A DNA stretch of 36,061 bases from an uncultured Rickettsiales bacterium. GTDB lineage: Bacteria; Pseudomonadota; Alphaproteobacteria; Rickettsiales; CAZAGG01. How positions within the stretch are numbered: position 1 is the stretch's first letter; each line of letters starts with the position of its first letter. The notes under the pieces were generated by a model. The model was not told the DNA's origin, searched no databases, and was given only the letters and a program-made list of their open reading frames with translations. Below, piece after piece: positions 1 through 36,061 of the stretch. A program made the translations under genes and the position numbers. The stretch is taken from positions 1 through 36,061 of the forward strand of contig CAYTOJ010000002.1 in the NCBI GenBank assembly GCA_964439415.1, in the 5' to 3' direction.

Positions 1-1085
1 CTACGGCATCATTAACTTCGCGGTCATAGAAGAAATTCACATTCTCCAGCGCGTCATTCATGTTACCGCTGTCCTCCCCTACTTTAAACATCCTGACAAC
101 CAGGTTGGGGAACTGGCCTGACATACGCAGGGAATTGGTGAGAGTATTACCTTCTGACACTAATTTGCGGATTGTATCTACCGCCTCAACTATCACCAGG
201 TTGTTAACCACGCTGCGCGCCGTTTCCAGGCTATCTAGTATATCAACGCCGCTTTTGAACATAACACTGAAGAAATGTGTGAAGCGGGAAAGGTCAATCT
301 TTCTTATCGTACTGCCGATAAAAGGTATTTTCAGCATCACCGCATCAAAATTATAGGCGAATGTTTTGGAAAAGCGGTGAGCCATTCTGATGGATATTAC
401 AAGGATTACGGGAAAGCTTATTATCAAGTACCAATAGTCCCCAAAGAATTTTGAGAATGCTATCAGGGCCTTGGTATGCCCCGGCAGGTTGAATCCTTGC
501 GCCAGAAGAAAATCCACCAGCTTCGGCACTACCTGCGTCATAAGTATGGCAATCACCCCGGTTATCACCATAGTCAGGGCTATCGGGTAGCGCAGTGCTT
601 TTTTCACCTTACGGCGCAAATCAGACACCCATTTGATATGCTTGGATATCTGGTAAAACGCCTCTGACAGCCGCCCGGTGCGCTCCCCTGTTTTAATCAG
701 CCCGGTAAATACATTATTGAAGATTGTCGGGTGTTTTTTCAGGGCTTCGGATAACAATTCACCATTTTTCACCGTCTCGTAAATGTCAGTCATAATATTT
801 TTGAGGGTTGGTGACTCGGTTGAATCCCTTACATCCGCCAGCGAATCCAGCAGCGGCACGCCTGCGCGGTCAAGCTGCTCAAGATGCAGGCAGAGTATTA
901 TCATATCTTTTATTTTCACTCTGCTGCCGAATATTCCGCTTCTTGCCCTTGCCATTTTATAGTCAATCAGGGTCAGGTGCATGGGCTTTAAGCGCTCTTC
1001 AAGGTCGAACTCGTTCGCGGCTATAAGTTCGCCCTGAAACTTCTTTCCATCGTCATTGATAGCACTGTAACGGAATATCGGCATA
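1..1085 (-). CDS. Type II secretion / type IV pilus inner-membrane platform protein, GspF/PilC/MshG family (3' end runs off the window)
   Basis: It is absent from the ORF track because it stays open to the window edge. Manual minus-strand translation from ATG 1085-1083 gives MPIFRYSAINDDGKKFQGELIAANEFDLEERLKPMHLTLIDYK...GVPLLDSLADVRDSTESPTLKNIMTDIYETVKNGELLSEALKKHPTIFNNVFTGLIKTGERTGRLSEAF...TM segments...DILDSLETARSVVNNLVIVEAVDTIRKLVSEGNTLTNSLRMSGQFPNLVVRMFKVGEDSGNMNDALENV. This is the duplicated GspF-type cytoplasmic repeat with TM helices. It lies directly downstream of the GspE-family ATPase. Confidence 0.85.
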
Positions 1086-1256
1086 TACTAATCGCACTTC
1101 AAAAGTTGGGATAGTTGTGCATGGAATGCGATTAGTATATTTTATTATATTAAGCGCTCTAGCGCCGCGCAGGCTGCGCCAGCATAGCTGGCTAGTCGTC
1201 GCTTTGCTCCTCCATATACTCCTGTCTTTTCAAGAATTGAAACGACAGGAGTATAT
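1085..1256. repeat. Cluster of hairpins in the ATPase/platform intergenic spacer, with TATAC...GTATA-ended stems related to module C of the tripartite element
   Basis: Inverted repeat atactaatcgca (1085-1096) / tgcgattagtat (1127-1138). Inverted repeat atatactcctgtc (1214-1226) / gacaggagtatat (1244-1256), with a palindromic loop ttcaagaattgaa. Three short GC hairpins lie in between (gcgctctagcgc, gcgcaggctgcgc, ccagcatagctgg). Confidence 0.7.
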
Positions 1257-3056
1257 TTAGAGCTTATCAGTAAAGTCTATAGTTCCTATTAACTCCGGCA
1301 AATCTATATCACCGGCCAGAACTTTATTTATTCCATCCATACCCATGCTGACAAAACCGTTCTTAAGCGCGTAATCCATCATGGTGTTACGGCTGGCATT
1401 GGTGTAGATAAGCTCATCCATCCCCTTATCTATCGGCAGTATCTCCAGAATCGCCACCCGGCCTTTATACCCCCTGAAATTACATTTAGGGCAGGCTCCG
1501 GCATCATATATATAAGGTGGATTCACGGCATTAACCCCTAGCAATTTGCATTCTTCCGGCGTTGACTTTCTCATTTTCCGGCAGTGTGGGCAAAGCTTGC
1601 GCGCCAAGCGCTGCGCGATGGAGCATATTAGAGTACCAACCAGAAGATGCCTCGGCACGCCTATATCCACCAGCCTGGGAATCGCACCTAAAGCATCGTT
1701 GGTGTGCAGGGTTGAATACACCTGGTGACCTGTCAGCGCCGAACGCACCGCCATAATGGCGGTTTCTTCATCACGCACCTCGCCGACGAATATCACATCA
1801 GGATCCTGACGGAGCAAAGCCTTGATACCACTGGCGAAATCCACGCCTGAGCCTTCCCTAACCTGGGTTTGCCTGATCAGCGGCAACTGATACTCCACCG
1901 GATCTTCCAAGGTCATGATATTGATATCCATGGAATTTATATAACTCAGGATAGAATAAAGCGTTGTGGTTTTACCGCTACCGGTAGGGCCTGTAACTAC
2001 AATGATTCCTTCCGGGCGCTTGATAAGTTTCTTCAGCAGCGTATCGTTATGCTCGCTGAATCCCAGTTTATCCAGCGGAACCAGAGCTTTTCGCTTATCC
2101 AGAAGCCTGAGAACCACGTTCTCGCCGTGCACCGTTGGCAGGGTGGATACACGAAAATCTACCTCACGGCCAAGCGCGTTGGATGAAATGCGCCCATCCT
2201 GCGGGTTGCGGCTCTCGGCTATATTCATGCCGGACATAATCTTGATACGAACCAGTATTGCCGCCCAGTAATCGCGGTGGAAGCTTTTTATCTGTGTTAG
2301 CTGGCCATCTAATCGGTAACGGACACGAACGAAATATCCTTCAGGTTCAATATGAACGTCAGAAGCGCCAGATCGTATAGCATCCACCAGCAAGGCGTTT
2401 ACAAAGCGGACGGTTGGGTTGACATACCCTTCCTGAACTTCCAGCTTCTGAGCTTTTTCCTTACCGCCGGATTCTATTTCCTTCAGAATACCGTCCAGCG
2501 ACATTTCATATTCGTAGTACTGGTCGATCATCTCCAGCACATCCGATTCCGCGCAGTAAACCGGCACTATGCGCATATTACGGGGGAAGCAGCGTTTGAT
2601 CTGATCTATCGCCAGCACGTTATAAATATCGGCCATGGCGACCTGCACGGAATCTGCCGTCTGCGTCACCGGTATCAGTTTATGGCGCAGCGCCAGGTCT
2701 TTCGGCACCTGCCGCACCAGTGCAATATCCAGGAAGGCAGATTTAGGGTCAAACTTCTGAGTTCCGGCGCTGTCAGCCAGAACCTGGCCTAAGGTACTTT
2801 CAGTTATAAAGCCGAAATCTACTAAAATAGCGCCAAGCAGTTTCTTGGAGTGGCTTTGTTCCTGCAGGGCTACTTGAAGCTGATCTTTAGAAATAACACC
2901 AAGGCCGATCAGTTTATCGCCCAGCTTCATCGGCGGTTTCGGCGCTTCCGCACCTATGGGGGCATCAGCTTGAGGATTTACGGATGCACCTTCTCCCCCT
3001 GCTCCAGCCGCATTTGCAGGATTTTGTTCCGGTTCAAGGTTAGGTTCGCCCACCAC
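1257..3056 (-). CDS. Type II secretion / type IV pilus assembly ATPase, GspE/PilB/MshE family, with an MshEN-type N-terminal domain
   Basis: 599 aa. Walker A is GPTGSGKTT. The Asp/Walker B region is LRQDPDVIFVGEVRD. The His box is TGHQVYSTLHTND. The tetracysteine motif is CPHC...CPKC. The N-terminus carries KLGDKLIGLGVISKDQLQVALQEQ + SHSKK + LLGAILVDFGFITESTLGQVLADS. The start is uncertain: either GTG 3056, followed by a 42-aa Ala/Gly/Pro-rich stretch, or ATG 2930 (M43), directly before the MshEN motif. Confidence 0.9.
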   Translation of the reverse strand: MVGEPNLEPEQNPANAAGAGGEGASVNPQADAPIGAEAPKPPMKLGDKLIGLGVISKDQLQVALQEQSHSKKLLGAILVDFGFITESTLGQVLADSAGTQKFDPKSAFLDIALVRQVPKDLALRHKLIPVTQTADSVQVAMADIYNVLAIDQIKRCFPRNMRIVPVYCAESDVLEMIDQYYEYEMSLDGILKEIESGGKEKAQKLEVQEGYVNPTVRFVNALLVDAIRSGASDVHIEPEGYFVRVRYRLDGQLTQIKSFHRDYWAAILVRIKIMSGMNIAESRNPQDGRISSNALGREVDFRVSTLPTVHGENVVLRLLDKRKALVPLDKLGFSEHNDTLLKKLIKRPEGIIVVTGPTGSGKTTTLYSILSYINSMDINIMTLEDPVEYQLPLIRQTQVREGSGVDFASGIKALLRQDPDVIFVGEVRDEETAIMAVRSALTGHQVYSTLHTNDALGAIPRLVDIGVPRHLLVGTLICSIAQRLARKLCPHCRKMRKSTPEECKLLGVNAVNPPYIYDAGACPKCNFRGYKGRVAILEILPIDKGMDELIYTNASRNTMMDYALKNGFVSMGMDGINKVLAGDIDLPELIGTIDFTDKL

Positions 3057-3393
3057 TAAAAGAACTTACTTGTTTGCTACACAAAACACCTTCGTGAGCA
3101 AATGGCGCGGCGCAGAATATGACAATTTAACAGATGGCAGGTAACAACACCTGCCATATAGACCGCAACATAAACCTGTTGCAGCATAAAACTTAATAAT
3201 CATTTTGCCCCGCCTTCATTTTTTTATCTCAGAAAGCTTAAAGCGGATAATAGTGCTATTTACTTAACAATTAGTTCCCACGATACTTTGGAAGTATTAC
3301 CGAGCGAGAAGAATATGGTAAAAGATAACGCATAATCAGCCAAACTAAATACTTATTATCCAGTGATACATTTTTACCACAATTCAATCTCTT

Positions 3394-4620
3394 CTATTTC
3401 TTAACTCCACTAACCATGCGCAGGCTACCGAATATTCCATCTGCTTCATCGCGTGGGCCGGCGGCGAAGTAAAGCGCATCCTTATCACCTAAACTTACAC
3501 CGTTGCCAAACAGTATACCCCAAATTTTATCTATCATGATTGGTTTGCCGTTTTTACCACGCAGGAAGTCTTTGAATTTACCGGTGTTCTGGTCAAAAGC
3601 CGCAATGGTTCCACTGCCAAAGTTGCTGACTAACAACGTACCCTTTAACTCATCCCATGTATCCGGCGCATAAGCAAATCCCCAGGGCGCGCTAAGTTTT
3701 CCGGCATCAGCCCATACCCGCACCAGTTTTCCTTCTTCGGTGAATTCAGCTATTCGGCCATAGCCGGGTTTGGAAGTATCTTCCTCTCCCACAAATAACT
3801 CACCCTTTTTGCAGGTTCCGCTTTTTATTTCCTCATCCGGGCAGCTTTGGGTTTTAGCATAGGCGACAAACAGGTGATTGCCTCCGGCTTGATTTGTTAA
3901 AGCCTGAATGTTGAACGGCGCGTATTCACCTGCGTCAACCTGGCCGTTTTTATTATCGTCAAATGGCTGGTCAAATTTTAAACTCAGTGGCTTAAAATCG
4001 CCGCCGTATACCTTTATTGCTGGTTTTGCACCGAAATCAGCCGCATATAAAGTGTCATAATCATGGCTGAGTGCTATACCAAAAAACTGCGCACCCTGAG
4101 ATGATTCATCAATCACCGGCAGCGCCTCCAGCGGGCGATCGAATGTTCCATCAGCTTTTCTGCGCTCAGTCCAGGCGGATATAATACCGCCGTCACTGGC
4201 AAATATAAACTTGGCGGGAGCCGTTACAGGTTCCGCAGAATCTATATTCTGGGTAATGCTGAATTCTGTTTTGCTACCGGAGAACGCAACTCCTGTAGCG
4301 AAGTTATCAGCGCCGCCTACTGGCAATTGCACATATTTAAGCTCATCCATATGCAGCTTGCGGAGTTTCTCATCAGTTGCAGCTTTTACATCCCCCACAT
4401 ACTCATAACTGATATTCTTTGCAGTTACCCAGAAATGGCCGCCCGCGCCAGCCGGGCGGATTGCAATGCCCCAGGCATTCAAAAACTCTGATTCCAGTGC
4501 TATTTCCGGTTTGTAATTTTTATCATTAGCCACCAGGTTAGTCTGTATAAATCTTTCTTTAGCCAGAGCGGTTATAGGCATAACCAGCAAACATACGGAA
4601 GCTATCGCAATCTTACGCAT
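3394..4620 (-). CDS. Secreted beta-propeller-like protein, resembles the TIGR03118 family (function unknown)
   Basis: 408 aa with a signal peptide (MRKIAIASVCLLVMPITALA). The N-terminal pattern FIQTNLVANDKNYKPEIALESEFLNAWGIAIRPAGAGGHFWVTAKN matches my recollection of the TIGR03118 signature (NLVSD...DP.LVNPWG...FWV.DNGTG). Confidence 0.5.
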   Translation of the reverse strand: MRKIAIASVCLLVMPITALAKERFIQTNLVANDKNYKPEIALESEFLNAWGIAIRPAGAGGHFWVTAKNISYEYVGDVKAATDEKLRKLHMDELKYVQLPVGGADNFATGVAFSGSKTEFSITQNIDSAEPVTAPAKFIFASDGGIISAWTERRKADGTFDRPLEALPVIDESSQGAQFFGIALSHDYDTLYAADFGAKPAIKVYGGDFKPLSLKFDQPFDDNKNGQVDAGEYAPFNIQALTNQAGGNHLFVAYAKTQSCPDEEIKSGTCKKGELFVGEEDTSKPGYGRIAEFTEEGKLVRVWADAGKLSAPWGFAYAPDTWDELKGTLLVSNFGSGTIAAFDQNTGKFKDFLRGKNGKPIMIDKIWGILFGNGVSLGDKDALYFAAGPRDEADGIFGSLRMVSGVKK

Positions 4621-4655
4621 TGATAATCCTTACTTTATCGCGGTTTAATTATATG

Positions 4656-5069
4656 TTATTCATCTAACTGGCAGTTCAGCATCCAGTGAAAACCATACTT
4701 ATCGACCAGCATACCGAAGTATGCATTCCAGAATGTGTTAGCGAGAGGCATTGTAACTTTGCCACCATCAACCAATGCATTAAATATTTTTTGTGTTTCC
4801 TGAACGCTGGATAAATTTATGCTGATTGAAATATTGTCCCCAGGCCTCGGGGAACTCATTGGGTTATCCGATGCCATTAATACCATGTCAGTGCTTGTAA
4901 GAGTGGCATGCATGATCATATCCCCGGCATTTGCGCCAGATGGTTGAGCCTCAGCGGGAGCCTCGCCAAATGTATGCATTTCAAGATTACCGCCGAAGCA
5001 ATTTTTGTAAAAATTCATCGCCTCACGGCAATTTCCTGAGAATATCAGATATGGCGTGAGAGCTTTCAT
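4656..5069 (-). CDS. VOC / glyoxalase-fold protein, PhnB/YjdN-like
   Basis: 137 aa. It reads MKALTPYLIFSGNCREAMNFYKNCFGG...HATL...FWNAYFGMLVDKYGFHWMLN, the typical PhnB-like (3-demethylubiquinone methyltransferase-like domain) pattern. Confidence 0.7.
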   Translation of the reverse strand: MKALTPYLIFSGNCREAMNFYKNCFGGNLEMHTFGEAPAEAQPSGANAGDMIMHATLTSTDMVLMASDNPMSSPRPGDNISISINLSSVQETQKIFNALVDGGKVTMPLANTFWNAYFGMLVDKYGFHWMLNCQLDE

Positions 5070-5081
5070 AATTACCCCATC

Positions 5082-5729
5082 TTACTTGGAATTAACTTTT
5101 GTATCTTTGAGTGGCGGACCGGAAAATTCAGCCTCAATCTGCACGTTTATAGAGTCACCAACCCCCATGTTAGTCCCTGGCTTCGGCAGTCCATATAAAA
5201 TGTTAAAATCAGAACGTTTAAAAGTTGTGGTAGCCGAGAAACCTATACGGGCGTTTGGATCCATTGGCGGGTGACCAGCATAGCCACCGTTGTAGGTAGC
5301 ATTAAGGATAATGGATTTTTTAATACCCAGCAGCTCCAACTCACCGAAAATTTTTGCGGTATTTTTCCCGCTTTTTTCAATTTTAGTTGAGGAAAAAGTT
5401 ATCTGCTTGAATTTCTCAGCGTTAAGCCACTTCTCACCGAGTAGATCATCCTTAAAACCCGTGGGGGGACTTGGCAAATCCAGTGAATACGGATTAATCG
5501 CAGCTTTTATTGATGATTTTTCGGGATTCTCAAAGTCAAGTTTCAGCTCGGCATCGAAATCATCGAAACTTGCGGTATAGTTAGAAAAACCTATATGACT
5601 GACATTAAAAACCAGGCTGGCGTGACTTTTATCAAGCTGATACATGCCAGAAGGAATCTCAGCCCCGCGGGATAATCCTGGCAAAGTTAAAATAACAAGC
5701 AGGAGAGTTATTACTTTAAACAATTTCAT
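5082..5729 (-). CDS. YceI-family periplasmic polyisoprenoid-binding protein
   Basis: 215 aa with a signal peptide. It contains YQLDKSHASLVFNVSHIGFSNYTASFDDFDAELKLDFENPEKSSIKAAINPYSLD, the typical YceI lipocalin-like domain start. Confidence 0.75.
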   Translation of the reverse strand: MKLFKVITLLLVILTLPGLSRGAEIPSGMYQLDKSHASLVFNVSHIGFSNYTASFDDFDAELKLDFENPEKSSIKAAINPYSLDLPSPPTGFKDDLLGEKWLNAEKFKQITFSSTKIEKSGKNTAKIFGELELLGIKKSIILNATYNGGYAGHPPMDPNARIGFSATTTFKRSDFNILYGLPKPGTNMGVGDSINVQIEAEFSGPPLKDTKVNSK

Positions 5730-5750
5730 ATATATACCCTTACCGCATTA

Positions 5751-6995
5751 TCAGAACTGCACCGCAAAGCGTGTTCCTACAACAAATGCGTTATCCAGAG
5801 CCGGATCAGTTCCGGGATTTACAATATACTGCACGTCTGGCTGAATATTCAGCCATGGCAGCAGATTATCGCTGTAGGTAAGCTCAATCGCGGTTTCCGC
5901 ATCATCGAAATTTGCGCCTAGTGCCCTTTGTGATTCCATAAAATCACCTGAGTTATGCACGCCTGACATCGCCAGCCCCAGTGCGCCCCCTTCGCGGCCT
6001 GGGACGAGGCCAACATAAACCATGCCAGCACTCCAGGCATAATCGAACAGATTTACTGATTCATCAGCAAAACCTAAACGCCCGAATACGGTAAGCCCTT
6101 CATCCTTTGACTGAGCCTCCAAATATACCTTTTTCTCAGCTAAAATATATGCGCCCTGGCTATGCTTATTGACGGTGTTGCCATTAGCATCTACGTCCCG
6201 GTGAGTAGCAAAACGCTCAGTATAACGCCAGCCACCAACTGCCACCTTTAAGCCCTCAGGATTATACCCGGCCTCTGCTACCAGCAGTGCGCCATCGTTA
6301 TCGTTCAATTCTATCTGCGTACCACTTGGATTATTTGGGTCACCCGGCACGCCGTCCAGCACTGCCGCCTGGATATAACTATCATTTGTTGGCCTCACTC
6401 GCAGACGCGCCGCCAGTGATGTAAACGGGAAGATGGACGGCCCGTTGATTCCTGACTGCGCAATATCAGTGCCGATTCCATAAGTGGAGTGTATAAACAG
6501 CAGGCTTGAATCGGTTATATAAAACTCTGAATTCAAATCATAGAGACCACCGAGTATGGATATGCGGTCATCATAAAAATTCTGCTGAAGCCACGCCTGA
6601 TAAAGCTTTCCGGTAGCTTGTGGCGTTTCAATATTATTAATTCCCTGAGCACTGCCAACCAGGTCACCATCCGGCCTGCCGCCGTTATTGTTAAGAAACT
6701 GAACAAAAGCGGTTGTGCCTTTTGCGCCTATTAATTTCTCACCATCCAGATTCACCACAACATCAAGGTTATCCAGAACCCTCGTACCCTCTTTAATGCC
6801 GCCGCTGACATTGCCAAAAACATCCAGTTTATAGACCGCTTCAACATCCACGCCTTTATCGGCTAATTTCTGGCGGGATCCGCCCCAGCCTCCGGTTAGT
6901 TTTGAATCAAACTCGCCCTGCTCAGCAGCACTTGCAGAAATGGGATTCACAGCCAGCAGCCCTAAAACAGCGGATATTTTCAGTATATTATTCAT
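5751..6995 (-). CDS. Carbohydrate-selective porin, OprB family
   Basis: The ORF runs 5751..7028. The likely start is M12 (ATG 6995), giving the signal peptide MNNILKISAVLGLLAVNPISASA. It contains LTGGWGGSRQKLADKGVDVEAVYKLDVFGNVSGGIKEG...LDGEKLIGAKGTTAFV, and the C-terminus ends in F. Confidence 0.75.
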   Translation of the reverse strand: MNNILKISAVLGLLAVNPISASAAEQGEFDSKLTGGWGGSRQKLADKGVDVEAVYKLDVFGNVSGGIKEGTRVLDNLDVVVNLDGEKLIGAKGTTAFVQFLNNNGGRPDGDLVGSAQGINNIETPQATGKLYQAWLQQNFYDDRISILGGLYDLNSEFYITDSSLLFIHSTYGIGTDIAQSGINGPSIFPFTSLAARLRVRPTNDSYIQAAVLDGVPGDPNNPSGTQIELNDNDGALLVAEAGYNPEGLKVAVGGWRYTERFATHRDVDANGNTVNKHSQGAYILAEKKVYLEAQSKDEGLTVFGRLGFADESVNLFDYAWSAGMVYVGLVPGREGGALGLAMSGVHNSGDFMESQRALGANFDDAETAIELTYSDNLLPWLNIQPDVQYIVNPGTDPALDNAFVVGTRFAVQF

Positions 6996-7068
6996 GTGGC
7001 ACTCATTTATTTGTTGCACCACCAGCACTATTGCGAATCATTCTTAACAGCAAGGATTTTTTTATAGT

Positions 7069-7211
7069 TATACTGCTCGCGTTTTTGATGTGTGGATTTT
7101 TTGCAGGCAAGTAGCGAGCAGTATATACGCGGATTCGGCTGGATTGGCGGCCATGCGCAAAACATAAAAGATATACCTAATCGCACTCTTGAAGTGCGAT
7201 TAGGTATATAC
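7069..7211 (+). repeat. Tripartite palindromic element, copy 1 (orientation A-B-C)
   Basis: Module A is the hairpin tatactgctcgcg...gcgagcagtata (7069-7125). Module B is cgcggattcggctggattggcggccatgcgcaaaac (7128-7163). Module C is the hairpin atatacctaatcgcactcttgaagtgcgattaggtatat (7171-7209). Its translation produces the spurious ORF 7028..7216(-), which shares FMFCAWPPIQP with ORF 19197..19409(+). Confidence 0.9.
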
Positions 7212-7229
7212 TGCAATGAATAGAATTAG

Positions 7230-8276
7230 CTAATACTCAGCAGGGTGGAAGCCGTAGTGATTTAGCCATCTTTGGTCGCTATCGAAAAAGCTGCGCAAAT
7301 CCGGCATACCATATTTCAGCATCGCCAGGCGCTCAACACCCATGCCAAATGCAAAGCCCTGCCATTCATCCGGGTCTATGCCGCAATTAGTTAATACATT
7401 CGGATGAATCATGCCGCAGCCGAGAATCTCCAGCCAGTCCTTATCCATGCCGATTTTAACCACGCCGCCATCTCTTGAGCATCCTATATCCATCTCCGCC
7501 GATGGTTCGGTAAACGGAAAATAACTGGGGCGGAAACGCACCGGAACATCTGCAATACCGAAAAAATCCTGAGCGAATCGCGCAAGGCAACCCTTAAGAT
7601 GCGCCATGTTTATTCCCTTATCCACTATAAACCCCTCAACCTGGTGGAACATAGGGGTGTGAGTCATGTCTGAATCAGAGCGGTAGGTTTTACCCGGCGA
7701 GATTACCCTGAATGGAGGTTTACCTGACTTCATCACCCGCACCTGCATGTTAGATGTATGAGTACGCAGTAAAACGCGCCTGCCATCCGGCGCATCCGGC
7801 AGGTAGAACGTATCGTGCATTTCTCTCGCAGGGTGGCCTAAGGGGAAGTTCAGAGCTGTGAAGTTATGCTCGTCATCATCAATTTCCGGCCCATCTGAAA
7901 CTTGAAACCCCATACTGGAGAATATGGAAACAACATCAGCAATCACTTTGCTTACTGGGTGTATCCTGCCCTGAAGCTCAGGGCGTGTAGGCAGGGTTAC
8001 ATCAACCTTTTCCGCTTTTACTACCGCCTCAATTTCACACTTTATTAACAGCGTTTTGCGCTGTTCTATCTGCTGAAGCAGATTTTCCTTGAATGCGTTG
8101 AGGGAGGCTCCCCTGGTTTTACGCTCGTCCGGAGGCAACCCCGCCAGTTCTTTCAGTGCTTCAGTGAGGCGGCCTTTTTTGCCCAGCCACGCAATACGGA
8201 TATCCTCCAGTTGCTGCGTAGACTGGCAGACTTCAACCGCTTCAGTTACCTCTAATTGGAAATCAGCAACTTCCAT
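7230..8276 (-). CDS. pheS: Phenylalanine--tRNA ligase alpha subunit
   Basis: 348 aa with class II aaRS motifs (FRPSYFPFTEPSAEMD; GFAFGMGVERLAMLKYG). It follows rplT in the conserved rpmI-rplT-pheS order. Confidence 0.95.
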   Translation of the reverse strand: MEVADFQLEVTEAVEVCQSTQQLEDIRIAWLGKKGRLTEALKELAGLPPDERKTRGASLNAFKENLLQQIEQRKTLLIKCEIEAVVKAEKVDVTLPTRPELQGRIHPVSKVIADVVSIFSSMGFQVSDGPEIDDDEHNFTALNFPLGHPAREMHDTFYLPDAPDGRRVLLRTHTSNMQVRVMKSGKPPFRVISPGKTYRSDSDMTHTPMFHQVEGFIVDKGINMAHLKGCLARFAQDFFGIADVPVRFRPSYFPFTEPSAEMDIGCSRDGGVVKIGMDKDWLEILGCGMIHPNVLTNCGIDPDEWQGFAFGMGVERLAMLKYGMPDLRSFFDSDQRWLNHYGFHPAEY

Positions 8277-8297
8277 ATATGAAATGGTGCTAACTTT

Positions 8298-8666
8298 TTA
8301 AGCAGCTTTCTTAGCCAGTGCCGCTTTAGCCTGATCCACTATTGCTTTAAAGCTCTCCGGCTCGCTCACCGCCAGATCGGACAGAATCTTGCGGTTAAGT
8401 TCAATACCGGCGAGTTTCAGCCCATGAATAAACTGGCTGTATACCAGGCCATGCTCCCGCACACCTGCGTTAATGCGGATGTTCCACAACCCCCTGAAGT
8501 CACGCTTACGATTGCGGCGGTCGCGGTATTGATATTGCAGACCTTTTTCCACCCGCTCAATCGCGGTGCGGTAGCAGCTATTAGCGCGCCCCCAATAACC
8601 TTTGGCGGCTTTTAAAACTTTTTTGTGACGGGCATGGGAAGTTACGCCCCTTTTTACTCTGGCCAT
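8298..8666 (-). CDS. rplT: 50S ribosomal protein L20 (bL20)
   Basis: 122 aa, [27 protein letters not shown]... Confidence 0.95.
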
Positions 8667-8678
8667 TATATTCTCTCC

Positions 8679-8882
8679 TTATTTAGAGCCGTAGGGCATT
8701 GCGGTTTTTATGCGGTGCTGATCAGACTCATCCATGATCGTGGTTCCGCGCAAATTTCTTATCCGCTTCTGGGATTTTTGCGTCAGGTTATGGCGCTTAC
8801 CGGACTGCGGGGTTTTCACCTTCCCAGTAGCCGTGAAGCTGAAACGCTTTTTGGCCGAGCTTTTGGTTTTCAGTTTTGGCAT
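8679..8882 (-). CDS. rpmI: 50S ribosomal protein L35 (bL35)
   Basis: 67 aa, MPKLKTKSSAKKRF... The RBS reads ataggagaataaaATG on the minus strand. Confidence 0.9.
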   Translation of the reverse strand: MPKLKTKSSAKKRFSFTATGKVKTPQSGKRHNLTQKSQKRIRNLRGTTIMDESDQHRIKTAMPYGSK

Positions 8883-8995
8883 TTTATTCTCCTATAAAAA
8901 ATAATAAAGCGCGCAAGACGGGTATGCCTAACCCTCCCGCAGCGAAGCGGGGTTAATTACTATCGTTCTGCCGGAAATTCAATATAATTATGAGA

Positions 8996-11900
8996 TTACT
9001 TTACCGTTTCGCTTAAGTTCTTATCTTTAAGCTGATTCTTCAGGGAATCCATATAACTGGTAACATTGGCGATGGAAGATGAAACTGTCCGGAAATTGCT
9101 GGCATTTACCTGATCCGCTATAGATGTAAAGAACTCAAGCTGCTGTTTTGCCGTTTCATTATCTACAGCAGGCAGATAACTACGCAGGAATTTCAGGCCT
9201 TCCGCGTCGCCACTGTAATTATAAGCAACTGATAATTTAAGCAGATTCTCAACATCAAACGCGCTTAGTTGCGATTTTTCGTCGGGCAGCGGCAGAATCG
9301 GTTTTAAATCGTTTACAACCGCTCCCCAGTTGCCTTGCCGCCAGTGAATTTCTGAGCGTAAGCGCCCTGCATCATCACCATTTAAGCCGCTTATTTCAGA
9401 GGCCGCTTCCTCATATTTATTCAAATCCATCAGCCCTTGCGCTTTCAATAGCCTGCGCTGGGTTATTACATCCTCCGGCAATGACGCATCCGTACTGTAA
9501 TCTATCGATTCTACCGCCAGTTCCGGGTGGCCATTCATAAGGTGCACTATTGCGAGGCGCGCCGCGACTTTTGCCTTCTCCACACCTTGCAGGCGGTACT
9601 TCACCTGGTGCGTGAGCAGGGCGGCGGCTCTATCCAGCAGTTCCATCCTGGTTAAGCGATCCGCCAGATTTCTAATCATCTCATCGCCTTCTGCGCCTAC
9701 GGGGGTGAGTTCACGGAACTCATAATAAAGTGTCAGAGCCTGAATCGGGGGCATTTTATCAGCTTGCCCTTTATTGAATATTTCAAGAAACAACTCGTTC
9801 ATACGCATCGCTGCCTGCTGACTCTCCTTTGTGCCGGGGTATGCACCCACTATGTGACGCATGGTCTCTAATGCATCCTTGTACTGGCCTTCTTCCTCCT
9901 CCAGTCTGGCGAGAAGTGGGAGTAATTTTACCTCAAAATCCGGCTCCCTCCATATATAACGCACAACTTCCAACTGTTTCAAAGCCTCATGCCTGGCAAT
10001 ACTGCCCTTATTCAGGCCGCTTTTGATTTTCTCAAGAGTGGCGCGTGCTCTGAACTCCCGGTCGGAAGCATCGGATATTAATTCCTCCCAGATATTCAGC
10101 GCCTTGGGGTAATTACTGCCAGCAATTGCAACTGAACCGGCAAATGTGGCGAGTTTGCCGTAATAGTCGCTATCTGATGTTAAAATGCCATTGGAACTCA
10201 ATTGCGCTAAATGCGCGTTGAGTGCGCTTGAATCCTCAGTTTCCAATATCCGCTTCAGAATTTTTGCGGCTATGCCATCTCTGATGTTCTCTGGGCAGGT
10301 TTTAAGTTTCTGCATAACCGCTGTTATGTCGTATGTAAGCTCTCCATGCCCGGATATATATCCCGCTAATCCCTCCAGTTCCTTATTGCCGCCTTCACTG
10401 AACAGCTTTTTTGCCTCATCGTATTTATCCATATAAAGGCTGGTTAGGCCCATTTTTTCATGCAGATTTTTCTGTTTGAGGAATTCCGGATACTCCTTAT
10501 TCAATCGCTCCAGTACTCCTAGCGATTCTCCCGCCCAGCCTCTATTGTGCAAGCCTTCCGCTAATTCAAGCAGTGCATTTGCTTTATCATGCGGTTTAGC
10601 CAGACCTATTTTTTGAACTAGTCTGGCTCTGAATTGTGTAATGCTTTCATCATGCGGCTCTTCTGGCGCGGCCTCCTCTTCTGCGCTTTCTGCGCTGCTA
10701 TTTCCGTGCGTAACTATAGCGGATGGATGATCCTGGCATTCCGAGCCGTTTTCCGCTCCATCACAATTTTTTTTTTCCGGTTGTTTTTCGGTTAGCTTTT
10801 CAGGCTTATGGCTTGCCTGATTATCATTATCGGCTGAAAAATATTCGCTGATGCCTTTCAGCAATAACCCTTGATCGGTGCTTTTTACCTGTATGTCTTC
10901 ATCTTTCAGTACCAGTACAACACCGCCCACGCTCTCCAGAACATTATAGGGCACATTGGCGATAGCACTGCTGATGCCGATTGAATGATTTTTAGCCAGA
11001 GCCAATACAATTTTCTCACCCGTAAGCGGGTCTGTGTAATCTGAAATAAAAGGCTCAGCGCCTGATGCGAACAAAACTTCATCACCACTGTGTTTAATCT
11101 CTATAGCTTGTGGTTTAAAAGAACTATCAGTAGCTTTTATAACAACCGATTTTTCATCTATAACCGCACGATAATCCCCATCACCAGGCGGTTGCGCCAG
11201 TATTTCCATATCGCCACTGGCCATGATGCGCTCCCAATCGTTCAGTTCCTTAGTTGTCTGATTCTCCTTCTGAGAATGCTTAATGGCTATGAACAGGCGG
11301 CCTTCCTTTCTGAAAGCTATCGCCCTGCCGTTATGGTTAATTGCGGTTTGCCAGGTCTGCTGGTCTGAATTTATATGATTTTCCTGCCCATCAGCAGGTT
11401 TTTCCGCCGGCTTTGGCGGATCTATTGCATGAGCCGATTCATCACCTGCCCTTGGGGTGATTGAACTCAGGATTTTTTCATCAGCACTTTGTGCTGGTTT
11501 TACGTTTATGATAACGCTGTTACCGTCCTGCGCCGCACTTATGGTTGAGGCTGCTTTTCTATCCAGATGCACTACAGTTTTGCCGCCTAAACTATTCGAA
11601 CTTAATGAATTCAGAACCGCGCCCGAGAAGGGCGGCAGAACTTCAACAGGCTCAATATCGGCCGCCTTGTTAAAAGTTATGGTTGCCGGGTTAGCCGCAT
11701 CATCCAGCTTGAACTGGGTAAGCTCCGGCCAGGCGTATATGATAACCGCACCACCGCCTTCATCAGGCTTGATTACTACCGGCACAGCCATCACGCGCCC
11801 TACCTCCGCCGCCTTATCAGCACTCACATGTACTGGTGCTGACGGTATGGATGGCGCAGGTGGGGATGGTGGTTGCACAGGCCTGATTATCTCAGAAGTT

Positions 11901-12484
11901 ATAGCAGGCTTTACTGCTTTTTTAGTGGTGTAGCTTTTATACTCCCCACCACTAAGGTGGCGGTGAGTATCCTCTTTATTTGACTGGGGGATACCCCCAG
12001 ACCCCCGCGCTGCGCGGGTCGCATCGCTCCCGATATACTCCACCACCTTTTCGTGGCGGAGCATATCTTGCGGCAGAGCCTTCTTAGGCGTATTTTTGAT
12101 TTCAGCTTTTTCCTGCACATCCTGCTGATTTATCTGACCGTTATATTTCACCAGGTCAAAGCCTGTTCCGCTGCTGCCGACAAAACGCCTGATTCTATAA
12201 CCCGGCTTCATAGTCATGATTATACCTGAGCCGTCATTACTTGCCTGGCTGTGTTCTATGGCCGACTCAAGCGATGCTTGCAGATTGCCCAGCGAAATAT
12301 CCTTCGGCGCAGCAAATTTTATAAAAATTCTATTGCCGTTCTGGCTGAATTTGTATGCCCCCCCGGTTATGCTGACTCTGGTGAAGCTGCCCATGTTCCT
12401 GGCCTCCACCCTGGCCTGATCTAATGCAAGCGCACCCCACGGCAGGAATGCAAAACAGGCTGCAAATAGAGTTATAATCCGCAT
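8996..12484 (-). CDS. Large secreted/periplasmic protein: two AMIN-like N-terminal modules, Pro-rich and acidic linkers, and a C-terminal TPR-like half of about 550 aa (function unknown)
   Basis: 1162 aa with a signal peptide (MRIITLFAACFAFLPWGALA). It has a Pro-rich linker (VQPPSPPAPSIPSAPV) and an acidic linker (SAESAEEEAAPEEPHDES). The C-terminal half is full of 34-residue-like helical repeats (A..LA.........A......L). The AMIN-like call is inferred from beta-strand patterning only. Confidence 0.6.
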   Translation of the reverse strand: MRIITLFAACFAFLPWGALALDQARVEARNMGSFTRVSITGGAYKFSQNGNRIFIKFAAPKDISLGNLQASLESAIEHSQASNDGSGIIMTMKPGYRIRRFVGSSGTGFDLVKYNGQINQQDVQEKAEIKNTPKKALPQDMLRHEKVVEYIGSDATRAARGSGGIPQSNKEDTHRHLSGGEYKSYTTKKAVKPAITSEIIRPVQPPSPPAPSIPSAPVHVSADKAAEVGRVMAVPVVIKPDEGGGAVIIYAWPELTQFKLDDAANPATITFNKAADIEPVEVLPPFSGAVLNSLSSNSLGGKTVVHLDRKAASTISAAQDGNSVIINVKPAQSADEKILSSITPRAGDESAHAIDPPKPAEKPADGQENHINSDQQTWQTAINHNGRAIAFRKEGRLFIAIKHSQKENQTTKELNDWERIMASGDMEILAQPPGDGDYRAVIDEKSVVIKATDSSFKPQAIEIKHSGDEVLFASGAEPFISDYTDPLTGEKIVLALAKNHSIGISSAIANVPYNVLESVGGVVLVLKDEDIQVKSTDQGLLLKGISEYFSADNDNQASHKPEKLTEKQPEKKNCDGAENGSECQDHPSAIVTHGNSSAESAEEEAAPEEPHDESITQFRARLVQKIGLAKPHDKANALLELAEGLHNRGWAGESLGVLERLNKEYPEFLKQKNLHEKMGLTSLYMDKYDEAKKLFSEGGNKELEGLAGYISGHGELTYDITAVMQKLKTCPENIRDGIAAKILKRILETEDSSALNAHLAQLSSNGILTSDSDYYGKLATFAGSVAIAGSNYPKALNIWEELISDASDREFRARATLEKIKSGLNKGSIARHEALKQLEVVRYIWREPDFEVKLLPLLARLEEEEGQYKDALETMRHIVGAYPGTKESQQAAMRMNELFLEIFNKGQADKMPPIQALTLYYEFRELTPVGAEGDEMIRNLADRLTRMELLDRAAALLTHQVKYRLQGVEKAKVAARLAIVHLMNGHPELAVESIDYSTDASLPEDVITQRRLLKAQGLMDLNKYEEAASEISGLNGDDAGRLRSEIHWRQGNWGAVVNDLKPILPLPDEKSQLSAFDVENLLKLSVAYNYSGDAEGLKFLRSYLPAVDNETAKQQLEFFTSIADQVNASNFRTVSSSIANVTSYMDSLKNQLKDKNLSETVK

Positions 12485-12662
12485 TTCTAATTTAATGACC
12501 GAACCTTCTGAATATACGATCAGCTTACCTGAATACTATTGTTCATTCAATTATCACTTAACATCCTGTAGATTTACTGAAAGCAACTTGTAATTATAAA
12601 CTTTTCCGGTATTTACTTTTGATAAGCTTAAAAATAAAAACAAAAAACAGTATGGGCGGCGC

Positions 12663-13391
12663 GTGATTATCATCAAAGATTTATCGCTTACATATCCCCA
12701 CGGTAAAACGGTTCTCAACAACATTTCGTTTTATCTTGCGCAAGGTTCGTTTTATTTCCTGACAGGTAAAAGTGGCGCGGGTAAAACCACCTTTCTTAAT
12801 CTGCTGTCGCTAAATCTCAGGCATAGTGAAGGGTATCTGGAAGTATTCGGTGAGAACGCCAGTACCATGCCGTCCAGCCGTCTGCCATATGTGCGCAGGC
12901 GCATAGGCATGGTGTATCAGGATTATCGTTTGCTGAACCACCTGAGTGTGGAGGAAAATATTGCATTGCCACTCAAAGTATCGGGGGAGAGTAAGAAGCA
13001 GATCCGGGAGAAATGTGAGGAAATAATGGCCTGGATCGGCCTTAAGGATTATCGGCATGAGCGGCCTGAAGTATTATCCGGTGGCCAGAAGCAGCGCGTC
13101 GCCATCGCCAGGGCAGTGATAAACAAGCCTGATCTTATAATTGCTGATGAGCCTACGGGGAATCTCGACCCTGCACTTGCACTGAAATTCATGCACCTGT
13201 TTGAAACCTTGCATAAGGACGGAGCCAGTGTGATTTTCGCCACGCATGATGAGAATCTTATATCCAAATTCAATCACCACAAGGTATTGCGTGTGCACGA
13301 TGGCAAAATAAGCGTAGCGAAGAAAACAACCAAAGCTTCCGCGCGCGCTGCGCAAGAAACCCACAATGAAAAAGTCGCTGAAACAGCTTGA
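12663..13391 (+). CDS. ftsE: Cell-division ABC ATPase FtsE-like (no adjacent ftsX)
   Basis: 242 aa with a GTG start. Walker A is GKSGAGKTT. It has the FtsE-typical [18 protein letters not shown], the signature [14 protein letters not shown], and Walker [13 protein letters not shown]. Confidence 0.75.
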
Positions 13392-13405
13392 GCCTTTATT
13401 GCTAC

Positions 13406-13825
13406 TTAATTTTCTGTATTTCTCACAAATCCTCGTAAGGCTACATCGTCCAGGAAGGCTTCTTCCGCCCTGGCGGTTTTTTCCATTTCCCTTTTATCCC
13501 TGTTCGTTTTTGCGATTTCCAGTTTTTTCAGCTCTGTGAAAGCCTGGTATATTTCCTCCTCAACGCTGGAAATCATATTGGCGTTTTCCTGCAAAGCCTT
13601 CTCCGCCGCCTGCCTTTTAATCGCCTGCAATTTAATAAAGCAGTTTAAGAAGGCCGCGTAGCTTAAATCATTCCCTGCAAGGCTGATTTCCCTTTCATTT
13701 TCCTCTTCAATCATGCGGATAGCCATCTCCAGGGTTTCCTGCTTATGCAGAAGCATCCCAAGCCTTTTGCGCCGCTCTTCCAGGTCGCTTTTTGCAAGTT
13801 TGATTAATGTCTTAATCCCACTCAT
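13406..13825 (-). CDS. Coiled-coil protein resembling alphaproteobacterial flagellar export chaperone FliJ (orphan)
   Basis: 139 aa, entirely helical. TLIKLAKSDLEERRKRL at the N-terminus and QAFTELKKLEIAKTNRDKREMEKTARAEEAFLDDVAL at the C-terminus match my recollection of the FliJ family pattern (..LI.LK...V...R..L ... AFEELKK.E...........E...LDE..L). Confidence 0.4.
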   Translation of the reverse strand: MSGIKTLIKLAKSDLEERRKRLGMLLHKQETLEMAIRMIEEENEREISLAGNDLSYAAFLNCFIKLQAIKRQAAEKALQENANMISSVEEEIYQAFTELKKLEIAKTNRDKREMEKTARAEEAFLDDVALRGFVRNTEN

Positions 13826-13838
13826 ATTCTTATTGTTC

Positions 13839-14210
13839 TTATTGGTTCAGAACGTCCGCACGGGTAGTTTCTACTATAGCTAGCGCTTCTGCGATTAAAT
13901 CATCAGCCACGCCTAACTCCTGCATGGCTGACTTAAGATGCATAGCAACCAGGTTAAAATGAATGTCCGTGAGGCCACCACTTTGCACCGCATTCTTATG
14001 AGCAGCGCGCAGTGATGCGCCGTTATAGCGGCTGTTACCACCGAAAGCGCAGGTTATAAATTCAATCTGGCTCAGGCGCAGCTTGTTGACATTTATATTT
14101 TCAAAAAAAGGCGCAAGAGATTCATCGGAAAGAATTTTATCATACATCTTCACAACTGCCGCACGCACGGCATTCTCGCCGCCAATTCTTTCAAATAGTG
14201 TATTGTTCAT
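13839..14210 (-). CDS. glbN: Group I truncated haemoglobin (trHbN-type 2-on-2 globin)
   Basis: The ORF runs 13839..14234. The likely start is M9 (ATG 14210, with AGGT 5 nt upstream), giving MNNTLFERIGGENAVRAAVVKMYDKILSDESLAPFF..., which is typical of trHb. Confidence 0.8.
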   Translation of the reverse strand: MNNTLFERIGGENAVRAAVVKMYDKILSDESLAPFFENINVNKLRLSQIEFITCAFGGNSRYNGASLRAAHKNAVQSGGLTDIHFNLVAMHLKSAMQELGVADDLIAEALAIVETTRADVLNQ

Positions 14211-14250
14211 ACTACCTGCACTAACTCTGGGCATTAATTCGTTAAATTAG

Positions 14251-14982
14251 TCAGCTTATTGCGGCCAGGAAAGCTTTTTCAAGGCCGCGCCCGGGGTTAT
14301 AAGTGCCAATAAAATCACCTGGTTTTCCGGTAAAAATAATGGATGTATCGTGGAGTATCGCTACGCGGTCACAAATTTCTTCCAGGTCAGCCAGAATATG
14401 TGAACTGAAGAAAATTGAGCCGCCGTTGTTACGGTAATTCAGCATCTCATTTTTCAGCAGAATTCTGGCTTTTGGGTCAAGCCCGCTCATCGGTTCATCC
14501 AGAATTAATAACCGCGCCTTGGATAACAAGGCGGACATAAGGCCAAGCTTTTGCCCCATTCCTTTGGAATACCTGCCAACACGGCTGCCGAGTGCTTCAG
14601 GATTCAAATCCAGCCTCCGCGCCATATCAATTATATCGTCATTTGCCGGGCTTACATTATGATATGCCGTCGCAAGTTTTATGAACTCAAAGCCTTTAAA
14701 ATAGATTGAAGGCGAGAATTTCTCCGGCAGGAAGCATATCCCCTCCCTGGCTTTATGGTCAGAAATATCCTGACCAAAAATTCTGCCGGAACCATTATCC
14801 GCATCAAGTAACCCCAGAATAATTTTTATCATGGTGGTTTTGCCCATGCCGTTCAAACCAATCAGGCCAAAAATCTCCCCCTGCTCTAATGTAATATTTA
14901 CATTATTCAGCACAGATCGGCCATCAAAAGCTTTACTGATGGAATCCAGTTGAAGTGGGCTAAGTACCGGGTTTTGATTCAT
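14251..14982 (-). CDS. ABC transporter ATP-binding protein (ABC-2 type), with no permease gene adjacent
   Basis: 243 aa. Walker A is GLNGMGKTT, the signature is YSKGMGQKL, Walker B is LLILDEP, and the H-loop is SSHIL. Confidence 0.85.
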   Translation of the reverse strand: MNQNPVLSPLQLDSISKAFDGRSVLNNVNITLEQGEIFGLIGLNGMGKTTMIKIILGLLDADNGSGRIFGQDISDHKAREGICFLPEKFSPSIYFKGFEFIKLATAYHNVSPANDDIIDMARRLDLNPEALGSRVGRYSKGMGQKLGLMSALLSKARLLILDEPMSGLDPKARILLKNEMLNYRNNGGSIFFSSHILADLEEICDRVAILHDTSIIFTGKPGDFIGTYNPGRGLEKAFLAAIS

Positions 14983-15081
14983 ACAACCTCAAAGTCATGT
15001 ATGGCATATCTGACATATATAATCTTACTTTATGGTTAACCTGGAGTTTTTTATCTGTTGTACTAACGCTACAACTTAAGG

Positions 15082-15878
15082 TTACCAGTCAAGCAGAAAA
15101 ATAAAATTACAGGCGATGTTGTCATTGGTGATATAGTAAGCAGAGGAAGCGGGGGCAGTTATAGTACTACCGGAAGTTTCGCATGAACCAACTGTGGGGT
15201 GCAGTGTTCTGGTTTTGCCTATTCCTGGAATACCATCATCAATTTTTTTATCTATATTGTAAGCATCTACCGGCTTAAGTGCTGATCCGTAAGTAACGGT
15301 AGTATCAACTTCTTTACCAAACCATATAAAATTACCATAATTACCATCCCAATATCCCGCAACGCCTGATCTTGTAGGATAGGAATAAAGCGTATACCCG
15401 GCCTTTGCTATAGCCTTGGATGCTGGAACATTAGTTCCTAATACCGAATGCCACGGGTTTCCTGCACCAGAAAGACCAGTATAAGTACCGGGATACAGCC
15501 CAGCCGCAGATAATTGTTTCCAAGCCTGATAACTTTCAGATGTTGCACCAGCAACTGCACCATATTCAATTAAATCATCCCCATCGCCATTGGTTTCGCC
15601 TGAGAGGTAAGTGGAGATGTTATAACAATCACCGGGAATGCAGTTGTATTTCAGGTAAAAAGTATTCATAGCGGTCATTATCTGTTCCCGCTCACTGATG
15701 ATTTTATTCAGCTTGGCCGCTTTTATCAAATCCGCCCCGGCCAGTATGCCACCCACTAATAATCCAATTATCACCAGAACGATGGAGAGTTCAACCAGAG
15801 TAAAACCGCTATTTTTCTGCTTGACAGACTCTAAAAGCTTGTCAGTCTGGCTTCTGGCTTCTGGCTTCTGGCTCTCAT
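15082..15878 (-). CDS. Type IV pilin / pseudopilin-like protein with a prepilin cleavage-methylation N-terminus. The 5' end is out of frame with the only upstream ATG.
   Basis: The track ORF 15082..15774 starts at a GTG inside the hydrophobic helix. The same frame stays open upstream to the TAA at 15891-15889 and encodes ...KQKNSG|FTLVELSIVLVIIGLLVGGILAG (GGT-TTT at 15807-15802), with no ATG/GTG/TTG before the motif. The ATG at 15878-15876 is in another frame and ends at TAG 15833-15831. The C-terminal domain carries pilin-like features (YNCIPGDC; IDKKIDDGIPGIGK; a C-terminal Cys pair). Confidence 0.75.
15845..15872 (-). repeat. Heptanucleotide tandem repeat: coding-strand (GCCAGAA)x3 + GCCAGAC, plus-strand gtctggc(ttctggc)x3
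   Basis: Direct reading of 15845-15872. The tract lies between ATG 15878 and the prepilin motif. The unit length of 7 is not a multiple of 3. Confidence 0.9.
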
Positions 15879-15888
15879 ATATGCACTT

Positions 15889-16860
15889 TTAATTGTTACT
15901 GTTTACCGCCGCGACCGCCTCGCGGGTGAGGTCTGAAGCCCTGCCTTCGTCTATATACAAAGTGCGGCCTGTGAATGTCTGGTTAGGGTGCAGCGAGAAA
16001 TATACTTTATTAGAATTGGGGTTTACAGCAACCACCCCATTTCTCTGCCCTATGGTATATCCGCCATTGCCCATATCTCTGGCATTAGCCCGCCATGCAG
16101 GGAAAATGGCGTTAACGTCCGAAGTATGCCACTCAAAATCCACCTGATTGCGCGAAACTTTTACTATTCTGACACCCTCTACCATATCGCCGGGTTTTAT
16201 CATTGTATCATTTATCCATATACTCCATGATCCAGGCGCAAAATAGGCGATGGAATTAAGATAGATAATCGGCGTGATTATATTTCTGGGAGCTTCAGGG
16301 GCTTTAGTGGTTGGTGATTGATTAAGCAGGGGAATACTGCCCAAGATTTGCGCGGCATCAGGCTTTGGTGCATTTGTATCCAGCTGCTGCTTTTTCCTGA
16401 TTTTCATTTCCTGCCCCAATCCCGCCGCTTCCCTTAGTTTTCTCAGCGTGATCTCATCGTACATTATACTGCCGCTATTCCAGATTGGGGTAGTAAAGAA
16501 AGATTTCTCACCAATACCATTATTCTTATCTGCAAGTACTGTCTCAGGCTGCCTTTTTGGCTTTTTCGCAATAGGCCAGCTTCTTATCTCATCTGTTTTA
16601 TCCTGATTGTTACCCCCCCCGAACAAATCCCCTATACTTGCATTAGCGGCGGATACGCAGCAACACAGTATAATAATTGAGGCAAGCAATGCTGATTTAT
16701 ATCCTCTATAAGACTTCTCTCGAAACTCGCTGCGGTGAGCAAAATGCGCGAAGCGAGCATCGCAGAAACGCAAGTGTACTTTTGGGTACATGCGGATTTG
16801 AGAAGCGCAGCGACAAGCGAGTTTGCCAGCGCAGTAGAGTTTGGAGAGAAGTCTGTTCAT
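15889..16860 (-). CDS. Secreted pilus-assembly accessory protein, PilP/GspC-HR/MshK-like by motif. The first ~57 codons of the maximal ORF are repeat-derived.
   Basis: The maximal ORF is 323 aa. ATG 16860 overlaps the upstream stop (ATGA). Codons 3-50 are encoded by the family-2 repeat (16711-16854). A native-looking start is TTG 16689, preceded by AGAGGA, and gives the signal peptide M-LASIIILCCCVSAANA. The motif WSIWINDTMIKPGDMVEGVRIVKVSRNQVDFEW resembles the PilP/GspC/GspB strand motif. Confidence 0.6.
   Translation of the reverse strand: MNRLLSKLYCAGKLACRCASQIRMYPKVHLRFCDARFAHFAHRSEFREKSYRGYKSALLASIIILCCCVSAANASIGDLFGGGNNQDKTDEIRSWPIAKKPKRQPETVLADKNNGIGEKSFFTTPIWNSGSIMYDEITLRKLREAAGLGQEMKIRKKQQLDTNAPKPDAAQILGSIPLLNQSPTTKAPEAPRNIITPIIYLNSIAYFAPGSWSIWINDTMIKPGDMVEGVRIVKVSRNQVDFEWHTSDVNAIFPAWRANARDMGNGGYTIGQRNGVVAVNPNSNKVYFSLHPNQTFTGRTLYIDEGRASDLTREAVAAVNSNN
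16711..16854. repeat. Family-2 inverted-repeat element, full copy (144 bp)
   Basis: The termini agacttctctcgaaactcgctgcg... and ...cgcagtagagtttggagagaagtct are inverted repeats. The core gcgaagcgagcatcgcagaaacgcaagtgtacttttgggtacatgcggatttgag recurs at 26521-26575. The right half recurs at 29676-29734. Confidence 0.9.
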
Positions 16861-17507
16861 GTACCCCCCGGAGCTGGTATAGCTGGATCAGGCGCAAATT
16901 TAAATGCCAGCAGGTAGAGTGAGAATTTACCATCCACCATGGCAATTTCATTATCCATGGATATCTGCCTGATATTATCTACGCTTGCCTGGGATTTTTT
17001 CAGAATTTCAGCCGTTCCCATAATCAGCAACCCTGGAAATTTTGCCTTAACGGCATCCAGGAACTTGAAAATACTTTCATCGCTGTAGGATGACATCTCA
17101 ATATCAACCTGGCTGAAAACCATGGATAGCATATTTCTTTTAAACTCAGGCGCCTGTAACTCAACTGGCTGTTTGATTTTTACCTTCAGCCCGGTGATGC
17201 TGTACACATCCTTGTTCTGCTCAAGTGCTTCCAGTAAAATATCGGATTTTATCGCGGATTCCCCATACTTCTCTTCGCTTAGTTTATTAAATAAATCTAT
17301 GTTTCCGCTAGCTTTTTTGCCTTCATCCTCAGCTTTTAATATTTTCGCGTTCAATTGCGCCAGAGCATTCTGTTTCTGGGTTTTATCCTCCTCAATTTTT
17401 GTTGCGTATGATGATACCCCCAGGTAAATGCCGCCAAACACGGCAAGCAGACTTATAAACACTACGGACTCTATAATAATCCTGCGGAGTAGTATTTTTA
17501 TTTTCAT
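16857..17507 (-). CDS. Bitopic membrane protein with PilO/GspM/MshJ-like architecture
   Basis: 216 aa. It has an N-terminal TM helix (VVFISLLAVFGGIYLGV), a coiled coil (EEDKTQKQNALAQLNAKILKAEDEGKK), then an alpha/beta domain of about 110 aa. Its start overlaps the upstream stop (TAATG at 17505-17509). Confidence 0.55.
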   Translation of the reverse strand: MKIKILLRRIIIESVVFISLLAVFGGIYLGVSSYATKIEEDKTQKQNALAQLNAKILKAEDEGKKASGNIDLFNKLSEEKYGESAIKSDILLEALEQNKDVYSITGLKVKIKQPVELQAPEFKRNMLSMVFSQVDIEMSSYSDESIFKFLDAVKAKFPGLLIMGTAEILKKSQASVDNIRQISMDNEIAMVDGKFSLYLLAFKFAPDPAIPAPGGT

Positions 17508-19360
17508 TACTGCACCACCCCAGGAAGCTGGCTGTTGTCCGGAGCTTTCGGCAAAGTAATCTGCATGTCTATGGTTGTAATTTCATCCATATTTTTTGCA
17601 GCCGATTGCCTGGAATAATCCACTTCCATCACATCCTTACCCGCTAGCTCACCTGGAAGCTTGGCTATTGCAATATTATGATCCCCCAGTTGTTCTTTTA
17701 AGGATGCCGTTTTTGAAGAAGCCATCTTTTTTAGTGTTTTCTCATCGCCGTACTTTGTGAAATCCAGCTTTATATCGCACTCCATTGCGCCATCTATAGT
17801 AACCGGGGGTGCAGCCGGATCGTTCTTGCTAAATATTGCCACTGCATTTTTATTCTGCCACTTGAAAGCTGAGACATTCATTGTTTCATCAACCTCAGTC
17901 GCCAGAACCTCCATCAGATAGTACGGGTCATGTATCAATGATGCTAATTTATTATGAATATCCGTAACATTGATCACCTTCTCAAGATTAGTCGGCAAGG
18001 CTGAGTTGGAACTCTGTAATGTTAGTATTCTGGAGTTTGCCTGCTTCTGCTTATCCTCAATTTCCACAACCTCCAGTTTTGCTGATATTGCGCCGTAAAT
18101 TTCATAAGCCGCTGCCAGAAGTAACAGAGGAACCAGTATTCCCGCCGCCACTCGCCCCCCCAGAATCGCCCGCTGGAACAAAAATAACTTTGCTATGTAT
18201 GGTGTTTGCAGGGATACTTTTTTGCGTGGAAGTGCTGCAACGCTAACCGCAAGGAACACATCCGAGTACTTATCCTGCTTTTCAGCAGTATCCTTCATTC
18301 CCAGCAGTTCACATGCCTGGTAAGGAGTGAAGGAGTCCACATTGCTGGCGAGTATTTTATTCCTGTCTACAAACCCCAGTACCGCTTCCGCTGCCACAAT
18401 CACAACGTTCAGTTTCGATGCATCAGAATAACCAAGCCGCTTGATGTATTCCCTGGTGGTTGAGTATTCCTGCTCAATACTGCCGGCCAGTGCTTCAGGT
18501 GGGTCATCAAGCGCTGCCTGCGTTACCCTGGTGAAAGCCATTTTGCCATTTTTCAGAACAATCTGCCTGAGCCCGCCAACACGGTTATGGCCTATAAATA
18601 CAAACCAGTCCGGCGGAGTGTATTTATTATTATTTTTATCCTGTGATTTTTTTCCTTTTTTAATGTCCTTTGCTTCTGCTACTGGCTTGGCCTCAGCTTT
18701 TTTTGCTTTTTTCGCTTTTGGCTCAGGTGTCCAGTGAATTTTTTTATCTAAATCCAGCAATGCCTTCTCTGATTCCAGCGGTATAAGAAAAACACCACCG
18801 AACTTGTTCGGAAGGTTCGAGGCTATGTTTATCCATTCAGAAAGGGGATTCGGCGGCACTGAGATAAACATGTACTGCCATTCTTTTTTCTTATCCGGGC
18901 TGCGCCCTATACATATAAATGCTTTTAAGTCATCAGCCGCAAAGTCGCGCTCCAGTTTTCTTTTCGCTATCTTATCAGCGCTCATTTTAGCTACAGGCGG
19001 GAGATTCTGCACCGTATATGTCTGATCCTGAATATCCAGCAGAATGGATATCGGCGCACGTTTATTCAAGGCAAATAGGTCATTAATCGCTGCCATATCC
19101 TTAGGCGCTGAAGAGAGCGCGAACGCCCGTCGCACTACCTTCCTGCCGCTTAGGTAAAGCACTATCGCCCCATCCTCCCCTATTATCAGGACAAACTTGT
19201 TACCTGATTTTGGAGGCGCTTTTTCGCTTTTTTCCTTACTCTTTTTCAGCCCAAGTCTCCATATATGTACATCTTTTATGTTTTGCGCATGGCCGCCAAT
19301 CCAGCCCCATGCGCGTCTATACTGCTCGCGAATGAACTGCAAAGAACCCGCACTCTTCAT
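17507..19360 (-). CDS. Pilus/T2SS assembly protein with GspL- or fused PilM-PilN (MshI)-like architecture. The start codon and first ~33 codons are repeat-derived.
   Basis: 617 aa. It has a cytoplasmic domain (KFVLIIGEDGAIVLYLSGRKV...), a Lys-rich insert (KAKKAKKAEAKPVAEAKDIKKGKK), a single TM helix (VAAGILVPLLLLAAAYEIYGAI), a coiled coil and a periplasmic domain. The N-terminal MKSAGSLQFIREQYRRAWGWIGGHAQN is encoded by tripartite-element copy 2. Confidence 0.6.
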   Translation of the reverse strand: MKSAGSLQFIREQYRRAWGWIGGHAQNIKDVHIWRLGLKKSKEKSEKAPPKSGNKFVLIIGEDGAIVLYLSGRKVVRRAFALSSAPKDMAAINDLFALNKRAPISILLDIQDQTYTVQNLPPVAKMSADKIAKRKLERDFAADDLKAFICIGRSPDKKKEWQYMFISVPPNPLSEWINIASNLPNKFGGVFLIPLESEKALLDLDKKIHWTPEPKAKKAKKAEAKPVAEAKDIKKGKKSQDKNNNKYTPPDWFVFIGHNRVGGLRQIVLKNGKMAFTRVTQAALDDPPEALAGSIEQEYSTTREYIKRLGYSDASKLNVVIVAAEAVLGFVDRNKILASNVDSFTPYQACELLGMKDTAEKQDKYSDVFLAVSVAALPRKKVSLQTPYIAKLFLFQRAILGGRVAAGILVPLLLLAAAYEIYGAISAKLEVVEIEDKQKQANSRILTLQSSNSALPTNLEKVINVTDIHNKLASLIHDPYYLMEVLATEVDETMNVSAFKWQNKNAVAIFSKNDPAAPPVTIDGAMECDIKLDFTKYGDEKTLKKMASSKTASLKEQLGDHNIAIAKLPGELAGKDVMEVDYSRQSAAKNMDEITTIDMQITLPKAPDNSQLPGVVQ

Positions 19361-19376
19361 ACGCGAGCAGTATAGA
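19278..19376 (-). repeat. Tripartite palindromic element, copy 2 (inverted; modules B + A only, C degenerate)
   Basis: Module B is ttttgcgcatggccgccaatccagccccatgcgcg (19281-19315). Module A is tatactgctcgcg (19318-19330) ... cgcgagcagtata (19362-19374). The ATG of the 617-aa ORF (19360-19358) lies in the module A loop. Confidence 0.9.
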
Positions 19377-19491
19377 GATAACAGTCCAGAACGGCGTTGT
19401 GTAGCCTGACATTCTATCTATGTTAGCCAAATGTACTAAAAAAATCTTAAAACTTGGAAAACATCGCCAATTCTGCTAATCGACTTAACAT

Positions 19492-20574
19492 ATGACGATA
19501 GGGAAAAAACAGAGAGCCGCCGTGGCAATGTCCGGCGGGGTGGATAGCTCAGTCACGGCGGCATTGCTTGCGCGTGAAGGTTTTGAAGTAATAGGGCTTA
19601 CCATGCAGTTGTATAACCAGGGAAAAGCAACCGCAACCGGGGGCAAAACCTGCTGCGCCGGGCAGGATATAAGGGATGCAGCGATGGTGGCGCAAAAAAT
19701 GGGATTCCCCCATTATGTGCTGAATTATGAGGAACATTTCAAAACCTCCGTAATCAATGATTTTGCCGATACTTACCTGAGCGGGGAGACCCCCATACCC
19801 TGCGTGCGCTGTAATCAGACCGTAAAATTCAGGGATATGCTGGGAGCCGCCCGCGACCTTGGCGCTGATTTTCTCGCAACCGGGCACTATGTGAAAAGGG
19901 TGGAAACAGAAAACGGCCTGGAGATGCATAAAGCTGCGGATACCGAGAAGGATCAAAGTTACTTCCTGTTCGCCACAACCAGGCAGCAGCTTGAGTATTT
20001 GCGCTTCCCGCTCGGGAATTTAAGAAAAAGTGAGATCCGCGCTATCGCCAGCGATCTCAACCTGCCCGTAGCCACAAAACCTGACAGCCAGGATATCTGC
20101 TTCGTTCCAACCGGGAAGTACACTGAAGTGATAGAGAAGTTCCGCCCCGGCGCGCTGGATAAAGGTGATATAAAACATATTGATGGCCGCCTGCTGGGGC
20201 AGCATAACGGCATTATTAACTTTACCGTAGGGCAGCGCCGTGGCCTTAGCATCTCGTACCCCGTGCCACTGTATGTAGTAAGAATAGACGCAGCCAGTAA
20301 TACTGTATACGCGGGAGAACTCGCAGCACTTGCGAAAGCCAAAGTGAAAGCGAAAGATTTTAACTGGTTAAAGCCAGGAGCAGATTCTGAGATAAACACT
20401 TTGTTAAAGTGCCGTTCAACTTCAGCCGCAGTCCCGGCGGTTTTAAAGAAAATAACTGACTCTATAGTAGAGGCCACATTTATTGATCCGCAGATGGGCA
20501 TCTCACCAGGCCAGGCACTGGTGGCATATAATGGAGATACAGTTATAGGCGGCGGCTGGATAACTGATGATTAA
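19492..20574 (+). CDS. mnmA: tRNA 2-thiouridine(34) synthase
   Basis: 360 aa with the PP-loop AMSGGVDSSV, PCVRCN and DSQDICF catalytic Cys contexts, and a typical length. Confidence 0.92.
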   Translation: MTIGKKQRAAVAMSGGVDSSVTAALLAREGFEVIGLTMQLYNQGKATATGGKTCCAGQDIRDAAMVAQKMGFPHYVLNYEEHFKTSVINDFADTYLSGETPIPCVRCNQTVKFRDMLGAARDLGADFLATGHYVKRVETENGLEMHKAADTEKDQSYFLFATTRQQLEYLRFPLGNLRKSEIRAIASDLNLPVATKPDSQDICFVPTGKYTEVIEKFRPGALDKGDIKHIDGRLLGQHNGIINFTVGQRRGLSISYPVPLYVVRIDAASNTVYAGELAALAKAKVKAKDFNWLKPGADSEINTLLKCRSTSAAVPAVLKKITDSIVEATFIDPQMGISPGQALVAYNGDTVIGGGWITDD

Positions 20575-20926
20575 AACCTAAAAGTCTGCTCTTAAAGAGA
20601 TTCAATAAAATGTTGATTCCTGCAAATTATTGCGTAGTTTGCAAATTAAAGCTTGTTACTGGTAGGCTTGCCTGAATGGCAGCCAAACTGGAGCCGATCG
20701 GCAAAATGGCTTAAAATCAACCATACACGGTTATTTTAAAGAATGAATATGCTCCGTAGACTGGTTTCCAACTTCTTCAAACTACATTTGCAGCGCTTCC
20801 CAAACAGCGCCGTCATGAAGAAGGTTGAGTTTAGAACCATGGTGGGAGCATCATACCGGCTTAAACTTATAACAATGCCGCTAAACGCCTACTATATAGC
20901 GCACAGCGGTAGTAAAAGGAAATCGC

Positions 20927-23443
20927 ATGAAAAATTTGATGTTAATAGACGCTTCCCACCCGGAAGAAACCCGGTTAGTGATAACCGAAAACCACTATAT
21001 ATCTGAATATGATTTTGCCATAGCCAGCAAAAAGCAGATAAAGGGCAATATCTACCTGGCTAAGGTGATCAGGGTTGAGCCTTCCCTCCAGGCTGCATTT
21101 GTTGAATACGGCGGCAATCGGCAGGGCTTTCTGCCATTTGCTGAAATACACCCGGATTATTACCAGATTCCCGTTTCCGACCGCCAGAAACTGCTGGAGG
21201 AGGAGGAATCACAATACCAGGAGGAGCAGGAAAAAACATCTTACGCCCGCGATTCCCGCCGCCGTCACCGCAGGCAGAGAATCAGGAAAAGCGACGCGCC
21301 TGCTGAAACTATAGAAGGGGGGGTGGTTGAAGAAGCCCTCTATGAAGCGGAATCGGATGCTGTGTTGGCTGCGCAGGAATCTGTTGAAGCTTCGGAGGAT
21401 TTAAGCAGCCTACCACTGAATCCTGATGTTCAGACGGAACCTTCAGGCCGGGATGAAGCAGAAGTGGAGGCAGAGGCAGAAGAGAGAACTGATATTGAAT
21501 CCATTGACATTGCAGAAAACAATGAAACGCATGGCGATCCTCTGCTTGAATCCGAGAGCGATGATCAGGAAAGAAAACAGGCGGAAGCTGCGGTTGCCAG
21601 CGGTGAATATGAACAGGTTGGCGGCAATGCTGAGGAAGAACTCAGACCCACAAAAAAGTTCCGCTTTCAGAAACGCTATAGAATCCAGGAGGTAATCAAG
21701 AAGGGTCAGGTTATCCTGGTGCAGACCATCAAGGATGAGAGAGGCAATAAAGGCGCTGCGGTTTCAACTTATATCTCGCTGCCCGGGCGTTACTGCGTAT
21801 TGATGCCAAACACCATGCGCGCTGCTGGAATATCCCGCCGTATTTCCGACCCGGATGATAGAAAAAGGCTGAAATCCATTACCGATGGTTTGGAGACTCC
21901 CAAAGGTATGAGTGTGATTATCCGCACGGCAGGGCTGGATCGCAGCCGCCCGGAAATCAAACGCGATTATGAATACCTCATGAAGCTGTGGGCAACAATA
22001 CGGGAAAATACGCTATCCTCCTTCGCGCCTGCGCTGATCTATGAGGAAGCAGACCTAATCAAACGCGCCCTGCGTGATTACTACACCCAGGATATTGATG
22101 AAATTCTGGTTGAAGGCGAGGAAGCTTTCAAAAGCGCGAAAGAGCTGATGAAAGTGCTAATGCCAAGCCATGCGGCGAAAGTGAAACAACACACGGAAGA
22201 AGTTCCGGTTTTCCAGTATTACGGTGTTGATTCGCAGCTTGCCCTGATTCACGAACCGCAGGTAAAACTGCGTTCCGGCGGATATGTAGTATTTAACTCA
22301 ACGGAAGCTTTAGTGGCGGTAGACGTAAACTCAGGCCGCTCCACCGGGGATCGGCATATAGAAGAAACGGCGACCCGCACTAATCTGGAAGCGGCGCAGG
22401 AAATCGCCAGACAGGTTAGAATGCGCGACCTTGCGGGTTTAATCGTTATAGACTTCATAGATATGATGGATCTGCGCAATCGCAAAATCGTTGAGAAAGC
22501 CCTTAAGGAAGCCCTCAAGAGCGACCGCGCAAAAATTCAGATTGGCCGAATCAGCACATTCGGGCTGCTGGAGATGAGCCGCCAGCGTCTACGGCCAAGC
22601 ATTACCGAATCCATAATGTCACAATGCGCAGCATGTAGCGGAACGGGGCTGGTAAAAACAACCGAATCACTGGCGCTGGAAATACTGCGAAAAATCGAAG
22701 GAGCTTCCAGACAACCAGGGATTCTGGAAATCAATATCTCCACCACGCAAACCGCCGCTGTCTATCTGCTTAACCGCAAACGTGAGGTTCTGAGCAAGCT
22801 GGAATCAGCACTCAATATAAAAATAACCATCGGGATTGTTACCGAGGTTGATCATACCGGCTTTACCATGGAAGTGGTAATGCACCCTGATTACAAGGAA
22901 GATAAATCCAAACGCCGCAGAAAACCAGGCCGTGAGCAGGCTCAAATTAGCAGCCCGCAACCTGCACGTTTTGGCGAGAATCATAGCGATGATTCAGGTC
23001 AGCAAAATATGCCGATTGAAGAAGGGCTCCCTGAAGCTGAATTACAGGATTCAATCACAGAGGGTTCGCCTGATGCCACGCCGAAGAGGCAGCCACGCCG
23101 CCGCGAACGCCCACGCAAACAGATAAAAATGCGCACAGCAGGCAAACCTGAAAATAGCACTAATTCTAACGATAATACTGCGCCTGAAGAATTGGAGCAG
23201 CGTGAAACGGTTTCTGAGATTGCCAGCGCTGTTGAATCTGAAGTAAAAGCTCAGAATGTTAGCTCTCCATTAGTCAGAAAAGCCGAACGCAAAAGTAACA
23301 TACAGAAAGTTGCTGAGTTTAAAGCCAGGGAGCCTAAACAACCAGCAAAGGAAGAAATGGTTACGGAAGAACCAGTTGACGCTAATGATTCAGCCAGGCC
23401 GCGCCGTTCCGGCTGGTGGAGTAAATTGATTAGAACCGAATAA
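20927..23443 (+). CDS. rne: Ribonuclease E
   Basis: 838 aa. It starts [14 protein letters not shown]. The S1 domain [31 protein letters not shown] is followed by an acidic/Arg-rich insertion of about 200 aa. The catalytic core has VAVDVNSGR and [13 protein letters not shown]. The Zn-link is CAACSGTG. The C-terminal tail is low-complexity Arg/Glu/Pro. Confidence 0.93.
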
Positions 23444-23457
23444 GCAGGGGAAAACTC

Positions 23458-23634
23458 ATGATAAGTTTCTGGAAGCTCGCGTTAGTTCTGGTTATAGTGT
23501 TTGTGATTTTTGGCGCTGGTAAACTGCCAAAGGTGATGGGTGATTTAGGCCGTGGCCTGAGAAGCTTCAAGGATGGCCTCAGGGGTGATGATGATGGGGA
23601 ACAAAGCAAACTCCCCCCCGCTGATGGTAAGTAA
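23458..23634 (+). CDS. tatA: Sec-independent (Tat) translocase protein TatA/E
   Basis: It is absent from the ORF track because it is only 58 aa. Manual translation gives [58 protein letters not shown], with a stop at TAA 23632-23634. This is the canonical TatA TM helix + FG + amphipathic helix. Confidence 0.88.
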
Positions 23635-23818
23635 TACCAATTCGTAATCAGTATAGAGACAAAAAATGAAAACGAATTGGTATGGACGAGCGACTTGCCA
23701 GCCGAAGCCTTGGCGCAGGTTGGAGCGAGGACGGCGCGTAGCGCGGGGGTTGCAGGGGGTGAAACCCCCTTTACATTTTGCGCAATTTCCCCAAATTGAA
23801 TGCAAAATGGTATAATCT

Positions 23819-24169
23819 ATGTCCTTCGGGGAGTTGCTGGTTATCGCACTGGTAGCCCTTATCGTGGTAAAGCCGCAGGATCTGCCTGCCCTGCTTAAAC
23901 AGATGGGGCGTTACCTGCGCGCCATACAAAATACGTTGAGCGAGGCTAAAAACTCCATCAACGTTCTGATTGATAATGACGATCTGAAAAGCATCAGAAA
24001 GGACATCTCAAGCACCGGGTTTGATCATTATGTATTGGGGGACGATGGCAAGCACTATCCGGCGTATTCCCTGGATGGCATCCCCGACCACAGCCGCAAA
24101 GCCCCTACAGCTTCCATAACCGAGAATAGCGGGAAAAATGCTGAAACTTTACCTTCCAATAACTTATGA
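23819..24169 (+). CDS. tatB: Sec-independent (Tat) translocase protein TatB
   Basis: 116 aa. MSFGELLVIALVALIVVKPQDLPALLKQMGRYLRAIQ is the TatA/B-family N-terminus with a longer amphipathic region. Confidence 0.8.
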   Translation: MSFGELLVIALVALIVVKPQDLPALLKQMGRYLRAIQNTLSEAKNSINVLIDNDDLKSIRKDISSTGFDHYVLGDDGKHYPAYSLDGIPDHSRKAPTASITENSGKNAETLPSNNL

Positions 24170-24179
24170 TGTTTGCTTA

Positions 24180-24280
24180 GCCCCCTCCCTAACCCTCCCC
24201 CGTAAACGGGAGAGGGAACTACGGAGCAAGTTCTCTATATATTCCCTCCCCTGTTTACGGGGGAGGGTTAGGGAGGGGGC
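24180..24280. repeat. Long GC-rich palindrome (REP-like hairpin) immediately downstream of tatB
   Basis: The left arm is gccccctccctaaccctcccccgtaaacgggagaggga (24180-24217) and the right arm is tccctcccctgtttacgggggagggttagggagggggc (24243-24280). The outer 28 bp are perfectly complementary, with a loop of about 25 nt. Confidence 0.9.
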
Positions 24281-24311
24281 AAATACCATTCTAAACCAGG
24301 CGTTTATAACC

Positions 24312-25289
24312 TTGTCTGGTGATAAGATTGGAATCTACAGCGTCTTGACCGCTCTAGTAATGTTGCTGGCTCCCGATTACTCCAGGGCTACATCGGAAGT
24401 AGATTTCGCCGTCTGGAAGGAGTTGCTGAAACGCGAAGCGATAGTGGAAAAGCTGGATTCACCCATGGTGTTACAGGCTATTGACTCCATTGCACTGAAT
24501 CAGGAAGCTTTGCGGCTGGATGCAGCGCAGCCGGAAAAACGCCCCAGTTATTTCAAGAAATATCTGGCCGCCAGCATCACTCCAGCCTTGGTAAAACGGG
24601 CGCGGGATGAATACCGGGATAACCTGCCCCTCCTCCAGACTTTCGAAAAAAAATATGGCGTGCCGGGGAGGTTCATAATCGCGCTCTGGGCGAAGGAATC
24701 AAGCTTTGGCGAGAATACGGGAGATTTCGCAGTGCTGGATACATTGGCAACCCTGGCCTTTGACGGCAGAAGAAGCCAGTTGTTCAAGAGTGAGCTTTTT
24801 GCAGCGCTAAAAATGTTGCATCAAGACATGGCTAATGAGAGCCAGTTAACCGGATCCTGGGCGGGGGCAATGGGGCAGTGCCAGTTCATGCCCTCAGCCT
24901 TTCTCAAATACGCCGCTGATGGCGATGGTGATGGAAAAATAGATATCTGGCTCTCCCGTGCAGATGCTCTTGCATCAATCGCCTCCTACTTATCGAATGA
25001 GGGCTGGAGCGGCAACACCTGGGGATACGCCGTGATCTTGCCCAAAAACTTTAAATTATCCCAAACCGGCAGGGAAAACAAACACCCTGCAACACACTGG
25101 AGCAAACTAGGGGTTGGAATGAAAAACCAAGCCCCCCTACCCGCCATTGCTGATTCAGCAATAATCGCCATAGATCAGAATCCTAACCAGGCTTATATGG
25201 TAAACAGCAATTACGATATAATCATGAAATGGAACCGCTCCCTCTACTTCGCCACCACAATCGGCCTATTGGCGGATTCTATTCACTAA
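24312..25289 (+). CDS. Lytic murein transglycosylase, MltB/SLT_2 family
   Basis: The maximal ORF is 24138..25289, but its first ~50 codons read through the palindrome (CLAPSLTLPRKRERE...RGRVREGA). A more likely start is TTG 24312 or ATG 24360. Diagnostic sequences are ALWAKESSFGENTG and GAMGQCQFMPSAFLKYAADGDGDGKIDIW. Confidence 0.85.
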   Translation: MSGDKIGIYSVLTALVMLLAPDYSRATSEVDFAVWKELLKREAIVEKLDSPMVLQAIDSIALNQEALRLDAAQPEKRPSYFKKYLAASITPALVKRARDEYRDNLPLLQTFEKKYGVPGRFIIALWAKESSFGENTGDFAVLDTLATLAFDGRRSQLFKSELFAALKMLHQDMANESQLTGSWAGAMGQCQFMPSAFLKYAADGDGDGKIDIWLSRADALASIASYLSNEGWSGNTWGYAVILPKNFKLSQTGRENKHPATHWSKLGVGMKNQAPLPAIADSAIIAIDQNPNQAYMVNSNYDIIMKWNRSLYFATTIGLLADSIH

Positions 25290-25376
25290 ATTTTAAACAC
25301 TCTGGGAGATTTTAGCATCCTTATTAAATAATATGCTAATGAATCTGAATTAAAGTAAATGCACTACGGGGAGTTT

Positions 25377-26474
25377 ATGAAAAAATCAGTTGCGCTTGTT
25401 ATCTCGCTAATGGCTGCAAGCGGTTGCAGCATGAAGGATGGCTTTAAAAGCAGCGATAGCGGCAGCAAGGCGCATCCGGTTTATGGTAATTTCAAGCTTG
25501 GCTCACCTTACCAGGTGGCGGGTGAATGGCAGTATCCGTTATATGATGGGAAATATGAGGAAACCGGCATGGCATCCTGGTATGGCCCGGGGTTTCATGG
25601 CAATAAAACCGCAAACGGCGCTACGTTCGATGCCAACGCGCTGACTGCCGCGCACCGAACCCTGCCTATGCCATCCCTGGTGAATGTAACCAATCTGGAG
25701 AACGGCAAAAGCGTCACCCTGTTAGTGAACGATCGTGGGCCATTTAAGAAAAACCGGATTATTGATGTATCTAAAAGCGCGGCAGAAAAACTGGACATGA
25801 TGGCCACAGGCACGGCGAAAGTGCGAGTGCGCTTTTTAAAGCAGGATACCGAACAGCTATGGGCGGCGCTTGGCATGGGCAGCATCACCAACCGTTATGC
25901 GCAAAGCCTGAAACCTGCACCAAAAGCCATTTATAAAACCGAGGACAGTTATATAGCCGCTAATACCGGCATGGGCAGCGGCGTTATCTCCATAAGGGAT
26001 GTTATGCCACCGCGCAGCAGCACCGCAAAGCTTGATGATATAATCGCTCAGGATGTTTCAATGGCAGCGGTGAGTGGCGCGGCAAAAGGCGGCACGGGCT
26101 TTGACAATCTGGCTCCCGCCGCTGGAAATAAAAACCAGAAGGAAAACACAGTGAATGTGCTGGGCAGGTCAGAAAACTCCCCTGCCCCAATCAAGTCTGA
26201 AAAGGCGGAAGCTAAGAAAGTCACCGAAAAAGACTCTAAAGATACTCAGGCTAATTTCATACAGGTTGGCATATTCAAACAAAAAGAGAACGCGGTTAAA
26301 GCATCTGGTTCAGTATCATCCATCGGCAAGCTGGATATCGCTGAAATAAGCAAGGAAAACGGCAAATTATACAAGCTGCTGCTGGGGCCTTTTAAAACCG
26401 CAAAACATGCTGCTGAGGCGCTTGATAAAGTAAAAAACATCGGCCTGGCTGATGCAAAGTTGATAAGCCAATAA
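25377..26474 (+). CDS. rlpA: Septal-ring lytic transglycosylase RlpA-family lipoprotein (DPBB + SPOR domains)
   Basis: The ORF starts at 25359, and the likely start is M7 (25377), giving MKKSVALVISLMAASGC (lipobox). The DPBB domain is GMASWYGPGFHGNKTANGATFDANALTAAHRTLPMPSLVNVTNLENGKSVTLLVNDRGPF. The C-terminal SPOR-like region is FIQVGIFKQKENA...YKLLLGPF. Confidence 0.9.
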   Translation: MKKSVALVISLMAASGCSMKDGFKSSDSGSKAHPVYGNFKLGSPYQVAGEWQYPLYDGKYEETGMASWYGPGFHGNKTANGATFDANALTAAHRTLPMPSLVNVTNLENGKSVTLLVNDRGPFKKNRIIDVSKSAAEKLDMMATGTAKVRVRFLKQDTEQLWAALGMGSITNRYAQSLKPAPKAIYKTEDSYIAANTGMGSGVISIRDVMPPRSSTAKLDDIIAQDVSMAAVSGAAKGGTGFDNLAPAAGNKNQKENTVNVLGRSENSPAPIKSEKAEAKKVTEKDSKDTQANFIQVGIFKQKENAVKASGSVSSIGKLDIAEISKENGKLYKLLLGPFKTAKHAAEALDKVKNIGLADAKLISQ

Positions 26475-26480
26475 GAGTAA

Positions 26481-26676
26481 AGGGCATCTCTATTAACTCG
26501 CTTATGCGAGCTTGAGTAGCGCGAAGCGAACATCGCAAAAACGCAAGTGTACTTTAGGGTACATGCGGATTTAAGAGCTAAGATTAGTTACCAAATGAGT
26601 AAACCTCATTTGTGTAGCTTAGCGCAGCCAGCGACAAGCAAATTTGCCGCAGAAGTAGAGTTAATAGATGTGCCCT
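26481..26676. repeat. Family-2 inverted-repeat element, copy with variant termini and an internal insertion of about 40 bp
   Basis: The termini agggcatctctattaactc (26481-) and gagttaatagatgtgccct (-26676) are inverted repeats. The core is shared with 16744-16800. An extra hairpin-bearing insert (aaatgagtaaacctcattt) lies at about 26577-26617. The element starts 7 nt after the rlpA stop. Confidence 0.85.
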
Positions 26677-26723
26677 AAAATTATCAATTGTGCTTGATAG
26701 CCTGTAGCTGCTAGAAGCAGTGC

Positions 26724-27869
26724 ATGATTTCCATATTCAAGACATTACCCGGTTTCACAGCAATTGCCTTTATACTGCTCGCGCTTGCCCCGTCTACGCA
26801 GGCTATGGATACAGCGGCGCGGGAAGCGGTGATAATGGATTATGCATCCGGCGATATTCTCCTGGATAAAAATTCACTTGAGAAAATGCCGCCTTCCTCA
26901 ATGAGCAAACTGATGACGCTTTATGTTATGTTTGATCGTTTAAAGCGGGGCAAACTGAAGCTTGAGGATAAATTCCATGTCAGTGAAAAAGCCTGGAAAA
27001 TGGAAGGCTCCAGAATGTACCTCCAGGTAGATACCGATGTTAAGGTTGAGGATATTATACGCGGGATCATAGTGCAGTCCGGCAACGATGCCTGCGTAAC
27101 CGCCGCCGAAGGAATAGCAGGCACTGAAGAAGAATTTGTAAAGCTGATGAATGAAATGGCGGGTGACATAGGGCTCAAAGCCAGCCATTTCATGAACTCA
27201 ACTGGATTGCCGGATGATAATCACTACATGACCGCCGCTGACATTGCCACACTCTCCAAACGGCTGATTGATGATTTCCCGGAGTACTATCCATACTTTT
27301 CTGAAGTCAGTTTCACCTACAACGGTATTACCCAGCCAAACCGGAATCTGCTCCTTAATAAGGATATCGGCGTGGATGGCCTTAAAACCGGGCATACATC
27401 AGTAGCAGGATACGGCGTTGCCGTATCCGGAGTGAAAAACAACATGCGGCTGATTGTGGTAGTAAACGGCCTGTCCAGCATGGCAGAGCGTGCGCTTGAA
27501 GCGGAGCGGCTACTGCATTATGGCTTTTCCCAGTTTGAGCGGGTGGAAACCCTGGCCGCCAACCAGATAGCCACTAAAATTCCTGTCCATATGGGGGCTG
27601 AAAGCAGCGTTCCTGCCATAGTAGCTAAGAGCCTGACTGTCACTGTACCAAAATCATCATCCGCAATGACAGTAAAAGCCATATATGACGCGCCTGTAAA
27701 AGCCCCGGTAAAGCAGGGTGATGTTATTGGAAAGGCCGTGGTATTAAGTGGTGACAGGCAATGGTCACAAAATTTGATAGCGGCAGAGGATGTTGAGAGA
27801 AAAAGTGGAATCAGTTGGTTCCTTGCCAATATCAGCGATAATTTTAATCACATTTTCAGCCGTGATTAA
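26724..27869 (+). CDS. D-alanyl-D-alanine carboxypeptidase (PBP5/6-type, peptidase S11)
   Basis: 381 aa with a signal peptide. SxxK is SMSKLMT, SxN is QSGND, and KTG is LKTGHT. Confidence 0.9.
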   Translation: MISIFKTLPGFTAIAFILLALAPSTQAMDTAAREAVIMDYASGDILLDKNSLEKMPPSSMSKLMTLYVMFDRLKRGKLKLEDKFHVSEKAWKMEGSRMYLQVDTDVKVEDIIRGIIVQSGNDACVTAAEGIAGTEEEFVKLMNEMAGDIGLKASHFMNSTGLPDDNHYMTAADIATLSKRLIDDFPEYYPYFSEVSFTYNGITQPNRNLLLNKDIGVDGLKTGHTSVAGYGVAVSGVKNNMRLIVVVNGLSSMAERALEAERLLHYGFSQFERVETLAANQIATKIPVHMGAESSVPAIVAKSLTVTVPKSSSAMTVKAIYDAPVKAPVKQGDVIGKAVVLSGDRQWSQNLIAAEDVERKSGISWFLANISDNFNHIFSRD

Positions 27870-27875
27870 TAATTA

Positions 27876-28487
27876 ATGGCATTTATTACATTTGAGGGGA
27901 TTGAGGGTTCAGGCAAAAGCACTCAGTGCAGATTGCTGGCTGAGAAGCTGAAAACTAATGGCCATGAAGTTCTGCTTACACGCGAACCGGGTGGAACTAT
28001 CACCGCTGATAACATCCGCTCGCTGCTGCTGAATCCTGACATTCAGTTATTGCCGGAGAGTGAATTGCTGCTTTTCCTCGCCGCCCGCTTTGATCATGTA
28101 GAACGGGTAATCAAACCGACGCTACAGAGCGGCAAAACGGTTATATGCGATAGATTCACCGATTCCACTATTGCCTACCAGGCCTATGGCCGGAGTTTAG
28201 ATATAAACCTGATTCATGATATATCAGGGCGTTTGTTTGATAAGTGCAAGCCCGATATAACAGTGCTGCTGGATATGGACGCAGAGCAGGCGCTAGCTAG
28301 AATCAAGCGGCGCGATGCAAAGCAGGATCGCATAGAACAGATGCCGCTGCAATTTCATACCCGGGTTAGGGAAGGTTTCCTAACGCTTGCGGGGCTAGAA
28401 CCAGAGCGATTCATAACAATAAACGCCTGCAATAATGAACAACGAACAGCCCAGGAAATAATTGAAAAGATTCAGCCTTTGCTGTAA
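27876..28487 (+). CDS. tmk: dTMP (thymidylate) kinase
   Basis: 203 aa with the P-loop FITFEGIEGSGKSTQ, LTREPGGT, and the DRF motif (ICDRFTDST). Confidence 0.93.
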   Translation: MAFITFEGIEGSGKSTQCRLLAEKLKTNGHEVLLTREPGGTITADNIRSLLLNPDIQLLPESELLLFLAARFDHVERVIKPTLQSGKTVICDRFTDSTIAYQAYGRSLDINLIHDISGRLFDKCKPDITVLLDMDAEQALARIKRRDAKQDRIEQMPLQFHTRVREGFLTLAGLEPERFITINACNNEQRTAQEIIEKIQPLL

Positions 28488-28496
28488 GTATACCTG

Positions 28497-29111
28497 ATGC
28501 AATCACTGCCACATCAATCGCTGTTCCTAAGGCTCACACGTTATACCCGTTTTGTGATATACACAAAATACGGGCTATTGCTGCTTTTTTTCATCATAAT
28601 AGGCTATATAGCCATACGCGCTAACTATGCCGGAAGCGGCCATAAATTCAATCTGGTATTCTCCGGGGTCAGTGCTGGTGCGCCGGGCGAAGTGCCCCGC
28701 ATGAATAACCCGCGCCTGCAGGGTATTGATGATTCTGGCCGCGCGTATAATATCACCAGCGAATACGCCCAACAGGTAAAGTCCGACCTGGTGCGCATGA
28801 AAAAGGTGCAGGGGGATCTCACCATGAAGGATGGATCATGGGTATCATTAATTTCTGAATGGGCTGACCTGAATCCGCAGACCAAATTACTTATCCTTGG
28901 TGGCAAGGCCAACTTGTATCACGATAAAGGCTACGAATTCCATGCAACCCAGGTGAATATTGATTTAAACACCAATACAGCATCCAGTATTGAAGCGGTT
29001 GAAGGGCAAGGCCCCATAGGGCGCATCACAGCTAACAGTTTCACCCTTGATGCTGTAAGCTCAAAAATCAGATTCAAAGGCAACGTCAAGCTCACGGTAA
29101 ATCAGTTATGA
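28497..29111 (+). CDS. lptC: LPS export system protein LptC-like
   Basis: 204 aa. It has an N-terminal TM anchor (LLLLFFIIIGYIAI), then MNNPRLQGIDDSGRAYNITSEYAQQ...GDLTMKDGSWVSLISEWADLN...GGKANLYHDKGYEFHATQVNIDL. This is the typical alphaproteobacterial LptC pattern, and the gene overlaps lptA by 4 nt. Confidence 0.7.
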   Translation: MQSLPHQSLFLRLTRYTRFVIYTKYGLLLLFFIIIGYIAIRANYAGSGHKFNLVFSGVSAGAPGEVPRMNNPRLQGIDDSGRAYNITSEYAQQVKSDLVRMKKVQGDLTMKDGSWVSLISEWADLNPQTKLLILGGKANLYHDKGYEFHATQVNIDLNTNTASSIEAVEGQGPIGRITANSFTLDAVSSKIRFKGNVKLTVNQL

Positions 29112-29671
29112 AGTTCAGGATGCTTTTTATTATATCATCCACAGTCCAGCTGTTTGGTGTGGCTGGGTTTAATAGTGCGCAGGCTGTGACAGACTCTCCA
29201 TTCGGCAACGATTCCGACAAACCAATCAACATAACCGCTGATTCCCTGGAGGTGGACGATAAATCCAAACTCGCGGTGTTCCGTGGCAATGTTAATGCCG
29301 TTCAGGGCACGGTGGACTTAAAAGCTGATGTTATGAAAGTCTACTACAGCCCTGATGCTTCCAATTCCGGCAAGGAAGGGGAGAGTGCGCAGAAAATATC
29401 TAAAATCATTACCGAAGGGAATGTGAAAATAATTTCCGAAGGCCAGTCCGCCAGCAGTAAATTCGGTAATTACGATGTCACAAAATCCCTGATTACCATG
29501 ACTGGCGATGTTGTGCTGAGGAAAGATCAGAATGTACTTAACGGCCAGAAATTTGAGTACGACCTGCAAACCGGTAAAAGCCGCCTTATCAGCCCAGCAC
29601 CATCCAGCACTGCGGGCGCGCAGCAGAACGAGAAAGGGCGCGTAAAAGCGCTGTTTATCCCGGAGAAATAA
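29108..29671 (+). CDS. lptA: LPS export periplasmic protein LptA (OstA-like)
   Basis: 187 aa with a signal peptide. It contains INITADSLEVDDKSKLAVFRGNVNAVQGTVDLKADVMKVYY...ITMTGDVVLRKDQNVLNGQKFEYDLQTGKSRL. Confidence 0.8.
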   Translation: MKFRMLFIISSTVQLFGVAGFNSAQAVTDSPFGNDSDKPINITADSLEVDDKSKLAVFRGNVNAVQGTVDLKADVMKVYYSPDASNSGKEGESAQKISKIITEGNVKIISEGQSASSKFGNYDVTKSLITMTGDVVLRKDQNVLNGQKFEYDLQTGKSRLISPAPSSTAGAQQNEKGRVKALFIPEK

Positions 29672-29675
29672 ACCC

Positions 29676-29734
29676 TTAGCGCAGCCAGCGACAAGCAAAT
29701 TTGCCAGCGCAGTAGAGTTTGGAGAGAAAAGTCT
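29676..29734. repeat. Family-2 element, right-half fragment
   Basis: ttagcgcagccagcgacaagcaaatttgccagcgcagtagagtttggagagaaaagtct closely matches 16805-16854 and 26620-26660. It starts 5 nt after the lptA stop. Confidence 0.85.
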
Positions 29735-29855
29735 CTTTTAGTGGCTCTTGATTATCAGGCCTACGCCTTCCTATCGCTTATCTATGCGCTCTCCTCTAGG
29801 TTTTCCTGACCTGCACGGAATTATCCTCAGGTAAAACAATTATCAGGAGAATGTT

Positions 29856-30038
29856 ATGAATAACTCTCAGCAGAATACCACTCAGAAAAATCAGAATGAT
29901 CAGGCTTCCAACCAATCCGGCAAAAATAATAATATGCAGGATAAAAATCAGGAGCAGGATCCAAGCAAAAAGCAGAATGAATCATACGGGGCACAAGGCC
30001 GCAGCAACCGTGAGGAAAGCAAAAGCTCACGCAACTAG
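29856..30038 (+). CDS. Small Gln/Asn/Lys-rich hydrophilic protein (60 aa, predicted disordered; function unknown)
   Basis: AGGAG (29845-29849) lies 6 nt before the ATG. The ORF is followed by a strong intrinsic terminator. The composition is MNNSQQNTTQKNQNDQASNQSGKNNNMQDKNQEQDPSKKQNESYGAQGRSNREESKSSRN. Coding status is not proven. Confidence 0.5.
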   Translation: MNNSQQNTTQKNQNDQASNQSGKNNNMQDKNQEQDPSKKQNESYGAQGRSNREESKSSRN

Positions 30039-30082
30039 TGAATCAGATACTGATTTTTCTTCAGATACTGATTTTTCTACAG

Positions 30083-30111
30083 AAAAAACCGGGCATAACG
30101 CCCGGTTTTTT
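30083..30111 (+). terminator. Rho-independent (bidirectional-type) terminator
   Basis: The sequence is aaaaaa-ccgggc-ataac-gcccgg-tttttt. The stem is 30089-30094 / 30100-30105, the T-run is 30106-30111, and an A-run lies upstream. Confidence 0.85.
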
Positions 30112-30297
30112 AATATATACCGCTATCGTTTGAAGTGCCTCAATTTTCTCTTTCACTCCGGCGGTATATCTTTTGTTTGTGGCAAATCTTACAAAATAAA
30201 AACCCCGTAAAATTCATAAAGTTCCAACAGCACTGACAACAGCTTCGGCGCGAATAATATATCTTGAATAACGCACTTCTGTTTGTATGCTTTTCGT

Positions 30298-30717
30298 ATG
30301 AAGGCATTGACTAGGAACAGTCTTATATCTCTGGCAACGGCAGCAGCCTTCCTTCTGCATGTTCTATTACCCTTCTTTGCCGTTTATCAGTTGTCTGTTT
30401 CAAGCTCCAGGGTGATTCCTCCCCTTTTTGGTGAAAAGGTAATTCTCTGCAGCAGTGAGGGATTCAAACTGGTAAACTGGAGTGACCTGCGGGATGATAA
30501 AAAACTCCCCAGCCCACATAAACAATACCAATGCGCATTATGTTATGTGTCTGCACATGTGCAGGGTATTTACTCCACTAAAGCAGAACTTGTTTCCACT
30601 TCACAAATTTCAAATTATTATAAACTTCCATTCCTATTACACCAGAATTCTGCTTCACGCGAATTAACCTGGCTGGCATTTCTTACCCGCTCACCACCAT
30701 TATCCTCCGCCGTTTAA
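30298..30717 (+). CDS. DUF2946-family membrane protein (CxxC)
   Basis: The track ORF starts at TTG 30283, and the likely ATG is 30298 (MKALTRNSLISLATAAAFLLHVLLP). ILCSSEGFKLV, YQCALCYVSAH and a C-terminal TRSPPL match my recollection of the DUF2946 pattern (EICS..G.K.V / HC..C..HA / R.PP). Confidence 0.6.
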   Translation: MKALTRNSLISLATAAAFLLHVLLPFFAVYQLSVSSSRVIPPLFGEKVILCSSEGFKLVNWSDLRDDKKLPSPHKQYQCALCYVSAHVQGIYSTKAELVSTSQISNYYKLPFLLHQNSASRELTWLAFLTRSPPLSSAV

Positions 30718-30718
30718 C

Positions 30719-30857
30719 TATACCTATCGCACTTCAAGAGTGCGGTAGGTATATTTTTTTATGTTTTGCGCATGGCCGCCAAGCCAGCCCCATGCGCGTC
30801 TATACTGCTCGCGTTATAAATGCAAAGAATCTGCACTCTTCATACGCGAGCAGTATA
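30719..30857 (-). repeat. Tripartite palindromic element, copy 3 (inverted: C-B-A)
   Basis: Module C is tatacctatcgcacttcaagagtgcggtaggtatat (30719-30754). Module B is ttttgcgcatggccgccaagccagccccatgcgcg (30764-30798). Module A is tatactgctcgcg...cgcgagcagtata (30801-30857). Confidence 0.9.
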
Positions 30858-30890
30858 ATAAATTTAATCAAATTACGAAGGATAATACTT

Positions 30891-31916
30891 ATGCGAAAAT
30901 TTTTATGCGCAGGCATTAGTGTGCTTGCAATTACTTATGCCGAAACAACTACTGCCAATATACCACTTATTCGTCCGGCAGACCATGCGCCGATTGGCGT
31001 AATGGGAGATCATCTCCATAAAAAAGGCGAATGGATGGTTGGATACCGCTATGCCCAATCTTCCACTTCCGGATACCGCAGTGCCTCGCGCAGTCTGAGC
31101 AATGCCGATGTTATGCATCAGTATGGCGAAGCAGCAACTGAAATGGACATGGGAATGCACATGTTTGAAGTAATGTACGGCATTACCGATAACTTTAACA
31201 TTATGATCATGCCGCAGTATATGCAGATGGAAATGCTGCATAAATCATCCCATGGGCATGGCCATTCCCATGAGCACAGCATAGAAGGCTTCGGCGATAC
31301 CGATGTCGTAGGATTATACTCTATATTCCGCCGTAAGAATGGCGAATATAATCACAAAGCCCATATCAACTTCGGTATCAGCCTTCCAACAGGCGCTATT
31401 GATAAGACTTTTACCGACCATCATCACAATGTTTATAATTTGCCATACAGTATGCAGTTTGGCAGCGGTACTTATGATCCTGTTATAGGGCTTACTTATA
31501 CAGGTAAATCAACTGACTGGTCATGGGGTGCGCAAACGCTGAATTATATTCGGCTTGGCAAGAACAATAACGGTTACAGGCAAGGCAATAAATATACCGC
31601 TAATACCTGGGTTGCAAAAAACATTGGCAAGTCGGTCAGTGCATCACTCCGGCTGGAGGGGGAGGCCTGGAATAATGTTTCGGGACTGGATAAATCCCTG
31701 CCCCGCACTGCAATAGCCGGGGCAGATCCTGATGAAGTGGCCGGGCGGCGCATACGTGCTCACGCCGGGCTTAACCTTCTTGGCGGAGAATCGCATGGCC
31801 TGCTAAGCAAACATCGGCTTGCCGTGGAAGTTGGCGCGCCCATATATCAGCATTACTCAGGGGCGCAGCCTGATGAGAAATACCGCTTTACTGTAGGCTG
31901 GCAGTTTGCTTTCTAA
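30891..31916 (+). CDS. Outer-membrane beta-barrel of the 'transporter' / MetA-pathway (Phenol_MetA_deg-like) family with a Met/His-rich segment
   Basis: The track ORF starts at 30792 inside the repeat. The likely start is ATG 30891 (AAGGA RBS), giving the signal peptide MRKFLCAGISVLAITYA. It contains HAPIGVMGDHLHKKGEWMVGYRY, EMDMGMHMFEVMYG, MPQYMQMEMLHKSSHGHGHSHEHS, GFGDTDV and MQFGSGTYDPVIGLTY, and the C-terminus is WQFAF. Confidence 0.65.
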   Translation: MRKFLCAGISVLAITYAETTTANIPLIRPADHAPIGVMGDHLHKKGEWMVGYRYAQSSTSGYRSASRSLSNADVMHQYGEAATEMDMGMHMFEVMYGITDNFNIMIMPQYMQMEMLHKSSHGHGHSHEHSIEGFGDTDVVGLYSIFRRKNGEYNHKAHINFGISLPTGAIDKTFTDHHHNVYNLPYSMQFGSGTYDPVIGLTYTGKSTDWSWGAQTLNYIRLGKNNNGYRQGNKYTANTWVAKNIGKSVSASLRLEGEAWNNVSGLDKSLPRTAIAGADPDEVAGRRIRAHAGLNLLGGESHGLLSKHRLAVEVGAPIYQHYSGAQPDEKYRFTVGWQFAF

Positions 31917-31973
31917 GCAACATATTGCATGTGGCGGGTGGATAATTCACACGCCACATTATGCACTTCAAAA

Positions 31974-32112
31974 TATACTGCTCGCGTCTCTGATGTGTGT
32001 TTTTTTGAGGTTAGTTTGCGAGCAGTATAGACTCGCATGGGGCTGGTGGGGAGGCCATGCGCAAAAAAATAAGATATATACTTATCGCACTCTTGAAGTG
32101 CGATAAGTATAT
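31974..32112 (+). repeat. Tripartite palindromic element, copy 4 (A-B-C)
   Basis: Module A is tatactgctcgcg...tgcgagcagtata (31974-32028). Module B is ctcgcatggggctggtggggaggccatgcgcaaaaa (32031-32067). Module C is atatatacttatcgcactcttgaagtgcgataagtatat (32074-32112). Confidence 0.9.
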
Positions 32113-32209
32113 TGAGATTTCAGCGAATAAAACCATACTTCCTTTTGATTTGCTATTTGGGGCGCTAAACCTTATAAACCGCACTTTAATAAAACTGTAA
32201 TGGCATTGG

Positions 32210-32410
32210 TATATTGCTCGCGTATCTGATGTGCGGACTTAAGTGCAGTTAATCCGCGAGCAGTATACGTGCGCATGGGGCTGGATTGCCTGTCGTTTGA
32301 GGCTATGCCTACCGAAGCTTTAGCGTAGGTAGGTTTTAGCGAAGGATGAGCGGCCATGCGCAAACATATAAACAAGATACCTAAAACACACTTAAGTGTT
32401 TTGGGTATAT
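32210..32410 (+). repeat. Tripartite palindromic element, copy 5 (A-B-C, with a ~60-bp insertion splitting module B)
   Basis: Module A is tatattgctcgcg...cgcgagcagtata (32210-32266). Module B-left is gcgcatggggctggattgcc (32270-32290). The insert carries a hairpin, cctaccgaagctttagcgtaggtagg. Module B-right is gcggccatgcgcaaac (32351-32366). Module C is gatacctaaaacacacttaagtgttttgggtatat (32376-32410). Confidence 0.85.
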
Positions 32411-32427
32411 ATGCGAATCCTGGAACT

Positions 32428-34176
32428 ATGGAAGAGCAGAACTACATTGATGGTTTGAGTGGCCGCCTTATCCTGCGTAAAATCAGGAAAAGGAATATGC
32501 GGCTTTATGTTGTGACTGGCGCTATCATGCTGTCAGGCTTCACCGCGGTTGCGCTCAAGCACGGCTGGAACTTTCCCGCAGAAAAACCCGCCTACGCCGG
32601 GCTGGAAAAGTGCGCCGGCACTTTAGTCACGCCGGAATGCCTTAAACTGGATGGTGTTCTGGGAAGGCCGGATCGTGATAATTACCAGATAGCCTTTAAA
32701 TCCGCCAGAAATGGCAATCCTATGGCCTTGGAAATGGCTCTTAAAAACCTCAGGGATAAAAAACTTGTAAGCTATGTTGAAGCACAGAGGCTGACTGATG
32801 GCATAGCGGCTGTTCGAGCCTCAGAGTTTTCTTTCTGGATGCTCACCCATACCAGCCACCCACTGCGCGGACAAGTTCGGATAGCCTTTGAAAAAAAATA
32901 TCCAACTGAGTTTAATGAATATTCCTATAATGAAAGTCTACGCAAAACCTCTGATTCCACTCCGGTAGCTTTGAGCCAGATGGATGGTGCAAGCACAGAT
33001 TTGAAGCTTCAGAATATAGTAAACCGGGAGTTTAATTTATTCCTCACCGGGGATAGTGGGGATAACGAAAAACCAGTTAATGCCAATGTGGCCAGAAGTG
33101 GTAAAACAAGGCAGTCCCATAGCTTCAAGAAAGGTTTAAACGCCTGGCAGAATGGTGATTTCAGTGAAGCGGGAATCCTGTTCAGGAATGTGGCCTTTGA
33201 GAGTGTGCCGGATGCTGAAAAGGCAGCAGCATCATTCTGGGCATACCGCGCCAGCATGATTAACAATGATTTTCAGCAGGCTGAACAGCATCTGCAAGAG
33301 GCAGCCGGGTATAAGTGGGGTTTTTACAGCCTCCTGGCAGCACAGGTTCAGGGCATGAAAAATTCATGGTACACCGCGCAGCAACTGGAGATGGAGCGCG
33401 CCAGGTTTGAGCGCTTCAAAAATAATCCAGCAATCATCACAGCCAAGGCACTGACAGAAATCGGGGAGAATAATCTGGCGCGGGAAGTGCTGGAGCGGGA
33501 AGTATCCACCCTGGATATGGAAAAGAAGCTTTTTGTTACTATCATAGCTGATTATTTAGGCTTACAGCCTGACAGCGTCCCGGGGCAGCGCGTGGAATTA
33601 AACAGCGTGGATGTTCTGAAAACAAAAGAATACCACATACCTAATCTGAAACCGGAGGGAGGTTTCAAGCTGGATAAAGCTCTGTTATACGCCATCATGA
33701 AAAACGAATCCGGCTTTATAAGCACGGCTATCAGCCCGCAGGGGGCATTGGGATTAATGCAGGTAATGCCGGAGACTGCCGGATATATAAGTAACTATGA
33801 TCCGCAGCAGGCGGCGCAGGCGCTAATGATCCCTGAGAAAAACATCAGCCTGGGGCAGAAATACCTGCAATACCTGATGAAGCAGCGCGATATTGGCCGC
33901 AATCTTTTTTATGTGCTAAGCGCATATAACGCAGGCCCCGGTAATTTTGGCAAATGGCGGGAAAATATTCAGGATGGTAATGATCCCCTGCTGTTCCTGG
34001 AACTTATTCCCGCCGATGAAACCAGGGAATATGTGCAGAACGTAGTAGCGGATTACTGGATATATAAAAGCCTGTTTAAGGAGGACCACGACTCTATCCT
34101 GGAAATTGCAAGCGGCAACTGGCCAATGTACCCTGCCCGCCCGGTCTCCCCCTTTGAAACCGCCAGAAAATCCTGA
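32428..34176 (+). CDS. Soluble lytic murein transglycosylase (Slt70-like, SLT domain)
   Basis: The track ORF starts at 32356 inside repeat copy 5. Likely starts are ATG 32428 or ATG 32497 (MRLYVVTGAIMLSGFTAVAL anchor/signal). The C-terminal SLT domain has AIMKNESGF, GLMQVMPETA and LSAYNAGPGN. Confidence 0.85.
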   Translation: MEEQNYIDGLSGRLILRKIRKRNMRLYVVTGAIMLSGFTAVALKHGWNFPAEKPAYAGLEKCAGTLVTPECLKLDGVLGRPDRDNYQIAFKSARNGNPMALEMALKNLRDKKLVSYVEAQRLTDGIAAVRASEFSFWMLTHTSHPLRGQVRIAFEKKYPTEFNEYSYNESLRKTSDSTPVALSQMDGASTDLKLQNIVNREFNLFLTGDSGDNEKPVNANVARSGKTRQSHSFKKGLNAWQNGDFSEAGILFRNVAFESVPDAEKAAASFWAYRASMINNDFQQAEQHLQEAAGYKWGFYSLLAAQVQGMKNSWYTAQQLEMERARFERFKNNPAIITAKALTEIGENNLAREVLEREVSTLDMEKKLFVTIIADYLGLQPDSVPGQRVELNSVDVLKTKEYHIPNLKPEGGFKLDKALLYAIMKNESGFISTAISPQGALGLMQVMPETAGYISNYDPQQAAQALMIPEKNISLGQKYLQYLMKQRDIGRNLFYVLSAYNAGPGNFGKWRENIQDGNDPLLFLELIPADETREYVQNVVADYWIYKSLFKEDHDSILEIASGNWPMYPARPVSPFETARKS

Positions 34177-34177
34177 C

Positions 34178-34822
34178 TTGTCTGCTTCAAAACAAAAGCC
34201 TGACTTGCATTTAGAGAACTCTATTACAGGAATTGTTGCAGGGATTGATGAGGTTGGCAGGGGGCCAATCGCCGGATCAGTAGTGGCCGCTGCGGTAATC
34301 ATCACCCCGGATTTTGACTGGAGTGGAATTGACGACTCCAAACGCCTGAGCCACGAGAGGCGGGAGGAATGGTTCCATAACATTACCAGCAAATGCCACT
34401 ATGGAATCGGCATTGTGGAGCGGGAGGGGATAGACCAACATAATATCCTCCAGGCTACTTTCATAGCTATGCGGCTGGCAGTAGATAATCTAGCCATAAA
34501 ACCTGATTTTGCGCTGGTGGATGGTAATCGCGCACCTGACTTAGGCATACCAGCTAGAGCAGTGGTGAAGGGAGATTCCATATCCGCCTCAATCGCCGCC
34601 GCTTCAATCATTGCCAAGGTCACCCGCGATAGAATCATGGAAAAGCTGCATGTGGATTACCCACATTATAACTGGCGGCAGAACAAAGGCTACCCCACGG
34701 CGGAACACTTGGAGGCTATAAAAACATATGGAATCACCCCCCATCACCGCCTTAGCTTCCGCCCGGTGCGCGAAGCCGCTATGGTTTTGAGTTGCAGCGG
34801 TGAGGTAATCACAAAAAACTGA
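34178..34822 (+). CDS. rnhB: Ribonuclease HII
   Basis: It contains GIDEVGRGPIAGSVVAAAV, DDSKRLS and LVDGN. The track ORF starts at 34106, overlapping the slt 3' end. The in-frame TTG at 34178 (2 nt after the slt stop) or TTG 34205 is more plausible. Confidence 0.88.
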   Translation: MSASKQKPDLHLENSITGIVAGIDEVGRGPIAGSVVAAAVIITPDFDWSGIDDSKRLSHERREEWFHNITSKCHYGIGIVEREGIDQHNILQATFIAMRLAVDNLAIKPDFALVDGNRAPDLGIPARAVVKGDSISASIAAASIIAKVTRDRIMEKLHVDYPHYNWRQNKGYPTAEHLEAIKTYGITPHHRLSFRPVREAAMVLSCSGEVITKN

Positions 34823-34951
34823 TGGCCGACTGATATACAGCCATTCCCCTTGCGCAGGCGGGACAGCCATCATCCGGATGTTCTTGCGTTTCCTTCATGT
34901 GTCCATTACACAACATTTCTTTTACTGTTTTGTGAAACACGGGGACGCTGT

Positions 34952-35950
34952 TTGAGCAAGGGGCTTATATTTTCCGGCATCCAGCCTACCGGGAATCTGC
35001 ATCTGGGTAATTACCTGGGGGCAGTATCCAACTGGGTCAAAATGCAGAATGATTATAACTGCATCTTCGGTGTAATGGATCTCCACGCCATTACCGTGCC
35101 GCAGAATCGTGACAGTCTGCACGCTTCAGTGCGGGAAGCTGCGGCGGCACTGATTGCCTGCGGTATTGATCCCAATAGAAGCATAATTATGGCGCAGTCC
35201 AGTGTGAGCGGCCACGCTGAACTTAGCTGGATACTTGGCTGTCATACCCCCCTTGGCTGGCTTAACCGCATGACGCAATTCAAGGAAAAAGCCGGGAAGG
35301 ATAAAGAAAAGGCCAGCCTTGGCCTGTATGGCTACCCGGTGCTGATGGCCGCTGATGTTCTGCTCTACAAAGCAACCCATGTGCCGGTGGGGGAGGATCA
35401 GAAACAACACATTGAACTGGCGCGGGATATTGCCGGGGCGTTCAACCGTTGTCATGGTGTTGATTTTTTCCCACTGCCTGAGCCTGTAATAACCGGCACT
35501 GCCACCAGGGTGATGAGCCTGAAGGATGGCTCAAAGAAAATGAGCAAGTCAGACCCATCGGACTTCAGCCGGATTAACCTGACCGACAGCCGGGATGTTA
35601 TTTTTGATAAGTTCACCAGAGCCACTACCGATTCCATAAACGGCGTTTCTTACGATGAAACCAACCGCCCGCATGTAAGCAATCTTGTTAATATCTTCGC
35701 TGCACTGGCTGAGGTAAGCACTGATAACATATGCGAAAAATACGCAAGCAGCAGTTTTTCAGTATTTAAGAAAGACCTGGCTGAACTGGCGGTTGAGAAA
35801 ATCGGCATCATCACACAGAAAATGAATGAGCTTTTAAGCGAACCGGAAAAAATCGATGATATTCTAGCAGCGGGGCGCGATAAAGCTGGTTTAATTGCCG
35901 AAGACATCATCCGTGATGTGAAGAAATTAACAGGCCTGCCAGTATTTTGA
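34952..35950 (+). CDS. trpS: Tryptophan--tRNA ligase
   Basis: The HIGH region is SGIQPTGNLHLGNYLG and the KMSKS motif is GSKKMSKSD. The track ORF (34850) adds 34 non-conserved residues. The in-frame TTG at 34952, with GGGGA upstream, gives a typical 332-aa TrpRS starting M-SKGLIFSGIQPTG. Confidence 0.9.
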   Translation: MSKGLIFSGIQPTGNLHLGNYLGAVSNWVKMQNDYNCIFGVMDLHAITVPQNRDSLHASVREAAAALIACGIDPNRSIIMAQSSVSGHAELSWILGCHTPLGWLNRMTQFKEKAGKDKEKASLGLYGYPVLMAADVLLYKATHVPVGEDQKQHIELARDIAGAFNRCHGVDFFPLPEPVITGTATRVMSLKDGSKKMSKSDPSDFSRINLTDSRDVIFDKFTRATTDSINGVSYDETNRPHVSNLVNIFAALAEVSTDNICEKYASSSFSVFKKDLAELAVEKIGIITQKMNELLSEPEKIDDILAAGRDKAGLIAEDIIRDVKKLTGLPVF

Positions 35951-36002
35951 ACGCTTGTAATAAATATGGAGATGTCATATCTGTTCTAACTCTTGAGTTT
36001 GT

Positions 36003-36061
<59 letters not shown>

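Follow-up and report, generated by a model that had tools for sequence, protein, structure and literature searches.

Miniature non-coding transposons (MITEs) that target TA in bacteria and the palindromic repeats of the Rickettsiales are both well described, and IS630/Tc1-mariner is the bacterial family known for TA duplication. TA termini together with TA duplication have been reported for the Correia, RUP and ERIC elements (PMC2229807, Table 1), and RUP of Streptococcus pneumoniae is a textbook MITE linked to an IS630-family transposase (PMC2229807). The RPEs of Rickettsia have inverted ends of ~12 bp, some of them with TA termini (PMC2229807). Elements of the REP kind are defined by a GTAG or CGTC tag at one end of a palindrome, and RPE-4 and RPE-6 are CGTC-tagged REPs (PMC3733652).

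The window analysed here, a stretch of 36,061 nucleotides, is contig C2 of a 1.915-Mb assembly (G000) from an uncultured Rickettsiales lineage, with 198 contigs, 47.8% GC and a completeness of 97.65%. It carries five copies of a three-hairpin repeat of ~138 bp, which is a real miniature non-coding transposon inserting at TA. The family is new but belongs to a well-known kind of element, and no new kind of biology is involved. A ~138-bp unit with a TA target, moved by an enzyme acting in trans, is probably the correct description, and MITE of the Correia/RUP type is a better name than REP or RPE. What speaks for it was observed directly: the repeats themselves, their inverted ends, one clean TA duplication, symmetric flanks, modularity and a mostly intergenic location.

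The Correia elements of Neisseria (CREE/NEMIS) and the element share most of these traits. Both are non-coding, ~100-155 bp long and closed by inverted ends of ~24-26 bp; both have TA at the two termini and a TA target that is duplicated; both number in the hundreds and account for 1-2% of a ~2-Mb genome, mostly intergenic and often by gene starts; and a partner transposase is known for neither (PMC2229807, PMC10969869). The element differs in its alphaproteobacterial host, in the separate circulation of its modules and in its fold: its ends pair with internal copies of themselves to give three hairpins, whereas Correia forms one long end-to-end stem. The end sequences of the two appear unrelated. 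RUP and the element are likewise both short and non-coding, with inverted ends and a duplicated TA target. In contrast to the element, however, RUP has a partner with matching ends, IS630-Spn1; no such partner was found for the element, and the IS630 ends in a second genome of the order (G313, discussed below) differ.

Copies in the window and across the assembly

The five copies reported by the first-pass annotation were all recovered by repeat finding and alignment, with exact bounds at TATAC...GTATA (Table 1). The isolated small hairpins that it had listed are also real and have the same type of ends as the element. Peptide strings shared between open reading frames, which had been taken as an independent signature, exist but are merely the translated repeat. 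Copy 1 lies between pheS (7230-8276, minus strand) and the gene for an OprB-type porin (5751-7028, minus strand), and its hairpin B has the variant left arm GCGGATTCGG. The insert in the B loop of copy 5 reads CCTGTCG..GCCTACCGAAGC..TAGCGTAGG.., a variant common to ~25 copies genome-wide, and the same copy has the C' stem variant CCTAAAACAC/GTGTTTTGGG.

Table 1. Element copies and related hairpins in the window, and the only transposase gene detected in the assembly.
Feature	Position	Strand	Length	Remarks
Copy 1, full	7069-7208	+	140 bp	TATAC...GTATA bounds
Copy 1, hairpin A	7069-7125			
Copy 1, hairpin B	7129-7158			followed by an A-rich spacer
Copy 1, hairpin C	7172-7208			
Copy 2, truncated	19263-19374	-		A and B, without C; TATAC...GTATA bounds
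Copy 3, full	30719-30857	-	139 bp	TATAC...GTATA bounds
Copy 4, full	31974-32111	+	138 bp	downstream of ORF 30792-31916
Copy 5, full	32210-32409	+	200 bp	~60 bp inserted in hairpin B loop
Small hairpin element	1084-1139		56 bp	TATAC...GTATA; same end type, TATACTAATCGCACTTCAAAAGTTG
Small hairpin element	1215-1255		41 bp	TATAC...GTATA; TATACTCCTGTCTTTTCAAGAATTG
Small hairpin	30116-30168		53 bp	TATAC...GTATA; matches terminal hairpin of the second (164-bp) family
Sole transposase gene	C62:204-1178	-	325 aa	IS5/IS1182-like; below NCBIfam curated cut-offs

An iterated nhmmer search of the whole assembly gave 240 non-overlapping loci. Fifteen of these scored better with a second family, described below, and were removed. 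The remaining 225 loci comprise 122 full A-B-C copies, 37 solo C, 26 B-C, 21 solo A, 10 A-B and 9 smaller fragments. They are present on most contigs at a density of ~1 locus per 8.5 kb and occupy ~1.3% of the assembly, which bears out the very high genome-wide load that had been predicted from the window. When found alone, A measures 57 bp, C 35 bp and BC 83 bp. The modal length of full copies is 137-138 bp, with 97 of the 122 between 130 and 147 bp; the others are mostly 164-211 bp, lengthened by inserts that usually sit in the B loop.

Identity to the consensus ranges from 61 to 96% (median 89%), a spread that may mean that the activity of the element is old. The genome-derived consensus, TATACTGCTCGCGTATCAAGAGTGCGGATTTTTTGCAGTTAATTCGCGAGCAGTATAGACGCGCATGGGGCTGGATTGGCGGCCATGCGCAAAATATAAAAAATATACCTATCGCACTCTTGAAGTGCGATAGGTATA, corresponds to 46 codons; two of its six frames are open, and stops occur in the other four. 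The element has no coding capacity for a transposase and falls within the MITE size range of about 50-400 bp. The initial description of a non-autonomous, high-copy, structured repeat was right, and the many further copies that it had predicted were found.

Terminal repeats and hairpins

Both ends of the element carry the same imperfect inverted repeat, composed of TATAC, ~10 nt and TCAAGAGTGCG. The first 27 nt agree with the reverse complement of the last 27 nt at 20 positions, and the TATAC and TCAAGAGTGCG blocks are identical; the terminal inverted repeats that mark a MITE are thus present. In hairpin A, the outer 13 nt (TATACTGCTCGCG) recur inverted 31 nt further in, and hairpin C is formed by the other end, a palindrome of 35 bp that is nearly perfect. 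The second family, of 164 bp with ~96-115 full copies, has a GC-rich core and central hairpin unrelated to those of the first. Its ends are nevertheless of the same type, TATAC / TCAAGAGTG, with TATACTCCTCGCGTTTCAAGAGTG and TATACCCCTATCGTCTGAAGAGTG. The same ends around different cores are as expected of a transposase binding site, which is what these ends are predicted to be.

Folding the consensus reproduces hairpins A, B and C as originally described. As RNA it reaches -68.4 kcal/mol (z = -9.9), a value that no shuffled sequence out of 200 matched, and the complementary strand and DNA folding parameters give the same three-hairpin fold. A search of Rfam gave no match at the gathering score, the only matches with E < 1 being eukaryotic miRNA hairpins far below threshold, and four characteristic sequence strings of the element were found nowhere in the searchable literature in this context.

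The statement that stems are conserved while loops diverge holds on average. Across 91 full copies, column identity is 0.90 at paired and 0.82 at unpaired positions, and 92.5% of stem cells are canonical, versus 25-52% when the partners are slid by 1-3 columns. It fails in the ~15% of copies whose B left arm is GCGGATTCGG, in which three of eight pairs are broken. Selection at the level of structure, which had been suggested on the same grounds, likewise stands only in part. Compensatory double changes do cluster in hairpin C, where a subfamily has CCTAAAACACT/AGTGTTTTAGG in place of CCTATCGCACT/AGTGCGATAGG; these changes are, however, few events inherited by many copies and come from a small number of subfamilies, and one sizeable subfamily has a broken B stem. 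Hairpins A and C, which coincide with the ends, have kept their palindromes better than hairpin B.

Gene context and a possible terminator role

The high degree of pairing in the stems would also fit an element kept by the host for its structure, as a transcription terminator, as a site of processing by RNase III or RNase E or as a means of stabilising mRNA, with its transposon features secondary or fossil. Transcripts of Correia and ERIC elements are known RNase substrates (PMC10969869), which we count in favour of this explanation. Read from the C side, that is antisense, hairpin C (16-18 pairs) followed by a T-run matches the pattern of an intrinsic terminator, and the pattern is seen in three of the four window copies that keep hairpin C. 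In copies 1 and 3 the terminator-like orientation directly follows a gene end: hairpin C and T-run of copy 1 are flagged on the minus strand just downstream of pheS, and on the plus strand of copy 3 hairpin C (30719-30753) is followed by TTTTTTT and begins 2 nt past the stop of ORF 30283-30717.

The distribution over the assembly argues the other way. Based on crude gene calls (1683 ORFs, 86.5% coding), 65 full copies lie in tandem, 30 in divergent and 9 in convergent spacers, versus 59, 26 and 19 expected from spacer length (p = 0.04). Subject to the same crude calls, this depletion of convergent spacers is the opposite of what a recruited terminator would show. In co-directional spacers the element runs A-to-C along the genes in 45 cases and against them in 20 (p = 0.003). 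Such an orientation bias would be in keeping with a host role, but the terminator-like orientation is the rarer of the two between co-directional genes. On a simple reading, the terminating orientation would be tolerated at operon ends and selected against inside operons. The subfamily with a broken B stem also tells against maintenance by the host, as does the failure to find the element in 40 further genomes of the order, one of them from the same family; we consider such maintenance an unlikely primary explanation. Secondary effects on the host are likely, given the terminator-like hairpin C, the copies at or over gene starts and one in-frame copy. A promoter inside the element was considered and discarded, the scan having flagged none within copies.

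The cumulative GC skew of the window is lowest at about 19000-20000, and there, at the 19361-19491 spacer, the genes change from the minus to the plus strand. A replication origin may lie here, or the region may simply be one of divergent promoters.

Insertion sites and target

One filled site could be compared cleanly with empty ones. The site C35:2960-3096 is filled (GGGAC-TATACC...CAGTATA-TTTG), and the paralogous sites in C89 and C45 are empty (GGGAC-TA-TTTG), which indicates that the element entered a TA and that TA now stands on both sides. The target-site duplication of a MITE is therefore seen in one clean case, and two others are ambiguous: in the C50/C178 pair the junction is blurred by divergence, and at C71:1450-1613 a family-2 copy is nested in the TA-rich end of a family-1 copy, where a (TA)n run obscures the junction. 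In the same paralogous region as the clean case, a solo C on contig C76 occupies the next TA downstream, with the right junction GGTA-TA-GTCGG, which suggests that the 35-bp C module inserts on its own. The element ends in TA-TA, and a duplication is formally indistinguishable from a terminal TA borne by the element itself.

The flank preference of 94 sharply bounded copies is symmetric (T rare at -1, 9%, and A rare at +1, 2%), and orientation shows no bias relative to local GC skew (76/132, p = 0.10). Symmetry of both ends and target speaks for a DDE enzyme that cuts and pastes double-stranded DNA, and against single-strand HUH transposition.

HUH transposition would apply if the element were REP/BIME-like or derived from IS200/IS605; a Y1/HUH enzyme of the RAYT type would then act on the hairpins in single-stranded DNA and insert them beside a short target word without true duplication. 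Several properties are compatible with such an origin: every module is a strong hairpin, the arms of hairpin C change together in a subfamily, and the TA duplication cannot formally be separated from element-borne TA ends. As in the REPs and BIMEs of enterobacteria and pseudomonads, hairpin modules occur between genes both singly and in mosaics. The element departs from that group in its terminal inverted repeats, its TA target and its much larger units, 138 bp against palindromes of 20-40 bp. Its subterminal block TCAAGAGTGCG is inverted, not direct, between the ends, and the symmetric flanks and lack of GC-skew bias are equally at odds with Y1 activity. Its ends are TATAC...GTATA; neither GTAG nor CGTC (PMC3733652) is conserved as a tag, and the bases before hairpin B vary (GAC, TAC, AA). 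A CGTC on hairpin B was rejected as a tag for its wrong orientation and wrong conservation. The assembly, which is 97.65% complete and fragmented, has no RAYT (Y1, PF01797; 0 matches, with a control search matching 6 of 14 named genomes) and no TnpB. On these counts the label REP-like, applied at first, had to be given up, and a REP or IS200 origin seems quite improbable.

Local or segmental duplication, or an artefact of assembling the metagenome bin, is refuted by the unrelated flanks (paralogous at three loci only), the spread over most contigs, the sharp boundaries and the divergence between copies (median pairwise identity 82%), although the assembly is in pieces (198 contigs) and 29 of the loci are no more than 200 bp from a contig end. 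The copies are thus dispersed, as those of a MITE are. Interspersed repeats probably break the assembly, as the 29 loci near contig ends indicate.

Distribution in other genomes

A BLAST search with the consensus against 40 relatives, among them the sole further genome of the family, found no copy of the element; a single weak match of 33 nt (E 3.8e-5) came from one relative (G019). When the 24-nt end was searched with up to 3 mismatches in 400 genomes of the order, 143 matches were found in G000, 16 in G313 and 1-2 in each of three others, and a control word gave none. For the terminal 11-mer TATACTGCTCG, 122 occurrences were counted in G313 and 15 in G203, both of genus g114 (control word 0-1), with the remaining 59 genomes of that family at background level (0-3). 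These include the Rickettsia-like genus g21, in which the terminal 24-mer is at background level too.

G313 (G313:C1) is a complete, Rickettsiaceae-like genome of 1.6 Mb with 35% GC, in which the 11-mers form the ends of ~125-190-bp elements bounded by TATAC...GTATA. The genomes of its family (f20, with g21 and g114) carry the Rickettsia Sca4 antigen domain, which fits Rickettsiaceae; the order would then be Rickettsiales. The end type is thus common to two distant lineages of the order and is not the abundant repeat of Rickettsia-like genomes.

Neither the consensus nor a G313 element matched plasmids by BLAST. Element-specific patterns had no match in metagenome contigs, a result of little weight given that the set may exclude the records of the element's own genome. 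The pattern ACTGCTCGCG-N25-40-CGCGAGCAGT, run across genome contigs, was abandoned as too unspecific, with 87 GC-rich chance palindromes from unrelated phyla.

Proposed mechanism and candidate transposases

In the mechanism that we propose, the mobile unit would be the ~138 bp from TATAC to GTATA, with each end formed by the same ~26-nt inverted repeat (TATAC, ~10 variable bases, TCAAGAGTGCG). These ends would be bound by a transposase acting in trans, which would excise the unit and paste it into a TA dinucleotide, duplicating the TA. The three hairpins arise from the pairing of each terminus with an inverted internal copy of itself, so that hairpins A and C amount to mini-elements, of 57 bp and 35 bp respectively, with the GC-rich B between them. 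The unit is therefore a composite of modules that exist alone and that, at least sometimes, insert alone. The enzyme would be a DDE transposase of the IS630/Tc1-mariner type, now lost or unassembled; this type is suggested by the TA duplication, on the model of that family and of RUP (PMC2229807).

Searches of the assembly for DDE_3 (IS630), rve, Y1_Tnp (RAYT/IS200) and the TnpB zinc-ribbon gave no match, although control genomes did. The remark that no transposase lies nearby can thus be extended, as regards IS630/DDE_3, rve, Y1/RAYT and TnpB, to the whole assembly. An autonomous insertion sequence with the same ends, as MITEs can have, was not found in it either. Since Correia also has no known partner, a partner insertion sequence is not an obligatory feature of a MITE, and the elements are orphans in this assembly, like Correia in Neisseria. 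Insertion sequences often drop out of metagenome bins, and absence from the bin is therefore not proof that the organism lacks the enzyme.

Two transposase genes were considered as partners and rejected. The IS5/IS1182-like gene of Table 1 has a best similarity to the element equal to the median of random genome chunks, and no matching inverted repeats. G313 contains ~16 identical copies of a 1112-bp IS630-family element with the ends TA, then TACCATTTCCCC; these share only TATAC with the MITEs, whose end motif is absent within 1.5 kb of the IS630 copies. No long element with MITE ends was present in the 25% of G313 that was scanned, and a 2.9-kb interval bounded by two ends contains an ordinary 724-aa ORF and represents two separate small elements.

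Overlap with coding sequence

The element is mostly intergenic. Among 132 end-to-end model matches (ten of which were later moved to the second family, leaving 122), a single one is flanked by a long open frame on both sides. It lies in C92:4839-6941 (locus L096:1501-3600), a 700-aa ORF for a DUF6077 membrane protein. Alignment with six homologues revealed two clean insertions that are absent from all six, after which conserved residues resume in frame. The insertion at about residues 286-355 is a different, G/C-run-rich repeat, and that at about residues 475-519 is this element in reverse orientation. A 7-nt tandem repeat, GGCTTCC, of at least three units was observed just downstream of the second insert.

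The RPEs (RPE-1 to RPE-8 and later) resemble the element in host order and as palindromic repeats of 100-150 bp. Its 138 bp equal 46 codons with two stop-free frames, and one copy is in frame in a conserved gene, as RPEs are. Frequent in-frame insertion, on the other hand, was not found: one of 122 full copies is intragenic, a single well-supported case, as compared with 19 of 44 for RPE-1 in R. conorii (PMC2229807, PMC10969869). The CGTC tag of RPE-4 and RPE-6 is missing as well. The term RPE-like, used in the first-pass annotation, thus fits the behaviour of the DUF6077 copy, which is rare for this element family, and does not fit the terminal sequence, which is not amplified in Rickettsia-like genomes. 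The end-word counts, an indirect comparison, gave no sign of membership in the RPEs.

In the window, copy 2 extends over codons 1-33 of a 617-aa pilus-assembly ORF (17507-19360, minus strand), among them the ATG at 19360. Residues 1-36 match only other element copies, and relatives align from residues 26-56. No ATG, GTG or TTG occurs between residues 8 and 66, and the sole canonical starts ahead of the conserved N-terminal motif (ATG at residue 1, TTG at residue 7) are inside the repeat, for which reason the element may supply the start codon of this gene. An alternative start would be the CTG at residue 38, which is preceded by GGAG. The A end of copy 3 overlaps the predicted start of ORF 30792-31916, and copy 5 that of an SLT transglycosylase ORF (32356-34176).

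Three other repeats were noted alongside the TATAC families. The G/C-run-rich repeat of ~150 bp (85 segments in the assembly; e.g. C59:1-156) translates to ...PPPSPLCLRWGKPRVR..., and several copies are inside long open frames (325, 757 and 316 aa); it may perhaps be a more RPE-like family than the three-hairpin element. A repeat of ~154 bp, GCGCGAAGCGAGCATCGCAG...CAGCGACAAGCAAATTTGCC...AGTAGAGTT, unrelated to the TATAC families, occurs in the window at 16746-16850, 26519-26671 and 29686-29728, with 45 segments genome-wide. Finally, a 42-nt inverted repeat with 93% complementarity, at 24177-24283 of the window, belongs to a ~109-bp palindromic family of 17 copies (TTAGCCCCCTCCCTAACCCTCC...).

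Implications

Short interspersed repeats, belonging to at least six families, account for ~4% of this reduced 1.9-Mb genome, and the element is a further instance of a heavy MITE burden, here in an uncultured Rickettsiales lineage. The family is useful rather than surprising. Three of the five copies in the window cover gene starts as predicted, and the start codons and N-termini annotated there are consequently not to be trusted without checking. In the DUF6077 gene, a conserved gene for a membrane protein, the family also offers one clear case of a MITE carried in frame. The end sequence common to a Rickettsiaceae genus could also help to trace the enzyme that moves these elements.

A broader and tentative proposal, which we regard as doubtful at present, is that the end type TATAC, ~10 nt, TCAAGAGT(G/T) defines an orphan MITE superfamily, common to a deep-branching uncultured Rickettsiales lineage and one Rickettsiaceae genus and served by an unrecognised transposase. 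Two-end mini-elements of 35-57 bp would be its basic units, would join into composites via their TA ends and would occasionally become protein segments. If this were true, the superfamily would be a possible missing link from TA-targeting MITEs to the protein-coding palindromes (RPEs) of Rickettsia.

Follow-up and report, generated by a model that had tools for sequence, protein, structure and literature searches.

A heptanucleotide array in the leader-coding region of a type IV pilin gene as a candidate contingency switch in an uncultured alphaproteobacterium

The window analysed here, a stretch of 36,061 bases from an uncultured alphaproteobacterium, carries a type IV pilin gene on its minus strand, preceded by a long open reading frame (ORF) without a family match (Table 1). 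The pilin matched Pfam PF07963 (N_methyl; E = 6e-7, 29.2 bits against a cut-off of 21.2) and TIGR02532 (25.9 bits against a cut-off of 16.3), and the product thus counts as a surface-exposed or interaction determinant. The features of a class III signal, namely G(-1), F(+1) and E(+5) together with a hydrophobic helix of about 20 residues, were present as KQKNSG/FTLVELSIVLVIIGLLVGGILAG, where the slash marks the cleavage site. Residues invariant among related pilins included the conserved cysteines C83, C88, C236 and C260. The mechanical ORF call starts the gene at GTG 15774, which lies within the hydrophobic helix. No family match was obtained for the three ORFs that immediately precede the pilin gene, and a PilB/GspE-type ATPase with an MshEN domain was found at 1257-3056 of the window.

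Table 1 Features of the pilin locus in the window and leader arrays at related loci
Feature	Position	Strand	Sequence	Remark
Upstream ORF, 323 aa	15889..16860	-		no family match; same reading frame as the pilin
AAG codon, pilin frame	15886..15888	-	K of KCIY	aligns with the ATG of relatives
GTG at -79	15884..15886	-	GTG CAT ATA TGA	dead in the window
ATG	15876..15878	-		only start codon with a frame open across the array
Heptanucleotide array	15846..15873	-	(AGCCAGA)x4	perfect; no stop codon in any frame
Post-array leader, pilin frame	15805..15845	-	(T)DKLLESVKQKNSG	ends at the G(-1) codon 15807-15805
TGA stop, one off frame	15842..15844	-		begins one base past the array
TAG stop, ATG frame (the other off frame)	15831..15833	-		TAG/TAA there in 7/7 related loci
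Mature type IV pilin	15082..15804	-	FTLVELSIVLVIIG…	240 codons from F(+1); intact; stop 15084-15082
L002 array			AGAAGCC x5.9	same leader position
L030 array			AAGTCAG x4.0	same leader position
L031 array			AGTCAGA x7.1	same leader position
L032 array			GAAACCA x7.6	same leader position
L044 array			GCCAGAA x8, plus 5 nt	same leader position

The leader-coding region contains a heptanucleotide array, which Tandem Repeats Finder delimited at 15846-15873 (period 7, 4.0 copies, 100% matches) and which is the sole perfect tandem repeat with a unit of 4-9 nt and at least three units in the 36,061 bases of the window. Such an array did not arise by chance. Its translation is the periodic peptide SQKPEAR, the same in all three frames. 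The TAA of the upstream ORF (15891-15889) lies 10 nt before the ATG, whose frame reads MRARSQKPEARLTSF through the array and ends at TAG 15833-15831. The pilin frame reads KCIYESQKPEARSQTDKLLESVKQKNSG/FTLVELSIVLVIIG and is open from the upstream gene's stop, and between that stop and the cleavage site it holds no ATG, GTG or TTG. The distance from the ATG to the downstream G(-1) codon is 71 nt, which puts this start out of frame with the pilin. As one additional unit makes this distance 78 nt and the loss of two makes it 57 nt, a change of +1 or -2 units would restore the pilin frame. The initial annotation of this DNA had described most of these relations. Its ATG followed by a 7-nt repeat, the end of the ATG frame, the prepilin motif KQKNSG/FTLVEL lying in a different frame without a start codon up to the TAA, the called start past the cleavage site, the fusion of the ATG to the pilin by +1 or -2 units and the identification of the gene as a pilin all held on the minus strand, and the repeat that it wrote as GCCAGAA x3 + GCCAGAC (15872-15845) is this array with its phase moved on by one base.

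Downstream of the array, the post-array leader segment is conserved at the protein level across relatives and has no start codon inside. Both off frames are closed by stops shortly past the array, and these stops are conserved in 7/7 loci; the TGA keeps its position in all seven, though the pilin-frame amino acid that it overlaps varies. Upstream of the array, the GTG at -79 has a position similar to that of the GTG starts of two relatives, L031 and L032. No clear Shine-Dalgarno sequence was found for the ATG at -71, a promoter and terminator scan returned nothing informative close to the array, and no significant RNA structure was found in the leader (fold z = 0.07).

At least 13 pilin relatives (65-72% identical) were found at separate loci in a metagenome sample that also holds the window locus (ENA ERZ3430527, one SPAdes-style assembly at about 3x coverage). 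Perfect heptanucleotide leader arrays were present in six of the seven loci readable as DNA and ranged from 4 to about 9 units, although at such coverage the units of the longest ones (50-62 nt) may not have been counted exactly. The unit differs by locus (AGCCAGA, AGTCAGA and AAACCAG, with AGAAGGC inferred from protein). At the related loci the array begins 0-10 nt past an ATG or GTG, and a Shine-Dalgarno-like sequence precedes some of these starts (AAGGAAG in L044, GAGGAAG in L032). L001, which encodes P0004, is in frame and its array is only a decayed remnant (GCCAGCA CTCAGGC), while L044, which encodes P0015, has one extra internal frameshift. Across 49.7 kb of population DNA there were six simple sequence repeats, all of them heptanucleotide arrays in pilin leaders. 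Based on the shared sample, coverage and G+C content, we infer that the relatives belong to one genome. Furthermore, N-terminally truncated gene calls were far more frequent in this clade (10/15) than in the remaining family (2/105; Fisher p = 1.6e-9), and 10 of the 15 relatives were annotated without the prepilin motif. The scan of species-representative genomes found no close relatives, just pilins of 30-51% identity with short ordinary leaders, and none of 35 such pilins had a heptanucleotide array.

Outside the clade, metagenome loci L034-L043 point to a possible recurrence of heptanucleotide arrays in prepilin leaders, and two Rickettsiales genome bins carry repeats of a different period at the equivalent site, namely (AG)n in L021 and (GCAAA)n in L027. 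A contrast between the metagenome hits and the window clade, with imperfect arrays in frame and perfect arrays out of frame, was dropped, since perfect arrays of 3-4.6 units also occur at several metagenome loci that are in frame.

A second assembly of the window locus (ENA contig L033) differs by about 0.65% in SNPs and likewise has four units, and there was thus no variation in repeat length at this locus between the two assemblies. Unit counts of long tandem arrays can go wrong in de Bruijn assembly and the ENA contigs have only about 3x coverage, so that the offset of the frames might be put down to an error of assembly or sequencing. We find this barely credible. The window array of 28 nt is below typical read and k-mer length, an identical array occurs in the independent contig with a different SNP haplotype, and in 5/6 loci nothing but the array-linked offset disrupts the gene, whose roughly 240 codons are otherwise intact.

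All six array-bearing loci known as DNA, including the window, are out of frame, each being one unit step off the ON state. From the array to the G/F junction, the pilin frame is free of ATG, GTG and TTG at every one of the DNA loci. The array of the window lies in the reading frame between a start and the functional part of the gene (ATG 15878, array, G/F 15807), and the same order without an alternative start in the pilin frame recurs in five related loci. In the in-frame (ON) relatives P0003, P0006 and P0002, which are known as proteins only and whose arrays are deduced from peptide periodicity, the leader is the translated array (…RSQKPEARSQKPEARSQ…G/FTLVEL). A hydrophilic, basic leader with an in-frame start codon is present in P0002, P0003, P0004 and P0006, whereas the leader sequence of the window is present without such a codon in the sequenced allele. 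The tally across related loci is 3 ON and 9-10 OFF.

The mature ORFs are intact (239-243 codons), with dN/dS of 0.07-0.18, and synonymous sites between the related pilin genes are saturated (pS 0.61-0.74). These values point to strong purifying selection on the mature pilin parts and argue against decaying pseudogenes, and pseudogene decay was rejected as a general explanation on these grounds. Given that the arrays are internally perfect and have locus-specific units while synonymous sites are saturated, turnover inside each array appears to be ongoing.

For the window copy itself, loss of the start codon has to be considered. The AAG at 15888-15886 aligns with the ATG start of P0004 (MCIY) and P0003 (..MCSV) and may be a mutated ancestral start. 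As the pilin frame of the four-unit allele is in register with this codon, the OFF state may reflect a start-codon substitution rather than slippage: an ancestral ATG TGC would have become AAG TGC, the four-unit array would simply be part of a once in-frame leader, and the copy would now be silent or decaying. The pilin frame of the window indeed reads KCIY where P0004 has MCIY, albeit in differing codons (TGC ATA TAT and TGT ATT TAC), the AAG and the four units are both common to two strain haplotypes, and the extra frameshift in L044 makes true decay of some copies possible. Nevertheless, start loss seems unlikely to explain the locus. Purifying selection acts on the mature ORF, which is intact, five other array loci are OFF by frame alone relative to clear starts and have no mutated in-frame start, and the ATG at -71 is aligned with the sole candidate start of L002 (ATATGGATAG versus ATATGAGAG). 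Even if the start had been lost, one unit change relative to the ATG at -71 would restore expression.

It could also be that pilin is made from the four-unit allele as it stands, by non-canonical initiation at ATA 15882-15880, by frameshifting near the array or by reading through the TAA of the upstream gene. No stop interrupts the pilin frame downstream of that TAA, the 323-residue ORF is read in the same frame as the pilin, and the ATG frame ends in TTT TAG, a stop at which the ribosome might shift. However, a shift of -1 would be needed in the window and L031 and one of +1 in L002, L030, L032 and L044, no slippery motif is common to the loci, and the leader RNA is without structure. A leader of 350 residues arising through readthrough is implausible for a prepilin. 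At L030, moreover, a TAA in the pilin frame immediately 5' of the array excludes an upstream non-canonical start, and the near-cognate starts there are only AAG or AGG. We consider expression by any of these routes highly improbable; programmed ribosomal frameshifting in particular was rejected, since the shift direction varies by locus, a common slippery motif was not found and the RNA fold was at background (z = 0.07).

In a further scheme the heptanucleotide units would be a cis-regulatory element, such as binding sites or an mRNA 5' element, with an incidental effect on frame. Unrelated metagenomic prepilin genes (L036 and L038) do carry units with a CAGAA core upstream of the likely start, and in L039, L042 and L043 the units are followed by their reverse complement and could form hairpins. 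We judge this scheme improbable for the window clade, in which no start codon lies between array and cleavage site, the post-array leader is kept at the protein level, the array is translated in the ON relatives, the RNA fold is not significant and the unit sequence varies among relatives.

Our analyses suggest that the array is probably a simple-sequence-repeat contingency switch within the leader-coding part of a type IV pilin gene. Its four units exceed the PhasomeIt cut-off for units of 6-9 nt (at least three; PMC5953494). Among known switches, a tract of four units is at the short end of the range, where mutability is lowest. In the proposed switch, translation would start at ATG 15878-15876, presumably the start used, 10 nt past the stop of the upstream gene, and enter (AGCCAGA)n. 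As 7 equals 1 modulo 3, slipped-strand mispairing during replication would shift the prepilin frame with every unit that it adds or removes. With four units the ribosome would terminate at TAG 15833-15831 and no pilin would be made (OFF), and with five or two units the product would be MRARSQKPEARSQ…TDKLLESVKQKNSG/FTLVEL… (ON). Prepilin peptidase would cut off the leader, so that the repeat-encoded peptide would be absent from the pilus and changes of three units would be harmless. At least six related pilin genes in this organism or population, and probably no fewer than ten, are predicted to bear the same device, and each cell would express a changing subset of its pilin repertoire in the manner of the Neisseria opa family. 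That the arrays are perfect while neutral sites are saturated would indirectly fit slippage at a high rate. The slipped-strand ON/OFF switch put forward in the initial annotation is thus supported by comparative data and not by direct evidence of switching. The leaders of P0003, P0006 and P0002 closely resemble the long-leader ON product that it predicted, the unit number that it proposed to compare differs among related loci, as does the unit sequence, though not between the two assemblies of the window locus, and the assembly or indel error that it named as a refutation was not borne out by the independent contig, which is identical at the array.

By our comparison, the nearest analogue of the pilin-leader arrays is the Neisseria opa family, whose repeat was reportedly located in the signal-peptide coding region by Stern et al. 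in 1986. The opa genes carry CTCTT pentanucleotide repeats, and 11 phase-variable opa loci occur in one N. gonorrhoeae strain (PMC11868660). In both opa and the window clade, related surface-protein genes each have their own array, with a unit that is not a multiple of three, in a cleaved leader; each gene would be switched ON or OFF independently by frame, and the repeat-encoded peptide would be gone from the mature protein. In contrast, the unit in the window clade is 7 rather than 5 nt and varies in sequence by locus, and Opa is a Sec-dependent beta-barrel outer-membrane protein, whereas the window clade encodes pilins with a class III leader processed by prepilin peptidase. Unlike opa, the system described here belongs to an uncultured alphaproteobacterium and its switch is a prediction from sequence.

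Other systems in Neisseria share single aspects. The poly-G tract of pilC is among the simple-sequence-repeat switches of pilus-associated genes. It resembles the array of the window as a translational frame switch close to the 5' end of a pilus-related gene, but it is a homopolymer, acts on a tip adhesin rather than a pilin subunit and occurs at one or two loci rather than across a repertoire. Switches based on simple sequence repeats are covered by a survey of phase-variable genes in Neisseria (PMC5953494). Antigenic variation of pilE proceeds via gene conversion with pilS (PMC3547852), and there, too, many pilin-related sequences per genome yield pilus diversity. However, pilS copies are donors without promoter and 5' coding region, whereas the copies in the window clade keep a complete leader, cleavage site and helix, for which reason silent cassettes of the pilS type were rejected as an explanation. 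Synonymous divergence in the conserved 5' part further argues against recent gene conversion in the window clade.

Heptanucleotide units are known as actual or predicted phase-variation switches in Haemophilus influenzae, where TGAAAGA precedes hmw1A and hmw2A, AACAACC is associated with the gene of a TonB-dependent receptor and AATTTTG lies within hmw1A (PMC2651432). These include intragenic frameshifting, as proposed here, but they are mostly promoter-located, have much longer tracts (13-38 units) and are not in pilin genes. Heptameric tandem repeats are also described as over-represented in bacterial genomes, which was attributed to polymerase slippage (Mrazek 2007, cited in PMC4692102). 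Such a general tendency, as far as that citation conveys it, would explain why a period of 7 recurs in the window clade and in unrelated prepilin leaders. The repeats in question are mainly intergenic, such as the G-rich GGGAATC, and the account of them in PMC4692102 reports no link to pilin leaders. In Alphaproteobacteria, contingency loci with simple sequence repeats are described for Bartonella (PMC11466379), and such loci therefore exist in this class. Bartonella, however, is a host-associated pathogen, and the title and abstract of that paper mention no pilin-leader array.

Literature searches for heptanucleotide repeats together with prepilin or pilin phase variation found no matching description, in line with the initial annotation, which knew of none for an alphaproteobacterial pilin. 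The mechanism itself is known; what appears to be undescribed is its application to a prepilin leader and to a repertoire of pilins in an uncultured alphaproteobacterium. To our knowledge, nearly all known cases of phase variation through simple sequence repeats come from culturable host-adapted pathogens. The alphaproteobacterium studied here is known from metagenomes only, and its PheS is at most 67% identical to any other database entry. The signature on its pilin subunit genes comprises private perfect arrays, alleles in both the ON and the OFF state, stops in the off frames, and genes that remain intact under selection. Tentatively, it can be read as combinatorial pilus variation in an uncultured, deep-branching alphaproteobacterium, with a dozen or more major-pilin genes that each have a private leader array and off frames closed by stops, and leader arrays of this kind may recur across uncultured lineages. 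If true, this would add to gene conversion and DNA inversion a third way of varying type IV pili, and it would give a reason for the truncation of such pilin genes by annotation pipelines. It would also mean that contingency loci shape the surface structures of environmental or symbiotic bacteria, perhaps under pressure from phages or grazers.

The minus-strand layout proposed for the pilin region in the initial annotation proved exact when every element was re-read (table). The ATG frame reads MRARSQKPEARLTSF and ends early at TAG 15833-15831, as had been described. The prepilin motif lies in another frame (stop, KCIYESQKPEARSQTDKLLESVKQKNSG, cleavage site, FTLVELSIVLVIIGLLVGG…), which contains no ATG, GTG or TTG from the upstream stop to the cleavage site. 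Mechanical ORF calling places its first start at GTG 15774, within the hydrophobic helix. Because 71 nt separate the ATG from the G(-1) codon (15807-15805), gain of one unit or loss of two brings the prepilin in frame, in line with the original claim. Tandem Repeats Finder scored the array at 4.0 copies of a 7-nt period with 100% matches, and it was the sole tandem repeat with at least three units of 4-9 nt in the 36-kb window. All three frames of the array encode one 7-residue periodic peptide, SQKPEAR, and no unit contains a stop, so the leader stays hydrophilic and basic at any length that is ON, i.e., with the start in frame with the motif.

Features of the window pilin locus and of related loci and proteins (-71 etc., nt from candidate start to the G(-1) codon; F, residue +1)
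Feature	Locus or protein	Position	Strand	Details
Stop of upstream 323-aa ORF	window	TAA 15891-15889	minus	
Candidate start of pilin leader	window	ATG 15878-15876	minus	AG, then array
Heptanucleotide array AGCCAGA	window	15873-15846	minus	four perfect copies (Tandem Repeats Finder)
PilB/GspE-type ATPase	window	1257-3056		
Leader array	window / L033	ATG at -71		AGCCAGA x4.0; OFF
Leader array	L002 (P0005)	ATG at -88		AGAAGCC x5.9; OFF
Leader array	L030 (P0010)	ATG at -79		AAGTCAG x4.0; OFF; pilin-frame TAA directly 5' of array
Leader array	L031 (P0011)	GTG at -95		GGGGGG before start; AGTCAGA x7.1; OFF
Leader array	L032 (P0012)	GTG at -97		GAGGAAG before start; GAAACCA x7.6; OFF
Leader array	L044 (P0015)	ATG abutting array		AAGGAAG, 8 nt, ATG; GCCAGAA x8 + 5 nt; OFF; second frameshift further in
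Leader array	L001 (P0004)	ATG at -78		decayed remnant GCCAGCA CTCAGGC, no more; ON
Translated-array leader	P0006			MRTQQFRSQKPEARSQKPEARSQCEGLVESVKQKNSG, then F
Translated-array leader	P0003			MNMCSVLSAQKPEARSQKPEARSQREGLIAPVKQKNSG, then F
Translated-array leader	P0002			MIHNCRRQKAEGRRQCEGLVETAKQKNSG, then F
JGI array	L040	near 1400-1521	minus	
JGI array	L037	540-632		
JGI array	L042	982-1065		

The encoded protein is type IV pilin-like (Pfam N_methyl, E = 6e-7, above the cut-off; TIGR02532 also matched), with a mature part of 240 residues. Besides the ATPase, the window encodes housekeeping and cell-envelope genes. The pilin is directly preceded by three ORFs (617, 216 and 323 aa; 15889-19360, minus) that matched no Pfam or NCBIfam family; they may be components of pilus assembly that have escaped recognition. 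The nearest of these, the 323-aa ORF, shares one frame with the pilin, with one TAA between them, and carries a C8 run (16613-16620; G8 on the coding strand); a T10 run (10767-10776; A10 on the coding strand) lies within a 1162-aa ORF (8996-12484). Both are slippage-prone homopolymers, and both genes are intact as sequenced. The window PheS shares at most 67% identity with any other sequence in the database search, and all its named matches belong to the Alphaproteobacteria (Rickettsiales, Azospirillaceae, Hyphomicrobiales and Rhodospirillales). The genome bins that hold the pilin's remoter relatives are for the most part labelled Rickettsiales or Alphaproteobacteria; some are Planctomycetota or Verrucomicrobiota. 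These results uphold the alphaproteobacterial assignment and point to a lineage without close sequenced relatives.

Protein searches recovered 14 close relatives of the window pilin (55-72% identity). P0002, P0003, P0004 and P0006 are full-length prepilins with long leaders and P0014 (55% identity) has a short one, while the gene calls of P0005, P0007-P0013 and P0015, like that of the window (P0001), begin inside or past the hydrophobic helix. Gene calls were N-terminally truncated in 10 of the 15 clade members versus 2 of 105 in the remaining family (Fisher p = 1.6e-9). The long leaders of P0006, P0003 and P0002 appear to be translated heptanucleotide arrays, 7 amino acids corresponding to 21 nt or three units; the P0002 unit, AGAAGGC, was deduced from the peptide. 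Overall, the ratio of ON to OFF among array-bearing copies is about 3 to 9 or 10, a count that leans on truncated gene calls, with OFF inferred for copies known as protein alone; it lies near the one-third ON that frames free of selection would give.

We then compared DNA for seven loci, all from ENA assembly ERZ3430527 (2.5-3.2x coverage, 44-49% G+C), which differ in their flanking genes. From the shared sample, coverage and composition we infer that they belong to one genome. The arrays had 4.0 to 8+ units, although at this low coverage the figures for the 50-62-nt arrays may not be exact, and unit sequence differed between loci. All OFF loci are a single unit step away from ON. The six arrays are the only simple sequence repeats in 49.7 kb of population DNA, and all lie in pilin leaders. 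L044, with the longest array, has an extra T (~829-900) that shifts the frame within the conserved CYNISTYL region, which marks either a genuine pseudogene or an error of sequencing at low coverage.

The six mature coding regions other than that of L044 are intact (239-243 codons), with pairwise pS of 0.61-0.74 (saturated) and dN/dS of 0.07-0.18. Long divergence of genes that are nevertheless intact argues that OFF must be either a recent or a reversible state, not a permanent lack of a start. Further, every array is internally perfect despite saturation of neutral sites and unlike units between loci, the pattern left by arrays that keep expanding and contracting. Between array and cleavage site the protein sequence is conserved, x-(E/D)-G-L-(L/V)-x-x-V-K-x-K-N-(S/A)-G, and no related locus has a start codon there, so the pilin can be made only by translation through the array. 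Both off frames are closed in all seven loci, one by a TGA next to the array on its 3' side and the other by TAG or TAA four codons further, and these stops are kept although the overlapping pilin-frame residues vary. The string T GTC AAG is also nucleotide-invariant in all seven (window 15805-15845, minus; L001, L002, L030, L031, L032 and L044), while the codon ending in its T encodes S, Y, P, T or L. This invariance is not explained by conservation of the protein or by the stops in the off frames.

Over 2.6 kb, ~17 SNPs separate the window from L033, an independent ENA contig of this locus, yet both carry four units. The distinct SNP haplotype of L033 rules out an assembly error at the window array, and the equal counts give no support for hypermutability at this locus. 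Eleven of the SNPs cluster in 112 nt (window 14263-14374, L033 2016-2127) inside an ABC-ATPase gene (14251-14982), pointing to microdiversity among strains or to a short recombined stretch. In the window copy, an ancestral start may have been lost through a base change (ATG to AAG, 15888-15886): the four-unit pilin frame is in register with this AAG, which aligns with the ATG of P0003 and of P0004 (KCIY versus MCIY, synonymous codon differences), whereas the ATG at -71 aligns with the sole candidate start of L002. With or without such a loss, the fast route back to ON would be array slippage relative to the ATG at -71. The evidence supports none of programmed frameshifting, non-canonical starts or RNA structure.

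Two more distant members of the pilin family also carry leader repeats: L021 (Rickettsiales bin ssMAG-31, ~2960-3000) has a long (AG)n up to its A/FTLIEL site and an ATG that is not in frame; L027 (Rickettsiales bin F1-140-MAGs051, ~3005-3030) has (GCAAA)x4.4 right after an in-frame ATG. JGI metagenomes were scanned for 2.4 or more CAGAARN units lying 30-60 nt before GFTLVE, which gave 10 loci, nine distinct (L034-L043), in unrelated prepilin-like genes (G/FTLVE). Many have 3-4.6 perfect units, in the leader or just upstream, and some leaders hold two or three unlike heptanucleotide arrays; units include GCAGAAA, AAACAGA, CAGAAGT, AGTCCAC, CTGCCCA, CTATTCA, CATTCTG and GAAGTAT. The majority are in frame, and in two the units lie upstream of the likely start. 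Some arrays precede their own reverse complement, and such CAGA-type and TCTG-type units could form a hairpin. Of 10 neighbouring pilin-like genes on these contigs, which the pattern had not selected, three had different heptanucleotide units and none an array of period 4, 5, 6, 8 or 9. In the scanned loci, too, 7 was the sole period among those of 4-9 nt. Heptameric repeats are reported to be generally over-represented in bacteria, possibly via polymerase slippage (PMC4692102), which may account for period 7.

In function, the Neisseria opa family comes closest. Its CTCTT repeats lie within the signal-peptide coding region. One gonococcal strain has 11 phase-variable opa loci (PMC11868660). 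The pilin family differs in unit length, between-locus unit diversity, protein family and organism, and its leader is that of a class III prepilin. A pilE/pilS-type system is ruled out because the pilin copies have complete 5' ends. Heptanucleotide switches are already known in Haemophilus (PMC2651432), and the literature searched did not describe such arrays within a prepilin leader; the kind of switch is known, and this would be a new case of it.

A putative simple-sequence-repeat ON/OFF switch in the pilin leader is supported by these comparisons, unusually well for a metagenomic locus. Slipped-strand mispairing would alter the unit number and, as 7 = 1 mod 3, each unit step would shift the prepilin among three frames, one of them productive. 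Leader removal at the cleavage site, as established for type IV pilins, would leave the mature pilin unaffected, so array length would not change the mature product. With many loci, shifting subsets of the pilin repertoire would be expressed per cell.
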